Origin: Bradymonadia bacterium
GTDB taxonomy: Bacteria; Myxococcota_A; Bradymonadia; UBA7976; UBA1532
Length of the DNA: 64,000 nt
Assembly: GCA_046290225.1 (NCBI GenBank)
Contig: JBKAGE010000005.1
Coordinates: forward strand, 1-64,000
Reading direction: 5' to 3'
The notes beneath the pieces are model-generated. The model was not told the DNA's origin and did no database searches. It was given only the letters and a program-made list of their open reading frames with translations. This document shows, one piece after another, positions 1 to 64,000 of this stretch. Made by a program: the position numbers and the translations under genes. The stretch's first letter is position 1. Every line of letters begins with the position of its first letter.

Positions 1-97
1 GGCGACTGATGCAGGAGCGCCGGATGCGGGAGATCCGCACGTCCGGTGCGATGGGGGGCGGGCAACGCGGTACTACGCCGCGACCCGCCTACCCTAC
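1..97 (+). mobile_element. 3' end of a group II intron (domains V and VI), truncated by the window start
   Basis: Domain V hairpin at 17-49: GCGCCGGAT pairs with GTCCGGTGC, AC bulge at 39-40, GCGG/CCGC upper stem with a GAGA(T) loop, CGC catalytic triad at 18-20. Domain VI follows (GGGCGG...CCGCCT-A-CCC), with a bulged A at 91 and the end CCCTAC at 97. Confidence 0.88.
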
Positions 98-275
98 CGC
101 TGTACGTGCATGACATTTTTCTGACTTGTATGGATGCTGTGTTGGGGGCTTTTTGGGGGAGTGGGGTCGCCTCGTAACTTGGCCAGAATGGTCGTATTGA
201 AAAATCTTTGATTTAAGGTCTGTGCATGCTTGCCGATGGTGAAGACACCATTCACCACGCCACACGGTGGGCACC

Positions 276-467
276 ATGACGCTTACACAAGTCAGACAAG
301 AACTCTCCACCCAACTCGACAATCCCGTCTTTATGTCTTCGGTCGTGATTCGGGTGTTGCTCGGTACAGGGGTCAACCTCAAAGAAATCAAGCCTGAGCA
401 GGATCGAGACGCCGCAGCTGTGAGCAAGGTGCGCTCGTTCATCGGCACCCTCGGTTACTCGGTCTAA
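276..467 (+). CDS. small hypothetical protein (63 aa) upstream of the FIST gene
   Basis: ATG at 276. Its TAA stop overlaps the AGGAG RBS of the FIST gene (TAAGGAGAGCAAACATG). Sequence looks protein-like and amphipathic. Confidence 0.65.
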   Translation: MTLTQVRQELSTQLDNPVFMSSVVIRVLLGTGVNLKEIKPEQDRDAAAVSKVRSFIGTLGYSV

Positions 468-478
468 GGAGAGCAAAC

Positions 479-1606
479 ATGTCAGAGCAACAGTTCAAGA
501 GCAGCGCCACCACTGAGACCGAGACCGATAAGGTGGTCTCCACCATCGCCGCTGATTTCGAGGGCATCGAGCCCGCGGCGATCGTCTTTTTTTGCAGCCA
601 CACCCATGACGGGGCGGCGATCTCTGGTGGTCTGAAGGCTACATACCCCGAGGCCGAGATCATCGGTTGCACCACAGCAGGAGAGTTCACCGAGAAGCTC
701 TCTGTGACGGGGGCCGTGACCGCCATGGCCATCCCCAATAGCCGGACCGAGCAGGTGGTGGCGGCGTTGGTGAAGCATGAGGGCAAGGCTGCTGATGGGG
801 TAAAGGCTGCCGCTCAGGGCTTTGCGTCGAAGATCGGCGAGGTTGACTTGCGATCTCTCGATCCGGGCCGTTGGGTCGGGGTGGTACTCATCGACGGGCT
901 GCACGGCAGCGAAGAGCAGGTGAACGCAGCCCTTGGCGAGGCATCGCCTTTGCTTAACTTCGTCGGCGGCTCTGCAGGTGACAACCTCGCCTTCCAGAGC
1001 ACCCAGGTCTTCTACAATGGTGAGTCCACTGATGACGGCACCGCACTGTTGCTCATGGAGATGAGCCGCCCCTTCGAGGTGGTGAAGACCTGCAGTTTCA
1101 CGCCCATGGGCAAGACCTTCACCATCACCAAGGCCGACGAGGCCACGCGTACGGTGTACGAGTTCGATGGTCGCCCGGCGGTGGAGGCATACGCTGAAGC
1201 CCTCGGTGTGACCCCCGAGCAGATCGATGGCTCGATCTTCATGCGCCACCCTGTGGGCATCATGCTTGAGGACAAGCCCTGGATCCGGAGCCCTCAGCAG
1301 CAGGCGGACAATGGCGGCATCAAGTTCTACTGCTCCATCATCGAGGGGATGGAGGTGTCGCTGATGCAGTCCACAGATCTCGTGGCCGAGACGCGCCGTG
1401 CCCTCACTGAGGTGGCCCGTCAGCTCTCGGAGGTGAATGGGATCCTCGGCTTTAACTGTATCTTGCGTCGTCTCGAGATGGACTCCGACGATACGCATGG
1501 GGCCTTCACGGAATGCTTCGACGCACCGACTGCGGGTTTTCACACCTATGGTGAGAGCTGGCTCGGCCACATCAATCAAACCCTCACAGCCATCGTCTTC
1601 AGCTGA
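479..1606 (+). CDS. FIST N/C domain signal transduction protein
   Basis: FIST motifs IIGCTTAGEF, FVGGSAGD, FNCILR and GFHTYGE...HINQT; RBS present. Confidence 0.92.
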   Translation: MSEQQFKSSATTETETDKVVSTIAADFEGIEPAAIVFFCSHTHDGAAISGGLKATYPEAEIIGCTTAGEFTEKLSVTGAVTAMAIPNSRTEQVVAALVKHEGKAADGVKAAAQGFASKIGEVDLRSLDPGRWVGVVLIDGLHGSEEQVNAALGEASPLLNFVGGSAGDNLAFQSTQVFYNGESTDDGTALLLMEMSRPFEVVKTCSFTPMGKTFTITKADEATRTVYEFDGRPAVEAYAEALGVTPEQIDGSIFMRHPVGIMLEDKPWIRSPQQQADNGGIKFYCSIIEGMEVSLMQSTDLVAETRRALTEVARQLSEVNGILGFNCILRRLEMDSDDTHGAFTECFDAPTAGFHTYGESWLGHINQTLTAIVFS

Positions 1607-1695
1607 GTACGAGAGGCTGGCTACCATCAGATGGGTTGAATATCTGTGATGCTCGCCCGTGTTGAGCCAGGATGGCTTCAACACGGGAGTGGCCT

Positions 1696-3885
1696 ATGTC
1701 TGTACGTCGTCTGTGGACTCTGTGTGCCTTGTTGGGTGTCTTGGGCTGTGATGAGCGGCCCGACAAGATCCCCGTAGAGCCTGCAAAGCAGCCGAAAGCG
1801 CAGAAAAAAGCCGATGAGCCCGTGGTGCCGCCCGCCCCTGCGGTGCCCGACCGGATCGTGTCGTTGCGCAAGGCCATGGACGCCTCGCTCAACGATCACG
1901 CAGGGCGGTTGATCGACCGGCCCGTCCTCGAAAAAGCCCCCCACTACCAGATGACCTTCGAGGTGGACTTCGATCTGTTCACCTACACCGGTACGCAGAA
2001 AGCCTTCATCACCAACAACGAGCGCGAGCCCTTGAGCGAGCTGCGCTACATGCTCTACCCCAACGTGCCCGAGCTGGTGAACGGTGGGGTGAGCAACCTC
2101 ATTGTCGACGAGGCCAAGGTTGCTGGGGTGAAGGTCTGGCACACGCTCTCTGGCCCGGTGATGAGCGTGCCTCTGAAGACCCCGCTGGCGCCTGGCGAGA
2201 CCGTCGAGGTGGATCTGAGCTTTCGGGGGGTGATCCATCGTATGCCCGAGCAGGCCGCCGACATGCAGAGCATGGCGGTGCAGCAGATGATCGAGATGAT
2301 GACCGGGGGCATGCACACACATCAGCAGGGCCACGGCTATGGGGTGTTTTCCGTGAGCGGAGGCATCATCAGCCTCGCCATGGCCTATCCCCAGCTCGCC
2401 GCCTACGACGAGCACGGTTGGGATGTCGATCCCGGGTCGGAGATCGGAGATCGAAGCTACTTCGACATCAGTCATTTTGAGGTGGACGTCATCGTGCCCG
2501 ACGGGGTGCAGGTCATCGCCTCGGGTGTGCACACAGGTGAACAGAAAGGCACGGGCCGTGGTGGGGTGAAGACCACCCACACCTTCGCCGCTGCTGGGGT
2601 GCGGGAGTTCGCCATGCAGATGTCGCCGGGGTACGTCTCCGCTTCACGCATGGTAGATGGCGTGAAGGTGAACGCGTGGTTCCTCGAGTCTCACCGCCCC
2701 GCGGGGCAGGCCACCCTCGATGTGGCTTGCGAGGCGCTGAAGATCTTCAACCGTGACTTCGGGCCGTATCCCTACACAGAGCTCGATGTGGTCGAGGCCC
2801 CTCTCACGGGTGGCGCCGGTGGGGTGGAGTTCCCCGGCATGGTCACCATCGCCCAGATGTTCTATGGCAACAGCGGCATCGCCGTGGATCCGCAAATCGG
2901 CGCCACGGGACAGCAGTACATCGAAGAGACCCGGGCCTTCGTGGTGGCCCACGAGGTGGCACATCAGTGGTGGAACGCCGTGGTGGGCAGCGACAGCAAG
3001 CGGCACCCCTTCGTAGATGAGGCATTGGCGAACCACAGCGCCGTCCACTACTTCCTCACCGCCCATGGCCCTGAGGCTGCTGATCGCCAGCGCAGTCTGC
3101 AGCTCGCGCTGAACTATCACGTGGCGTTGATGACCGGCGCTCAGGATCGCCCGGTGGATCTGCCGGTCCGTGACTTCAACGGCATGCTCGAGTACGCCGC
3201 CATGGTCTACGCCAAGGGGGCGATGTACTACGACGAGGTGCGTGAGATCATGGGTGACCGGGCGTTCTTGCGGGCGATCCAGGGGTACTATCGCCGCTTC
3301 GCCTTCAAGGTGGCCCGGCCAGAAGATCTCACCCAGTCCTTCGTGGCCCATACGCAAAAGCCCGAGACGGTGAAGCGCCTGACCCGACGCTGGCTGCACG
3401 AGAGCCACGGCGCAGAAGACATCGGTGGCATGTCGGTGGTGGACATCCTGGGCCACCTCGGCGGCGACGCGATCCTGGGCCAGCTCGATCCGCGGGTGCG
3501 CACACTCATCGAGCACAAAGGCTCGGGGGAGCTGGGCAAGCTGCTCAATCAGCTGGTCGACCCAGAGGCCCGTGGTGAGGCGATCAACCACGAACAAATC
3601 GCCGATTTGCTGGGTCAGCTGGTGGCCGCCGACGATCAGGAGATGGCCCGGATGTTGTCAGCCTCGGGTCGCCTGTTGGCGCGTCTGGGCAGTGGTGAGC
3701 GCTTGCGCGCCGGCGAGTTGATGCGAGAGCTGGGGCCAGATCTCGCCGGCGGAGATCGCCAGACGCAGATGATGCTCGAGGCCATGGGCATGATGCTCGA
3801 CGCCCTCGACGAGCCCGCAGCGCAGGCGCCTCCGCCGCGCCCTCGACGCCAGAGGAGGCAACCACAGCCGAGTCATCCGTGGTGA
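1696..3885 (+). CDS. M1 family zinc metallopeptidase, lipoprotein
   Basis: HEVAHQWW...DEALA zinc motif, GGVEFPG (GXMEN-like) and VYAKG; lipobox VLGC; ATG at 1696 has a GGGAG RBS. Confidence 0.9.
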   Translation: MSVRRLWTLCALLGVLGCDERPDKIPVEPAKQPKAQKKADEPVVPPAPAVPDRIVSLRKAMDASLNDHAGRLIDRPVLEKAPHYQMTFEVDFDLFTYTGTQKAFITNNEREPLSELRYMLYPNVPELVNGGVSNLIVDEAKVAGVKVWHTLSGPVMSVPLKTPLAPGETVEVDLSFRGVIHRMPEQAADMQSMAVQQMIEMMTGGMHTHQQGHGYGVFSVSGGIISLAMAYPQLAAYDEHGWDVDPGSEIGDRSYFDISHFEVDVIVPDGVQVIASGVHTGEQKGTGRGGVKTTHTFAAAGVREFAMQMSPGYVSASRMVDGVKVNAWFLESHRPAGQATLDVACEALKIFNRDFGPYPYTELDVVEAPLTGGAGGVEFPGMVTIAQMFYGNSGIAVDPQIGATGQQYIEETRAFVVAHEVAHQWWNAVVGSDSKRHPFVDEALANHSAVHYFLTAHGPEAADRQRSLQLALNYHVALMTGAQDRPVDLPVRDFNGMLEYAAMVYAKGAMYYDEVREIMGDRAFLRAIQGYYRRFAFKVARPEDLTQSFVAHTQKPETVKRLTRRWLHESHGAEDIGGMSVVDILGHLGGDAILGQLDPRVRTLIEHKGSGELGKLLNQLVDPEARGEAINHEQIADLLGQLVAADDQEMARMLSASGRLLARLGSGERLRAGELMRELGPDLAGGDRQTQMMLEAMGMMLDALDEPAAQAPPPRPRRQRRQPQPSHPW

Positions 3886-3888
3886 TGC

Positions 3889-4458
3889 TTATACCTTCGG
3901 CGGGTACTTCGACAGCTTCCTTTGCAGAGAGCGCCGATGCAGCCCCAAGCGGCGGGCCGCTTCGCTGATGTTGCCACCGCAGTCCGCCAGTACCCGGTTG
4001 ATGTGCTCCCACTCCGCTCGGGCCAGCGTTGGCGCTTGATAGTCCACCTGCGTGGCGCTTTGAGGGTCCGATTGCCCGCGATCGAAGGCTGCCAGCACCT
4101 CGTCGGCATCGGCGGGCTTCGAGATGTACCAGACCGCACCCAGCCGCACCGCGTCGAGGGCCGAGGCGATGCTGCCGTAACCGGTGAGCATCACCACTCG
4201 TGTGGCGGGCTCTACAGAGAGCATGTCTTGCAGCAACTCCATGCCTGATCGACCGGGCATTTTGAGATCGAGCACCGCCAGCTCTGGTGCCTCTGTGTGC
4301 ACCTGGGCCATGGCCTCTTCGTAATCAGCCGCCGTCGTCACCTCAAGGCCGCGTTTGCTCAGGGCACGGGCCAGACGAGCTCGGAACACTGGATCATCGT
4401 CGACCACCAGCATCGACATGCCAGTGAAGTCCATTGGGTGAATGCCCTGCTCAGACAT
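3889..4458 (-). CDS. regA: RegA/PrrA/ActR-family response regulator (REC plus Fis-type HTH)
   Basis: LTGYGSIASA, YISKPADAD, EWEHINRVL...NISEAARRLGLHRRSLQRKL. Confidence 0.92.
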   Translation of the reverse strand: MSEQGIHPMDFTGMSMLVVDDDPVFRARLARALSKRGLEVTTAADYEEAMAQVHTEAPELAVLDLKMPGRSGMELLQDMLSVEPATRVVMLTGYGSIASALDAVRLGAVWYISKPADADEVLAAFDRGQSDPQSATQVDYQAPTLARAEWEHINRVLADCGGNISEAARRLGLHRRSLQRKLSKYPPKV

Positions 4459-5708
4459 CAGTGCTCCTCCAGCGACACACTCAACGGCAGGTGCACCTCT
4501 GCTGTAGTGCCTTCACCAGGGGCCGACTCGATCGTCAGCACGCCACCGAGCTGATCGATGAGGGTGCGGGTGACGAAGAGGCCCAGGCCCATACCCTCTC
4601 CTGGTGATTTGGTCGTGAAGAACGGGTGCTCTGCTCGGGCGAGGGTGTCGGCATCCATGCCCGTGCCCTGATCTCGAACGGTAAAACAGGCGTGATGATC
4701 GTGGAACCACGCCTTGACGATCACTGTATCCGTCGAGGCGTCGAGGGCGTTCTTCACCAAGCCCCGCAGCGCCCTGGACAGCGCCCGGGGCAGGGTGCGT
4801 AGCCGGCCAGTGTCTGCCGTGGTGTGTACACGGGCCTTCAATGGCTCGGGCAGCCCGTCGAGGGTCTCGTGTACGAGATCATCGAGGCTGATCTCTTGAG
4901 GGCTTTCTCCCGCTGGGCTGCCGGCGTCGCTCGCCATTTGATCGAGCACCGCCCGACATCGAGCCACCTCAGCGCGGATCAGCGCGGCGTCTTCGAGGGC
5001 ATCATCGAGGGCGCTCTCACCCGTCTCGAGATCGCGCTCCAGCTCCCGAGCCACCAGGGCGATGGTGGACAACGGCGTCGAGAGCTCGTGGGCTGCCCCT
5101 GCAGAGAGGGTGGCCAGGGCGCCGAGGCGGGCGCTCTTGGCGCGGGCTTCGGCGAGGGCTTCGGCCTGAGAGGCCAGGGCCCGGGTGATGCGATACAGGA
5201 ACCACGCGATGAAGCCCGCCGTGAGGCCAAAGGCCAGCCACATGCCCCGCATGTGCATCGACATGTCGTGGTGGCCGTGGGGATCGTGATGACCCAGAGG
5301 CCAGTGATCCACAAAGAGCAGCCCGTAGAGCCCGAAGGCCATCACCGTGAGGGCGGCGCTCAGCCTGGGCGGCAACACCACGGCGATGAGGGCGATGTGC
5401 ACCAGGTAGAGAAAGCTGAAGGGGTTGAAGGGACCACCGGTGAAGTAGAGCAGAGCGGTGAGGCAGACCAGGTCGAGGGCCACCAGAGTGACGATGAAGC
5501 CTCTGCTCTTTGCTGGGTGTCGTCGGCGCCAGAGATGCCCTGCGGCGTTCGAGGCCCCCTCGATGAGCACCACGGCGATCAAGGGCACCCAGGGCAGGGC
5601 GAGGGCCACCTGTACATAGGCACCCACCATCAACATCACCTGAAGCGCCATGAGGCTCCAGCGCAGCTTCAGCAGCCACGACAGGTTGAGCGTGTCGGCG
5701 TTGCTCAT
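4458..5708 (-). CDS. regB: RegB/PrrB-family membrane sensor histidine kinase
   Basis: Multiple TM helices, GGPFNPF (GGxxNPF), H-box AHELSTPL, conserved Cys in ARCRAVL, HATPase N/G boxes. ATG at 5708 overlaps the upstream stop. Confidence 0.88.
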   Translation of the reverse strand: MSNADTLNLSWLLKLRWSLMALQVMLMVGAYVQVALALPWVPLIAVVLIEGASNAAGHLWRRRHPAKSRGFIVTLVALDLVCLTALLYFTGGPFNPFSFLYLVHIALIAVVLPPRLSAALTVMAFGLYGLLFVDHWPLGHHDPHGHHDMSMHMRGMWLAFGLTAGFIAWFLYRITRALASQAEALAEARAKSARLGALATLSAGAAHELSTPLSTIALVARELERDLETGESALDDALEDAALIRAEVARCRAVLDQMASDAGSPAGESPQEISLDDLVHETLDGLPEPLKARVHTTADTGRLRTLPRALSRALRGLVKNALDASTDTVIVKAWFHDHHACFTVRDQGTGMDADTLARAEHPFFTTKSPGEGMGLGLFVTRTLIDQLGGVLTIESAPGEGTTAEVHLPLSVSLEEH

Positions 5709-6439
5709 GGCGTACGGACCTCGAGCTGTATGTGGTTCGAGAGCCCGGTGAAGAGCTGTCGTGATCGCGCAGCTGCGTCGTCGTCGAGCAGATCGACCTC
5801 GGCAAGCCAAGCTTCTAGATCGAGGCCCACTGCGATGTGCACGTGATCTGTGGCGTCGCTCAGCTCGAGCGGCCCGAGGGGCAGGCTGATCGTCGACTGG
5901 GCTGCGCCAAGCACACGCACCGAGATCGACTCATCGGCTGATGTGCGCAGTGTGCCGTCCAGATCGAAGGTGCGGCCTTCCATGTGGGTGTGGTCGTCGA
6001 GGCCCACTGCGTCGGCATCAGCAGGCGCCAGCGTCACCTCCAGAGTGCACCAGCGCCCCGGGGGCGGGCTCAACATCGCCAGAGCTGCGCCGGTTTCGGG
6101 CAGATGCGCAACGTCGCTCACCACCGGCACCCCACTGCGGGTCGGATCGCTCGCCGAGTGGGCGTGGGCAGTGCCGATCAGCCAGCGCAAGGCGCCGCCA
6201 GAGGTCTCTTCTGGTGTGCAGCGGACGAGGGCCGTGGACCAGATCGTGAGGCCGAGGTTGCTGATCTCCAGGGATCCTTGTGGGTGAGTGATCCGGGCGC
6301 TCTGGTGTTGCAACGAGACATCGACGGTGATGCCGTCGCGTTGAGTGAGGCAGCTCGCCAGCAGACCTGTCAGGGTGAGCACCAGGGCGACGTGCAGCGA
6401 TGCCGACGCTACAGATCGACAGTGAGTCCGGAGATCCAC
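5705..6439 (-). CDS. hypothetical lipoprotein with His/Cys motifs
   Basis: Lipobox LASC; AHAH and RWC motifs; overlaps both neighbours within the operon. Start uncertain. Confidence 0.7.
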   Translation of the reverse strand: MDLRTHCRSVASASLHVALVLTLTGLLASCLTQRDGITVDVSLQHQSARITHPQGSLEISNLGLTIWSTALVRCTPEETSGGALRWLIGTAHAHSASDPTRSGVPVVSDVAHLPETGAALAMLSPPPGRWCTLEVTLAPADADAVGLDDHTHMEGRTFDLDGTLRTSADESISVRVLGAAQSTISLPLGPLELSDATDHVHIAVGLDLEAWLAEVDLLDDDAAARSRQLFTGLSNHIQLEVRTP

Positions 6440-7296
6440 ATCCAGCCTTCCCGGCGCTGCGCCGCTTGACCATCGAGCACCGGTGCCCGGGCCACAACAT
6501 ACACCAGCCAGTCGGTGCGGACCTGAGCCGTCACACCACCTGCCACCATGAGCAGGCTGCCCCCTGTGGTGTTGTCGGTGATGCCGTTCACGGTGTCGGT
6601 GGCAGAGAGCCTGCCGTCCAGGCCTGCGCTCACTGCCAGCATGGTGCCGAGTTGATGTTGAAGCGTGACCGAAGCAAGCGCTGTGGCCCCTGGTCTCCGA
6701 TCGCCGTAGCCCGTGGTGGGCAGCTCTACCCCCGCGCTGCTCCAGAGCGACCAGGGGTGAGCGCTCCAGGCATACCAGAGACCCGTGAGGGGCACCCAGG
6801 CGCCGACGCCGGGCTGGGCGTCTTCGATGAGGGGACCGTCGGGGTCGGCGACTTCGGGCCCCGTGGGCAGGCGTACCCCACCGCTCACGCCGAAGAGATG
6901 TCGAGGGGCAAAGGCTCGATCTTGAAACAGTTGCCAGCGCCCCCGGAGCTCGAGATCGCCGAGGTGGGTGAGATCACTGCGGGCGAGGTTGGCCGAGGTG
7001 TAGACACGGCGGACCAGCGGCACGCGGAGGGCGATCTGTATCTCTCGCGCCGGGGCATAGACGGCACCGAGGGTGAGCCGTTGATCCTGTGTGTGCTCTC
7101 GCTCAAGGGCGCCCACCTCGGCCACGGACTCCGATCGCCACTGGGCTTCGAGCCCCACCCGCAGGCGACCATCGAATCCGCGACCTGTGCCCATGAGCGT
7201 CAGGGTCTGATCACCACAGGCGCAGGTTGCGCAGGGCCGAGCCGGAGAGGGCCAGCCACACAACAGAGGCCCGATGAGGAGAGGCAACCACCGCAC
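6409..7296 (-). CDS. putative outer-membrane beta-barrel transporter with an N-terminal CxxCxC motif
   Basis: Signal peptide then CATCACG; GDLELRGRW and GVRLPTG motifs; alternating hydrophobic beta-strand pattern. Confidence 0.75.
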   Translation of the reverse strand: MRWLPLLIGPLLCGWPSPARPCATCACGDQTLTLMGTGRGFDGRLRVGLEAQWRSESVAEVGALEREHTQDQRLTLGAVYAPAREIQIALRVPLVRRVYTSANLARSDLTHLGDLELRGRWQLFQDRAFAPRHLFGVSGGVRLPTGPEVADPDGPLIEDAQPGVGAWVPLTGLWYAWSAHPWSLWSSAGVELPTTGYGDRRPGATALASVTLQHQLGTMLAVSAGLDGRLSATDTVNGITDNTTGGSLLMVAGGVTAQVRTDWLVYVVARAPVLDGQAAQRREGWMWISGLTVDL

Positions 7297-7299
7297 GGA

Positions 7300-7809
7300 T
7301 CACTCCACACAGAAAGTCAGCCGCAGCACATCGGGCTGGCTGCCTTCGAGATGCAGGTCGAGCTGCCAGAGGCCCTCGGCGTACATGTCTGCCGTGAAGC
7401 GGTAGACCGCAGGCTCCATCTGGAGCAACGGCACCTCAGGTGCTTCACCCTCTGGAGACACCAGCTCGACTTCGAGGGCGAGATCAGGTCGCGGGGCACC
7501 GGAGATCGGGTTGAGCACCCACAGATGAAACCGGTGCTCACCGTGGCCGATCACCCCCTCGTCGTTGGCTGCAGGCGCGTCAGCATCACGGAGCTCGATG
7601 GCGTAGAGGCCTGCCTCGGTGAGCCGTTGCATGCCCGGGCGGTAGTGGTCGTGCTCACCGATGCAGGGCTGACTGTGGCCATGGGCGTCAGCCGTGGCGG
7701 GCTCGAAATCATGTTCTGTGCCACAGCCAGTGAAGGCGAAGGCCAGCGAAGCCGCACAGCACATTGCGGTGGGGCCGAAGAGCAAAGGAGTAGAGGGCTG
7801 CGTACGCAT
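7300..7809 (-). CDS. His-containing lipoprotein with an Ig-like (YtkA/FixH-like) C-terminal domain
   Basis: Lipobox FTGC; AHGHSQPC; C-terminal YRF...MYAEGLWQLDL...TFCVE pattern. Confidence 0.65.
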   Translation of the reverse strand: MRTQPSTPLLFGPTAMCCAASLAFAFTGCGTEHDFEPATADAHGHSQPCIGEHDHYRPGMQRLTEAGLYAIELRDADAPAANDEGVIGHGEHRFHLWVLNPISGAPRPDLALEVELVSPEGEAPEVPLLQMEPAVYRFTADMYAEGLWQLDLHLEGSQPDVLRLTFCVE

Positions 7810-7843
7810 GGGCGCACTGTAGCCAGCAGCTGAGCCGTGACCA

Positions 7844-7860
7844 TGCGACACGTTGTCGCA
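7844..7860. promoter_or_regulatory. perfect palindrome resembling a RegA/RegR box (GCGnC-N5-GnCGC)
   Basis: TGCGACA-CGT-TGTCGCA, 35-51 nt upstream of the ATG at 7809; a minus-strand TACAGT -10-like hexamer sits at 7816-7821. Confidence 0.65.
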
Positions 7861-7978
7861 CAGCCCACCAGAGGGCTTCTCTGTGGTTTCGTAGGTCGAT
7901 CCTCTTCGGTCGATCGTACGGGCCGTGCATGATGCCCCATCGGCATCGCACGTGTTCAATGACGACGAGGTAGAGATC

Positions 7979-10900
7979 ATGGGGAAGATGGGTCGAATCT
8001 GTGCCGGCGCCCTCTGGGTCGCGGCGATGGCCGCCCCACTGGGCTGCGGGGATCGAAACGCCACCCCAAAGGATGGCAAGTCGGGCAGCGCCACGACAGG
8101 GGCCAGCGCCAAGGCCAGGCCGCTGGAGAACAGCGAGCAGGCGGCCCTCGACATCATCCGGGCCGCCGGTGATCGGGCGGCCCTCCTCATGGCTTTCTAT
8201 CCCGAAAAATACGCTGAGGATCACCGACAGCTCACCGCCCTCGGCATGAAGCTGCCCGGGGAGCTTCGCCGGGCCCTGGCCAGCGTCGACAGCGTCGAGT
8301 CCCTGCTCGCCGCCTGGATGGACGGCAAGATCGATCCCACTGCTCTCAAAGGCTGGGACAAAGCGCGGCCCACGGTCCTCGCCCTCGCCGAAGCGCCCGA
8401 GGCCGGCCCCCCGGGCTATGTCGCCTCCGGACCTCTCGAAGGCCGCGAGGGCTTGCGCCATCGGATCATCCTCCCCGCGACAGATCCTCAGGCGCTCCTG
8501 AACTCTCTCGCCGACACCCTCGACAAGCAGTCCCGGGGCCACACCATCGGCAAAGAGAAGGTGTGGGAGATCTACGAGGGCCGCTGGCTCAGCCTGCAGG
8601 CGGCGAAAGATCATGTGCACGGGGTGATGATCGTGAACGGTCCTCAGACCCTCGAGGCCCGCACGAAGCTCGGCCCCGTGATTGTGCCGATCCATGCCCA
8701 GGCGCCGGTGACCCCGGCCCTGGTGCACGCGGTGACCGCCGAGAGCCCTGTGGCCTTCGTCGTGCAGCCCTGGAACTTCCGGAGCGCCTCCGCCTGGGAG
8801 GGCATGGGCCAGGCTGCCCTCGCCGTGGGCGACGCCGATACCCTCTCCCCGAACATGCTCGATCAGCTGACCGTCGCGGCCCGGAGCATCGTGCTCGGCT
8901 CAGAGGCCCTGATCCTCGACGAGGGGGCCGACTTCGACGCCCACGCCCTCACCTTCTCCGTGGATGATCAGCAAGTGGCGGTGCAGCTGGTGTCGGCCCT
9001 TACCCCGGAAGGCCGTACCCGCTGGGTGAGCAACACTGGGGGATTGCCAGCGTTGAAAGCCGGGGTGGAGCCCTTTGCCACCTTCGATGTGGGACTCGAC
9101 GGCCAGACCATGCTCGAGGCGTCGTCGTTGCCGCCGGCCTTCGGGGGCCGACTGCCCAGGATGAGAGACATCTCGTACGCCATCTCCGAGTGTGGCTGGG
9201 GCTGCACTGCGCACTTTGGCCTGAGGCACCCCACAGGTGTGATCAAGGCCATCGCCCAGGCGGTCTCCAAGGAGGCGCCTGTGCCCCTCGATCTCAAGGG
9301 CGCGCGGGTGGTGGTCATGCCCCGGGGTGAGGCCCCTGTGCCCCCTGTGGCCATGGCCATCGAGGGCACCGCAAATGGGGTGGAGAAGCTGCAGGCGCTC
9401 TTCAAGGCCGCCGAGAGCGATCTCAACGTGAAGACTGCCTCCACTAAGGGCCGGCACTGGCTGCTCGCGAGCTTCCAGGCCGACGCCGATGCCATCTTCG
9501 ATCTCGGTCAGATCGAGCCGGCAAAAGACGGGCATCTTTTGCAGAGCACGGTGATGGCCAAAAAGATCGCCATGGGTCAGGACTTCAGCCTGCTCGAGAT
9601 GCTCACCGTCAACTTCGAGCGGATCGACCTCTCCAGCACAGTGCAGGGCCCTGTCATGGCCACGCAGCTCGTCCTGAGCGCTGCAGGCAAGCCAGCGCCC
9701 ACCGTCGACTTTGCCACCCTCGGCGCCCACACGTGGCAGAGCCCCATCGTCACCGACGAGGGCACGCCGACCTTCAAGTGCGCGAGCCGCGTGAGCCGAG
9801 AGCTCGCCCAAGGTCTGAAGGCCATGAACAACGCGGCACCTGATCAACGGCAGATGTTGGTGGCGAGGGCCTTGGATGCTGCCCGCTCGGACCTGGATTG
9901 CCTCAAGGCAGACCCGCGCATGGCTTCGGTGGCCTACAACCTCGAAGGCGCGTTGCTCAGCGTGGAGATTCGGCAGAGCCAGCGACAGATGAACTATGCA
10001 GGCATGGGTCGCGCCATCGACCGGCGATGTACTGATCCGAAGGCGCAATGGTGCGCCCCCTTCATGGCCAACTACAAGGCACTGCCCGCAAAGCTCAAGC
10101 AAGCGAGCCCCCCTGTGTGCGACACCCACGGAGATCGGGAGAGCCCCGTGGTGCGGATCGCCATGCTCCCCGACGCCCTGTTCCTCAACGAGCAACCCAC
10201 CACCCTCGCGGCGTTGCCGGAAGCTGTGAAGGCGCTCATCCCTCGACATGGTGATGCCGAGGCGTTGATCCTCTCTGACCCTGAAGTGCAACACGGCGAG
10301 GTGCTGAAAGTGCTCGATGTGCTGCAGGCATCGAAGCTCAAGCAGCGACTGCTCACCATCGACGAGACGGAGTGCCCCAAGCCCGACGAGGATCCCCTCA
10401 AAGGCGGCAATGGGCTCGGCGCGGGCCTGGCCGGGATCCAACATGCGGAAGACCCTGCCGAGCAGCAAAAGAAGCAGCCCCAAATCGGGAAAGGCGCACC
10501 CACCGTCATGGGCGCCCTGAGCAAAGAGGTCATCCAGCGGGTCATTCGGGGCAGCATGAACGGGTTCAAGTACTGCTACGAGAAAGAGCTGGCCAAGAAC
10601 CCGAGCCTCGCGGGCAAGACCACCGTGAAGTTCACCATCAGTGGCAACGGCAGCGTGGTGAAGGCCACTGCCGAGGGCATGCCCGTTGTGCACACGTGCA
10701 TGGAGAACAGGGCCCGTGCGCTGCGTTTCCCCGCGCCCAAGGGGGGCGGCATCGTCATCGTGAAGTACCCCTTCATCTTCAAGGTCGACGGGGCCGAGAA
10801 GAAGGACACGGTGGTGCCCGTGGTGCCGAAGGCCGCCCCAGGCAAGGCCGGGTCGGTGCATCGCACGATCAACGCCCACATGCCCCTCTTCAAGCGGTGC

Positions 10901-11116
10901 TACCTCAAGGCGCTTCAGCGCGATCCCAGCCTCGCGGGCCGGGTGAAGGTGGTCTTTACCGTGACCCCGGACGGCACGGTGACCGAGGCCACCAGCGAGG
11001 GCATGAACGAGGTGAAGGGCTGTATGGAGGCCACAGGCAAGCGGGTGAAGTTCCCCGCCCACAGCGAGGGCAAGCCCATGAAGATCGCCTACCCCTTCAT
11101 CTTCACACCAGGCTGA
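7979..11116 (+). CDS. large lipoprotein with an ExbD-like domain and two AgmX/PglI-type (TonB_C-like) C-terminal domains
   Basis: Lipobox PLGC; ExbD-like LILSDPEVQHGEVLKVLDVL; two CY...PSLAG...KF/VFT...C...FP...YPFIF repeats. Confidence 0.8.
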   Translation: MGKMGRICAGALWVAAMAAPLGCGDRNATPKDGKSGSATTGASAKARPLENSEQAALDIIRAAGDRAALLMAFYPEKYAEDHRQLTALGMKLPGELRRALASVDSVESLLAAWMDGKIDPTALKGWDKARPTVLALAEAPEAGPPGYVASGPLEGREGLRHRIILPATDPQALLNSLADTLDKQSRGHTIGKEKVWEIYEGRWLSLQAAKDHVHGVMIVNGPQTLEARTKLGPVIVPIHAQAPVTPALVHAVTAESPVAFVVQPWNFRSASAWEGMGQAALAVGDADTLSPNMLDQLTVAARSIVLGSEALILDEGADFDAHALTFSVDDQQVAVQLVSALTPEGRTRWVSNTGGLPALKAGVEPFATFDVGLDGQTMLEASSLPPAFGGRLPRMRDISYAISECGWGCTAHFGLRHPTGVIKAIAQAVSKEAPVPLDLKGARVVVMPRGEAPVPPVAMAIEGTANGVEKLQALFKAAESDLNVKTASTKGRHWLLASFQADADAIFDLGQIEPAKDGHLLQSTVMAKKIAMGQDFSLLEMLTVNFERIDLSSTVQGPVMATQLVLSAAGKPAPTVDFATLGAHTWQSPIVTDEGTPTFKCASRVSRELAQGLKAMNNAAPDQRQMLVARALDAARSDLDCLKADPRMASVAYNLEGALLSVEIRQSQRQMNYAGMGRAIDRRCTDPKAQWCAPFMANYKALPAKLKQASPPVCDTHGDRESPVVRIAMLPDALFLNEQPTTLAALPEAVKALIPRHGDAEALILSDPEVQHGEVLKVLDVLQASKLKQRLLTIDETECPKPDEDPLKGGNGLGAGLAGIQHAEDPAEQQKKQPQIGKGAPTVMGALSKEVIQRVIRGSMNGFKYCYEKELAKNPSLAGKTTVKFTISGNGSVVKATAEGMPVVHTCMENRARALRFPAPKGGGIVIVKYPFIFKVDGAEKKDTVVPVVPKAAPGKAGSVHRTINAHMPLFKRCYLKALQRDPSLAGRVKVVFTVTPDGTVTEATSEGMNEVKGCMEATGKRVKFPAHSEGKPMKIAYPFIFTPG

Positions 11117-11165
11117 TCTGCCCCGTGATGGTCAATGCACCCTCGAATGTGTATACATCGAGGCC

Positions 11166-12017
11166 ATGAACACACGGACCATCAGCGTTGTCAGTCGCTT
11201 CGAATTGCGGCAGGCCCTCAGGGCGCCCGGTGGCGTCTTGTTCCTCGCCCTCTTCGGCATCTTCTTCGGGTGGGTGTTGCTCAAGCTGCACGGCTTCGCA
11301 GACGAGCTCATCACCCTCAAGTCTCAGATCGGCAACGTCGACGCGTCGTCCATCGGCGACACCCTCGGATGGCTGAGCTGGCTCATCGACATTGAAGGGC
11401 CCGCCTTCATCGAGCTGCTGCAGAGCCACTCGCCCTTCATGGTGCTGGCGTTCTATCTCGTCATCGGGGCCACGCCGTTCATGGCGTTGCTGGCCTCCTT
11501 CGACCAGATGGCCACCGACATCAACACCCGCCATCTGCGCTTCTTGCTGCTGCGGGCCGATCGACAAAGCATCTTCGTCGGCAAGGCCCTGGCAGCGTTC
11601 CAGCTGTACGCCATCGCCACGGGCATCTACGCCTTCGCCGCCTGGGGCATCGGGGTGAGCGCCGGCGCCGCAGATGTCGGCGAGGTGCTCTATGTCCTGC
11701 GCATCTGGGCCACCTGCTTGTTCTTTGCCCTGCCGTTCATCGCCCTCTCGGCGCTCAACGCTGTCTGGGTGGGCAACGCCATGTTGGGGTTGCTCGCATC
11801 GCTGCTCTACATCGTGCTGGCGTGGATGATGGGCGCCGTGGCCTCGTACGCCAACCCGGCCATGGTCAAGATCGGCCTGCTCTCACCTTCTGCCTGGAAG
11901 TACGAGCTCTTGCTCGACGACTTCGCGGGCCTGACGCCTGTGTTGATCCACGTGGTCGTGTTCACAGTCATCGCCGGCATCGCGGGCTTCACCATCGCCA
12001 TGCGGCGAGACGTCTGA
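11166..12017 (+). CDS. ABC-2 type transporter permease
   Basis: About six TM helices; D...TRHLRFLL...R..IFVGK motif; adjacent ATPase. Confidence 0.85.
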   Translation: MNTRTISVVSRFELRQALRAPGGVLFLALFGIFFGWVLLKLHGFADELITLKSQIGNVDASSIGDTLGWLSWLIDIEGPAFIELLQSHSPFMVLAFYLVIGATPFMALLASFDQMATDINTRHLRFLLLRADRQSIFVGKALAAFQLYAIATGIYAFAAWGIGVSAGAADVGEVLYVLRIWATCLFFALPFIALSALNAVWVGNAMLGLLASLLYIVLAWMMGAVASYANPAMVKIGLLSPSAWKYELLLDDFAGLTPVLIHVVVFTVIAGIAGFTIAMRRDV

Positions 12018-12027
12018 GGGGGTCGTC

Positions 12028-12960
12028 ATGAGCATGTTGCAGATCAGCGGCGTACACAAAGCCTACAAGGCCGTCCGGGCCCTCAATGGCGTCGACATGA
12101 CCATCGGCGATCAGGGCATCTACGGCCTCGTTGGGCCCAATGGTGCCGGCAAGACCACGCTCTTCTCGGTCATCTGCGGGTTCCTCGGCGCCGACAGCGG
12201 GACCGTCACCGTCGCTGGCCAGAAGGTGAGCCCCCAGCAGCCTCCTGCCTCCGGAGTCCTCAGCATTCTGCCACAGGATGCGCGGTTCCCCACCGGGGTG
12301 CCCGTGGGCGAGCTGCTCACCCACTACGCCCGACTTCAGGGCATGAGCAAGGGCAAGGCCAGAGTCGAAGCAGAGCGGGTGCTCGCCCTCGTGAACCTCT
12401 CCGAGGTGTTCAAGCGATCTGCGAGCACGCTCTCACACGGCATGTACAAGCGCGTGGGCATCGCCCAGGCCTTCATCGGCAACCCCAAGCTGGTGATCCT
12501 CGACGAGCCCACTGCGGGCCTCGACCCCCACGCCGCTCGGGAGGTCCGGGGCATGGTGCGGTCGATCTGTATCGATCGCTGCGTCATCGTGAGCAGCCAC
12601 AACCTGCTTGAGATCGAAGATCTCTGTCAGCACGTGACGATCCTGCACAAAGGTCAGGTGGTGCGTCAGGCAGAGATGGGCGCCATCAAAGGTGAGGGGG
12701 CCGAGGTCTCGTTCCGCATGTCCAGCGAGCCCGACGCCGATGTCTCGGCCAGGCTCGCGAGCATGCCCGAGGTGAGCGGGGTGGAGTGGGACGTGAACGC
12801 CGGCCGGCTGCGGGTGCTCATCAACACCAAGATGACGACCCCTGAAGAGGTCAGCAGCACGCTGGTTCAGGTGCTGGTCACCTCTGGGGTGAAGTTCCTC
12901 GATATGTCGGTGGGGGCCAGCCTCGAAGACCGCTTCTTGCGGGAGACCGGCGGAGAATAG
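12028..12960 (+). CDS. ABC transporter ATP-binding protein
   Basis: Walker A GPNGAGKTT, signature LSHGM, Walker B ILDEPT, SSH switch. Confidence 0.95.
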   Translation: MSMLQISGVHKAYKAVRALNGVDMTIGDQGIYGLVGPNGAGKTTLFSVICGFLGADSGTVTVAGQKVSPQQPPASGVLSILPQDARFPTGVPVGELLTHYARLQGMSKGKARVEAERVLALVNLSEVFKRSASTLSHGMYKRVGIAQAFIGNPKLVILDEPTAGLDPHAAREVRGMVRSICIDRCVIVSSHNLLEIEDLCQHVTILHKGQVVRQAEMGAIKGEGAEVSFRMSSEPDADVSARLASMPEVSGVEWDVNAGRLRVLINTKMTTPEEVSSTLVQVLVTSGVKFLDMSVGASLEDRFLRETGGE

Positions 12961-12992
12961 GGTGGGGTGCTCGTGGTGCCGAGCAGGTTGGG

Positions 12993-13460
12993 TCAGGCCG
13001 CTGCTGCGCCGCCTGCATAGCTGCGCGAGGCCACGAGGGCCAAGGCGCAGGCTACCAAACCCACGATGTTCATGATGCCAAAGGTTGTGAGGAAGATACC
13101 TCCCAACTCACCGATGATGCCCAAAGCGGCGATGATGAGCACGAAGTTGGCGGCCTTCTGCATGAAGAGCATCACGCCACCGGCGATCTGCAGACCACCG
13201 ACGATCATCAGGAAGATGCCGAAGATGCCGAGCAGGCCGGCGTTCTCAGTGGCGCTGGCGGCGGCCTTGAGGGTTTCCTCCTCTGCCTTGATCTGCTCAG
13301 CAGTCTTCTTGGAGCCGTCCGGGTTGGTGGCGGAGATGGTGCCGCTCTCTGCGGCGCTGTTGACCGCGGCACCACCGGCGCCGACAGCGCCGTAGCCGAG
13401 GCCACCGATGAGGTTGAAGATCGCAGTGATGATGATGAGTACACCGGCAGCAATACGCAT
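12993..13460 (-). CDS. hypothetical membrane protein (about 4 TM)
   Basis: GAGGAG RBS, hydrophobic helices, plausible codon pattern. Confidence 0.8.
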   Translation of the reverse strand: MRIAAGVLIIITAIFNLIGGLGYGAVGAGGAAVNSAAESGTISATNPDGSKKTAEQIKAEEETLKAAASATENAGLLGIFGIFLMIVGGLQIAGGVMLFMQKAANFVLIIAALGIIGELGGIFLTTFGIMNIVGLVACALALVASRSYAGGAAAA

Positions 13461-13623
13461 GGGACGTCTCCTCTAATGGGCCCATTGAGTGTTGTAGTTG
13501 TGGGCACGAGGTAGCACGAAACGGCGCCAGACCACAGCGGTTTATGCGACGAATTTTCTCAGCGTGCGATTTGAATATGGAGGGCACTCACCCGTCTGCG
13601 CTGAGTTCCGGCGAAGCCATCAA

Positions 13624-14496
13624 TCAGCCAGCCATCATCTGTCTCGCCAATACATCTGCACCATTCTCTGACATCTGCATGCCCTGTAGGTGCTCAACCC
13701 GCCACTTCTGATTATCGAGGGTGCGATGGAAGGGGCGATACAGGGTGCGATCCCCCAGGCCCAGCCACTGCGTTTCCCAGAAGAAGTTGTACCCACCACC
13801 ACCAATGAGCCGATCCGCCCCAGGCAAGTAGGGGGCCAGCGGAAAGATCGCCTCTCCGCGATGCATCGACAGGGACACCAGCATTTCGTGAGGACCCACC
13901 CCGAACTCCGCCTCGAGGTCGGCCACCTCTCTCCCTTCGCCGAGGCCTGTGTGGGCGAGCAGCGTCAGCGTGCGATCAGCGGGCACCGAGAAGAGATCTC
14001 GCAGCTTCGAGGGTGGGTGGCACTCATCGGGGTTCACGATCACCACCGGAGGCACCATGTCGTCGAGGGTGTGGTGCTCCATGGGCTCGATGGCGATGAC
14101 CTGGGCGAAGCGGCGGCGGTCGAAGCGCAGCATCGGCGGCCCGGCAAGCCATGGGCGAGGCACTGTGTGCAGCAACAGCCACGCCTCACACCGTAGCTGA
14201 GGCAGCAGGTGATGGATCGACACCCAGAAGTGGTCGACGAGCAATAGATCCGGGTCGAAGGCCTGCAGCGCCTCGGCGAGGGGGCTCGCGGCGATGGCTG
14301 CGGGGCTGCGGGCGCTCTCCCGGGTCAGCGTCAGCGCAGTGTAGTCATCACGCAGGCCTGTTGCGTAGGGCATCGGCGGTCCGAACATGCGGTAGTCGCC
14401 GGTGAAACCCTGTCGTCGCAGGCCGTTGCCCAGGGCCACCCCTCGGGCGAGGTGTCCGGCGCCGCCCATCGTCGCGGTGAAGTAGGCGATGCGCAC
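13624..14496 (-). CDS. putative GT-B fold glycosyltransferase-like protein
   Basis: N-terminal GGAGHLARG, PDLLLVD, C-terminal GGGGYN..WE and DNQ..R (GT28-like pattern). Confidence 0.65.
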   Translation of the reverse strand: MRIAYFTATMGGAGHLARGVALGNGLRRQGFTGDYRMFGPPMPYATGLRDDYTALTLTRESARSPAAIAASPLAEALQAFDPDLLLVDHFWVSIHHLLPQLRCEAWLLLHTVPRPWLAGPPMLRFDRRRFAQVIAIEPMEHHTLDDMVPPVVIVNPDECHPPSKLRDLFSVPADRTLTLLAHTGLGEGREVADLEAEFGVGPHEMLVSLSMHRGEAIFPLAPYLPGADRLIGGGGYNFFWETQWLGLGDRTLYRPFHRTLDNQKWRVEHLQGMQMSENGADVLARQMMAG

Positions 14497-14505
14497 GGCT
14501 CGGCC

Positions 14506-16569
14506 TTATTGAGGGAGGAGCTCGTTGATGTTGAGCACGTAGTTGCCCACCTCGCCACCGTAGCCGCCGATGACGATGATCACCGTCTCTTCAGCGAGCA
14601 GCTCGAGCTCCACTGCAGAGGCCACTGTCTCATTCAGATCATCGTCGTCGTTGCAGGCGAGGGCCTCTCGGGGCATGCAGGCTGCTGGCAGCACGTACAT
14701 CACTGTATCGAAGTCAGATCGCTGGAGGTCGAAGCGGAAGAAGCCGTCTCGGGGGGCGGTCCATTGCACACCAACGTCTTCCCCGTTGGGGGTGACGCAG
14801 TCGAAGGGGGGGCTGTGATCCCGCCCCTGGCCGGAGAGGTTGCCCTCGAGCACGGCGTTGCCCTCCTGAGACTGGATGTCGGTCTCGAAGCATTGCTGAG
14901 CGCGGAACTGCCTGACCTCTACCAGACCATCGCCGATGGGCTCGATCTCCACCACCAGCTCGAAGTCCTGGATGTCGCCGCAGGCGTCTTCGAGTGACAG
15001 GCTCAGTCGACCGATGCCTTCTGCGTAGACGTCGATGGACTCGCCGAGCTCGGCGACGAGGATCTGCCTGCCATTCTCTGCACGCTCGATGCGCACGGGC
15101 ACGAAGATCTCGTTGCCGCCGTCATAGCCACCGTAGGCGTCGAAAGCGAAGGGCTCCACCAGCAGGTCGGCATAGACCAGCTCGGCACCAGGGAGGACCT
15201 CTACGGTGATCGTGGCGGTTTCGGGGTTGAAGCCGGTGAGGCTGCCCTCTTCGAAGTTGAGCAGATCACTGTCGAGGGGGGCTGCAGGACACACCCGGCA
15301 TTCCACCGTCTCGAAGTCAGGCCAGGTGCCCTCCGGGCAGGGGCAGGCGTCGCCGAAGCCGTCACCGTCGCTGTCGAGCTGCTCGGGATCTGCCACATCG
15401 GGGCAGATGTCCACGTCGCCACAGATCATGTCCATGTCAGCGTCGTTGTCTGGATCAGCAGGGCAGACGTCGCAGGCATCACCGATGCCGTCACCGTCAC
15501 CGTCGAGCTGCTCCGGATCGGCCACGTCAGGGCAGAGGTCCACGTCACCGCAGACCATGTCTTCATCGGCGTCGTTGTCGACGTCGGCGGGGCAGGCGTC
15601 GCAGAGATCGCCGATGCCATCACCATCGCCATCGAGCTGCTCGGGGTCTGCCACGTCAGGGCAGAGATCGACGTCGCCACAAATCTGATCGTCATCGACA
15701 TCGTCGTTGGGATCGAGGGGGCAGACATCGCAGGCGTCGCCTGCATCGTCTTCGTCGGCGTTGGCCTGATCGGCGTTGTCGATGATGGGGCAGTTGTCTA
15801 CGTCGTCATTGACGCCATCACCATCATCGTCGTCGTCACACACGTCACCGATGCCGTCCTCGTCGAGATCAGCCTGATCGGCATTGGGATCGTCGACACA
15901 GTTGTCGGTGTCGTCAGCGATGCCGTCTTCATCGGTATCGTCTGGTGCCGGAGGCTCGTCACAGACATCACCGATGCCATCGTCATCGGCATCCGCCTGA
16001 TCTGCATTGGCGTCGTCAGGGCAGTTGTCTTCGGCGTCGGGCACCCCGTCTTCGTCGCGATCGGGCGGTGGGGGCTCACAGGCGTCGCCTACTCCATTGT
16101 CGTCGGCGTCGGCTTGATCTGGGTTGGCCACCTCGGGGCAGTTGTCGTCGCCATCGGGAATGCCATCTTCATCGGCATCTGGTGGAGGGGCATCACAGGC
16201 ATCACCGATGCCATTGTCATCTGCATCTGCCTGGTTGGGGTTGGCGTCGTCAGGGCAGTTGTCGTCACCATCAGGCACCCCATCACCGTCTGCGTCGGGT
16301 GGCTCGGGCGTGTCACATGCATCGCCAATGTTGTCGTCGTCTTCATCGGCTTGATCTGCATTTGGGTCGTCGGGGCAGTTGTCCTCTTCGTCGAGGACCC
16401 CGTCTTCGTCGCGATCGCCCTCGATGCTGACACCCCCGGCATCAGGCGTGCCTTCGCCAGTGCTGGAGTCGTCATCTGAATCACATCCGGCGATGACGCC
16501 CGAGAAGGCGATGAGTTTCATGAGGGCGAGGCGCAGAACGACTTTGCGCACGGTGTTGTGGCTCGACAT
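14506..16569 (-). CDS. thrombospondin type 3 repeat (Ca-binding) lipoprotein
   Basis: Lipobox IAGC; about 9 D(N/L)CPxxxNxDQxDxDxDGxGDxC repeats plus shorter units; C-terminal FDTVMYV...CNDD beta-sandwich. Confidence 0.9.
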   Translation of the reverse strand: MSSHNTVRKVVLRLALMKLIAFSGVIAGCDSDDDSSTGEGTPDAGGVSIEGDRDEDGVLDEEDNCPDDPNADQADEDDDNIGDACDTPEPPDADGDGVPDGDDNCPDDANPNQADADDNGIGDACDAPPPDADEDGIPDGDDNCPEVANPDQADADDNGVGDACEPPPPDRDEDGVPDAEDNCPDDANADQADADDDGIGDVCDEPPAPDDTDEDGIADDTDNCVDDPNADQADLDEDGIGDVCDDDDDGDGVNDDVDNCPIIDNADQANADEDDAGDACDVCPLDPNDDVDDDQICGDVDLCPDVADPEQLDGDGDGIGDLCDACPADVDNDADEDMVCGDVDLCPDVADPEQLDGDGDGIGDACDVCPADPDNDADMDMICGDVDICPDVADPEQLDSDGDGFGDACPCPEGTWPDFETVECRVCPAAPLDSDLLNFEEGSLTGFNPETATITVEVLPGAELVYADLLVEPFAFDAYGGYDGGNEIFVPVRIERAENGRQILVAELGESIDVYAEGIGRLSLSLEDACGDIQDFELVVEIEPIGDGLVEVRQFRAQQCFETDIQSQEGNAVLEGNLSGQGRDHSPPFDCVTPNGEDVGVQWTAPRDGFFRFDLQRSDFDTVMYVLPAACMPREALACNDDDDLNETVASAVELELLAEETVIIVIGGYGGEVGNYVLNINELLPQ

Positions 16570-16778
16570 GGGTCATCTCCAGATGGGCACGGCAGGTTTA
16601 TAGCAGGTGTTCCGCTGCTTTGCAGCGTCGGGCCCCGTGCCAGGCCAAAGGCCGCCGCTGCTGCAGAGCAGCGGCACATGCGACGGCTCGGTGACAATCC
16701 CCCTCAGCCCTTGTTCAAGGGCTCCAGCGAGTGAAAGAATCCTCACCTTCCATCGACCGGATCGCACCAGGAGCGCTC

Positions 16779-18494
16779 ATGGCCAGCCCCTTACGCACTG
16801 CATTGCTTTGTCTCGGTACCCTCACCTGCGTCGGATGTGGTGGTGGCAAAACCACGCCCGACGATGCGGCCCCAGAGGCACAAGCCGGGACACCAGCCAG
16901 GGTCAAGAACGTCATCTTGATGATCGGTGACGGCATGGGCCCTCAGCAGGTGGGCTTGCTCGAGGCCTATGCCACCCGAGCGCCGAACTCGATCTACGAA
17001 GGCCGACCCACCGGGTTCCATCAGCTCATGGATGAAGGAGAGCTCGGTATGAGCCGACACTACCCCGCCGACGGGGTGGTCGTCGACAGCGCCTGCTCGG
17101 CCACTCAGCTCGCCACCGGTGCCCCTGCAGGGCTCGAGATGGTGGGGCTCGACGCCCAGGGCAACCCGGCGCAGACCATCATCGAGCTGGGCCGTGAGAT
17201 GGGCAAGGCCACCGGCATTGTCTCCGATACCCGCATCACCCACGCCACCCCAGCGTCATTCGCCGCTCATGTGGCCCATCGATCCATGGAGAACGAGATC
17301 GCCATCCAGATGCTCGCGGCGAACGTCGACGTGTTGCTCTCGGGTGGCCTTCAGCGTTGGGTACCCAAGGGCTATGACAAGGCCGCCGTAGGCCAGATGG
17401 TCGGTGGCGCCTTCACGTTGAAGTCGTCCAAGCGCAAAGACGATCGCGATCTGCTCGCCGAGGCCAGAGCTGCGGGGTACAGCATCGCCTTTGATCGCAA
17501 AGGGCTCGACACTGCGAGCGACAAGGTACTCGGCCTCTTTGCGTGGTCCGGCATGGCCGACGGCATCACCCACAGCGCGCACAAAGATAAAGCCGACCGG
17601 CGCCAGCCCACCCTCAAAGAGATGACCATGGCCGCCCTCGATCGGCTCTCCAAAGATCCCGACGGCTTTGTGCTCATGGTGGAGGGGGGGCAGATCGACT
17701 GGGCAGGCCACAGCAACGACGCTGGGCAGATGCTGCACGAGATGCTGAAGTTCGACGAGGCTGTGGGGTATGTGCACCAGTGGGTGAAGGCCCGCAAAGA
17801 GAACGACACCTTGCTCGTGGTCACCGCAGATCACGAGACGGGATCATTCGGCTTCAGCTACAGCCGCAACGACTTGCCCGAGGGCAAGAAGCTCCCTGGC
17901 AGTGGCTTCGACGGCCTCACCTACCGCCCCAGCTTCAACTTTGGCCATGTCGACAAGCTCGCCATGCTCTACCAGCAGTCCAAGACCTTCGGGCAGATGG
18001 TGGGCCAGCTCGCTGACGAGACGCGAAAGCGTCCCGGCGATTTGAAGATCGACTACGACGCGGACAGCCCTACAGAGATCACCCGAAAAGAGAAGGCCCG
18101 AGCTCAGGCCATGCGCGAGATCTTCAACGCCCACAGCGCCTTCAAGATCGACGAGGCTCAGGCACTGCGCATGGTGCAGATGGAGCCCAACGCGTATCAC
18201 GTCGAGGGCGAATATCGAGATGGCCATCCCCACAAGTACATGAAGCAGAAGTGGGTGCCCAAGTTCGACGACATGGAAGAGTTTTATGTGAACGGCACCT
18301 ACGACATCAAAGGCCTCATGGGCCGTGTCGTGGCACCGCTTCAGGGGGTGGTCTGGGGCACTGGTACACACACGCACACGCCGGTACCCGTCATCAGCTA
18401 TGGGCCCACAGAGGCCACTGCGCTCTTTAAGGGCTTAATCCACCACGTAGAAATCGGCCAGGGCCTCAAGGCAGTCCTCGAATCAAGCCGATGA
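16779..18494 (+). CDS. phoA: alkaline phosphatase (PhoA family), lipoprotein
   Basis: IGDGMG, catalytic DSA, THATPA, VEGGQIDWAGH, TADHETG and HT; AGGAG RBS; lipobox VGC. Confidence 0.93.
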   Translation: MASPLRTALLCLGTLTCVGCGGGKTTPDDAAPEAQAGTPARVKNVILMIGDGMGPQQVGLLEAYATRAPNSIYEGRPTGFHQLMDEGELGMSRHYPADGVVVDSACSATQLATGAPAGLEMVGLDAQGNPAQTIIELGREMGKATGIVSDTRITHATPASFAAHVAHRSMENEIAIQMLAANVDVLLSGGLQRWVPKGYDKAAVGQMVGGAFTLKSSKRKDDRDLLAEARAAGYSIAFDRKGLDTASDKVLGLFAWSGMADGITHSAHKDKADRRQPTLKEMTMAALDRLSKDPDGFVLMVEGGQIDWAGHSNDAGQMLHEMLKFDEAVGYVHQWVKARKENDTLLVVTADHETGSFGFSYSRNDLPEGKKLPGSGFDGLTYRPSFNFGHVDKLAMLYQQSKTFGQMVGQLADETRKRPGDLKIDYDADSPTEITRKEKARAQAMREIFNAHSAFKIDEAQALRMVQMEPNAYHVEGEYRDGHPHKYMKQKWVPKFDDMEEFYVNGTYDIKGLMGRVVAPLQGVVWGTGTHTHTPVPVISYGPTEATALFKGLIHHVEIGQGLKAVLESSR

Positions 18495-18792
18495 ATGAGT
18501 TGTATGCACGGTGTTCATACTTGGAAGGCCTGAACATCATACCCAATTGAGGCCACCCTGTTTTGAAGTGGGACATCCGTGACCCGCTCTATTGAGAGAT
18601 AATCATGCATGACGATGTCTGAATTTGTTGGGGCTGATACGTCCGAATCTCTGCTTCGTTCACTCAAATGATTGTTTGTGACACAGGGGTTATCTTTGAA
18701 GATGTATCCGCCGAAACAAAAACAATGAACCGAGGGAAGTGAAGCTGATTAACCCTCAACGGGTTATGTGGTCACACCGAGAAAGGCCCATT

Positions 18793-20094
18793 ATGTTTCG
18801 CAAAAAAAATCGAGAGACGGCAGATGACAATGGCGCTTTGGCCGAGGCTCAGGCGCGTCTGAGTGCGATCGACCGCGCTCAGGCAGTCATCGAGTTCGAA
18901 CTCGACGGTACCATCGTCACCGCGAACGAGAATTTCTTGAAGACGATGGGATACAGCCTGAGCGAGATCCAGGGGCGCCATCACCGCATGTTCGCGGAGT
19001 CGGCGTACGCTGAGAGCGCGGAATACCGTGCATTTTGGGATGATCTGAGGCGCGGTGAGTTCAAAGTCGACGAGTTCAGGCGCTTGGGCAAGGGTGGCAA
19101 GGAGGTGTGGATCCAGGCCTCTTACAACCCGCTGTTCGACGCAAGCGGTCGCCCTTACCGGGTGGTCAAGTTCGCCACCGACATCACCGAGCGCGTACAC
19201 GCTGTTCAGGAGACGTGTCGAGTGATGCGATCCCTGGCTGCCGGTGAGCTCAACCAGTACATGGGTACGCACTACTCGGGCATGTTCGGTGACCTGGCTG
19301 CCGACATCAACAGCACCGTGAAGCAGCTGCAGACCATGGTGAGCCAAATCACGAGTACCTCCACCATGATCGCTGGTGGTGTGGACGACATCGCTCAGGG
19401 GAACCACAACCTCGCCCACATGAGCCAGGAGCAGGCCACCTCTCTGCAGCAGACGACGAGCACGCTCGAGGAGCTGACGAGCACTGTGCAGCAGAATGCC
19501 GGCAACGCACAGCAAGCAAGCTCGGTGGCGCACAACGCTGTGGAGATCGCTGCTCAGGGCGGTGACGTGGTGCGAGATGCCGTGAGCGCCATGAGCGAGA
19601 TCAATGCCTCGAGTCAGCGTATCTCCGACATCCTTGGTGTGATCAACGACATCGCCGCAAAGACGAACTTGCTGGCTTTGAATGCCACCATCGAGGCTGC
19701 CAGAGCTGGTGAGGCGGGCAAAGGCTTTGCTGTCGTCGCCGACGAGGTCAAGGGTCTGGCCAAGAGAAGCGCCGAGGCGGCGACTGAAATCTCAGCGCTC
19801 ATCAGCGACAGCGCCGACAAGGTGTCCGAGGGTGCGCGGCTGGTGAACCGCTCAGGCGAAGCCCTCGCCGCGATTGTGGAGTCGGTCCAACAGGTGTCCG
19901 ACTTCATCGGAGAGATCGCCAACGCCAGCAGCGAGCAGTCCGAAGCATTGGCTCAGGCCAACGTGGCCATCTTGCAGATGAGCGGTGTGGTGCAAGAGAA
20001 CGCCAAGGTTGCCCAGGCGGCGTCGACCACAAGTGATGCCCTCAAAGAGCAGGCCCAGCTGCTCAATGGTGCGGTGAGCACGTTCAGCCTCTGA
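18793..20094 (+). CDS. soluble methyl-accepting chemotaxis protein with a PAS domain
   Basis: PAS/PAC ([27 protein letters not shown]); MCP hairpin [33 protein letters not shown]; no TM segment. Confidence 0.93.
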
Positions 20095-20170
20095 GTTGAA
20101 GCGCGCCGAAACGTTCAATGCCTCGCATGTGTTCTGTTTTGTTCTGCACGGAGGATGAGACGCTCGGCGG

Positions 20171-21688
20171 TCACACCCGCTCGTGGGGCATGCGCTCACG
20201 AGGTGCCCGGAACACCTGCCCTGGTGAGTACCGTAGGAAGTTGCTCACCCGGCTGGTGTAGACGTCAGCGTACTCTTCCACCTGGTTGCCGAAGGCGCTG
20301 CGCTCGTTGAGCTCGCGGAACAGGCGGCCCCAATAGGGGTTGAAGCGGGCGTCCACCTCGGCTTCGAGGCTGTGCAGATCTTCGAGGGAGCGCTTCATCA
20401 AGTCACGGCGCTGGTCGAGCTCTTTTCGGGTCTGGCTCGTGGCACGCTCGAGGGCGCTGCTCTCAGCGCCGGTGATGCCCCCGGCGATGTCGCCCACCCG
20501 CGACAAGCTCTTGAGCAGCGTCGAGCGGTAGTTGATCTCGTGGTCGAGGCGCTGGGTGGCCTCTTCCAGGGCGTGCAGGCGGGTCAGCTCAGACGACAAC
20601 GTGTTGGTCAGGGTGAGGGTCTCCTCCATTTCCTGAATCACCAGGGCCGTGCGCCACGAGGAGTCTTTCTTCGAGCGCAGGATGTCGCCGTAGATGTGAT
20701 CCCCCACATAGAGGATCTGATCCGCCTCACCACGGCCCCACATGCGCTCCATGTCCTTGAAGTTGCCCCCCTGGTAGATCTTGTGGCGCTCCAGAGTCGT
20801 GGCATTGCCGATGGGCTCGCCGTCGACGTTGAGCTCCACGAAGGGCTCCTCCTGCACGAAGAACCGGGGCTTCCGGGCCGACACCACCACCAGATCGAAG
20901 TAGTTGCGCCACGAGGGGTAGCGGGGCATCACCCCGTCGAGCAGGTACTTCATCACCGCGTCGGTGTAGACCCACTCGCTGTTGGTGAGCAGGAACAGGC
21001 GCTTTCCGGCGCTCCGCAGCTTGTGCAGCGTGGGGCCGAGATCGGTGTCCCGCACGATGAAGCGGCCGATATCGGCCATGATGACTTCTTTCATCGACAT
21101 GTCGGCGTGGGCGAGGTCGATGCACTCCCGGATGTCGTTCACCAGCTGCTCATAGCTGGCCACGGGGATCTCCCGGCCGTTGCCCTCGTAGTACTCCACG
21201 ATGCCGGCACAGAGCGTGGCCTCGGGCAAGCTGAAGAGGGTGTCGATCCAGGCGAAGCGGGCAGGGTCGAACTTGAAGTTGCGGCCGCCGTAGAGGGCCT
21301 TCACCTCTTCTTGAGGCACCGCGGTGTAGCCGTGGTAGCAGCGGCCCACCTGACGATGGGCGTCGAGCTTGAAGATGTTGCCCTTGGCCTTGTCCACCAT
21401 GAGGCCGCGGATGATGAAGTCGTGATCGAGGGGGATGGTGGTGATCTCTTCGGGGTAGCCCTTGCGGGTCACCATGCGCTCCACCGTGGCCTTGATCGAC
21501 AAGGCGTCGATGGCTTCCTGGTAGTAGGGCGCGAGGGTGTAGTCCATGTCGAAGCCGATGACGTCGATCTGGGACAGATTGAGGTCGCGGTTGACGTAGA
21601 TCTGGCGCCCCGGGTCTCTGGGGGACTCGTCTTCGAGGATGGCGGCGAGTTCGGGGGGGAGGAGACCACGGTTGTAAAGGGCGCTCAT
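20171..21688 (-). CDS. HAD-IG family 5'-nucleotidase (cN-II-like)
   Basis: GFDMDYTL, FLLTNS, ARKPRFF, YVGDHIYGDI, YADVYTS. Confidence 0.92.
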   Translation of the reverse strand: MSALYNRGLLPPELAAILEDESPRDPGRQIYVNRDLNLSQIDVIGFDMDYTLAPYYQEAIDALSIKATVERMVTRKGYPEEITTIPLDHDFIIRGLMVDKAKGNIFKLDAHRQVGRCYHGYTAVPQEEVKALYGGRNFKFDPARFAWIDTLFSLPEATLCAGIVEYYEGNGREIPVASYEQLVNDIRECIDLAHADMSMKEVIMADIGRFIVRDTDLGPTLHKLRSAGKRLFLLTNSEWVYTDAVMKYLLDGVMPRYPSWRNYFDLVVVSARKPRFFVQEEPFVELNVDGEPIGNATTLERHKIYQGGNFKDMERMWGRGEADQILYVGDHIYGDILRSKKDSSWRTALVIQEMEETLTLTNTLSSELTRLHALEEATQRLDHEINYRSTLLKSLSRVGDIAGGITGAESSALERATSQTRKELDQRRDLMKRSLEDLHSLEAEVDARFNPYWGRLFRELNERSAFGNQVEEYADVYTSRVSNFLRYSPGQVFRAPRERMPHERV

Positions 21689-21705
21689 ATCACCTCAGTG
21701 CTGTT

Positions 21706-24702
21706 TCAACGTATCGAGTAAATATACACAATCCCACGGCTACCGCGATGATTCGGGGCCCCGACGAAGAGCCGGCGGGTGCCGTCGGCGCCGGGCTCGG
21801 TGACCATGACCATGTTGCCGTAGCCGTCGCTTTCTTCGCTGAGAGTGACGATCTCGTTGGTGGCACGGTGCACGATGTCCACCCGGCCGGCCCCGTCATT
21901 GCCCACAACGAGGGCGTCGGCAGCGTCTTGCGGCCGAGGCAATGTGGCCAGCCGATGACCCTGCCGCCCGTTGTTGAGGCTGGCGCTGTAGCTGCCGAAA
22001 GCCTGCCCCTGAAGGTTGTAGAAATAGACCACTCCGGCCTCGTTCTGCCCTTCGCTGTCGGCCTGTGGGGCGCCGACGGCGAGGGTGATCGGGGCCCCTG
22101 GAGACCAGCGGCCTGCCGTGGCGTCCTCACCAAAGCTGGCGTTGGTCGGCGCCGGTGGCGCCAGCGCGCCGGTGGGCACGCCGAACTCGAGGCCCTGGCT
22201 GTCGAAGGCCAGCAACAGGCGCTCGTCATCGAAGCGGGTGGTGGCCAGCAGGTCTTGCAAGCCATCGTTCCGGGGGATCGGGCTGACGAAGATGCGCTCG
22301 CCGAGGCGAGCGTCATCGAAGAAGTCGAGGCGCCCCAGGTCGTTGCGCTCGGGAGACGGGTTGAACTCGAAGGTGAAGAGGCGCCCGCCTTCGTCATTGG
22401 CGTCGAATTGCCCCATGGCGAGATCGTCAGTGCCCAGACCGCCGAATTGCCCGGCGAGCATCTGGCGCCCGATGCGCTCGTCGTCGTTCGAGGTCAGCGT
22501 CAGCAGAAAATCGCTCTCGGCGCTGAAGAAGTAGACCCGCCCGCGGGGGCTATCGCCGCCGTTCCAGGCGTCGGGAGCGCCCACGGCAAGGCGACGGCCG
22601 TTGCCGCCGAAGTTGCCGATGGCCATGCTCGTGCCGGCGCGGCCGTCGAGCTCACGGGTCCAGATGGTGCCACCCGTGGCGCCGCTCACGGCGAAGATCG
22701 AACGGGCGATGAAGCTGCGTCGAGGGGCCGCCACGATGGCGTCGGGCACCCCGTCACCGTCGAGATCGTCGAAGGCGATGATGTTCTCGCCAAAGCCCGT
22801 GCCCAGAGAGCCCTCTTCGGTTCTGGCCACGGACACGACACAGATCTGGTCGAGATCTTCGTCCACCTGGCCATCACAGTCATCGTCCGCGCCGTTACAC
22901 GACTCCGGGCCACAGCCGTTGCAGACGAGGCCTTCATCGACGTTGCCGTCACAATCGTTGTCGATGCCGTCACAGACCTCGTCACTGACTTCGGGGCCTT
23001 CACCGTCACAGAAGACTTCACCGGCGCCGTCGCTGCAGGCCACCACCCCTTCGGAGACGCACACACCCACCTGGATCAGACAGGGCAGGCCCACGTCGGG
23101 GAACTCTTCGTCCACCTCACCGTCACAGTCGTCGTCGAGGGCGTTGCAGATCTCTGCTTGGGGTGGGGTCGTGGCGGCGTTGCAGCGTGCTTCTCCGCCG
23201 TCACAGAACACCTCGCCCCGGGCTGCGCAGATGCCCTCGCCCACCTCGCAGAGATCACCGAGCTCGGGGTAGTCCTCGTCGATGCGGCCATCACAGTCGT
23301 TGTCTGCCTCGTCGCAGCGCTCTGGCTCGGGATCGCTGGGCCGTACGCTGCAGATGCTGCCACCGTTGCCGGTGCAGATGACCTCGCCGGTGTTGGCGCA
23401 GAGGCCTTCGCCCACCACGCACACCTCGCCCACGAGGAAGCCCTCGTCGGTGGCACCATCACAGTCGTTGTCGAGTGCGTCACAGATCTCCTGGCCACCA
23501 GGACCAGGCGTCGCGTTGCAGAACGTGGTGTTCTCGTCGAAGCAGACCACGCGGCCCACCCGGGCACATTCTCCGAGGCCCGATTCACATCGATCGTCGA
23601 GCTCGGGGTAGTCCTCATCGACGCTGCCGTCGCAGTCGTCATCGATGCGGTTGCACTGCTCTACAGGTGTGGGCCCGCACTGGCCGCAGGCATTGAGGGT
23701 GTTCTCGTCGATGCGACCATCGCAGTCGTTGTCGGTGCCGTCACAGACCTCGTCTTCCGGGCCGATGTCGTCACAGGCGCCGAAACTCTGCTCGGCGTTG
23801 CACAGCTGAATACCCGCACGACACGCCCCGATGTCGCTGCCGCAGGGGCGGGTGTCGCCGGGGATGCAGCAGTTCTCCACGCCCTCGTCGATGGCACCGT
23901 CGCAGTCATTGTCGAGGGTGTCGCACAGCTCGTCGGCGGCAGGCTGAGGCTCGGCATCACAGAAGACCGCGTCATTGTCTTCCGTGCATCTTATGGTGCC
24001 CTCAGAGGCACAGAGGCCGATGCCCACCGTGCAGCCCTGGCCGAGGCCTTCGTAGCCCTCGTCGGCACGGCCGTCGCAGTCGTTGTCCTGCTCGTCGCAG
24101 ATCTCGGGGCTGGCCACACACGGATCGCACACATCACCGAACTCATCGCCGTCGTCGTTGCGCTGGTCGGGATTGAAGACGTCAGGGCAGTTGTCGAGAT
24201 CGTCGGGTACGCCGTCGCCATCCGTGTCCGCAGGTGCAGCATCGGGTACGGCAGCGTCAGTGATGCCCTCGTCCGGGTCGATCACATCAGCGTCGGCGTC
24301 GAGATCTGCATCTGCCTGGAGATCTGCGTCGGTCTCGACGTCCATGTCCTCTGAAGGCTCGCCACCGACGCCGCCCATGCCAGCATCGAGATCGAAGCCA
24401 CCGGCACCGCCATCTCCACCGATGGCACCACCAAAGCCACCAGCGCCGCCAAACCCTCCGGCACCCGTGTCGGCACCATCAATGCCGCCATCCTGCCCTG
24501 GCAGGGTGCCTACGAAGGCATCGGGGAAATCGACTGTGCCGTCGAGGTCTTCGCCGAAGTTGGGGTTGTCAGTGGTGCACGACCAGGCTGTGAGGCTGGC
24601 GAGGAGCGCTATGGAGACACGGCGCAGGGAGGGTGGGAGTCCAGTCTTCATGTCATTCTTTGTACCACATTTGTGCACCCCGTGTTCGGGAGGTGCCGAC
24701 AT
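21706..24702 (-). CDS. surface lipoprotein with nine Cys-rich CDxxD(N/D)DCDG repeats and a C-terminal FG-GAP (integrin alpha-like) propeller
   Basis: AWSC lipobox, Gly-rich linker, one TSP3-like unit, 9 D(N/D)DCDGxxDE repeats, [10 protein letters not shown] and several VGAP motifs. The start may be 24651. Confidence 0.88.
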
Positions 24703-24844
24703 GGGTAAAGATTACAGTGCCAGTGGAGGGTTGTGTGTCGCAAACCGGTGAAGGAGACTTAAAGCATCGATCGCCACCATCCTCACCGGCCTGGCCCTGT
24801 GTCGGCATGTGCCGGCCTCATCGTGTAGAGCGAGCACCAAACCC

Positions 24845-25831
24845 ATGTGGACCTTCGACGAGCTCGATCCTCAAATCGACGACATCCGCGAGCGGATCCT
24901 GACCCACGGCAAGCGGCTCGGTGACTACTTCGTCAACCGCCGTGAGGAGATCGAACTCGCGGTGTTGTGCACAGCCGCTCAGGAGCCTCTGCTCTTCGTG
25001 GGGGCGCCAGGTACGGCGAAGAGCGATTTGGTGGTGAAGTTCGTGGAGAGTACGGGCCTCGACAAGGCGTCGTACTTCGAATACATGCTCACCAAGTTCA
25101 CCGAGCCCAGCGAGATCCTGGGGCCCATCGATCTCGAGCAGCTCAAGACCGGGCGATTCACCCGCCGGACTTCGGGCATGTTGCCCGAGGGCGTGGTGGT
25201 GTTCCTCGACGAGATCTTCAAGTCGAACAGCGCCATCTTGAACACCCTGCTCACCATCTTGAACGAGCGGAAGTTCTATCAAGACGGCGCCCCGACACCG
25301 GTGGCCCTGAAGATGCTCTTCGCCGCCACCAACGAGATCCCCGAGCAGACCGAGCTCGAAGCCCTCGCAGATCGCTTCGTCATCAAGATCGAGACGCTGC
25401 CGGTGAAGGACACGCACTTTGAGGCCCTCATCGAGGCGGGCATGCGCAACGAAGGCTGGAAGGCCACTGGTCAGCGTCCGTGGGTCGACGGCACGGCGAG
25501 CCTCGAGGATTACTTCAAGTTCAAGCGCTACATGGATCTGATGTTCTCCGGGGTGAACGGCGGCTCGGAGACCTTCGAGCGCTGGTTCCCGCGATCGCTC
25601 CGAGCGGAGTTCCGCCGCGTGATCCGAGCCCTCGAGGCGGAGGACAAGGTCTACATCAGCGATCGCAAAGTGGTGAAGCTCTACAAGCTCATCTGCACCC
25701 GGGCCTTCTTGTTCCACGGCGGCGCGGTCCAGCGAGACGATCTGCGCCTGCTCTGTTACGTGGGTAACAAGCGACACGAGCTCGCCCCAGTGGCGGCGAA
25801 GGTGAAGGCGCTCCTGGGCCTCGACGCCTGA
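24845..25831 (+). CDS. MoxR/RavA-like AAA+ ATPase
   Basis: Walker A GAPGTAKS, YFEYMLTKFTEPSEILGP, Walker B FLDEIFK, NSAILNTLL, ALADRF. Confidence 0.93.
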   Translation: MWTFDELDPQIDDIRERILTHGKRLGDYFVNRREEIELAVLCTAAQEPLLFVGAPGTAKSDLVVKFVESTGLDKASYFEYMLTKFTEPSEILGPIDLEQLKTGRFTRRTSGMLPEGVVVFLDEIFKSNSAILNTLLTILNERKFYQDGAPTPVALKMLFAATNEIPEQTELEALADRFVIKIETLPVKDTHFEALIEAGMRNEGWKATGQRPWVDGTASLEDYFKFKRYMDLMFSGVNGGSETFERWFPRSLRAEFRRVIRALEAEDKVYISDRKVVKLYKLICTRAFLFHGGAVQRDDLRLLCYVGNKRHELAPVAAKVKALLGLDA

Positions 25832-25834
25832 GTG

Positions 25835-27292
25835 ATGGCTGCTCTCGACGTCAACGGGCTGTTGCCCTCCATCACTGCTGGTGCCTGGCTTGTCGGTGTC
25901 GCGGTGCCTCCGCGAGAGGGGGTGCCCGAGGCGCTGTCGTGGTTGAGGGCGCGCTGGTCCGAGGGTGATGAGCACTTGCCCTTCACCCTGGTGCACGATC
26001 TCGGACACATGCTGTTGTTGGGTCCCCATGTGCGGCTGGGCTCGAGCAGTCATCTACCGCTGTGGCCCTCAGAAGAGCGGGCCGCCCGCCTCGCCTACGA
26101 AGATCGACTGCTTTCTCAATGGCTCATCGACCCAGGGGTCTATGTGGCCCATAGCGCCATCGCGGGGATGTCTCCAGAGTGGCGCCCCCAAGCGGTGTGT
26201 CACGCGCTGGGCCTCGCCCTGGCTCAGCCTCTGCGCGATCTCGAGGCGCTGCCCATGGGAAACGCGGCCCATGTGCGCAATCGCCATGACGTCCTCGTCG
26301 AAGGGCTGCCCGAAGGTTTCGAAGGCTGGCTTCAGCCCGATCAAACCCGGGTGCCTGATCCGGAGTGGGTGGGCTTCGTGGCCGACATCATCGAGGTGTG
26401 TGTCGAGGCCCTCTCAGGCCGCCCGCTGTTCTCCGAGACCGATCTGTGGGAGATCGCCCATCTGCCCGATCTGCCCAGTGATTCGGCCCGCCTGGCGCTG
26501 AGGCAACTGCACCGCGCTGCAGAGCGGGTGGGGCAGGCGGGGCCCTCGGTATCGGTGCACGTGCGCCGTCGAGCGCAAGAGGCCCCCGTCGACGACGACA
26601 GCGCCGACGAGTTTCCTGCTGGGGGCTTCGACGCCATCAGCCCCCGAGGGCGCATCGAGAACCTCGTACGCAGTGAGCTGGGCTACGCTGGAGAGGCGGT
26701 GGAGATCCCCGGAGGCCAGGTCGATTTGTTCGATCTGCGCTTCTTTCAGAGCGAGCTGCTGTATTACACCCGAGACGAGAGCCCGCTCTTCGACGCCCGA
26801 CGTCGTTTCACCTGTGTCATCGATCGTCCCAGCGCGCTGCGTCATAAGGTGCAGGGCCTGCCGGCACAAACCCTGGTGATGGTGCAGGGCTTCGCGATGG
26901 CGTTGCTCGCAGATTTGATTCGTCCCGGTATGTTGGGGCCTCAAGCGGTCTCGATGGACTGGTTCTGGGTCGAGGCCGATGCGGAAGACACAGCGGTGAT
27001 CGCCGAGGAGTCGCCTCTGATCCACCTGAGCCTCGCCGCCGACGTGGCGCACCACCGCGTGCGCTTCGACAGCATCGAGGGGGTGCATGACGAGCGCTTG
27101 CCGCGATGCCCGATGTTGGTTTTTTCCCCGTTGAGGCCTCCGAAGATCAAAAATCGAGCGGGATCCCGCCGCACACTCTGGATACAGGTGGGTGAGGCGA
27201 GCTGGCGTTTGGGCGATCGACATTGGGCGGTGAAGCGGCCTGAACAGATGAGGGCCCTGGCAGATGAGGTGCTCGTGGAGCTGATCGGTTGA
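25835..27292 (+). CDS. MoxR-associated partner protein (ViaA/vWA-like, divergent)
   Basis: Directly downstream of the MoxR gene; GGFDAISPRGRIENLVRSEL...FDLRFFQSELLYY resembles the pre-vWA motif of MoxR partners. Confidence 0.7.
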   Translation: MAALDVNGLLPSITAGAWLVGVAVPPREGVPEALSWLRARWSEGDEHLPFTLVHDLGHMLLLGPHVRLGSSSHLPLWPSEERAARLAYEDRLLSQWLIDPGVYVAHSAIAGMSPEWRPQAVCHALGLALAQPLRDLEALPMGNAAHVRNRHDVLVEGLPEGFEGWLQPDQTRVPDPEWVGFVADIIEVCVEALSGRPLFSETDLWEIAHLPDLPSDSARLALRQLHRAAERVGQAGPSVSVHVRRRAQEAPVDDDSADEFPAGGFDAISPRGRIENLVRSELGYAGEAVEIPGGQVDLFDLRFFQSELLYYTRDESPLFDARRRFTCVIDRPSALRHKVQGLPAQTLVMVQGFAMALLADLIRPGMLGPQAVSMDWFWVEADAEDTAVIAEESPLIHLSLAADVAHHRVRFDSIEGVHDERLPRCPMLVFSPLRPPKIKNRAGSRRTLWIQVGEASWRLGDRHWAVKRPEQMRALADEVLVELIG

Positions 27293-27948
27293 GTGAAGAG
27301 AAGCATTCAACGGCGAATGGAGCAGGTGACGGGGATCGCTGGTCGATCGAGCGCGTCGCCGCAGAGCCCGAGCACACGCGGCGACGGGCCGTGGAGGCCT
27401 GGCTGGCCCAGAGCCCGACCCGCACTGCCCTGAGCACCCTCGCCGAGGCCGAGGTCGACCCTGAGGTGTGCGAGATCGTACGTGATCATCTGGTCCAGCA
27501 GGGCGTCCGGGTGCCCTGGTCTGTGGTGGCGCCCTTCCTCAAGGGAGAGCCGTGTCGCAGCCCCTGGGCGGTGCTGGTGGAGCCTCGGGCTGGCGAGCCA
27601 CCGCCGTTGTGGTGGCTCATCGAGTCCGCTGCGGCCTCGAGGTCGTTGCCCTGGGGCTGGGGTCATTTCACCGCGGGTGATCGCTGGGGCGGGCTCTGGC
27701 ACGTGATGGGGGCGGCCCTCGATCAGGTGCCCAGCGGTGGTCTCGAAGCAAAAGAGGCCCACACGCTGAAGAAGCTGCGCAGCAAACTCGTGAAGTGGGC
27801 AGAACAGATCCACGACGAGGACGACAGCGTCGATGGCAGCTGGGACGGCAGCTGGGAGGCGGTGCCCGACAGCCTCGGCGGCCGCAGCCCCACGGTCTGG
27901 CTCGCCCTCGTCGACGACTTGCTCGGAGAAGGCCCTGATGCGACCTGA
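27289..27948 (+). CDS. hypothetical protein, third gene of the MoxR operon
   Basis: TTG start overlaps the upstream TGA; Trp-rich; no recognisable domain. Confidence 0.6.
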   Translation: MSEEKHSTANGAGDGDRWSIERVAAEPEHTRRRAVEAWLAQSPTRTALSTLAEAEVDPEVCEIVRDHLVQQGVRVPWSVVAPFLKGEPCRSPWAVLVEPRAGEPPPLWWLIESAAASRSLPWGWGHFTAGDRWGGLWHVMGAALDQVPSGGLEAKEAHTLKKLRSKLVKWAEQIHDEDDSVDGSWDGSWEAVPDSLGGRSPTVWLALVDDLLGEGPDAT

Positions 27949-27981
27949 GGTGCATCTCTGCATCTTGGAGTCGGAGGTAAG

Positions 27982-28500
27982 ATGGACCCTGCTGTGACAG
28001 ATCTCTCCGTGATGACCAAGCTCGGCGTCTGGCTCGCCGTGGCCCTCCCCGTGGCGGTGGGCATGGAGCTGTGGGCCATGTTCCTGCACGGGAAGATCTG
28101 GCACACGTGGCTGTACGGGATCCACAAGTCGCACCACGAGCCGAAGACGGGCTACTTCGAACTCAACGACGTGTTCTCGGTGATCCACGCCCCCATCGCC
28201 ATGGCGATGATCCTCTATGGCTGCCTGGCGACCCCGGGGCTGACCCGCGAGCTTCTGTTCGGCTTCGGTCTGGGCATGACGATCTTCGGCATCGGCTACA
28301 TGGTGGTGCACGACGGCCTGGTGCACGGCCGGCTCCCGGTGACGTGGCTCACGCGTTGGGCGTACTTTCGCAAGGTGCGCAACGCCCACATCGTGCATCA
28401 CAAGAACGGCGGGGCGCCCTTCGGCATGTTCTTGGGGCCCCAGGAGCTGAAGTGGGCAAAGCGTAGGAGCGGACGATCCCGCCTGCGGCGCGATCTGTAG
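27982..28500 (+). CDS. crtZ: beta-carotene hydroxylase (fatty acid hydroxylase superfamily)
   Basis: His boxes HGKIWH, HKSHH, HDGLVH and HIVHH; FELND; GGAGG RBS. Confidence 0.88.
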   Translation: MDPAVTDLSVMTKLGVWLAVALPVAVGMELWAMFLHGKIWHTWLYGIHKSHHEPKTGYFELNDVFSVIHAPIAMAMILYGCLATPGLTRELLFGFGLGMTIFGIGYMVVHDGLVHGRLPVTWLTRWAYFRKVRNAHIVHHKNGGAPFGMFLGPQELKWAKRRSGRSRLRRDL

Positions 28501-28887
28501 CGGACGACCCAGCAAAAGCTTTCGCTTCGCTGCGTCTGTAGCGGACGCCTGCTTCGGCTTCGCCTTGCAGAGCTGTAGCGGACGCCGAGTCTGCCTTCGG
28601 CAGCCTGAGCTGTAGCTTTTTAAGAGAGTTGGGTGTGTCTTCCTGGCTTCCCCTGCCAGTCTGGGGCTTACGCCGAAAGTGCTTTGTAATGGGCCCAACG
28701 GGTTCGCGGTAGATGAGCCCAAGTCCCCCAAAGTGATCTTCAAAAAAGCTACAGGGAATTTGCCGGAGGCAAATGAGCGCCCGCTACAGCTCTGAGCCAG
28801 CGTAGCTGGTTCAGGCGTCCGCTACAGGCTGTCGCCATCAGGCGATGACCGTCCGCTACAGGCGGCCCAAAGGGCGGCCGTCCGCTC
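28467..28887. repeat. mirror-symmetric nested inverted-repeat array (REP/REPIN-like element or structured RNA)
   Basis: Left arm: GAGCGGACG at 28467; CTGTAGCGGACG at 28495, 28536 and 28573; CTGTAGCTTTTT at 28610. Right arm holds the reverse complements at 28743, 28778 (1 mismatch), 28816, 28850 and 28879. Confidence 0.9.
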
Positions 28888-29046
28888 GACTTAAATCGCG
28901 TCACGAACCCACAAGCATCAAGACCTACATTGCAACAGCCGTCTCAAACCCCACACTGAGGGAATAAGGGCACTGCGCCCGTCGTTCACTCGGCGGCGCC
29001 GAGGTCAGGAAGAGCGGCCTCGAGGGTGCCAAAACGAGGAGGGAAG

Positions 29047-30675
29047 ATGCGGATGAATCTCAAGACGCTGGGCACCCTCGCCCTCGCCGCGGGGGCTTGC
29101 CTGCTGTCGGCGTCCGGGGCGTGGGCCCAGGACGATGGCTCCGGAGAAGCCTGCGCGGACGTGGTGGAGATGAGCCCCACGCGCACGCTGAGGCAGTTGA
29201 GCCTCGATCTGTGGGGGCGGGTGCCCACGGCAGAGGAATATGCAGCCGTGGTGGATGCCGACTTCGACGACGAGGCGCTCGATGCCCTGGTAGGTGAGAT
29301 GCTCGACGCCCCGGAGTTCGAGAACTTCGTCAACCGCTACCACCTCGATTTGCTGTGGCCCAACATCCAGGGTCTCGAGCTGGTGAACGGTGGCATCGCC
29401 TATCTGCTGCCGGCCTCCTTTTACGAAGGAGGCATCAGCGGCGATTACACCACCGAGCGCATGTTCTCGCTGCTCACGGGCCTCTACGCCCGTGGGGGGC
29501 TGGTGCCGTGCGCCGACGAGCCCGCAGAGTTCGACGAGAATGGCGCGCCGGTGATGGAGCCCTGGCCCGACGGCACCATGCGCGAAGGGTATGTCTGGGT
29601 AGAGCCCTATTGGGCACCCGGCACCGAGGTGAAGGTGTGTGCCCTTGAGGCCCGCGAGGCCGCCGTGGGCAACAATGGCCTCGCCTGCAACACGCTCAAC
29701 GGCCTCGGCAGCGGTGGGTGCGGGTGCGGTCCGCAGCTGCAGCATTGCATGAGCATCGACGCCGCCAACATGATCCAGCCGTCGATCCGCGGTCAGATGA
29801 TGGCCATGGTGCAGGAGATCATTCAGTCAGATCGCCCCTACACCGACGTGCTCACCGACAAGGTGGAGATGATCAACGGTCCGCTGGTGCACTACTACCG
29901 GTATCTGGCTCAGATGGCCGTGGATCCGTTCATTCAGTCGCCTCAGGTGCTCATGGAAGATCTGCCCGAGCTCGAGTTCAACGACACCGAGTGGCAGGCC
30001 GTCGATCGTCCCGAGCCCCACGCCGGTGTGCTCACCAGCATGGCCTTCTTGCTGCGGTTCCAGACCAACCGGGCCCGGGCCAACCGGTTCTACACCGCCT
30101 TCTTGTGCGAGCCCTTCCAGGCGCCGCCCGATGGCTTGCCCAGCCCCAACGACGAGTGCAGTCAGGAGCCTGATCTGCGCAAGCGCTGCGGGTGCAACTA
30201 CTGTCACAGCGCCCTGGAGCCTGCTGCGGGGTACTGGGGACAGTTCGCCGAGGCGGGCACCTACTTGATGACACGTGACGAGTTCCCCATCTACTCCGCT
30301 CGATGTGCAGCCTGCGCCGAGACCGGCCAGTGCGACTTCATCTGCGAGCGCTTCTACGTGACCGAGGCGGGCCACCCCGACGAAGAGCCCTTCCTCGGGG
30401 TGCTCAAGTCGTACCAGTGGCGGGGGGAGACCGAGGCCAGCTACGTGGAGCAGGGCCCCTCGGGCCTCGTACAGCGTGCCCTCGACAACGGCCAGCTCGC
30501 GCGCTGCGCCGTGGACAACCTCTTCAACCGGCTCTATCGCCGGCCCATGACCGACGCCGAGCGTCGCGAGCGCTTGCCGGAGCTGGCCCAGGCCTTCATC
30601 GACAGCGACTACAGCTTCAAGGCGCTGGTCCGCAGCCTGGTCACTGACGCCGCGTACGGGAGGATGGCCCGATGA
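29047..30675 (+). CDS. secreted Cys-rich protein with a CxxCH motif (DUF1549/DUF1588/DUF1585-like)
   Basis: Signal peptide; LRQLSLDLWGRVPT; HAGVLT; CNYCH; C-terminal YSFKALVRSLV; first gene of the DUF1501 operon. Confidence 0.75.
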   Translation: MRMNLKTLGTLALAAGACLLSASGAWAQDDGSGEACADVVEMSPTRTLRQLSLDLWGRVPTAEEYAAVVDADFDDEALDALVGEMLDAPEFENFVNRYHLDLLWPNIQGLELVNGGIAYLLPASFYEGGISGDYTTERMFSLLTGLYARGGLVPCADEPAEFDENGAPVMEPWPDGTMREGYVWVEPYWAPGTEVKVCALEAREAAVGNNGLACNTLNGLGSGGCGCGPQLQHCMSIDAANMIQPSIRGQMMAMVQEIIQSDRPYTDVLTDKVEMINGPLVHYYRYLAQMAVDPFIQSPQVLMEDLPELEFNDTEWQAVDRPEPHAGVLTSMAFLLRFQTNRARANRFYTAFLCEPFQAPPDGLPSPNDECSQEPDLRKRCGCNYCHSALEPAAGYWGQFAEAGTYLMTRDEFPIYSARCAACAETGQCDFICERFYVTEAGHPDEEPFLGVLKSYQWRGETEASYVEQGPSGLVQRALDNGQLARCAVDNLFNRLYRRPMTDAERRERLPELAQAFIDSDYSFKALVRSLVTDAAYGRMAR

Positions 30676-31421
30676 AGATGTTCAACCGTACGAGCCGAGT
30701 GCTGGCCTTGGGGCTGGCCCTGAGCTTCTGGGGCTGTGGTGATGACAACGCGGGCTCTGATGGCTCCGGGGGCGGCACCGGTGGTGTTGTCGGGGGCGCT
30801 GGTGGCGCTCAAGGTGGCGCTGGCGGAGCCGCTGGTGCCGGTGCCCAGGGTGGCGATGGGGGCAGCGGTGGTGAAGCCGGCGCCGGTGGCATGGTGCCTC
30901 AGGTGCAGCCCGCTCGGGCCGCCGGGCGCATGACCATCGAGCAGCTCGCCCGTTCTATCCCCGTGGTCACCGAGGGCATTCGTTGGGAGGAAGACTTCGG
31001 CGACGGCCCAGTGGACATGCTCCAGGTGCTCGCCCCGACCCTCGGGGTACCCGACTACTTCCTGGTCGTGGAAGAGAACCTCGAGCCCTCCCTCATCATC
31101 GCCAAGTTCATGCAAGACGCGTCGAACCGCATCTGCAGCCGGTGGGCCGAGCGCGATCGCAGCCTGGCGGTGGCGGAGCGCAGCCTCGTGGGTCACGAGG
31201 ACTGGGAGAGCACCGACGCCGCCCTGGCGCAGGCCAACATCCAGGCCTTGATGCTGCGGTTCTTCGGTCGGGTGGTGCCCGCCGACGACCAGCAGCTCGC
31301 CGATCTCGTCGAGCTGTTCCAGGTGGCATCGTCCACCGCCCCTGAAGGGGCCGCCGCCCACGATGGCTGGTTGGCGGTCTGCATCGCCCTGATGACCGAT
31401 CCCGAATTCGTGATTTACTGA
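30672..31421 (+). CDS. lipoprotein with a Gly-rich linker, DUF1501-operon associated
   Basis: Lipobox FWGC; ATGA overlap; C-terminal W.AVC.AL..DPEF..Y. Confidence 0.8.
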   Translation: MKMFNRTSRVLALGLALSFWGCGDDNAGSDGSGGGTGGVVGGAGGAQGGAGGAAGAGAQGGDGGSGGEAGAGGMVPQVQPARAAGRMTIEQLARSIPVVTEGIRWEEDFGDGPVDMLQVLAPTLGVPDYFLVVEENLEPSLIIAKFMQDASNRICSRWAERDRSLAVAERSLVGHEDWESTDAALAQANIQALMLRFFGRVVPADDQQLADLVELFQVASSTAPEGAAAHDGWLAVCIALMTDPEFVIY

Positions 31422-31433
31422 GAGGAGGCCCAC

Positions 31434-32789
31434 GTGAACCGACGCGAATTTCTGCTTCGCAGCGGCTTGACCGCAGGGGCGTTCTCCCTGGGCGGGGCGC
31501 TGATGCCCCGGGTGGCCCGCGCCGCCGAGGTCAAAGACCGCTACTTCGTCTTCTGCTACTTCGAGGGGGGCTGGGACGCCCTGATCTCACTCGATCCGCG
31601 TAACCCTGCGGAGTTCAACGACGGCAACATGCTCGAGACCGGCATCCAGCCAGGCTACGATCGCTTGCCGGGTCAGTTCTCCCGACAGAACATCAATGCT
31701 GGGCCCTTCACGCTCGGCCCGTGTTGTGGCGAGCTGCCGCAAATCGCCGACAAGTTCAGCGTGATTCGGGGCATCAACATGGCCACCCTCACCCACGAGG
31801 TGGGCCGTCGTTACTTCATCACCGGCAAAGAGCCTGCAGGCCTCAACGCCCAAGGATCGTCCATCGCCACCCTCGCCGCGAGCCAGATCGCTGGTGGCGA
31901 GACCCCTGATCGGCCCGTGCCCCACCTGGCCCACCGGGTGGAGTCGTACAACATCGATCAGCCGGCCTTTGCCACGGCGATGCCCGTGGCCGCCGTGGGC
32001 CATATGCAGTACATCCTGCAAGACACGCTGGGCATCCCCACGGGCATTCGCCCCAACGTGCGTGGCGCCCTCGGGGCGTACTGGTCGAAGCGCCGGGACT
32101 GCGCCCCTGGCCGGGGCGCCTCGGCGACGGCCATCGCCGACGCCTACCGCTCGAACCGGGCCCGGGCCCGCGACGTGGTCACCACGGCGCTCTACAGCCA
32201 GTTCCAGTTCGACGCCCCGGAGCTTGCCGGGGTGCGGGAGCACTACGGCATCAACGCCGGCCTGCTCGAGACCCCCCGAGGCCGGGCTGCCCTGGCGAGC
32301 CAGGCGCTGCGCTCGGGCTTGTCGCGGGTGGTGAGCGTGGTTCTTGCCGATGGCCTGGACACCCACGATGGTAACTGGGCCAACGAGCAGTCCACCCGCT
32401 TGTCCGAGGGCTTCACCGCGCTGGCGCGCCTCATCACTGATCTCGATCAGACCGAGGCTCCGGGTGGTGGCGGCAGTCTGCTGAGCAAGACCACCATCGT
32501 GGCCTTCTCGGAGTTCAACCGCACCCCTCGCCTGAACGAGCGCAACGGCCGAGATCATCACCTGGGCAACTGCGCCGTCGTCGCTGGTGGTGGCATTCAG
32601 CCCGGGAAGGTGATCGGCGCCTCGAGCGATCTGGCCATGGGGCCGCTCCACATCGATCTGGCCTCGGGGCAGGCCGATGAGTCGGGCGTCTCGCTGTCGC
32701 CGACCCACGTGATGGCCACGGCGCTTCAGTCTGGTGGGCTCGACGCCTCTGATCTGAGGATCGACGGGATCCCGGGGCTCCTGGCCTGA
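31434..32789 (+). CDS. Tat-exported DUF1501 family protein
   Basis: Tat motif NRREFL; GGWD, DTH and SEFNRTP...GRDH motifs; GAGGAGG RBS. Confidence 0.88.
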   Translation: MNRREFLLRSGLTAGAFSLGGALMPRVARAAEVKDRYFVFCYFEGGWDALISLDPRNPAEFNDGNMLETGIQPGYDRLPGQFSRQNINAGPFTLGPCCGELPQIADKFSVIRGINMATLTHEVGRRYFITGKEPAGLNAQGSSIATLAASQIAGGETPDRPVPHLAHRVESYNIDQPAFATAMPVAAVGHMQYILQDTLGIPTGIRPNVRGALGAYWSKRRDCAPGRGASATAIADAYRSNRARARDVVTTALYSQFQFDAPELAGVREHYGINAGLLETPRGRAALASQALRSGLSRVVSVVLADGLDTHDGNWANEQSTRLSEGFTALARLITDLDQTEAPGGGGSLLSKTTIVAFSEFNRTPRLNERNGRDHHLGNCAVVAGGGIQPGKVIGASSDLAMGPLHIDLASGQADESGVSLSPTHVMATALQSGGLDASDLRIDGIPGLLA

Positions 32790-33449
32790 TCACCCTCTCT
32801 GAGAGAGCCCCACCATCTCGTCGAAGTGATGCACCCTGACACCTGCCCCCTCTACCCAGGGCGCTGCCGCCATGGCCTGGGCTACAGTCTCTGCCGAGAT
32901 CGACTTGTAGCGCCGCAGCCCGCCCATCAGCAGCGGGTTGAACACCGGCGTGGCCCATTGGCCGAGGCGCTCACCTACCCGCAGCTCGGCGCGTTGCCCG
33001 AGGAGCAATCCTGGCCGGACGACGTCCACAGTGGCGAAACCAAGAGCCGAGAGACCGGCTTCTGCTTCACCTTTGGTGTGCAGGTACAGGTTGCGGCTCG
33101 TGATCTCTGCACCTGCTGAGGAGTTCAGGATGCAATGGCTGGCCCCAGCTTGCACCGCGGCCTTGCCAAAGGCGAGGACGTACTCCAGGTCGACGCGGCG
33201 AAAGGCCGCAGCGGAGCCAGCGGCTTTACGGGTGGTGCCCAGGCAGCAATAGGCATGATCCACATGCCCGTCGGGGGCCGAGTCGGGCAGGGCGTCGAAA
33301 TCGGTGATGTGCACACGAAGTCTGGGGTGCTCAAGCTCGATGGGGCGTCGAGTGAGAGCCACGACGTGGGCGTAACGCGCATCTTCGAGCAGGCGTTGCA
33401 GCAACAGATTGCCCACGAGTCCCGTGGCTCCTGCGAGCCAGGCAATCAC
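32790..33449 (-). CDS. atypical SDR / NAD(P)-binding protein (TIP30/YraR-like)
   Basis: GATGLVG, CCLGTT, FRRVD, Y...KGE.E, RPGLLLG.R. Confidence 0.88.
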   Translation of the reverse strand: MIAWLAGATGLVGNLLLQRLLEDARYAHVVALTRRPIELEHPRLRVHITDFDALPDSAPDGHVDHAYCCLGTTRKAAGSAAAFRRVDLEYVLAFGKAAVQAGASHCILNSSAGAEITSRNLYLHTKGEAEAGLSALGFATVDVVRPGLLLGQRAELRVGERLGQWATPVFNPLLMGGLRRYKSISAETVAQAMAAAPWVEGAGVRVHHFDEMVGLSQRG

Positions 33450-33625
33450 GGTGACCAGCCGAAGACGGGTGTGAAGGTCGTTCGAGTCATGTCGCCTCTC
33501 GGGGGGTGCCGATACATGGCTGCAGAATGCTCGACTCGAGGGGCTGGAGACAACTGGCTCGCGTGTGGGTGTAAACGAGGCGAGCTCAAATTGACCACCC
33601 CAGCCTGATCTTCCATGGTGACCGC

Positions 33626-34156
33626 ATGCACATTGACGACATCACCGCCCTGCACACCCGACTCATCGAAGCCCTCGCCCTCAAGGCAATCCCTCGAGCG
33701 GGGTGGCCACGGGTGGGCGTGCCCGAGCATCAGACCGAGTCGGTGGCGGCCCACAGCTGGGGGGTGGCCTGGCTCGTCATCGCGCTGTGCCCTTCAGATG
33801 TGGATCGTGGGCGGGCTCTCGCCATCGCCGTGTTGCATGATCTCGCCGAGGCCCGGGTGGGCGACATCACGCCCCACGACAATGTGCCCAAAGTCGAGAA
33901 GCATCGCCTGGAGCATGCGGCCTTCGTCGATCTCGTCTCTGCGTTGCCGCAGCGCGACGAGCTGATCGCGTTGTGGATGGAGTACGAATCGCAGAGCTCT
34001 GCCGAGGGCCGCTTCGTGAAGGCCTGCGACAAGCTCGACATGGCCTTGCAGGCCCAGCTCTATGCCCGAGATCACGACGCAGACACCAGCGAGCTGGTTC
34101 AGGCTGCGTTGGCAAAACTGACTGATCCGTTGCTCAACGCCCTTGCTGGCCGTTGA
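33626..34156 (+). CDS. HD-domain 5'-deoxynucleotidase-like hydrolase (HDDC2/YfbR-like)
   Basis: LK.IPRAGW, ESVAAHS, LHDLAE..VGDITP, VKACDKLDM. Confidence 0.9.
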   Translation: MHIDDITALHTRLIEALALKAIPRAGWPRVGVPEHQTESVAAHSWGVAWLVIALCPSDVDRGRALAIAVLHDLAEARVGDITPHDNVPKVEKHRLEHAAFVDLVSALPQRDELIALWMEYESQSSAEGRFVKACDKLDMALQAQLYARDHDADTSELVQAALAKLTDPLLNALAGR

Positions 34157-34169
34157 CCATACTGCTCTA

Positions 34170-37079
34170 TCAGGCTTTGATATGCACGATGCGGTGTCGG
34201 CCGGTCTCTGGGTCGAGTGACAGCAGCTGACCTTGGGGGCCCAGAGCGAGGATACGCTCTCTGAAGGCTCGGACACGAGGCACACCTTCACCCTCGAAGA
34301 TGAAGCGGGCCCGTGGTGACACCACACCATTGCAATAGATCTCAAGCTGGCTGCGGTCGTCTCGTCGAGGGTAGAGCCACCATTGACCCCCATGAAAGAG
34401 CGGGGTTTGCCAGGACGATGACGTGGACGATGTGTCTTCCAGATCGGGCCACATGGCTTCAGTGCCCGGGTGGGCAAACCGACGCCCGTCGGGGAAGATG
34501 GCGCACACCTTCTGTTTCTCGGACCAGGTGAGCGACATGCCCGTGCCTCGAACCGAGAGGGCACCCAGCTCATGACCCACGGTGTGACGCCGCCTCAGGG
34601 TCATGCTGGGGGTCTCGATCTGCCAGACCTGTGCGCTCTCACCATGCTCGACCCGCCATACGCACATGTTGGTGGTGCGGGCAAACCCCGTCACGATGCC
34701 TTCGCTCTCCACCTTCCACAGCGCAGTGAAGCGGTGCTCGAAGACATCGAGGGCCATGACCTGTGTGTCCGTGGCCACGAGCCATCGATCCCCGTCGAAG
34801 GTGTCGGCGAAGGCCTGTAGTTTGATCTCACCCCACGCCTCTGCAGCGCCGTCGATGATGTTCACTCGGGTCACGCGCCAGACATCCCCTCGGCGGGCGA
34901 GGGCCAGCAGGCGGGTGCGGTCGTCGGAGATGACCAGCACCTCGGCGGGGTGGGGCACACGGGTGTGTGGGCGCCCACTGCGATCTGTGAGCCAGAGGCC
35001 ACCTTCGCCCAGAGCGACCGCGAAACCATTGTCCAACAGCGCCACATCGACGGCGAGGGCGGTCCCACCCTCGTCACGGAAGGTGAGATGCAGAGGCATG
35101 CCCCCATTGGCAGGCAATAAGGGGTTCTTCGGGGTCGTGGGGATGGAGGCGCCCTGAAAGTCCACCTTGAAGATCGGATCGTGATTGCGCCGGGCGAGCT
35201 GCTTCAGGCTGCGTTGGCCCGTGCGTTGCGCGTGGGAAGGCAACAGTCGACGGATCAGCGCGCGGATGAGTGATTGCTCTCCAGGGCCTGCGTCTCGGAG
35301 ACCTGGAAAGCCCATGAGATCGCCGGAGCCGGTGAGGCCGTCGAGCAACGCAGAGAGCGTCTGATCCACGTCGGGATCATCCTCTGCCTCGGCCATCAGG
35401 GCCTCTACCCTCGCCCGCAGCGCCATGGAGGGCAGCGCGCGGCCATCAGAGAGTCGCCTGATCTGTATGCCCAGCATCGACGCGCCTTTGGCGCCGCCTT
35501 GCTCGATGAGCTGATCGATGCAGGTCTCCAAGACGCGCTTCAGCTCTACCTTGGGGGCCACCTTGAGCAGGGGCCAGCCCACCGCCACCGCGCGGCCGAG
35601 GGCGCCGGTGCGGGCGAGGTGCATGGCCCAGACACCACGCAACGCCCGGGCTTTGGCGGGGTGATCGCCTTCGAGCTGTTGCACCGCCTCTTCGAAGGCA
35701 CCGTGTCGACGGGCGAGCCAGATCACCCGCTCCACATCGCCGGCGAGCATCCACTGACGCATGATCAAGGGTGCCTTGAGCCCCCGGGCCTCGGCGAGCT
35801 GCGCCGCGAGGCGGAAGCGCTCGTGGCGTTCGAGGTAGGCCACGGCCTCTTCGCTCTCGCCGAGCAGCTCTGCCAGCACGAAGGCGGCGCGGTCGATCTC
35901 GCCCTGCTCGTCGAGGCGCTCGAAGGCCTGGCGATACATCTGGCGGATGCGGGCATAGCCCCCTCGGCCCATGTGCAGGCTCGAGCCGCCGCCTGAGGCC
36001 CGCTGCAGCGAGATCTGCAAATCATCTCGGCGGTCGGGCAGCCCCGGGGTCCAGCCCAAACCCTCGCCGCCTTCTCCTTTGCCGAGGGGGATCGCCCGAC
36101 GCAGGGCCTCGTCGAACTGGCCCCGATCGAACATCTCCACCATCTCGTTGAGGTAGTTCACCTGCTCGGCGAGGGCGCGGTTGCCCAGGCCCATCTTCAA
36201 CAGCCGCTGCATCAACCGGGCCTTGAGGCGCTCACCCGCCGAGGGTCCTCGGTCGGGCCCATCGGGCATCCACCGCTCGCCCTCGTCGGGCTTGGGGGTG
36301 CGTCGCATGTCGCCACCAAAGGCCCCGAGCAGCCGTGAAAGCCAGCCCTGTCGCCGATGTGGCACCGCCAGATCTGTGGTGTCGAAGGCCCCAGAGGAGG
36401 ACTCAGGTTGGGGCTTTGCAGGGGCAGAGCGCCCTTTGAAGAGCCCTCTCAACCAGCCACCAAGCCCGCGAGAAGGCGTATCAGGGAGAGGCTCGCCACT
36501 GAGAGCGCGCTCCACCTGAGCCCGTCGGGGATCAGCAGAGGGTATGGTGCCGCCGAAGAGGCCCCGTACTTCGGGCGGGGTCTCGATGATGACTTCTGGG
36601 GGCGGTGGAGGCAGGCCGAGGGGGCGCACCTCGACCAGACGGAACATCTCCACGTCGAGCCAGAGGCTGATGTCGAAGAGCGTCGCCTGGAGCCCCTCTG
36701 ACTGATCCTGCCCTCGAGGGACGCGCCACACGTGCAGTCGACCGCCCACAGCAAGAGCCAGCTGCCCGCGGCGGGCGATGGCGCCGTGCTCGGATTCGGG
36801 CAAGTCGACGGCGAGGGAGACACCCCGGCCACGGACCACCACGGCCCCGGGCGCCCCTCTCGCAGGCAGGCGCACGTGTCCCGGCCAGCTGAGCCACCAT
36901 CGGTTGCGATCAGCAGGCTCACCAGGGAGAGGGCTCAAGCGATAGAGGCGGGCCGAGGGCGACCACAAGGCCATCACCCGAGCGCGGACCGTTTCATGGT
37001 CGAGGAGGGCCTCGTCGAAGATCAGGCCGCAGGCTTCCGGGTGCCCGCGCAGGGGCTTGAAGATCATGGGGGTGCTCAT
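34170..37079 (-). CDS. bpX6-type component of a MoxR-vWA-beta-propeller ternary conflict system
   Basis: YLNEMVEMFDRG.FDEALRRAIPL and Y..AF..L...G.I..AAFVLAELL...EAV..LE.H..F.LAA.LAE helical core, followed by a beta-rich C-terminus. Family assignment is from recall. Confidence 0.72.
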   Translation of the reverse strand: MSTPMIFKPLRGHPEACGLIFDEALLDHETVRARVMALWSPSARLYRLSPLPGEPADRNRWWLSWPGHVRLPARGAPGAVVVRGRGVSLAVDLPESEHGAIARRGQLALAVGGRLHVWRVPRGQDQSEGLQATLFDISLWLDVEMFRLVEVRPLGLPPPPPEVIIETPPEVRGLFGGTIPSADPRRAQVERALSGEPLPDTPSRGLGGWLRGLFKGRSAPAKPQPESSSGAFDTTDLAVPHRRQGWLSRLLGAFGGDMRRTPKPDEGERWMPDGPDRGPSAGERLKARLMQRLLKMGLGNRALAEQVNYLNEMVEMFDRGQFDEALRRAIPLGKGEGGEGLGWTPGLPDRRDDLQISLQRASGGGSSLHMGRGGYARIRQMYRQAFERLDEQGEIDRAAFVLAELLGESEEAVAYLERHERFRLAAQLAEARGLKAPLIMRQWMLAGDVERVIWLARRHGAFEEAVQQLEGDHPAKARALRGVWAMHLARTGALGRAVAVGWPLLKVAPKVELKRVLETCIDQLIEQGGAKGASMLGIQIRRLSDGRALPSMALRARVEALMAEAEDDPDVDQTLSALLDGLTGSGDLMGFPGLRDAGPGEQSLIRALIRRLLPSHAQRTGQRSLKQLARRNHDPIFKVDFQGASIPTTPKNPLLPANGGMPLHLTFRDEGGTALAVDVALLDNGFAVALGEGGLWLTDRSGRPHTRVPHPAEVLVISDDRTRLLALARRGDVWRVTRVNIIDGAAEAWGEIKLQAFADTFDGDRWLVATDTQVMALDVFEHRFTALWKVESEGIVTGFARTTNMCVWRVEHGESAQVWQIETPSMTLRRRHTVGHELGALSVRGTGMSLTWSEKQKVCAIFPDGRRFAHPGTEAMWPDLEDTSSTSSSWQTPLFHGGQWWLYPRRDDRSQLEIYCNGVVSPRARFIFEGEGVPRVRAFRERILALGPQGQLLSLDPETGRHRIVHIKA

Positions 37080-39010
37080 GGGTGGGTGTCCCCCATGCGA
37101 TCGAGCAGCAAAGCGTCAGATCGACCGAGATCGATCACTTTCAGCCACCCCGAGCTGCTCCGCACGGCCACTCGGGGTGTCATCGAGTCTACGGCCACTT
37201 GGTCGATGGGCTCGTCGGTGAACTCGAGCAGAGGCACCCGGGTGGTGTTGCCCTCGGCGCTCAGGCGCCACAGCGCCCGCGCGTCGGTGGCCTCCGGGTG
37301 TACGAGCAGCGAGAGTGCGTACGAGCGCGTGTAGTCGGCGATGACCCCGACGACACGGTGCTCCGGATCCACGTGAATGGGCACCACCGCAGAAGGCCTG
37401 GCGCGGCCAGGATCACCCTTCACCATGTCCTCCCAGCTGCGGCGAGGGCGTACGAGCAGCCATTGAGATGCGGCGCTGCGCACCGCCACAGTGGGGTGTC
37501 CGTGGCGGTGAGGGTTGCCCACGAAGACCACCGGGTCTGGATCGACCTCGAAGGTCAATGGCACCAGCGCGTTGCGGGGGTTGGTGCCCACGCTGTGCAC
37601 CTTGATCTCCGACTCGGTGGGGGCGCTCACCACGACGAAGCCGTCTTCGATGCTCTCGGCGGCGATGACCGAGTGGGCGGCGAGGGTGCACTCGGGGTCC
37701 GGGCCGCTCTGCAATAGATAGAGGCGCCCCTCACCATCGAGGACGGCCGCCCGAGAAGGCCACCGGCCCAGCATGACCAGAGGCAGAGGCTCTTGGGGTG
37801 AGACCCAATCCTCTGGCAGAGGCCATTGTTGTTGTGCCTGGCCTTTCCACCAGAGCGTCAACCAGTCGGCGTCTGCGGTGACCGCTGTGTACGAGCGACC
37901 CTGGAACCCCACCGCCACCACTTTGCCTTCGACGTGCTCGGGGAACTGGCGGGTACGGCCGTGAGGGCGCGCATGAGGTGAGTTGGGGACGTGCCACGCC
38001 AATGGTCGCCAGCCCTCGGTCTGCCAGCCCGGCGATTTGTCTGCGGGTACCCACCCCAGAAGGCGGGTCCCCACGAACCTCAGCCGGCTCAGATTGGGAG
38101 ATTGGACCCGGCCAGGCAGCGTCAACGTCTGCCGGCGCTGCGCCTCCAAACCGGCGAACGGGTCACGCAACAATCGTGCGCCCTGACCGCGCTCTATGCC
38201 CGGCAGTGTCAACGTGAGGGCCGGTGCGCCGGGCCTGAGTATGCGCACGGGCAGATCGGGGGTCTCGTCAGAGGGCTCGGCCCATAAGGGCGTCTCGATG
38301 ATCAGGCGAGAGAGCTGATCGGTGAGCTGGGGGTGCCGGCAGAGCTGTCGCCCGCCCTGGGGGCCGCCCACCCACCACAGCGTCTCGATCTCGGCCTCGA
38401 CGCACTGGTCCAGCCACGCTTCGAGGGCTGTGTCGTCCACGGGCAGGGCCCCCCGGGCGTCGAGCCAGCAGCGGATGCCCTCCGGATCGAGCCCGATCCA
38501 AGGCCCTTGATCGAGACGCTGCGCCACCACCCATCTGATCTCGCCGCCCTGGGCTGCGCAACGCTGAGCCAGGACCACCAGCGCGGCGAGCTGGGCCAGC
38601 CGTGGAGCTCCGAGTACCTCGGGCCCCGCATCGACGATGACACCCAGGTGGCCCGCCCCCAGAGGATGACTGCGGGCCAGGGCCAGGAAGGCGTGCTCTC
38701 CCATGGCTGCCCGACGGTCGAATTCCATGGGGGCCTCTTCCGCGAGCAGCCACTCGCTCAGGAGCAGCCGATCATATGGCCCGGTGCCGCTGAGGCCTTC
38801 GTATCCATCAGGCTCGCTCTGTGCCGGATCAGGCGCCCGCTGGGCGATGGGCCCGATGCCCGCTTGCAGCCGACCGAGCCAGGGCCCCAGCAACATCGCT
38901 ACGTGATGGGGGAACGCCGCCAGCGCTTCAGCCCATGGCTGGAGCGACGGAGGCAGATCAGGAGATGAATGTGATGTCGGAGGCGCGCCCATAGGGCGAA
39001 TGTGACACAA
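37076..39010 (-). CDS. divergent vWA-like plus beta-propeller-like protein of a bpX-type system
   Basis: PDGYEGL..TGPYDRLLLSEWLLA...F.RRA..GE..FL and DAGP..LGAPRLAQLAAL motifs; translationally coupled to the bpX6-type gene. Confidence 0.68.
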   Translation of the reverse strand: MCHIRPMGAPPTSHSSPDLPPSLQPWAEALAAFPHHVAMLLGPWLGRLQAGIGPIAQRAPDPAQSEPDGYEGLSGTGPYDRLLLSEWLLAEEAPMEFDRRAAMGEHAFLALARSHPLGAGHLGVIVDAGPEVLGAPRLAQLAALVVLAQRCAAQGGEIRWVVAQRLDQGPWIGLDPEGIRCWLDARGALPVDDTALEAWLDQCVEAEIETLWWVGGPQGGRQLCRHPQLTDQLSRLIIETPLWAEPSDETPDLPVRILRPGAPALTLTLPGIERGQGARLLRDPFAGLEAQRRQTLTLPGRVQSPNLSRLRFVGTRLLGWVPADKSPGWQTEGWRPLAWHVPNSPHARPHGRTRQFPEHVEGKVVAVGFQGRSYTAVTADADWLTLWWKGQAQQQWPLPEDWVSPQEPLPLVMLGRWPSRAAVLDGEGRLYLLQSGPDPECTLAAHSVIAAESIEDGFVVVSAPTESEIKVHSVGTNPRNALVPLTFEVDPDPVVFVGNPHRHGHPTVAVRSAASQWLLVRPRRSWEDMVKGDPGRARPSAVVPIHVDPEHRVVGVIADYTRSYALSLLVHPEATDARALWRLSAEGNTTRVPLLEFTDEPIDQVAVDSMTPRVAVRSSSGWLKVIDLGRSDALLLDRMGDTHP

Positions 39011-39049
39011 GGCTCCGGGGGAGGCGAGTCTGGGGGCTTGAGGTGTGGC

Positions 39050-39976
39050 TCAGCCTTTGTGAGTGCCTGATGCTTCGGCGATCAGGTATCCACCCCCACG
39101 CTTGGCGGCGTACATCGCCTGATCTGCCATTTGGAGGAGCTGCTCGGCGCTGTGCCCATCCCAGGGATAGAAGGCCAGCCCCACGCTGGCGCCGACCTCG
39201 ACTGAGCACGTCTGGCCATCAACGTGCACACTGTAATGTTGAGCGATGGCTGATCGCAGGCGGTTGGCGAGAGCGAGCCCTGCCTCTTGATCGGCGATGC
39301 CCTCGAAGAGACAGACGAACTCGTCGCCGCCGAGGCGCGCGGCCGTGTCTCCACTGCGGATCAGGTTCGAGATGATCTGGCCCACTTGAACCAGGACCTC
39401 GTCCCCAGCGGCGTGGCCATATGTGTCATTGACGGTCTTGAAGCCGTTGAGATCGACGAAGCACACACACAGCGGGCTCATATCTCGCTGTCGTAGAGCA
39501 TGCTCCAGACGGCTCTCGAGCAGTGAGCGGTTGGGCAAACCTGTGAGGTGATCATAGAACGCCGAGCGCTTCATATGAGACATCCGGCGGCTGCGGCTGA
39601 TGGCGTAGCGCATCGATCTGCTGAGTGTCTCGGGCTTGATCTCGCCCTTGAGCAGATAGTCCTGAGCCCCGATGTCCATGGCCTCTTCACCCAGCGTGTC
39701 GTCGCTGTGGCCCGTGAGCACGATGATGGGCGTGTCATCGAGCACGTGAAGGGCCCGATGAACGGTGGTCAAACCCTGGCTGCTCGGCAGACCGAGATCC
39801 AACAGGCAGACATCAAATCGATCGTCGAGAGGTTGAGGTGGGAGATCAGCCAGTCTGCTGATGCAGATCGCATCTGCACGAGGCGTACTGCTCAACGCGC
39901 GGCGGACGATGAGCGCATCGACATCGTGATCCTCCACGAGGAGCACGTTGAGGGTGTTCTGGGCTGCGCTCGGCAT
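39050..39976 (-). CDS. response-regulator diguanylate cyclase (REC-GGDEF)
   Basis: REC domain (LLVED, LLDL, DYLLK); DHLTGLPNR; RSGD I-site; RLGGDEF. Confidence 0.93.
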   Translation of the reverse strand: MPSAAQNTLNVLLVEDHDVDALIVRRALSSTPRADAICISRLADLPPQPLDDRFDVCLLDLGLPSSQGLTTVHRALHVLDDTPIIVLTGHSDDTLGEEAMDIGAQDYLLKGEIKPETLSRSMRYAISRSRRMSHMKRSAFYDHLTGLPNRSLLESRLEHALRQRDMSPLCVCFVDLNGFKTVNDTYGHAAGDEVLVQVGQIISNLIRSGDTAARLGGDEFVCLFEGIADQEAGLALANRLRSAIAQHYSVHVDGQTCSVEVGASVGLAFYPWDGHSAEQLLQMADQAMYAAKRGGGYLIAEASGTHKG

Positions 39977-40159
39977 GATGACAGGACCTGCTCATCGTCC
40001 GTACTGGGACTTACGTTCCATTACGACGCATATCTAAATGTCCTTGAGTCTGTGCACGCGTTGACCCAGGTGCTGCCTGCCATCTGAAGCACCTTGAGGC
40101 ATTGCCACGCTCTCTGGGGGGCGGTACACCAGAGCACACCCATTGCACAGGAGGAACAC

Positions 40160-40621
40160 ATGGGTCTGTTCGGCAAGCTGAAGGGGATGAAGAACGCCAT
40201 CACGGGCGGCGGCGCCGAGGTCACCGTCGAGGTGGGCGAGGCGCAACTGGGCGGTGTGGCGCCGGTTCGGGTGACGGCTCTGGCCAAGGCCGACTTCAAC
40301 ATCCAGCGGGTTTACCTTCTGGTGCAGTGCAACGAGGGGGCGCTGGTGCACGACGTCGACGTGGCCCGCAACGGTCAGCTCTATCGAGAGACCGTCGAGG
40401 GCGAGGTGTGCACCTGCAACCTCGAAATCGACATCGCTGAAGGTGGCAGTCTGTCTGAAGGTGAGACCTACACCTGGGAGTCCGACTTCGAGTTGCCTGC
40501 CGAGGGCCTGCCCACCCTCGCCGGCCAGACGATCCGCAACACGTGGATCATCCGTGCGGGCCTCGACGCTCGGGGCAATGATCCCGACTCGGGCTGGGTC
40601 GAGTTCGTCGTTTATCCCTGA
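40160..40621 (+). CDS. SpoOM/arrestin-like beta-sandwich protein
   Basis: AGGAGG RBS; G.GGA.V.V start; F.LP...PT...W.I.A.LD..G.DP end. Confidence 0.65.
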   Translation: MGLFGKLKGMKNAITGGGAEVTVEVGEAQLGGVAPVRVTALAKADFNIQRVYLLVQCNEGALVHDVDVARNGQLYRETVEGEVCTCNLEIDIAEGGSLSEGETYTWESDFELPAEGLPTLAGQTIRNTWIIRAGLDARGNDPDSGWVEFVVYP

Positions 40622-40647
40622 AAGGCCAGACTGGGCCTGGCCGTGGG

Positions 40648-41583
40648 TCACATGCCCAAACGGATGCGGAACCCGCGATAATCTGCCCATATGCCTTCGA
40701 ACATGAAGCCCGCCATCCAGAGATCGACCTGAGTGTCGGTGGGAAGGACGTAGGGCCGATCCAGGGCAACACCGAGGGCGTCAGGGAGCGTATCCATGAT
40801 CGCGCCGGTGTCGAGGCTCACGGTGAGCACCGCCTTGCCGGCGCCGTCGCCCACCACCACGTCGGTCCCTGCAGCGGCGACGTCCATCAGCCGGATGCCG
40901 CTGAGAGTGTGGTGGCTGATGATGACACCTTCACGTACGTGGAAGATTTTTTCGCCGCCGAGCATGCCTGCCACGAACTCTTCCTGAGGCGTGTTGTCGT
41001 TGACCGAGACCACGGCACAGACGTCGTCGTTCCAGGGCAGCTGGATGCGCTGGGTGTCAGTGGGATCGTCCAGGTTGACGCGGACCACCGTCGCCACAGG
41101 CCCGGTCGATGGGTGGTGCCACAGCCCTGAGACGAACGCATGGCCGGTGCCGAGATGCGTGTCCAGATCACAGATCTCCACAAAGCCCTCAACGCGACCG
41201 CCACCCATGGGTACGAAATCGATGCTGGCGAGGGTGTTGCCCTGATCATCCAGGGTGTCAAGATCGCCGTCACGGGTGATGGCGAGCATGCTGTTCACAT
41301 CTGAGGGGTTCGGCGCGATGCCTCTGTAGGGGCTGCCGTTGGGGAATGTACGCTTGGCGTGGAGCTGTCCGTCGGCCGTGAAGATCTTGAGGGTGTCGAT
41401 CTGGGGGGCGAACGCCGTGTCCTTGAAGTCGAACACGTACACACGCTGATGCGCGCTGTCCGTGGCGAGGAGGTTGTTCATGGGGAACAACAGATCACGG
41501 TGTGTGATCTCGGGGAACAGCTGTTCGAAGACACAGCCTGTCATCACGAGACAGAGGCTGAAGAAGAGAAGTACTCGACGCAT
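40648..41583 (-). CDS. hypothetical lipoprotein, probably a beta-propeller
   Basis: GGGAG RBS; signal peptide MRRVLLFF...MTGC; beta-rich repeats. Confidence 0.7.
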   Translation of the reverse strand: MRRVLLFFSLCLVMTGCVFEQLFPEITHRDLLFPMNNLLATDSAHQRVYVFDFKDTAFAPQIDTLKIFTADGQLHAKRTFPNGSPYRGIAPNPSDVNSMLAITRDGDLDTLDDQGNTLASIDFVPMGGGRVEGFVEICDLDTHLGTGHAFVSGLWHHPSTGPVATVVRVNLDDPTDTQRIQLPWNDDVCAVVSVNDNTPQEEFVAGMLGGEKIFHVREGVIISHHTLSGIRLMDVAAAGTDVVVGDGAGKAVLTVSLDTGAIMDTLPDALGVALDRPYVLPTDTQVDLWMAGFMFEGIWADYRGFRIRLGM

Positions 41584-41686
41584 GTAGAGCTCCCTGGGTT
41601 GAAGGTGCGGTGGGCTTGGGCCCGCCATGCCTTTACAGGGGCGCTGATGTAGTTCTTTTCTCGGGTGAGTTAATTTTGGGGTGAGT

Positions 41687-42373
41687 TTATTTGGGGCAAG
41701 GTCCTCCAGCATCCACCCACGCCCTCATCGCCGAGACGAAGGTGGTGTGGCTCACCGGCGGCTTCGTGCGGTTGCCCCCAGGGTTCCAGCCCCAGAGCAC
41801 CAACGGGTCGTGACTCACATGGTGCAAGAGACCGGCGAGGGTCTTCCCGCCGTTTTGCTTCGGATCTTTGAGCTGAGCGCACAGCTGCGCTTCGGAGCGG
41901 CCCTGGAAGATGAGGGGCATCTCTTTGTCGGGCAGGCCCCAATGCGGGGCGCCAGGCGGGCCCGCCACACCGAAGAAGTCGCTGTTCTGTTCCCCATGGC
42001 AGGTGCTGCAGGGCAGGCCATTGTCGGCGCTGGCCCGGGAGATGTTCATGGCGTGTGGGATGTGCTGGTCCGTCTGCAGAGGACGGTCACCGTCGGGGTG
42101 ACAGTTCATGCAACGTGGGGACTGAAGCACCTGATAGACCGTGCTGAAGGCCTTGAGCGGATCCTGTTTGCTCGGGGTCACACCACCAGCGCTCACCGAG
42201 GGCACCGTGGGGTGAGCGCTGGTGGTGTGACCACCGCTCGTGGAGAGCGTCGTCGCGCTCGAAGACGTGGGCTTCGTCGTCGAGGAGGACGGTGGGTTCG
42301 CATGGGCAGCCAGAGCCACGAGGGAGAGACCACCAATGAGGAGAGCGGATCGCTGAAAGACTGTATTCGACAT
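41687..42373 (-). CDS. periplasmic di-heme c-type cytochrome associated with the Mo-oxidoreductase
   Basis: Signal peptide, Ser/Thr linker, CMNCH and CSTCH motifs. Confidence 0.85.
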   Translation of the reverse strand: MSNTVFQRSALLIGGLSLVALAAHANPPSSSTTKPTSSSATTLSTSGGHTTSAHPTVPSVSAGGVTPSKQDPLKAFSTVYQVLQSPRCMNCHPDGDRPLQTDQHIPHAMNISRASADNGLPCSTCHGEQNSDFFGVAGPPGAPHWGLPDKEMPLIFQGRSEAQLCAQLKDPKQNGGKTLAGLLHHVSHDPLVLWGWNPGGNRTKPPVSHTTFVSAMRAWVDAGGPCPK

Positions 42374-44601
42374 CAGCCCACCTCCTTCAGGGCGTCATTG
42401 AAGGGCATCGACCGCAGGCGTTTGCCGGTGACCTGGAACAAGGCCGTGGCTACGGTAGAGGGCACCAGGGGCACCCCCAGCTCGCCCACGCCGGTGGGTG
42501 GATTGTCGGTCTCCACAATCTCCACGGTGATCTCGGGGATCTGGTACATGCGGGCGATGGGGAAGTCGTCGAAGTTGCCCTGCTTCACCCGGCCGGCTTT
42601 GATGTCGATGCGCTCGTCGAAGATGGCCGAGAGGGCGAAGATCACTCCGCCTTCCATCTGCGCGATCACCTGGTCGGGGTTTACCACCTGACCACAGTCG
42701 ATGGTGGTCCAGATGCGCCGTACCTTGGGGGTGCCGTCCACCATGCCCGCTTCGGCCACCATGCCCACATACGATCCAAAGGCCTTGCCCACGGCGATGC
42801 CGCGGCCCCAGCCCTCTTCGGCACCCCCAGACCATTTGCTGATCTCGGCCACCTTCTTCAAAACCGCCATGCGGCGATCTGCGTCATCGAGCATGCCCAC
42901 GCGGAAATCGTACGGATCTTGCCCGGCGAGGTGAGCCATCTCGTCGATGAAGCCTTCTCGGGCAAAGTCGTTCACCGAGTGACCCACCGAGCGCCAGAAC
43001 AGCACGGGCACGTTGGCGTGGATGGCGCTGTATCCGACACGGTGATTGGGGATGCCGTATCCGAGCTCCCGAAGCCCCTCCAAGGCGATGATGTTGGGGA
43101 TGGTGTCGCTGTCGAATGCCTGGCCCATCATGCGACCCACCATCTTCCGGGTGATGGCCGGCAACCACTCTGGGGCGATGTAGGGGGTCAGCCCCTTCAT
43201 GTCGAGCACGCTCTGAGACAGATGGTGAATCGACATGCCCGTGAGTTTGCCACCGCCATCGAGTGCGCCCTTGAGCCGGGTGACGGCCTGGGGTCGATAG
43301 TAGCCCGCCTTCATGTCGTCTTCTCGAGACCACATCACCTGCACAGGTGCCTTGACGCGCTTTGAGATGAGCAGGGCTTGGAGCACGGGGTCGATGGCAC
43401 CGCGACGGCCAAAACCCCCACCGAGATAGGTGGTGTTGCAGATCACCTCTGCCCGGGGCACGCCGCCGATGTCTGCAGCCGCTGCCTGCACGCCGGACTG
43501 GAACTGAGTGGGCGCCCAAATCTCGACCCGCTTGCCATACTGCACCCAGGCAGTGGCGTTCTGAGGCTCCAGAGGGGCGTGGGCGAGGTAGGGGGCGGTG
43601 TAGACCGCCTCGAGGGTCTTGCCAGAGCCTTCAAATGCCTCGTCGAAGTCACCCTCGGCGGCATGAGCGGGGGGCTCTTGTTTGCTGTGCTCGATGGCGC
43701 CCTTGATGATCTCGCCAGAGTCGAGTCGATCGTTTTCGGTGGCGCTCCAGGTGATCTCCACTGCAGCGGCGGCACGGCGTGCCTGCCAGTACTTCTCGGC
43801 CACCACGGCCACGCCGTACTCGAAGGGGAAGATCTGCTTTACGCCCTTCATACGGGCGGCCTTCTCGTACGTGACCGACTCCGCCTCGGAGCCCCAGGTC
43901 GGCGGGATGAGGACGATGGCCTTGAGCAGCCCGGGCACCTGCACGTCGATGCCGAAGATGGGTCCACCGGTGACCTTGGGTCGCAGGTCGACCCGATCTG
44001 TGGGGCGACCGATGATCTTGAACTGCTCTTTACGCTTGAGTGTGACCTGCTCGGGGATTTTGACGCGAGCCGCCTCTCGGGTCAGCTCGCCGTAGGTCAT
44101 CTTCTTGCCGCTGGCTTCGTGATGCACGGCACCGAGGCGGGCGACACATGCGTTCCGTGGCACGCCCATCTTCTTCGCGCCTGCCTCGAGGAGCATTTCC
44201 CGAGCCGTAGCGGCGGCCTTGCGCACCGGGTGCCAGATCTCTGCGGTGGTGGTCGAGCCTCCGGTGATCTGAAGGCCCGCGGTCTGAAAGGCAGGCCCTG
44301 CCTTGGGCACGATCGTCACCGCGCTGGGGTCGAGCTCGAGCTCTTCGGCGGCGAGGATGGCATAGGTGGTGTAGATGCCCTGGCCCATCTCGCTCTTGCC
44401 TACGCCCACCTGCACTTCGTTTTTCGAGGTGATGGCGATGAAGACGTTGGGCTCGAAGACGCCGTCGGCATCGGCCTTTTCGAGCATCGCTTCTTGGGCG
44501 CCACCGCAGCCCGAGGTGCTCAGACCGACCCACAAGGTGCCGGCCCCCATGAGGGTGACCCGCAAGAAGTCACGACGCTTCAGTGAAGTTCTGGTCGTCA
44601 T
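42373..44601 (-). CDS. xanthine dehydrogenase family molybdopterin-binding subunit (IorB-like), Tat-exported
   Basis: Tat KRRDFL; EMGQG, TGGS, GGGFGRR, WRSV, AQMEGG, GVGE. Confidence 0.92.
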
Positions 44602-45104
44602 TGGCCCCCCTCCGCGTCGCCCTCAGCGCTTGGCCCACGGGCCTGCTTGCGCATCTCCTCTGCGGCGAGGTGTACGGCCTTGCGGATACGAGGATAGGTG
44701 CCGCAGCGGCACAGGTTTGCCGAGAGGGCCGTGTCGATCTCCTCGTCGGTGGGGTTGGCGTTCACCTTCAGCAGCGCCACCGTGGACATGATCTGCCCCG
44801 CCTGGCAGTACCCGCATTGAGGCACGTTGAGCTTCATCCAGGCTTTCTGCACCGGGTGAGTGGGATCACCTTCGGGGCTGAGGCCCTCGATGGTGGTGAT
44901 GTGCTTGCCCTCGACTGAGCCTGCTGCGGTGACGCACGAGCGCCGAGGTTTGCCATCGATGTGCACGGTGCACGCACCACACAGGGCCTTGCCGCAACCA
45001 AACTTGGCGCCGGTGAGGCCGAGCTCTTCTCTGAGCACCCACAGCAAGGGCACGTCATCGGGCACGTCGACGAACATGTCAGTGCCGTTGATTTTGAGGT
45101 TCAT
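44598..45104 (-). CDS. (2Fe-2S)-binding subunit (IorA-like)
   Basis: [23 protein letters not shown]. Confidence 0.93.
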
Positions 45105-45106
45105 GC

Positions 45107-45604
45107 TTACTCCGAGGCCCAGAGGGGCATCTTCAAGAGCATCCCCACCTGCCACACCTGAATGTCGTCACCATCGTCGTCGAAGAGGGCCAGCCGGCCA
45201 TATAGAGAGAAGAAGCCCAAGGACAGCAACACGCGCCCTTGAGGGCCGAGCAGCCACTCACCGTCGCCATGACGGGCGGCGAGTCCACCATCGATGCCCA
45301 GGACCGAATACCCCAGCTGAGGGCCCACAGTGAGCATCGTGCTGTCGGGGCCGAAGTCGTAGAGTGCATCGCCATAGAGACCGAACCAGAGGCTCTCGTT
45401 GAGCCGGTTCAGGCTGAGTTCGCCACCCACGTACCCCCCAAGATCCGGATCGCCGAAGCCGACGCCGGTGGTGAGGCCGCCCAACAATTGCCAGCCAGCC
45501 TCGGGGCCGAAGCTGAAGGGTACCTCATCTGCTTGGGCGGGCCGTGGCGCTGTGGTCAGCAACAGCGTCACGAGGCCCAGAAGGGCAGAACGGATTACGA
45601 CCAT
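45107..45604 (-). CDS. small secreted / outer-membrane beta-barrel-like protein
   Basis: AGGAG RBS before ATG 45604; signal peptide; Gly/aromatic beta-strand pattern. Confidence 0.65.
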
Positions 45605-46773
45605 GGCGTCTCCTGTGCCTCGGCGCTCGCCGGGCAGGCTCGGGTCTCGGTGATGGGATGAGGTGTGTGAATTTGTCCCTGGCCACCCACGAGCTCGGCC
45701 CCCACTCGGCCATGAGATCGGGCGACGATCTGGCCGATGATGCTCAGGGCCACCTCCACAGGCTCTTCTCCCCCGAGATCGAGCCCTATGGGGGTGGCCA
45801 GTCGAGCGAGCTGCGTCGGGGTGATGCGGATGCCGCTGGCCATGAGCGTCGACATCAACCGGCCGGTGCGAGCTCTGGGGCCGAGCAGGCCCACATAGGG
45901 CGCATCGCTGCTCAGGGCCAGGGGCAAGACCGCAGTGTCGATGGCGAGGTTGTGGCTCATGAGCACCACGGCTGTATGTGGCCCCAGGGGTAGATCTTCC
46001 ATCGTGGGCCGTGGTGGCAGCATGACAGTGCGTGCCCCTGTAGCGGCGATGCGTCCGAGGGCCAGCGTATCTCGACCCGTCACGGTGACATGCCACCCCA
46101 TGGGCTGTGCCATCTGCGCCAGAATCTGAGCGTCGAGGCCGGTGCCCACGATGAGCAGCTGCTTGGGCGGTGCGATGTGCTCAACCAGCGCCCTGCAGAC
46201 CTGATTGCCGGTGACGTGCAGGCCCTGGGTTCGACCTCGAGTCCGGGCTTCACCCATGATCGCGCGCAACGGCGTTGCGATGGCGTCGGATACGGCACGT
46301 ACGATTTGAGGGCCCTGGCCATTGTCATAGGCCATGAGGCCCAGCGGCACACCGGGCCAGCTCACGTGGTGGGCGGTGACCAGGGTCAGCGCTTCACGCC
46401 GTTCGCGGGCGTCGGCGATGAGCTTGAGCGGGCTCTCGCCGTGATCTGGCCCTACAGGTTCGAGGCAGAGATGGACCACGCCTTCACAGCCAGTGCCGTA
46501 GAGATCCACTTCGCCCATGGCTCCGCGGCGGGTGTCGAAGGCCACGACCGTGGCCCCCTCTGAGGCCCAGCGGAAGGCATTGCGGGCCACATCGCGCTCG
46601 AGGCAGCCACCGCTGATGGTGCCTGAGGTGGTGCCGTCGGCCTGAATCAGAATACGCGCGCCAGGCCGACGGTAGCCCGAGCCCTGTAAGTCGACGAGGG
46701 TGCCGAGCACCGCAGGCGTTTCGGGATCCCAGGCGCCGAGAATGTGATCGAGCATTGCCAGGGAAGGGCTCAT
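45595..46773 (-). CDS. xdhC: XdhC/CoxI family molybdenum cofactor insertion chaperone
   Basis: GSGYRRPGA, GTISGGCLE, GCEG, MSHN, YVGLLGPR, PIGLDLG...P.EVALSI. Confidence 0.92.
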   Translation of the reverse strand: MSPSLAMLDHILGAWDPETPAVLGTLVDLQGSGYRRPGARILIQADGTTSGTISGGCLERDVARNAFRWASEGATVVAFDTRRGAMGEVDLYGTGCEGVVHLCLEPVGPDHGESPLKLIADARERREALTLVTAHHVSWPGVPLGLMAYDNGQGPQIVRAVSDAIATPLRAIMGEARTRGRTQGLHVTGNQVCRALVEHIAPPKQLLIVGTGLDAQILAQMAQPMGWHVTVTGRDTLALGRIAATGARTVMLPPRPTMEDLPLGPHTAVVLMSHNLAIDTAVLPLALSSDAPYVGLLGPRARTGRLMSTLMASGIRITPTQLARLATPIGLDLGGEEPVEVALSIIGQIVARSHGRVGAELVGGQGQIHTPHPITETRACPASAEAQETPWS

Positions 46774-46858
46774 GCTTCACCTCGTGGGGTCGACTGCAGG
46801 TAGGTGCGGAATGGTTATTCCGAGGAAGCGGAGCGCTGTCAAGAGGCAGGCTGACGGA

Positions 46859-47437
46859 TCAGGCGCGAATTGCTTCCCAGGCGCATTGCTCTGCGGCGGC
46901 GAGATCGTCCTCGGTCAGCTCGAGCAGGCCGAGCATCTGGGCACGGAACAGCTCCAGTTGCATGCCCCAGATGAGGGCGAGGAGCAACATGGGGGGCAGT
47001 GATTTCACCAGACCTTGAGCTTGACCCTCGCGAATGAACGCCTGCGAGTGGTCGATGAACTTCCGCTTGCACGCCCAGCTCTCCTCGGTGAGGTATGCGC
47101 TGTGATCATGCCATTCGAGGAACTTCACCACCTGCGGTCGCACTTGAATCCATGCAGAAAATGCAAAGAAAATCGAGCTGAAGCGCTGTCGGAACGGCAA
47201 GGTGTGATCCACCTGCTGGTATTGGCACTCCATCTCGGCAAACTGCCGCTGATAAAGGGCGTTGACGAGGCCTTCTTTGTCACCGAAGTGTCGATAAACG
47301 GTGCCAATGCCCACCTGGGCCTGCTCGGCGATTTGCGGAACGGTTGTTCCGCGATAACTTTGCTCTGCGAACAGAGACAACGCTGCATCGAGCATCGCTG
47401 TACGCCGATCCTGGGCCTGTGCATCTTCGTTCGACAT
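46859..47437 (-). CDS. TetR/AcrR family transcriptional regulator
   Basis: N-terminal HTH: A..LF....Y.GTTV..IA..A.VG.GTVYRHF.DKE.L. Confidence 0.92.
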   Translation of the reverse strand: MSNEDAQAQDRRTAMLDAALSLFAEQSYRGTTVPQIAEQAQVGIGTVYRHFGDKEGLVNALYQRQFAEMECQYQQVDHTLPFRQRFSSIFFAFSAWIQVRPQVVKFLEWHDHSAYLTEESWACKRKFIDHSQAFIREGQAQGLVKSLPPMLLLALIWGMQLELFRAQMLGLLELTEDDLAAAEQCAWEAIRA

Positions 47438-47470
47438 GCTCTCACGATTACGCTTTTGGGGTGTTGTGCG

Positions 47471-47866
47471 TCAAAGCTGGTCGAGGCTTTGCTGTCTCGA
47501 AGCCCTCCATCCGCCAGTGCGCCAGACCTGTACCTGGGCCTGTCGAGCACGTCGGATCATGTCAGCAGTGCCTCGCCCACCAGGGAACGCCACGACGAGA
47601 TCGATCTCGAAGTCATCGAGCATTTGCTGATTGCGCAGAAGCCCGGCCCGCTTGCCGAACTTGTCCCATCGAGCCGGACAGGTCGTGACGGCCACACCCC
47701 GACTCTGCGCCCACGCTCGCCCCAGAGCATCTGCGCCTCGAGCCCCACCCTCGATGATATGGTCCACCGGACCTCGTCCGTGTTGATGGAGGGTGTCGAG
47801 GGCATGGAAGGCGGCTTGCTGATCGGCGTAATCTCGGCCGCCGCACACAATGAGCACGATGGGCAT
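47471..47866 (-). CDS. SLOG family protein (DUF2493/YspA-like)
   Basis: VCGGRDY, IIEGGARGAD, A.W...G..AG..RN.QM, AFPGGRGT..M. Confidence 0.88.
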   Translation of the reverse strand: MPIVLIVCGGRDYADQQAAFHALDTLHQHGRGPVDHIIEGGARGADALGRAWAQSRGVAVTTCPARWDKFGKRAGLLRNQQMLDDFEIDLVVAFPGGRGTADMIRRARQAQVQVWRTGGWRASRQQSLDQL

Positions 47867-47987
47867 GTATTGCTCGGGTCTCGCAGCATCAACACAGACC
47901 TTCACTCGCCCTCGAAGTTACGACAAGGGGAATCCTCTCGAGGCCTCCGGTGTATGGCTCATCGAATACACCTGCCATGGAGGAGGT

Positions 47988-48870
47988 ATGCCCAGTGTGC
48001 TGCACGAAGTCATGGTCTCGCTGTTCACGGAACACCCACGCCTCGCCCCCGAGCTGTGGCTCGCAGCCGGTGAGCCACAACTACCCGACTACGACTCGAT
48101 CACCAGCGCGAAGCTCAACCTGAGCCAGGAGACCACCGCGGCCTACGACGCAGACGAGGTGGTCATGCTGAACGCAGAAGGCCGACATCGATTCGCGCTC
48201 ATCGTGGAGGTTCAGCTCAATCTCGACGAGGACAAGCAGTTCAGCTGGCCAGGGTATGTGACGAGCGCTCGATTCAAGAAGAGGTGCGACGCTGCGGTGC
48301 TGGTCATCACACCCGCTGCTCATGTCGCTCGATGGGCCCGGCGACCGATTCATCTGGGTGCAGGTAACCGGCCCAGAGCAAATCCCGGTCGTTTCAGATC
48401 CACAGCTGGCGACTCACCGCCCGGAGCTGATGCTGTTGTCGCTCATCGCTCATGGTCAAAGCCTGCATGCTGTGGACATGGCCGAGGCGGCTGCTGCGGT
48501 GGTGTCCACACTCGACGAAGACAAACACGATCTCTACACTGACATGGTGCTCAAGCACCTCTCGCGCACAGCACAGGAGGCTTTCGAAGGCATGCTCAAC
48601 ATCAAGAACTACGAGCCGCAGTCCGAGCAGTTCAAGCGTACGTACGCCGCCGCCAAGGCCCGCGCTGAGGCAGAGGGCCGCGCTGAGGGTATGGCCGATG
48701 GTGAACTCAGCGCACTCAGAAACACACTCAAGAAGCAGATACGCCTGAAGTTCCAGTCGCTCTCCAAAGAGCACGAGGTGTGGATCGACGCTGCTGGCCT
48801 CGAGGCACTCGATCAAGCCTTGGAGCGCATCCTCTCTGCAGAGTCTCCGGAAGGTGTGATCCCGACGTAG
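47988..48870 (+). pseudogene. frameshifted Rpn/YhgA-like PD-(D/E)XK nuclease (putative transposase)
   Basis: GGAGGAGG RBS and ATG at 47988; AD...IVEVQL..D..K..SW..Y in one frame; GPEQIPVV, EGRAEG repeats and a C-terminal L...LERIL domain in the +1 frame; shift near 48369. Confidence 0.8.
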
Positions 48871-48873
48871 ATC

Positions 48874-49815
48874 TCACTCCGCTTTGCGACGGCCCACCAG
48901 CGACACCCCCAACAGAGACATCTCACCCAGCGCGAGCCAGAGTCGAGTGGCCAGGCACATCACGATGGCCAGGGCAGGCTCCGGGAACACCGCCCCGGCC
49001 AACAGCACGAAAATCGCCTCTTGAACGCCGAGCCCCATGGGCAAGAACACCACCAGGAAACCCATGATGAACGAGGTCACGTATGCCGCGGCGAGGACTG
49101 GCCAGTCTCCGGGGCCCAGCGTGGAGACTGCCGCCTGACAGAAGAGGGCCATGGCGAGCCCGTGGGCGGACCACGACAGCAGATACCACCCGAGCAGCCG
49201 GGCCATGGCTGTTGGGGTGAGCCCTGCGGGTCGGGTGTCGACCCGAGCGAGCCGGAGGAGCACTCCGGTGATGGGGGTGAACACCTTGGGGTGCAAGATC
49301 AGCAGGCCCCCCAGGGCCACTGCCCAGCTCGCCCAGACCACCCCCGGAGGCCAGCCTGCATCTCTCATCGTGGTGGCGAGTGCTTCGCCGCCCACCAACG
49401 GCAGCGCCAGCAGGGCAAAACACAGCGCGCTGCCGATGACCAGCATCAGCTCGGCGACGCCGCTCAGGGCCACGATGCCTGCAGGGATCCCATGTTTGCG
49501 GGTGAGCGCCACCTTCGCGGCCATGGGCCAGACCATGCCAGGGATGTATTTACCTGTCTGGCCGAGAGCCCAGACGAACCAGCTGCGACGCATGGGCAAT
49601 GGGCCACCGAGGGCGGCGAGGCTGCGACGCCAGCCCTCGGCGGTGAGCGCCATCGAGGCTGTGAGCACTGCCCAGGAGAGGGCGAGCCAGCCAGGGCTCA
49701 GGTGCCACTCGTGGGCGGCGATGGCCGGCCAGTGATGGCGCAGGTAACCCACGAGAAAATAGCCCGCGACGCCAAGGGCTACGAGGGCGATGAGCAGCTT
49801 GACGGGCTTCTTCAT
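48874..49815 (-). CDS. lysylphosphatidylglycerol synthase TM / flippase-like membrane protein
   Basis: GKYIPG.VW and P.GLGV.E motifs; multiple TM helices. Confidence 0.82.
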   Translation of the reverse strand: MKKPVKLLIALVALGVAGYFLVGYLRHHWPAIAAHEWHLSPGWLALSWAVLTASMALTAEGWRRSLAALGGPLPMRRSWFVWALGQTGKYIPGMVWPMAAKVALTRKHGIPAGIVALSGVAELMLVIGSALCFALLALPLVGGEALATTMRDAGWPPGVVWASWAVALGGLLILHPKVFTPITGVLLRLARVDTRPAGLTPTAMARLLGWYLLSWSAHGLAMALFCQAAVSTLGPGDWPVLAAAYVTSFIMGFLVVFLPMGLGVQEAIFVLLAGAVFPEPALAIVMCLATRLWLALGEMSLLGVSLVGRRKAE

Positions 49816-49825
49816 CGACGTGGCC

Positions 49826-51841
49826 TCAACCCGCTCGCCGTGGGGGTCGGTGTTGAGGCACCACAGAAGGCTCGAAGGTGATCTCGTTGTCGAGGAAGAT
49901 GCGGCACCACAGCTCGAGGACCACCAGCGCCATGAGCTGCTTGCTCACCACGAAGCCGCTGTGATCGAGCTGTCCGATGAGGGCCTCGACGGCCTCTGGC
50001 CGGAATAGCCCCCGTTGCCGAATGCGATCTGGGGTCAGGATCGACCGCGCGTACTGGGCGAAGCCGTCGGGGAAGAGGCGATCTACAGGTACGTGGAACC
50101 CCTGTTTGGGGCGGGCGGTGATCTCTGCAGGCAGGTGGGGCTTCATGGCTGCCCGCAGCACCCACTTGTCAGTGACGCCCTGACGGGTAGGGGCTCTCAG
50201 CTTGTGTCGCGAGGACAATCGCGCGCTGAACTCCACAAGGCGGGGGTCGAGGAAGGGCAGACGCAGCTCGAAGCTGTAGGCCATGGTGTTCTTGTCGCCG
50301 GTGAGCAGGCTGAAGTCGCTCATGTAATACCGGGTGTCGAACTTCACGAGACGATCGAGGAACGCCTCGTCACCCGAGTCCATGAGATCAGACATACGCC
50401 GGGCCAGGGCCCGAGGCTCAGGCCCCAGCTGCGCCTGGAGCGCGTCAGTGTACAGAGCTGACTTCTCGCCTTCGCTGAAGAGGGGCACCAACGCGCGATA
50501 GGCCCCGCTGGGTGACTCCTGATGCAGCAGGTAGTCCACTAGACGCTCACGGCCTTTCTGGCCCAGCTCGGCGGGGTAGCGGAACAGCCTGCCGAGCAGG
50601 CCCACAGGCAAAACCGATACCGCCCGGCGGATGAGGCCGGCTCTCAGGGCCCGGGGCAGGGCAGGGCGCGTGAGCTCGCCGAGGCTGAGCACGAGGTGGT
50701 GCACGTAGCCGGCGAGCACTTCGTCGCTGCCGCCGCCGATGAGCCCCACGGTGACTTCATTCTTGATGAACTGCAGCAGGTGAAACCACGCCACGGTCAT
50801 GGCGTCCCCGATGGGCTCTTCGAGATGCCAGATCACCCTGGGCAGCACATCGAGGTGATCTGCGGTGAACTGTACGGACCGATGCTCAGTGGCGAAGGTG
50901 TCGGCGAAGGCCCTTGCCCGATCGACCTCGTCGTGGGCGCCGCCGAAACCCAGGGTGAAGGTCTTCACCGCGTGGGGGCTGTGGCGAGTCATGAAGTACG
51001 TGAAGGCGTTGCTGTCGATGCCTCCAGACAAAAAAGCGCCCAGGGGCACGTCGGCTTCCATGCGCAGCCGCACACTGTCTTCGAGCAGCTCGCCGTAGGC
51101 CTCGGCAATGGCGTGATCACCGCGGGGCAGGGCGTTGTCTTCGCCGCCGAAGCGCAGGGTGTACCAGGGCTTCACCGTCACCACGCCGTGGCGATCCCGG
51201 ATGAGTACATGGCCTGGGGGCAGCTTCTTGATGCCTTTGAAGAATGTGTCGGGGTGGCAGGCGTAACGCAGAGTGAGGAACCCGTCGAGGGCCTGCGGAT
51301 CGAGCTCCGGCGTGTAGCCTTCGTAGGCCAGCAGAGGTTTGATCTCGCTGGCGAAGAGCAGCTTGGGGCCGTCTTGCAGGTAGTAAACGGGCTTCTCGCC
51401 GAAGCGATCGCGGGCGATCAGCAGGCGCCGGGCCTCGGGATCCCAGATGGCGAGGCCAAACATGCCGTTGAGGTAGCGCAGACAGTCATCGCCCCACTGG
51501 GCATAGGCGTGGGGGATGACCTCGGTGTCCCCGCGATGTCGAAAGATGTGGCCAAGGCCCTCGAGCCGCTGTCGGAGCGCCCGGTGGTTGTAGATCTCAC
51601 CGTTGAAGACGACCCACGTGGGTCCTCGACCGCGGGCGTCTGCTGCAGGTACGCGCAGGGGCTGCTCAGTGCCTTCAGGATCGATGATGGCGAGGCGGCG
51701 GTGTCCGAGGTGAACGTCACCGTCGTGGTGAAATCCGACGTCGTCTGGACCGCGGTGCAACATCGCGTCGGTCATGCGCTCGAGCAGTGATCGGGCTGCG
51801 GTTGGGTCCGAGAAGCCAGCGAGGCCCGCGATGCCGCACAT
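49826..51841 (-). CDS. asnB: asparagine synthase (glutamine-hydrolysing) family amidotransferase
   Basis: MCGIAG, HRGPD, RLAIID, FNGEIYN, RDRFGEKP, LSGGIDS, RLPFLD, R.KQGF. Confidence 0.93.
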   Translation of the reverse strand: MCGIAGLAGFSDPTAARSLLERMTDAMLHRGPDDVGFHHDGDVHLGHRRLAIIDPEGTEQPLRVPAADARGRGPTWVVFNGEIYNHRALRQRLEGLGHIFRHRGDTEVIPHAYAQWGDDCLRYLNGMFGLAIWDPEARRLLIARDRFGEKPVYYLQDGPKLLFASEIKPLLAYEGYTPELDPQALDGFLTLRYACHPDTFFKGIKKLPPGHVLIRDRHGVVTVKPWYTLRFGGEDNALPRGDHAIAEAYGELLEDSVRLRMEADVPLGAFLSGGIDSNAFTYFMTRHSPHAVKTFTLGFGGAHDEVDRARAFADTFATEHRSVQFTADHLDVLPRVIWHLEEPIGDAMTVAWFHLLQFIKNEVTVGLIGGGSDEVLAGYVHHLVLSLGELTRPALPRALRAGLIRRAVSVLPVGLLGRLFRYPAELGQKGRERLVDYLLHQESPSGAYRALVPLFSEGEKSALYTDALQAQLGPEPRALARRMSDLMDSGDEAFLDRLVKFDTRYYMSDFSLLTGDKNTMAYSFELRLPFLDPRLVEFSARLSSRHKLRAPTRQGVTDKWVLRAAMKPHLPAEITARPKQGFHVPVDRLFPDGFAQYARSILTPDRIRQRGLFRPEAVEALIGQLDHSGFVVSKQLMALVVLELWCRIFLDNEITFEPSVVPQHRPPRRAG

Positions 51842-51986
51842 GAAGACGCTCCTGACGATCAGGGTGGAGGGAGGCAGCTGAGCTCAGAGGTCCTAACATA
51901 ACGGCAGATCGAGTCATGACCTCTCAGGTTCTTTTGGTCGACCATGTGAGCTCTGGGGTTGAGGCGACTCTCACCGCGCTCAAAAA

Positions 51987-52709
51987 TCAGCGCGTCGTCA
52001 TCGCCCAGTTCCAGAAGGCTTCGAGCACTTGCAAGTACAGCTCGGGGTCGAGGCCATAGTCACCGAGCGAGTACCCCTGGTTGTATTCCACCAGGGCGGT
52101 CTCACCTGTGCTCAATACACCGAAATCCAACGCATAGCCCCAAGGCGCTTCAGTGTGCAGCGCGATGGCTTCTCTCACTACGTCGAGGTTGATGTCCACG
52201 TCTGTGTCGCCGCTGTACCAGCGGTGCCCGAGCAGATGGCCGTGGGCCACGAAGCAGCGGTACTCGCTCACCCACTCCACCACGTCGGAGGCCCAGATCT
52301 CCGTATTGCGACCCCCACCGCCGAAGTAGAACGGATCAGGTCGGCCGTGGAGTACGCGACCGGTGAACTTCTTGAGCTTCACCGGTTTGACGAAGCACCC
52401 GTCGACGCTCGGATCTCTCAGGCGTGTACGCCAGACTTTCCGATGCAGACAGCCGCGGAGCGCCTGGGGGTAGTCGTCGGTGGGCGGCGGTGTAATGCCA
52501 AGCGCTTGCAGGGCGGCGTGCACCATTGGGATCGAGCCCGCGACGAGCGTCTCTGGTGTCGGCAGCAGACGCTTGCGCCGGATCAGCTTCTCCGTGCCCT
52601 CGATGTAGGGCATGCCCCGCGCTTTAAGGGCGGCGATGACCACCTTCTCTGTTTGATCGAAATGGGCATCTCCGATGCTGCTCTGCACGATGGCCGATGT
52701 CACAGCCAT
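51987..52709 (-). CDS. ATP-grasp domain protein (DUF4343/R2K-like)
   Basis: DYP..L...L.R.VW, FVKP...K.FTG, SEYRCFV, LDFGV...G.T.LVE.N.GYSLG.YG. Confidence 0.8.
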   Translation of the reverse strand: MAVTSAIVQSSIGDAHFDQTEKVVIAALKARGMPYIEGTEKLIRRKRLLPTPETLVAGSIPMVHAALQALGITPPPTDDYPQALRGCLHRKVWRTRLRDPSVDGCFVKPVKLKKFTGRVLHGRPDPFYFGGGGRNTEIWASDVVEWVSEYRCFVAHGHLLGHRWYSGDTDVDINLDVVREAIALHTEAPWGYALDFGVLSTGETALVEYNQGYSLGDYGLDPELYLQVLEAFWNWAMTTR

Positions 52710-52786
52710 GGTCACAACCCCCTTGCTGACCGCTCTCCGCTGTGGTGAGTGTGGTGGTACATCGAGGCGTACACAAGGAGAGGGCG

Positions 52787-53347
52787 ATGTCCGAGGCCAC
52801 CTACACCTTGCTGCAGATCAGCCAGCTGCGCCTCGAAGACCTCGTCGGCCCCGTAGAGGCGATGTCGGCCCCCGAGCTCGTGAGCGTGCTGATCCCCGAT
52901 GCGCACATCGACGTGCCGTTGAGGGCAGCTTTCGAGGTCGTCGAGGGCAGCCTGCTCGAGTTCGATCAGTGGGCTCAGATGCTCGCCCCCCTCGTCGAGG
53001 GCAGCGGATTGTTCGAAGGGCTGTTTCAGCGGGTGTGGGGCGCGCTCTATGTCGCCGCAGCCACGGGGTTGATGCGGGAGTTCGGCATCGCTTTGAGCGG
53101 TCAGGGCACGCTGGACAACTTCGTTGAGTCTCCCCAGCTCGGGGTGATGCCCATCAACGACATCTATCTCGACGTCAACCTCTGGCCCGGCATCGAGGCC
53201 GTGACCAGCCCTCAAGACATCCCACAGCGTTACGCCGACATGCGCGAGGCGATGTGGCCGCTGAGCGCTGGCGCTCTCATCGATCCCATCACCATCAGTC
53301 ACGCGCACAACTTCTCGGTGGTGGTTCGGGAAGACGCATGGGGCTGA
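52787..53347 (+). CDS. hypothetical protein
   Basis: AAGGAG RBS; stop overlaps the start of the next gene. Confidence 0.6.
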   Translation: MSEATYTLLQISQLRLEDLVGPVEAMSAPELVSVLIPDAHIDVPLRAAFEVVEGSLLEFDQWAQMLAPLVEGSGLFEGLFQRVWGALYVAAATGLMREFGIALSGQGTLDNFVESPQLGVMPINDIYLDVNLWPGIEAVTSPQDIPQRYADMREAMWPLSAGALIDPITISHAHNFSVVVREDAWG

Positions 53348-54939
53348 TCAAGCCCGAGCTGCCCGATTATGATCCCCTTGAGTGGGCCCAACTGCCTTTT
53401 CCGGCGCGTTGCCGACAGGTGTGCGTCTCCTGGGCAGAGCAGGGGTACGGCACCCCCGTCTACATCTTCGCGATCTACGGGCTGAAGATCGGCCTCTATG
53501 TGGGCCTGTGGTTGCTCTTCATCGGCGAGGCGCCGGTGATGAGCGCCGTGGCGTTTCAGAAGGCCATCTTGTGGAGCATGCTCTTCGAGATCCTGGGCCT
53601 GGGGTGTGGCAGCGGGCCGCTCACCGGGCGTTACTTTCCGCCCGTTGGCGGGCTGCTGCACTTCTTGCGCCCCGGCACCGTGAAGATGCCTATGGTTTCG
53701 GTCCTCGGCGACACTCGAAACCTCATCGACGTCGGGCTCTACGCCGCGCTCCTGGTCGCGCTGGGATGGGGGCTCTCGGCCTCGACCATCGAAGCTCGGC
53801 ATCTGTGGCCCATCGTCGGCCTGCTGCTGGTGATGGCGCTCTTCGATCGCACTGTGTTCCTCGCTGCTCGAGGAGAGCACTACTACGTCACGGTGTTGTG
53901 CTTCGTCTTCGCTGAAGACTGGATCCCCGCGGCGATGTGCGTGCAGCTGGCCCTGTGGTTCTGGGCCGGCGTATCCAAGCTCAACCACCACTTCCCCACG
54001 GTGGTGTGCGTGATGACCAGCAACAGCCCCATCTTGAGGCTGCGTGCGCTGCGGCGGCGCATGTATCGACGGTTCCCCGACGATCTCAACCCGTCGGGGC
54101 TCGCGGTCTGGCTGTCTCATGGAGGCACGGCCCTCGAGCTCGCGGTGCCTGTGGCCTTCTTGCTGTCGGTGGGCTCGGAAACCCCGGTTGTGGCCCTGGT
54201 TCTCATGGTGTTCTTGCACGGATACATCACGGGCAACGTGCCCATGGGGGTGCCCCTTGAGTGGAACGTGATGGTGGTCTATGGGGGCTTCTTCCTCTTT
54301 GGGGCCCACCCGGAAGTGCACCCTTTTTCAGTGGCCCCCACAGGGCTCGCGGTGGTGCTCGCGTGCTCGCTGGTGGTGGTGCCCCTCGTGGGCAACCTCG
54401 TGCCCCACCGGCTCTCGTTCCTGCTGTCGATGCGGTACTACGCCGGGAACTGGCCCATGAGCGTCTGGTTGTTTCGGGGCGACAGTCATCAGAAGCTCGA
54501 CGCCCTGGTGAAGGTGGCCGACTGGCCCGAGCAGCAGGTGACCAGGGTCTACCCGCGATCTACGGCGGTGGCCCTCATCGGCAAGGTGCTGGCCTTTCGT
54601 GCCATGCATCTGCACGGCCGCGCGCTGTCGATGTTGATCCCCAAGGCCGTGGAGCGCTTCGAGGACTACACCTATATGGATGGTGAGGTTGTGGCGGGCC
54701 TCGCCCTCGGGTGGAACTTCGGTGACGGCCACCTGCACAACGAGCGTCTGCTGGCGTCGATTCAGCGGCGGTGTAAATTCGAGCCCGGAGAGTTGCGGGT
54801 CATCATGGTCGAGCCCCAGCCCCTGGGGCAGGGCACACAGCGCTGGCGCATCGCCGATGCCGCCACCGGCGCCGTCGAGGCAGGTGTCGTCAGGGTGTCA
54901 GAGTTGCGCCAGAGGCAGCCCTGGGGGGCAGCTGACTGA
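53338..54939 (+). CDS. DUF3556-like polytopic membrane protein
   Basis: MGLIKPELP start, GCGSGPLTGR, SKLNHHFP.V, PMGVPLEWN, SMRYYAGNW, GWNFGDGHLH. Confidence 0.8.
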   Translation: MGLIKPELPDYDPLEWAQLPFPARCRQVCVSWAEQGYGTPVYIFAIYGLKIGLYVGLWLLFIGEAPVMSAVAFQKAILWSMLFEILGLGCGSGPLTGRYFPPVGGLLHFLRPGTVKMPMVSVLGDTRNLIDVGLYAALLVALGWGLSASTIEARHLWPIVGLLLVMALFDRTVFLAARGEHYYVTVLCFVFAEDWIPAAMCVQLALWFWAGVSKLNHHFPTVVCVMTSNSPILRLRALRRRMYRRFPDDLNPSGLAVWLSHGGTALELAVPVAFLLSVGSETPVVALVLMVFLHGYITGNVPMGVPLEWNVMVVYGGFFLFGAHPEVHPFSVAPTGLAVVLACSLVVVPLVGNLVPHRLSFLLSMRYYAGNWPMSVWLFRGDSHQKLDALVKVADWPEQQVTRVYPRSTAVALIGKVLAFRAMHLHGRALSMLIPKAVERFEDYTYMDGEVVAGLALGWNFGDGHLHNERLLASIQRRCKFEPGELRVIMVEPQPLGQGTQRWRIADAATGAVEAGVVRVSELRQRQPWGAAD

Positions 54940-55006
54940 GAGGCGCGCCTTGAGCTGAGAGAACGCACACGGTATCAACCTCTTATCGATCTCCGAGAGA
55001 GTCCTC

Positions 55007-55396
55007 GTGCATACCCTCATCGTCTTCATGGCCGGGCGAAAGCGCCCCGGATCCCTCGCCGTCGCAGCCCGAAAGCGGGGGGTAATCTTGCTCGAAGGCA
55101 GCGGTGAGGCCGAGGTACGGGCCGCCTGGGCCTCTTCGGCAGGGCTGCTGCTCACCCTCACCGGCTTCGAGGTGGTGCCCGACGCTCAGGGGCGGCGTGT
55201 TCAATTGCCCGAGTCGGTGACGCTGTGGCTCGAAGAGGCCGTCGCTGGCCAGATGGGCGATGCCGTGGAGATCGCCATCCTCGACGATGGATCGGCTCTA
55301 CGTGGTCGCACTCAGGTGAGCATCGAGCACGTACGACGACCACTCGTTGTGGGGCATCGATATCAAATCGCACCCCTTGGCCCTTTGAGAGCATGA
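55007..55396 (+). CDS. hypothetical protein
   Basis: GTG start; ATGA overlap with the downstream MFS gene. Confidence 0.45.
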   Translation: MHTLIVFMAGRKRPGSLAVAARKRGVILLEGSGEAEVRAAWASSAGLLLTLTGFEVVPDAQGRRVQLPESVTLWLEEAVAGQMGDAVEIAILDDGSALRGRTQVSIEHVRRPLVVGHRYQIAPLGPLRA

Positions 55397-56592
55397 CCAG
55401 CCAGAACGTGCAGGACGAGATCCCCTGGCGCGCCATCGTCAGAGTGGCACTGGTGAGCTTGGGCAACCTCGTAGGTCTCGGGCTGTTGCTGCCTGTGTTC
55501 CCGCTCTGGGTAGAGCTGATCGTACCCAGCAGCACCGAGGTGGGCCTCGCCACCACCCTCACCATGGGGGTGGGACTCATCATCGCCCGCCCCCTGGCAG
55601 GGCGCTGGATGGAAGGTCGACGACGTGCCCCCCTCATGATCATCGGGATCGTGATCAATGTGGTGTCCAGCGCGCTGTATCCGCTCGTGGAGAGCCTGAC
55701 CCCGCTGTTGGTGCTCAGATTGTTGCAGGGGGTGGGCTTTGGTTGGGTGACCACCGGCGCGGTCTCGGCGATGACCGATCTGGCGCCGCCTTCGCGGCGA
55801 GGTCAGATGATGGGCTACTTCGGGGCGGTGAACGCGCTGGCGTTGATCATTGGGCCTGGGGTGGGCACTGCGCTGTACGACGCATTGGGTTTCGATGCGG
55901 TGTTCTATGGCGCTGCAGGGCTCTCCATGGTGGCCGCGCTCCCCCTCATGGGTCTGAGAGAGCCGCCGAAGCCCGTGGTGACTGGCCGTGTGGCGCTCAC
56001 CGAGGCACTGAGGGTGCCTGCGCTCAAGTTGTTGGCCATCACCCACTTCATGACCTATCTGCTTCATGGTGCCGTCATCACCTTCCTGCCCAAGCGGTTT
56101 TATCCCGGTGGGGAAGGCACCGAGAGTGCTGCCGACTGGATGGGGGTAGGCACGTTCTTCGCCGTGCAGGCGGTGGCCGTCATCGGGTTTCGGGTGGTTA
56201 CGGGCAAGCGCTTCGATCAGCTGGAGCGCAGCCTGTTCATCGGCGGAGGTCGCCTGGCGTTGCTCGCTGCGGGGGTCGCCCTGGGGCTGACGTTGAGCCC
56301 GTGGGCTTTGTTGGCAGTGGCAGTGCTCTATGGACTCGGGCAAGGGGCTTATCTGCCGGCGGCGAACGCTCTGGTGGGTGACATCTTGCCCGAGCACCTG
56401 CGCGCTCGGGGCTTCGCGATCTTCTTGCTGGCCTTCGATCTCGGGTTTGCCTGTGGTGGCACCGTTGCAGGAGTGCTCACCGATCTCATGGGCGTCGCAG
56501 GGGCGTTTGTGATCATGGGCACGCTCCCTGGCCTGGCGTGGGCCATTCAGACCGTGGCGTGGCGGCGCGTGACCGCCGAGGAGGGCAAATGA
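55393..56592 (+). CDS. MFS transporter
   Basis: About 12 TM helices; motif A-like GRWMEGRRR; RLLQG.G; P..RRG. Confidence 0.9.
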   Translation: MTSQNVQDEIPWRAIVRVALVSLGNLVGLGLLLPVFPLWVELIVPSSTEVGLATTLTMGVGLIIARPLAGRWMEGRRRAPLMIIGIVINVVSSALYPLVESLTPLLVLRLLQGVGFGWVTTGAVSAMTDLAPPSRRGQMMGYFGAVNALALIIGPGVGTALYDALGFDAVFYGAAGLSMVAALPLMGLREPPKPVVTGRVALTEALRVPALKLLAITHFMTYLLHGAVITFLPKRFYPGGEGTESAADWMGVGTFFAVQAVAVIGFRVVTGKRFDQLERSLFIGGGRLALLAAGVALGLTLSPWALLAVAVLYGLGQGAYLPAANALVGDILPEHLRARGFAIFLLAFDLGFACGGTVAGVLTDLMGVAGAFVIMGTLPGLAWAIQTVAWRRVTAEEGK

Positions 56593-57077
56593 CACACAGG
56601 CCGTTTGTGCTCGGGGGTTTGATCCCCCGGTTCTCGTGGGTGATCCCCGGACAGCTCGCTGGGAGCGGCATGCCCGCGCGAGCCGATCTCGGTAAAGACG
56701 TCGAAGCGTATGTCACCCTCTACGAAGAGGGGGTGCGGGTGGTGCTTTCTTTGTTGGAGTCCGCACCGCCCAAGGCGGTCATCGAGCAGGCTGGGCTGAT
56801 GAGCTTGCACTTTCCCATCCACGATCTCGACACGCCCACCGAGATCTCTCGTTATGTAGAGGTCCTCGATGAGTCCCATGCACATGTCACCGCAGGTCGC
56901 CCGGTGCTCGTGCACTGCTACGCGGGGATCGGCCGCACTGGCATGACCCTGGCGGCGTGGATGGTCCGCTATGAAGGCATTAGCCCGAGAGCAGCCATCG
57001 ACCACGTACGCACCCTACGCCCCGGGAGCATCGAGACGCCTGGGCAGGCTGCATTCTTGAGCACACTTCGCCGCTGA
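56589..57077 (+). CDS. dual-specificity / tyrosine protein phosphatase
   Basis: HCYAGIGRTG (CX5R), FPIHD, R..RPGSIET..Q; ATGA overlap. Confidence 0.92.
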   Translation: MTHRPFVLGGLIPRFSWVIPGQLAGSGMPARADLGKDVEAYVTLYEEGVRVVLSLLESAPPKAVIEQAGLMSLHFPIHDLDTPTEISRYVEVLDESHAHVTAGRPVLVHCYAGIGRTGMTLAAWMVRYEGISPRAAIDHVRTLRPGSIETPGQAAFLSTLRR

Positions 57078-57091
57078 CCATTCAAACACAT

Positions 57092-57172
57092 CTGTTCGGA
57101 TACGGCTGTACGGACACGGCTGACTGTACGGACAGGTGTCCGGTCGATCTCGGACACTCTGAGGCGGACACT
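57092..57172. promoter_or_regulatory. cluster of CGGACAC-type repeats (putative upstream activator sites)
   Basis: CGGA(C/T)A starts at 57097, 57111, 57129, 57151 and 57165; an inverted copy at 57136 forms GTGTCCG-N8-CGGACAC. Confidence 0.6.
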
Positions 57173-57231
57173 TTGCCGCAGATGGGGCGTGGGGCTGAGC
57201 TAACATGTTGAAATTTCAATGTTGGCCTGGG

Positions 57232-57247
57232 TGGCATGATGCGTGCT
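57232..57247 (+). promoter_or_regulatory. putative sigma54 (-24/-12) promoter
   Basis: TGGCATGATGCGTGCT (GG-N10-GC), ending about 43 nt upstream of the sigma factor ATG. Confidence 0.62.
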
Positions 57248-57289
57248 CTTAGGTGTGGATAACTCACGCTTCTGCATCAGGACACACCC

Positions 57290-58624
57290 ATGAACGCCGC
57301 AACTCAGCTCCCCGAAGCCGCCCCCGCCCTCAAGCTGGTCCGCTCCACCTCTGCTGCCCCTCGCCGGGATCCTGTGGTGGGTGATCCGATCAACATGTAC
57401 CTCGACAGCATTGGCCGCAGGCGCTTGCTCACACGGGATCAAGAGCTCGCTCTGGCCCGACAAATTCACGCATCGAGAGACGAGATCGTTGAAGAGGTGA
57501 TCATGCTCGGCGCTGGCGTGCGCGCCATCGCCGAGGTGCCCCGGCGCATCATGCGCGGCGAGATGTCCATCCGCGACATTCTCGACGGGAGCACCAATCA
57601 GGAAGCCGACGCCGAGACGGGCCTTCGAGGCACTGAGCTGCTCGCCCATCTTGCCGAGCGCCTCGAGATGCTCCACGAGGCCGGTGCGGGTCTCGAAGAT
57701 CGCCTCGAAGTGGTGGCCCGCATGCCACTGCTCTGGTCTGTCTACGTGGAGATCGTCGAGGGGCTCTACGATCTGAGTCGTCGCTTCCACACCACCGTAC
57801 CCGAAGGGGTTTCTGCCCTCGAGGCTGAGGCCGGTGTGTCCGCTGACGACTTTGTGGCCGCGGCCCGTCGGGTGCGCCGCCTCATGCGGGCTCTGGAGCG
57901 TGCGCGCTCCACCATGGTGGAGTCGAACCTGCGTCTGGTGGTGTCCGTGGCGCGCAAGCTGCAGAATCGGGGCCTGCCTCTGCTCGACATGGTGCAGGAA
58001 GGCAACCTGGGCCTGATCCGCGCTGTAGAGAAGTTCGAGCCCGAGCGGGGCCATCGCTTCAGCACCTACGCCACCTGGTGGATCCGCCAGTCGATCTTGC
58101 GGGCCATCGACGAGCAAACCCGCACTGTGAAGCTCCCTGGACCCTTCCTGAGTCGGGTCTACAAGGTGAAGTCCGTGGCCCGTACCTTGGAGAAGGAGCT
58201 CGGCCGCCAGCCCACCCTCGCCGAGATCACCGAGAAGGTGTCGTTCTCTGCCGATGAGGTGGAGGCCGCCCTACAAGGTGATCGAGGGGCCATCTCTCTC
58301 GAGTCGCCTGTGGGTCAGGACGACGCGGTCATCGGTGATTTCATCGAAGACGCCAACACCCCTGATCCAGCCCACATCGCCGAGCGTCGTCGTCTCGGCG
58401 AGGACACCCGCCTGGCCCTGCAGGGCCTCGGCGAGCGCGAGGCCCTGGTGCTGCGCTTGCGTTATGGCATCGACGAGGCTGAGCCCATGACCCTCGAAGA
58501 GGTCGGACAGCGGTTCGGGCTGACGCGGGAGCGAATTCGGCAGATCGAGCGCAAGGCGCTCTACAAGCTGCGGACGGTGCAGCGTGGAAAGCTGCTGCGG
58601 GCATGGGGCGGGCTCGAAGGGTGA
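57290..58624 (+). CDS. RpoD/RpoS-like sigma70 factor lacking region 1.1 (alternative, group 2-like)
   Basis: Region 1.2 DP..MYL..IG...[38 protein letters not shown]; region 4.2 [17 protein letters not shown]. Confidence 0.92.
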
Positions 58625-58649
58625 GTCTCGAAAGCTGACTCTGAGCAGC

Positions 58650-59261
58650 TCAGCCTCGCAAGTGCTCCACCAGCTCACCTTGAGAGTGCACGTTGAGCTT
58701 GGCGAACATCGACTTCAGGTGATTGCGCACCGTGTGCCGGCTGATGAAGAGCCGATCGGCGATCTGTGGCGTGCGCATGCCACCCACCAGCATCTCCGCC
58801 ACTTGGCGCTCCCGCGCAGACAAGATATCAGCTCGGCGGTTCAGACCCCCACCATCAATGCTGGGCATCAGGCCGTTGCGCTTGTCGAGGGCCTCGTCGA
58901 TGAGGTTGGCCAGCTCACCGGGATCGATGGGCTTGCACAGGATCTTGAAGACCTCGCCCTCGTTCACCGCTCTCAACGCGGCTTCCAGCGTAGCGTGGCC
59001 GGTGAGCAGAATCCGCACCGCCTCGTGCGACTGTCCGGCGAGGGTGGCGCACAACTCTGAGCCATTGATGCCCGGCATGCGCTCATCAGTGATCACGACG
59101 TCGACGTGTTCGTGATTCAAGCGTTCGAGCGCCTGCTCAGCAGAATGCGCGACGAGAACCTCGAAGGGGGCTCGGTGGAATGCTGTTCGGAAACCGTCAA
59201 GGACGAGCGGATCATCGTCGACGAACAAAACACGTGCGGTATTTTCCACAGCCACTTGCAT
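58650..59261 (-). CDS. response regulator, REC plus LuxR-type HTH
   Basis: VLFVDDD, TDERMP, LLTG, KP; LSARERQV...IADRLFISRHTVRNHLK...KL. Confidence 0.9.
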   Translation of the reverse strand: MQVAVENTARVLFVDDDPLVLDGFRTAFHRAPFEVLVAHSAEQALERLNHEHVDVVITDERMPGINGSELCATLAGQSHEAVRILLTGHATLEAALRAVNEGEVFKILCKPIDPGELANLIDEALDKRNGLMPSIDGGGLNRRADILSARERQVAEMLVGGMRTPQIADRLFISRHTVRNHLKSMFAKLNVHSQGELVEHLRG

Positions 59262-59412
59262 TGGGCACCTATTTCCCCTCACGTCTGTGTTCAGAGCCAC
59301 GAGATGGAACCCTGGGGGAGAAGGCATCATCTCGATTGCGTCAGCCTGTATCTTCATACGGCTCAGGCGGCCGTCAACAGTAGCATGTCTTGAATTTGGA
59401 GGCCTTTCTGCG

Positions 59413-59808
59413 ATGAAAAATCCCGTCATTCTCTTCGATGGGGTCTGCAATTTCTGCGATGGCGCAGTGCAATTCATCATCAAGAGAGATCGAAGCGGGG
59501 TCTTCCGGTTCGGTGCGCTTCAATCAGAAGCTGGCCGTGAGATCCTGCTCAAGCACGGCTTGCCCGCGGATCATCTCGACTCGCTGGTGCTCGTCGACGA
59601 GGGGCGCGTCTACATGCGCAGCACTGCGGCTCTCCGGATTGCACGCAGGCTGCGCTGGCCCTGGCCGATCTTCTATGGATTGATGATCCTACCGCGCTTT
59701 CTACGCGATCCTGTTTACGACTGGATAGGTCGTAATCGCTACAAATGGTTCGGGGAGAAAGCGGAGTGCATGATTCCCAGCCCCGAGGTTCGGGGCCGGT
59801 TTTTGTGA
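59413..59808 (+). CDS. DCC family thiol-disulfide oxidoreductase (DUF393)
   Basis: FDGVCNFC, LQS, RD..Y..I..NRY.WFG; GGAGG upstream. Confidence 0.9.
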   Translation: MKNPVILFDGVCNFCDGAVQFIIKRDRSGVFRFGALQSEAGREILLKHGLPADHLDSLVLVDEGRVYMRSTAALRIARRLRWPWPIFYGLMILPRFLRDPVYDWIGRNRYKWFGEKAECMIPSPEVRGRFL

Positions 59809-59860
59809 TGCTGCAGGGGGGAGATTTTTAAGTGAGGCTGGTGGGTTTCTCAAGCACTGG

Positions 59861-59881
59861 GCCAGCCTGATATGGGCTGGC
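59861..59881. terminator. GC-rich hairpin between convergent genes
   Basis: GCCAGCC-TGATATG-GGCTGGC; no clear U-tract. Confidence 0.35.
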
Positions 59882-59891
59882 GGAGTCTGCC

Positions 59892-62003
59892 TCAGTCGAG
59901 GGTGGCGCGGAGGGTGACGTTCTGGCAGTCCTCCTGGTCGTGGGCTGAGAGCTCGATCACGTAGATGCCACGGCGGACCGAGGCGGAGACCTTCTCCGAG
60001 TCCGAGTAAGTCTCCGACTCGTCGAGCTTGTTGCGGTCAGCGTCGTAGAGGTACAAATCGATGTCGCCCTCGAAGGAGTTGAACTCCGCGGTGACAGTCA
60101 GGTTGCCGCTGCCGTTGACCTGGAACGAGTACTCCTTGCCGATCCCGTAGCACATCTCCACCTCGTGGTTCTCGCCGAGCTCAAGCAGGTCGCCGCGGAT
60201 GTCCTCGTCATTGTTGAGCTGGCCGCCGTTGAGTACAGCGTGGCCGATCTCGCACCAGCTGGAGCCCTCGAGGGGCGCCTCGGCGTCGTTTTGCACGTCG
60301 CGCTGGCTGCAGGACTCGTCCTCGCTCCATGCCACCCACTCGCTGCCCCGGCCGATGGACTCGGCGTAGGTCTTGAAGAGGTCATAGCCGCCATCGCGGG
60401 CCTTGAAGACCACTGGTGTGGCGCACTGCTGAGCGGTGTGATCCTCCACATCGTTCATGGCCTTCTGCATCACGATCTCGTACATGGCCGAGGTGCTGCT
60501 GTTCCAGCAGCAGGTCTTGGACTCGTCGTACACCAGCTTGGCGAAGACGTAGTCCTCGAGGGTGCGGTACTTGGCGTCGACCTCGAGGGTGCTCATATCA
60601 GCGTGCTCGGCCTCGAGATCGTAGAGCTCCTTGAAGGCGTCTTCGCGGCGCTCGCGGGCGGCGCAGGAGGCGGGGTAGTTGCTCAGGTGGCTGCGGGCGT
60701 CGCTGATCTTCTGCAGGATGACCGCGCGCTTCTCTTCGACGGGCACCTCGCGGAGGATCTCACGCCAGGTCTCGATGCGGGCGGTGACGGCGTCGTGGTC
60801 CTGGCTGTTGATCCAGTTTTCGCGGTCGTAGGCGGGCACAGCGTTGGTCCAGCTGCCGTCGACCTTGGTGGGCACGCGGAAGCGGCGGATACCGCCACCG
60901 AGGGCAGCGTACTTGTCACCGTCGCTGTTCTCACCGGGGCCACCAGCAGAGCTGGAGGTGAAGGCGCTCTTCGAAGCAGCGGGGGACTCCCACTTGCCCT
61001 GGCGACGGGGCATGCTGCCGCTGATGACGGAGACCTCGTAGGCGCCGCCGAGGCTCTCGACGCTCTTGACCACGTAGACGTGGCCCGTGCCGCGGCGGCG
61101 GTAGCGCTTGACCAGGGTGTCGCCGGCGCGGACCGACTTGGGATCGATGTGGTACATGTTGGCGCTGGAGGCGAGGTTGATGCTGCCGAAGTAGCTCAGC
61201 AGGTAGACCATGAAGTAGCCCACGCGCTTGTTCAGGTAGATCTCGTCGAAGTAGGTGCCGGCGCGGGCGTCGTCGCCGAGGAAGCGCTGGTAGTCGTCCT
61301 GGCTGCCGCCGAGCTTGCGGCCGCGCAGGCGGCTGTCGGAGGGCCAGCCGTCGCGATCCCAGGTGTCCACGCGATCGCTGTAGTCAGGGTACGCAGTCTT
61401 GAAGTTGGGGGTGTTGGCGTAGCGGCCGTTGCTGCGACGGAAGCCGAAGTGGCCGAGGAAGATGCGGCCGTCGGCGTCAGCAGCCTCGACGTAGAAGGGC
61501 AGGTTGTACCAGCTGGCGAAGGAGGCCCGCAGGAACATCGACATCTCGGCGCACTCGAGGGCCGGCGAGGGCAGGGTCTTGCCGTAGGGCGTGGTCAGCT
61601 CGAAGGTGGGGAAGTACGACTCGCCGTCGATCTGCACCATGGACTGGACCCAGGCGCTGTACTTCTCGTCCCAGTTGAGGCCGGAGTTCTCGCCCCAGAC
61701 CATGCCAGCCTTCTTGGCGTCGGGCGTGTCGGTGTCGGCCCACTGGTTGCGGATCTCCCAGACGGCGCTGGGGCCGTTGTCCACACTCACCGGCAGGCTC
61801 TTGCGGCCGCTGATGCTGTCGGCTTTGCCCACGTTGCTGTCGTTGGCGTCGAAGGTGGCCTTGCCCAGACCCTCGGTCTCGGGGCCGATGTCGAGCAGCT
61901 CACTGGCCGCGGAATCGGGGCTGCTGGCCTCTTCGCCACAGCCAAAGGCGGCGAAGCTCATGACGAGGAGCAGCAGGCTCTTCAGGTGCAAGGTGCGCTT
62001 CAT
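59892..62003 (-). CDS. lipoprotein with a possible Cys-His catalytic domain and a C-terminal PPC-like domain
   Basis: Lipobox AFGC; GKAD; ECAE and GHVYVV motifs; GDIDLYLY...E.V...G.Y.I C-terminus; very strong GC3 bias. Confidence 0.8.
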   Translation of the reverse strand: MKRTLHLKSLLLLVMSFAAFGCGEEASSPDSAASELLDIGPETEGLGKATFDANDSNVGKADSISGRKSLPVSVDNGPSAVWEIRNQWADTDTPDAKKAGMVWGENSGLNWDEKYSAWVQSMVQIDGESYFPTFELTTPYGKTLPSPALECAEMSMFLRASFASWYNLPFYVEAADADGRIFLGHFGFRRSNGRYANTPNFKTAYPDYSDRVDTWDRDGWPSDSRLRGRKLGGSQDDYQRFLGDDARAGTYFDEIYLNKRVGYFMVYLLSYFGSINLASSANMYHIDPKSVRAGDTLVKRYRRRGTGHVYVVKSVESLGGAYEVSVISGSMPRRQGKWESPAASKSAFTSSSAGGPGENSDGDKYAALGGGIRRFRVPTKVDGSWTNAVPAYDRENWINSQDHDAVTARIETWREILREVPVEEKRAVILQKISDARSHLSNYPASCAARERREDAFKELYDLEAEHADMSTLEVDAKYRTLEDYVFAKLVYDESKTCCWNSSTSAMYEIVMQKAMNDVEDHTAQQCATPVVFKARDGGYDLFKTYAESIGRGSEWVAWSEDESCSQRDVQNDAEAPLEGSSWCEIGHAVLNGGQLNNDEDIRGDLLELGENHEVEMCYGIGKEYSFQVNGSGNLTVTAEFNSFEGDIDLYLYDADRNKLDESETYSDSEKVSASVRRGIYVIELSAHDQEDCQNVTLRATLD

Positions 62004-62051
62004 GGTGGGTGACCTCGTGAGCGAATGAATTCAGATACGCCGAAATACATT

Positions 62052-62067
62052 CGCAACTTGTGTGCCA
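62052..62067 (-). promoter_or_regulatory. sigma54 (-24/-12) promoter
   Basis: Minus strand TGGCACACAAGTTGCG matches TGGCAC-N5-TTGC, about 49 nt upstream of the ATG at 62003. Confidence 0.82.
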
Positions 62068-62155
62068 TCGATGTTCGGCGAGCGGATCTACGCAACTTTG
62101 CGCTTTCGAGCAAGAGGGCGAGGGCCGTAGACCCCACGATCGGCCACTGGAGTGG

Positions 62156-62177
62156 TGATCGATCGGCAGATCGATCA
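62156..62177. promoter_or_regulatory. perfect 9-bp inverted repeat, putative enhancer
   Basis: TGATCGATC-GGCA-GATCGATCA, about 90-110 nt upstream of the sigma54 site. Confidence 0.55.
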
Positions 62178-62260
62178 GCCACCTGGGGGTGTGGTGACCC
62201 CTGCAGAGGCGACAGTGTGCAGCCTCGTCGAGCACTCTGGCATCCAGAGACCACAACATC

Positions 62261-62983
62261 GTGACAGAGGTGGAGACGGACGTGGCAGATCAGAAGGTGT
62301 GTGTAGTGGCCGGCGTGGGGCCGGGCCTGGGGTTGGCGCTGGTGAAGGCCTTTGCGGCAGAGGGATATGCCGTGGCGGCCCTGGCGCGGAACATAGACGC
62401 GCTCGATGCGCTGGTGGGGTCCATCGATGGCGCGTATGCCTTCGCCTGCGACGTCACTGATGAAGCTGGCGTACACAGCACCTTCGAAGCGATTCGAAGC
62501 CAGCTCGGGCCGATCTCTGCCTTGATGTACAACGCCGGCTCTGGGGTTTGGGGCACGCTCGACGACATCGAGGTGGCCAACCTCGAGATGTCGTGGCGCG
62601 TGAACACGTTGGGCTTGTTCCACCTGACTCGGGCGGCCATCGCCGATCTTCGGGCGACGAAAGGGGCCCTGGGGATCACTGGCGCCACGGCGGCGCTCCG
62701 CGGCAAGCCCAAGACCCTGGCCTTCGCGTCGTCCAAGGCGGCTCAGCGTTCGATGGCGCAGTCTTTCGCCCGCCAGCTCGGCCCCGAAGGGGTGCACGTC
62801 TTCTACGCGATCATCGACGGCATGATCGATCTGCCCAAGACGCGGCAGATGATGCCCGACGCGCCAGAGGACTTCTTCTTGAAGCCCGACGAGATCGCCG
62901 CGGCGTATGTGCAGGTGGCTCACCAGCCCCAGAGCGCTTGGACCTTCGAACTCGACCTGCGCCCCTACCGCGAGCAGTGGTGA
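62261..62983 (+). CDS. short-chain dehydrogenase/reductase
   Basis: GVGPGLG, YNAG, TGATA.LRG, F..SK, IIDG.ID, WTFELDLRP. Confidence 0.9.
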   Translation: MTEVETDVADQKVCVVAGVGPGLGLALVKAFAAEGYAVAALARNIDALDALVGSIDGAYAFACDVTDEAGVHSTFEAIRSQLGPISALMYNAGSGVWGTLDDIEVANLEMSWRVNTLGLFHLTRAAIADLRATKGALGITGATAALRGKPKTLAFASSKAAQRSMAQSFARQLGPEGVHVFYAIIDGMIDLPKTRQMMPDAPEDFFLKPDEIAAAYVQVAHQPQSAWTFELDLRPYREQW

Positions 62984-63079
62984 GCTGAGCGCACCTCACG
63001 ACGCGGTGTCCTAGAACCTTCACCGTGGCACAGTGTCAGAAGCTCTCGAACCAACGTTGAGTGATGGGGGTGCTCAATC

Positions 63080-64000
63080 ATGCGATCTCTCGCTGTGCTG
63101 TGTGTGCTGCTCTCGGCCGCGTGCTCGGGTGATACGACGCTGCAGCGCCTACGCAAGCAGGCCCACGCCGATGCGAAGACGGCGCAGCTGCCCGTGGTGG
63201 CGTCAGCGTCGTCGACGCCCGCGCCCCATGCGGTCAAGGTGATCGTCACCCCCACGCACATCTCTGTCGATTACACTGACATCTTCGCTATGGCGTCGAG
63301 CCTGGGGGTCAGTGACGCGCAGCTGCGCGCTCACTTGAAGCGATATGGCGACTCGGTGGAGTCGGCGTATCAGCCTCACGTCACCCCGTTGGCGTCCGGG
63401 CGTTACATGGTCGACGACGATGTGCGGCAAGTCATCTATGACGATCTGTTGGTGGAGCCGCTGCAGATGTCACTCAACCGTTTGAGTGAGCTCAGCGTCG
63501 TCCTCGCAGGGCGTAAACCCGGCGAGACACAGGTGCCTCTCCGCTTCATCGTGGACACACAGGTGCCCTACGTGACCGTGCGCCGCGTGTTGGCCACGGC
63601 GAGCGGCCACGGATGGACGCAATTCGAACTGCTGGTGCACGTCGCCCACGAAGGGGCGATGATCGAGCGTGTGTTGCGCCCATTGAAGCGGAGCAGCTCG
63701 TGTTTTCCCGAGGCACCGGCAGTAGGCGATCCGGGTTGCTGGATGAGCCACGTTCATCTCAGGGGCGCACAGCGGCGGTGGCAGGCGAGGTGCGACGAGG
63801 TGGATGGCGAGGCGGTTAAGGCGGGCCACCCCGTGTATTGGAACCCCTGGGCGGAGGGTTTGTCGTGCCCCAAGTTGCCCGAGGCCCAGCGCGCTTTGCC
63901 TCCATGGAAGAGCGAGGTGACGCATTGCCCGGTTCTGGCGGTGAGCGCCGCTCTTGAGACGCCTTGGGGCGAGGTGGTGCAGGCTGTCGCTGAGGCAGAG
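63080..64000 (+). CDS. lipoprotein with ExbD-like segments, truncated by the window end
   Basis: Not in the ORF track. Read by hand, the frame is open from ATG 63080 to the end: MRSLAVLCVLLSAAC lipobox, IVDTQVPYVTVRRVLATA and VSAALETPWGEVVQAV. Confidence 0.7.
   Translation, partial: MRSLAVLCVLLSAACSGDTTLQRLRKQAHADAKTAQLPVVASASSTPAPHAVKVIVTPTHISVDYTDIFAMASSLGVSDAQLRAHLKRYGDSVESAYQPHVTPLASGRYMVDDDVRQVIYDDLLVEPLQMSLNRLSELSVVLAGRKPGETQVPLRFIVDTQVPYVTVRRVLATASGHGWTQFELLVHVAHEGAMIERVLRPLKRSSSCFPEAPAVGDPGCWMSHVHLRGAQRRWQARCDEVDGEAVKAGHPVYWNPWAEGLSCPKLPEAQRALPPWKSEVTHCPVLAVSAALETPWGEVVQAVAEAE

What the first reader, a model, noticed from the sequence alone, without database searches (positions are those of the whole stretch)
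28467..28887. ~420-bp mirror-image element: five nested inverted-repeat pairs with unique hairpin spacers around a structured core
Seen: the left arm has GAGCGGACG (28467), three exact CTGTAGCGGACG (28495, 28536, 28573) and CTGTAGCTTTTT (28610), spaced about 31-41 nt apart. The right arm carries their reverse complements in mirror order (28743, 28778, 28816, 28850, 28879). Some partners are matched individually: copy 2 pairs over 15 bp including its flank, copy 3 shares a GAG/CTC flank, and the T-tract copy faces the A-tract copy. The spacers differ in sequence but each can fold locally, some imperfectly (CTGC-CTTCGG-GCAG-like at 28591, ATTTGCC-GGA-GGCAAAT, CTGAGCCAGC-GTA-GCTGGTTCAG, GTCGCC-ATCA-GGCGAT, GCCC-AAA-GGGC). 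As a single strand this would form a long rod with side hairpins at each junction. Known: GTAG is the 5' motif of REP sequences handled by RAYT (TnpA-REP) HUH nucleases, and inverted REP pairs form REPINs. Inference: an unusually elaborate nested REPIN/MITE or an undescribed structured RNA. No transposase lies next to it.
Basis: partly seen in the sequence, partly recalled or inferred. Interest (0 to 1): 0.85.

Follow-up and report, generated by a model that had tools for sequence, protein, structure and literature searches.

The report
Mirror repeat built from swappable hairpins
This 421-base mirror-image stretch is one of about 30 scattered copies of a non-coding repeat whose arms are put together from an interchangeable kit of small DNA hairpins; it probably spreads as folded single-stranded DNA, by an enzyme that is not yet identified.

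Summary
The mirror element is real (28467-28887) but not unique: the genome holds 27 full copies, 14 mini forms and half copies, at gene 3' ends (16 of 27 between convergent genes), with no target duplication. Each arm is constant 12-mer joints plus four hairpin modules from a shared library; all 27 copies differ, and left and right arms are not matched within a copy. On each strand the 3' arm carries C-GNA-G / C-GNNA-G caps, compensatory stem changes and a conserved G:G mismatch, which favours folding as single-stranded DNA. The core shows no conserved fold. A sister family B (36 full copies, different arms) shares the core, and one A/B chimera exists. One B copy and one copy of a third mirror family hold a four-helix-bundle (23S-IVP) gene instead of a core. 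No RAYT/Y1 gene is in this 99%-complete genome; no relatives were found elsewhere. Verdict: a REPIN-like non-autonomous element, not a REPIN by definition; mobiliser unknown, four-helix-bundle cassettes the leading candidate. The scan earlier noted such cassettes and GNA polarity on other DNA.

The parts
27982..28500 (+).
   Evidence: PF04116 E=1e-11; overlap 34 nt; removing the element gives a stop two codons later
28467..28887 (.). Family-A mirror element, 421 bp, one of 27 full copies
28467..28475 (+). Left terminal joint (9-mer)
28476..28494 (-). Left outer hairpin module (GCA loop and G:G mismatch when read on the minus strand)
28495..28506 (+). Constant 12-mer joint
28507..28535 (-). Left second module (29-nt type, 12 identical copies in the genome)
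28536..28547 (+). Constant 12-mer joint
28548..28572 (-). Left third module (class b)
28573..28584 (+). Constant 12-mer joint
28585..28609 (-). Left inner module (class cA, GAA loop on the minus strand)
28610..28621 (+). Left inner joint with T tract
   Evidence: I12
28622..28742 (.). Asymmetric core, about 81% identical between copies, homologous to the family-B core, no conserved fold, mosaic
28743..28754 (-). Right inner joint with A tract
   Evidence: I12
28755..28777 (+). Right inner module (class cB, GGA loop)
28778..28789 (-). 12-mer joint, one mismatch
28790..28815 (+). Right third module (class b, GTA loop)
28816..28827 (-). Constant 12-mer joint
28828..28849 (+). Right second module (4-nt loop)
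28850..28861 (-). Constant 12-mer joint
28862..28878 (+). Right outer module (AAA loop, G:G mismatch)
28879..28887 (-). Right terminal joint (9-mer)
29047..30675 (+). Downstream host gene (DUF1549/DUF1592-type domains); not a transposase

Best explanation
A species-specific, non-coding, non-autonomous mobile DNA family that works like a REPIN. SHOWN: dispersed copies with sharp common ends, placed at gene 3' ends without target duplication; arms made of constant joints and exchangeable hairpin modules; selection on hairpin shape with strand polarity; recombination among copies. INFERRED: when a strand is exposed (lagging strand, or an excised intermediate) it folds into a panhandle whose joints pair across the arms while the 3' arm presents four GNA/GNNA-capped hairpins with a G:G mismatch to a protein; the folded strand is cut out and rejoined at a new site near a stop codon; template switching at the 12-mer joints swaps, adds or deletes modules and yields the 20-80 bp mini forms. 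GUESSED: the protein partner. The leading candidate (about 0.35) is the four-helix-bundle (PF05635/TIGR02436) cassette system, of which A and B would be gene-less derivatives, with a host enzyme doing the chemistry; a lost Y1/RAYT enzyme is close behind.
For: 197 exact 12-mers against 0.6 expected; 27 full copies, all arms distinct; 16 of 27 between convergent genes against 878 of 5110 gene pairs (own gene caller); no duplication in 18 of 18 copies tested. Loops: 186 GNA + 37 AAA of 230 triloops, 48 GNNA of 52 tetraloops; minimal mini-hairpin motif 185 on the 3'-arm strand against 39 on the other in 27 A copies, 382 against 27 in 36 B copies. Of 107 outer-type modules 67 close G-C and 40 A-T, none mismatched; G:G at position 3 in 104. 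GCGNAGC/GCGNNAGC is a DNA-specific stable fold (PMC13037366, passages). Four-gamete conflicts rise with distance, 44/62/82%. In sister families the two ends of one copy are copied from each other (B: 11 of 36 against 6 of 1260; C: 10 of 32 against 1.5 expected), as a panhandle intermediate predicts. Both PF05635 genes of the genome lie between mirror arms; 39 of 78 related genes elsewhere have mirror arms against 2 of 146 controls; one (L195) has arms of joint-plus-GNNA-hairpin units with the same polarity.
Against: No movement, empty site or excised form was seen (no contig spans the site). No family-A copy holds a gene; the link to the four-helix-bundle gene runs through family B, one copy of 37, and that gene is frameshifted; it could be a passenger. 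The core shows no similarity to that gene. GNA polarity is not general around four-helix-bundle genes (79 against 77 motifs in 80 loci). The protein has no known catalytic activity (PMC4990558 passages: function unknown). Within-copy end copying is absent in family A itself. Exact removal restores a near stop in only 4 of 10 genes that overlap a copy. 38 of 52 tetraloops are also GNRA, which RNA favours too.
Confidence: 0.6

Rival explanations
1. An orphaned REPIN/TIR family: spread by a Y1 (RAYT or TIRYT) HUH enzyme that this lineage has lost; the four-helix-bundle genes are passengers.
For: GTAG in every joint; imperfect hairpins with a conserved mismatch; extragenic, 3' and convergent placement; no two copies alike; mini forms match the 'a-palindrome-a complement' excision products of REPINs (PMC3337134 passages). 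REP families without their transposase gene and long TIR families are described (PMC3733652 passages). 12 of 31 genomes of the order carry Y1 genes.
Against: No Y1 in G000 (control rang in 6 of 14). Canonical REPs have the tetranucleotide at, or 1-2 nt from, the hairpin foot (PMC6006769 section 12); here it is 6 nt away and on the strand with C:C mismatches and TNC loops. None of 30 Y1 loci from relatives resembles A, B or C arms (best E 0.12). B and C arms lack the A joint.
Confidence: 0.25
2. A host-serving RNA 3'-end element: the rod forms in read-through transcripts, ends or stabilises them or is cut by RNase III like an rRNA intervening sequence, and spreads by gene conversion.
For: Copies start 0-15 nt after stop codons in most cases; either strand gives a -244 kcal/mol rod; T tracts face inward in both arms; four-helix-bundle IVS stems are RNase III substrates (PMC4990558 passages); a piece occurs in contigs of an RNA run (not proof of transcription).
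Against: 230 of 282 loops are triloops whose stems are out of register for UUCG or GNRA; the T tract lies 13 nt from the nearest stem and only a weak terminator-like hit was found; family B has an A tract there; no core covariation; it does not explain dispersal.
Confidence: 0.12
3. A classical MITE of a DDE transposon with repeated transposase-binding sites in its ends (Tn7/IS21 style; recalled).
For: Repeated inverted motifs in both ends; flanking base often T (22 of 36 ends), giving TG...CA in some copies.
Against: No target duplication in 18 of 18; terminal TG not fixed; no rve-type transposase; hairpin selection between the repeats is unexplained.
Confidence: 0.03

Closest known systems
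REPINs / BIMEs moved by RAYT (TnpA-REP) (PMC3337134, PMC3733652, PMC6006769)
   Same: Extragenic multicopy palindromes at gene 3' ends, inverted arrangement, imperfect hairpins with a fixed mismatch, GTAG word, every copy different, central-deletion mini forms.
   Different: Four different hairpin classes per arm in fixed order, drawn from a library; GTAG 6 nt from the stem and on the weaker strand; 120-135 bp asymmetric core shared by two families with unrelated arms; no Y1 gene in the genome.
TIRtrons / TIR repeat families and CGTC-tagged REPs (PMC3733652)
   Same: Long inverted arms, partly self-complementary; CGTC word next to the hairpin on the 3'-arm strand; CGTC repeats also lack a known transposase.
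   Different: CGTC follows the hairpin here; stems, loops and array plan do not fit the four CGTC families as described in the text read (figures not seen); no tyrosine transposase between arms.
ORF-bearing 23S rRNA intervening sequences with S23p / four-helix-bundle protein (PMC4990558)
   Same: Small PF05635 gene in the loop of a long inverted repeat with repeated units (families B and C of this genome).
   Different: Outside rRNA genes; arms of 180-320 bp made of hairpin modules; almost all copies carry a non-coding core in place of the gene; family A has no gene-bearing copy.
DGR target hairpin (PMC3240598)
   Same: GC-rich DNA hairpin whose stem sequence is free but whose GRNA loop matters; the DGR accessory protein Avd is a four-helix bundle (recalled).
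   Different: No DGR reverse transcriptase, template or variable repeat; variation in the cores is not adenine-specific.
Bacterial MITEs (NEMIS/Correia, RUP, ERIC)
   Same: Non-coding, inverted ends, dozens of copies near genes.
   Different: No target duplication; modular arms; no cognate transposase found.

Membership tests
REP/REPIN (RAYT) | 5' GT[AG]G at, or 1-2 nt from, the foot of the hairpin | tested here: not met
   GTAG is followed by 6 constant bases before each module and lies on the strand with TNC loops and C:C mismatches; criterion from PMC6006769 section 12
REP/REPIN (RAYT) | Cognate Y1/RAYT gene flanked by the same repeats | tested here: not met
   0 PF01797 matches in G000, 99.4% complete; 30 Y1 loci of relatives carry no such arms
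REP/REPIN (RAYT) | Multicopy, extragenic, inverted pairs able to form a hairpin | tested here: met
REP/REPIN (RAYT) | Excision or cleavage by the enzyme | not testable with these tools
   only low-depth contigs were available
MITE of a DDE transposon | Target-site duplication | tested here: not met
   longest shared flank 0-1 nt in 18 of 18 copies
MITE of a DDE transposon | Terminal inverted repeats | tested here: met
   9-bp ends plus mirror arms
MITE of a DDE transposon | Autonomous element with the same ends | tested here: not met
   inverted-repeat survey and repeat survey found none; rve 0, IS110 0; not every transposase family was scanned
Four-helix-bundle (IVS-type) hairpin cassette | PF05635/TIGR02436 gene between mirror arms | tested here: inconclusive
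   met for one family-B copy (frameshifted) and one family-C copy (intact); not met for any family-A copy; A is tied to B by core homology and a chimera
Four-helix-bundle (IVS-type) hairpin cassette | Arms of 6-8-nt tandem words (the usual form) | tested here: not met
   A and B units are 26-41 nt joint-plus-hairpin units; only family C has hexamer runs
Structured RNA family (Rfam) | Match to a curated model | tested here: not met
   best E 2.9 and 0.57, far below gathering scores
Structured RNA family (Rfam) | Covarying conserved fold of the core | tested here: not met
   3 pairs, 0 compensatory (A+B); 19 pairs, 2 with one double change (A)
Diversity-generating retroelement | Adenine-specific variation and a DGR reverse transcriptase | tested here: not met
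   variability alike at A, C, G, T columns; the only two RT genes look retron-like (type judged from sequence and recall)

The most novel reading that the evidence does not exclude
Families A and B are gene-less derivatives of four-helix-bundle (IVS/Avd-like) cassettes and define a transposase-free class of mobile DNA in which a single-stranded panhandle displays a combinatorial code of GNA-capped hairpins; arms and cores are exchanged between families as modules, and one pentameric four-helix-bundle protein left in the genome drives some 100+ such elements in trans.
Probability: 0.3. Interest if true: 0.82.

Novelty: new variant of a known kind. Interest (0 to 1): 0.62.

Why it matters
How REP-like repeats without a RAYT spread, and what the very common four-helix-bundle/23S-IVP proteins do, are both open. 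This genome gives a natural mutagenesis set: 273 modules in 90 variants show which hairpin features are kept (C-G closing pair, G..A cap, G:G mismatch, junction bases) and which are free. With an intact four-helix-bundle gene in the same genome, binding and mobility can be tested directly. If the element is only an orphan REPIN-like family, it remains an unusually clear case of modular mosaic evolution in a bacterial repeat.

Tried and rejected
Rfam: nothing. Relatives: 0 of 60 genomes by DNA; core model 1 of 112 other genomes, E 8e-4, inside coding DNA, judged chance. Paired 12-mer scans gave 7 genome, 1 viral and 9 metagenome hits, all unrelated tandem repeats on inspection; a B-arm 18-mer gave 11 chance hits. 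Candidate enzymes not found in G000: Y1 (11), IS110 (53), rve (108), PD-(D/E)XK_3 (82), DUF559 (83); the Y2 search is uninformative (control silent); GIY-YIG only in one 625-aa frame (52); 8 tyrosine-recombinase matches were not followed (107). Retron link: two RT genes flank a mini B copy, but the core profiles do not hit that locus. Core as peptide gene: period-3 signal p=0.008 alone but 0.26 over all periods, start and frame not kept. Ten-base periodicity: p 0.64, 0.92, 0.21. Copy-specific left/right pairing in A: not above shuffles. Replacement of native terminators: not needed, convergent gaps have a median of 19 bp. A/B core against C core: no hit. Reads: four runs, contigs only; X2 covers only the host gene; one X3 contig ends in a flank not found beside a copy in G000, one contig at depth 2.9, too weak to call a new insertion. 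sigma-70 promoter scan: none. PMC10910872 and PMC8700078 passages were irrelevant.

Full report
Observation. The ten motifs lie as described between 28467 and 28887; six 12-mer matches occur in the window against 0.36 expected, and the stretch folds far better than shuffles as RNA (z -9.6) and as DNA on either strand (z -8.7, -9.1). It starts inside the last 34 nt of a fatty-acid-hydroxylase-family ORF (27982-28500) and ends 159 nt before a DUF1549/DUF1592-type gene. Removing exactly 28467-28887 lets the upstream gene stop two codons later, which fits a blunt insertion; the same test gave a stop within two codons in 4 of 10 genes that overlap a copy and not in the other 6. Rfam has no match.

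It is a family. The genome (8.6 Mb, 83 contigs, 99.4% complete) holds 197 exact 12-mers against 0.6 expected from a third-order model. They form 27 copies with both arms and core, one more with a 160-bp MITE in its core, 14 mini forms of 20-78 bp made of the two terminal joints around zero to two modules, and half copies (part of that output was cut from view). With my own gene caller, 16 of 27 copies lie between convergent genes against 878 of 5110 neighbouring pairs, mostly within 15 nt of stop codons. No target duplication was seen in the 18 copies with both exact ends (9 copies with altered ends were left out). Pieces with the same modules occur in contigs of three other public runs, so it is not an assembly artefact. 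No copy was found in 60 relatives by DNA or, convincingly, in 112 genomes of the class by a core model, nor in the three contig collections.

Anatomy of the arms. Between the joints lie 273 modules of 90 distinct sequences that fall into about 15 stem types. Order is fixed by the bases next to the joint: an inner class, a third-position class, and two outer positions that share one class. All 27 left arms and all 27 right arms differ. In the 19 copies with four modules per arm, left and right classes agree no more than in shuffles (p 0.46-1.0), and none of 15 position pairs is associated at p<0.05 (lowest 0.058; low power). So the 'individually matched partners' are class-specific junctions, and the 'unique' spacers are shared parts. 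In 25 cores (two coreless and two divergent rows dropped) four-gamete conflicts rise from 44% of 39 close site pairs to 82% of 397 distant ones: copies recombine.

DNA or RNA. Read on the strand where an arm is 3', 186 of 230 triloops are GNA and 37 AAA; 48 of 52 tetraloops are GNNA, 38 of them GNRA; 9 modules fitted no class. The minimal mini-hairpin motif occurs 185 times on that strand and 39 on the other. Among 107 outer-type modules the closing pair is G-C in 67 and A-T in 40 with no mismatch, and a G:G mismatch is kept in 104. GCGNAGC and GCGNNAGC are exceptionally stable as DNA and much less so as RNA, and occur at single-strand origins (PMC13037366, passages); that AAA and GAG loops fold alike is recalled. 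On the opposite strand the stems are out of register for a UUCG loop (read from the sequence). I therefore favour single-stranded DNA, without proof. The core has conserved boxes but no supported fold, no coding signal and no helical periodicity.

Sister families. A profile of A cores alone found a second family B, and a B profile finds A cores. B has 36 full copies of about 500 bp among 56 regions, unrelated arm sequences but the same plan and polarity (382 against 27), and the same placement (17 of 36 convergent). A chimera joins a B arm to an A arm around one core at C82:48290-48800. A third mirror family C has hexamer runs and a 216-bp core (70 arm starts, 36 paired). In B the flanks outside the arms are perfectly mirrored for 20 nt or more in 11 of 36 copies against 6 of 1260 cross-copy pairs, and the outermost module is identical in 13 of 35 against 5.8; in C ends match in 10 of 32 against 1.5. 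One end is thus copied from the other, as a panhandle intermediate would allow (analogy to viral terminal repeats recalled). Family A shows no such signal.

Looking for the mover. No Y1/RAYT, IS110, rve, PD-(D/E)XK_3 or DUF559 gene was found; Y2 was uninformative. Y1 genes occur in 12 of 31 genomes of the order, but 30 fetched loci carry no similar arms. What the arms do enclose, twice, is a four-helix-bundle gene: both PF05635 matches of the genome sit in mirror elements, one frameshifted in place of the core of a B copy (C77:107011-107853), one intact in a C copy (C72:82266-83361), both about 51% GC in a 64% genome. Of 78 related genes from other genomes (80 kept of 95; 2 lacked flanks) 39 have mirror arms against 2 of 146 control window pairs. 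Most such arms are 6-8-nt tandem words, and GNA polarity is not general there, but one Gemmatimonadales locus (L195) has arms of joint-plus-GNNA-hairpin units with the same polarity. This family is known from 23S rRNA intervening sequences, where its function is unknown (PMC4990558, passages); a GRNA-capped DNA hairpin is needed by DGRs (PMC3240598, passages), whose Avd protein has this fold (recalled). The link is suggestive: no A copy holds a gene and the protein has no known chemistry.

Comparison. The element works like a REPIN (PMC3337134, passages; PMC3733652, parts 1-2 of 8 and passages; PMC6006769, abstract and section 12) but fails two defining tests, and fails the MITE test. Searches for a printed description found none for this plan or for four-helix-bundle genes with inverted arms outside rRNA; the library lacks most subscription papers, figures were not visible and no supplements were opened. 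Earlier AI notes of this scan describe four-helix-bundle hairpin cassettes in many genomes and GNA polarity in another two-armed repeat; I reached both points before those look-ups and tested them here.

Verdict. Real, multicopy, modular; new variant of a known kind; interest 0.62. Best reading 0.6; RAYT orphan 0.25; RNA element 0.12; DDE MITE 0.03.

Noticed in passing
G000 C41:18513-19131 (L067) and 35 more: Family B: about 500-bp mirror elements with different arms, the same core and copy-specific mirrored outer flanks.
   Followed up: yes
G000 C72:82266-83361 (L039), C1:38643-39190 (L062): Family C: mirror elements with hexamer runs and a 216-bp variable core; one copy holds an intact four-helix-bundle gene; some carry tandem 100-bp hairpin units.
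   Followed up: partly
G000 C77:107011-107853 (L040): Family-B arms around a frameshifted four-helix-bundle gene.
   Followed up: yes
G000 C82:48290-48800 (L041): A/B chimera: one arm of each family around a divergent core.
   Followed up: partly
G000 C78:372750-372900 and C34:360950-361130: A roughly 160-bp palindromic MITE inserted in the core of an A copy and of a B copy; 162 matches to its end motif in the genome.
   Followed up: partly
G000 C79:177700-181450 (L064, L065): Two convergent retron-like reverse transcriptase genes (540 and 453 aa), one preceded by a region with long inverted ends, with a mini B copy between them.
   Followed up: partly
G000 C50:55530-57157 (L054): A transposase gene (IS4-like by recall, about 390 aa) inserted in a family-C core.
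   Followed up: no
G000 C35:39977, C35:142914, C64:11624: Three related TnpB-like genes (judged by sequence, not scanned) although the genome has no IS200-type TnpA.
   Followed up: no
G000, many contigs: Further 140-170 bp palindromic repeat families, some paired around host genes (e.g. C36:153145-154952); this genome is unusually rich in hairpin repeats.
   Followed up: no
L195 and L181 (Gemmatimonadales/Gemmatimonadaceae records): Four-helix-bundle gene between mirror arrays of joint-plus-GNNA mini-hairpin units, at a shared site upstream of a ribosomal-protein-like gene.
   Followed up: partly
window 24809-27948 and 34170-39010: MoxR AAA and vWA genes of ternary-system type (bpMoxR, ivWA domains); the minus-strand genes at 34170-39010 were not scanned.
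   Followed up: no
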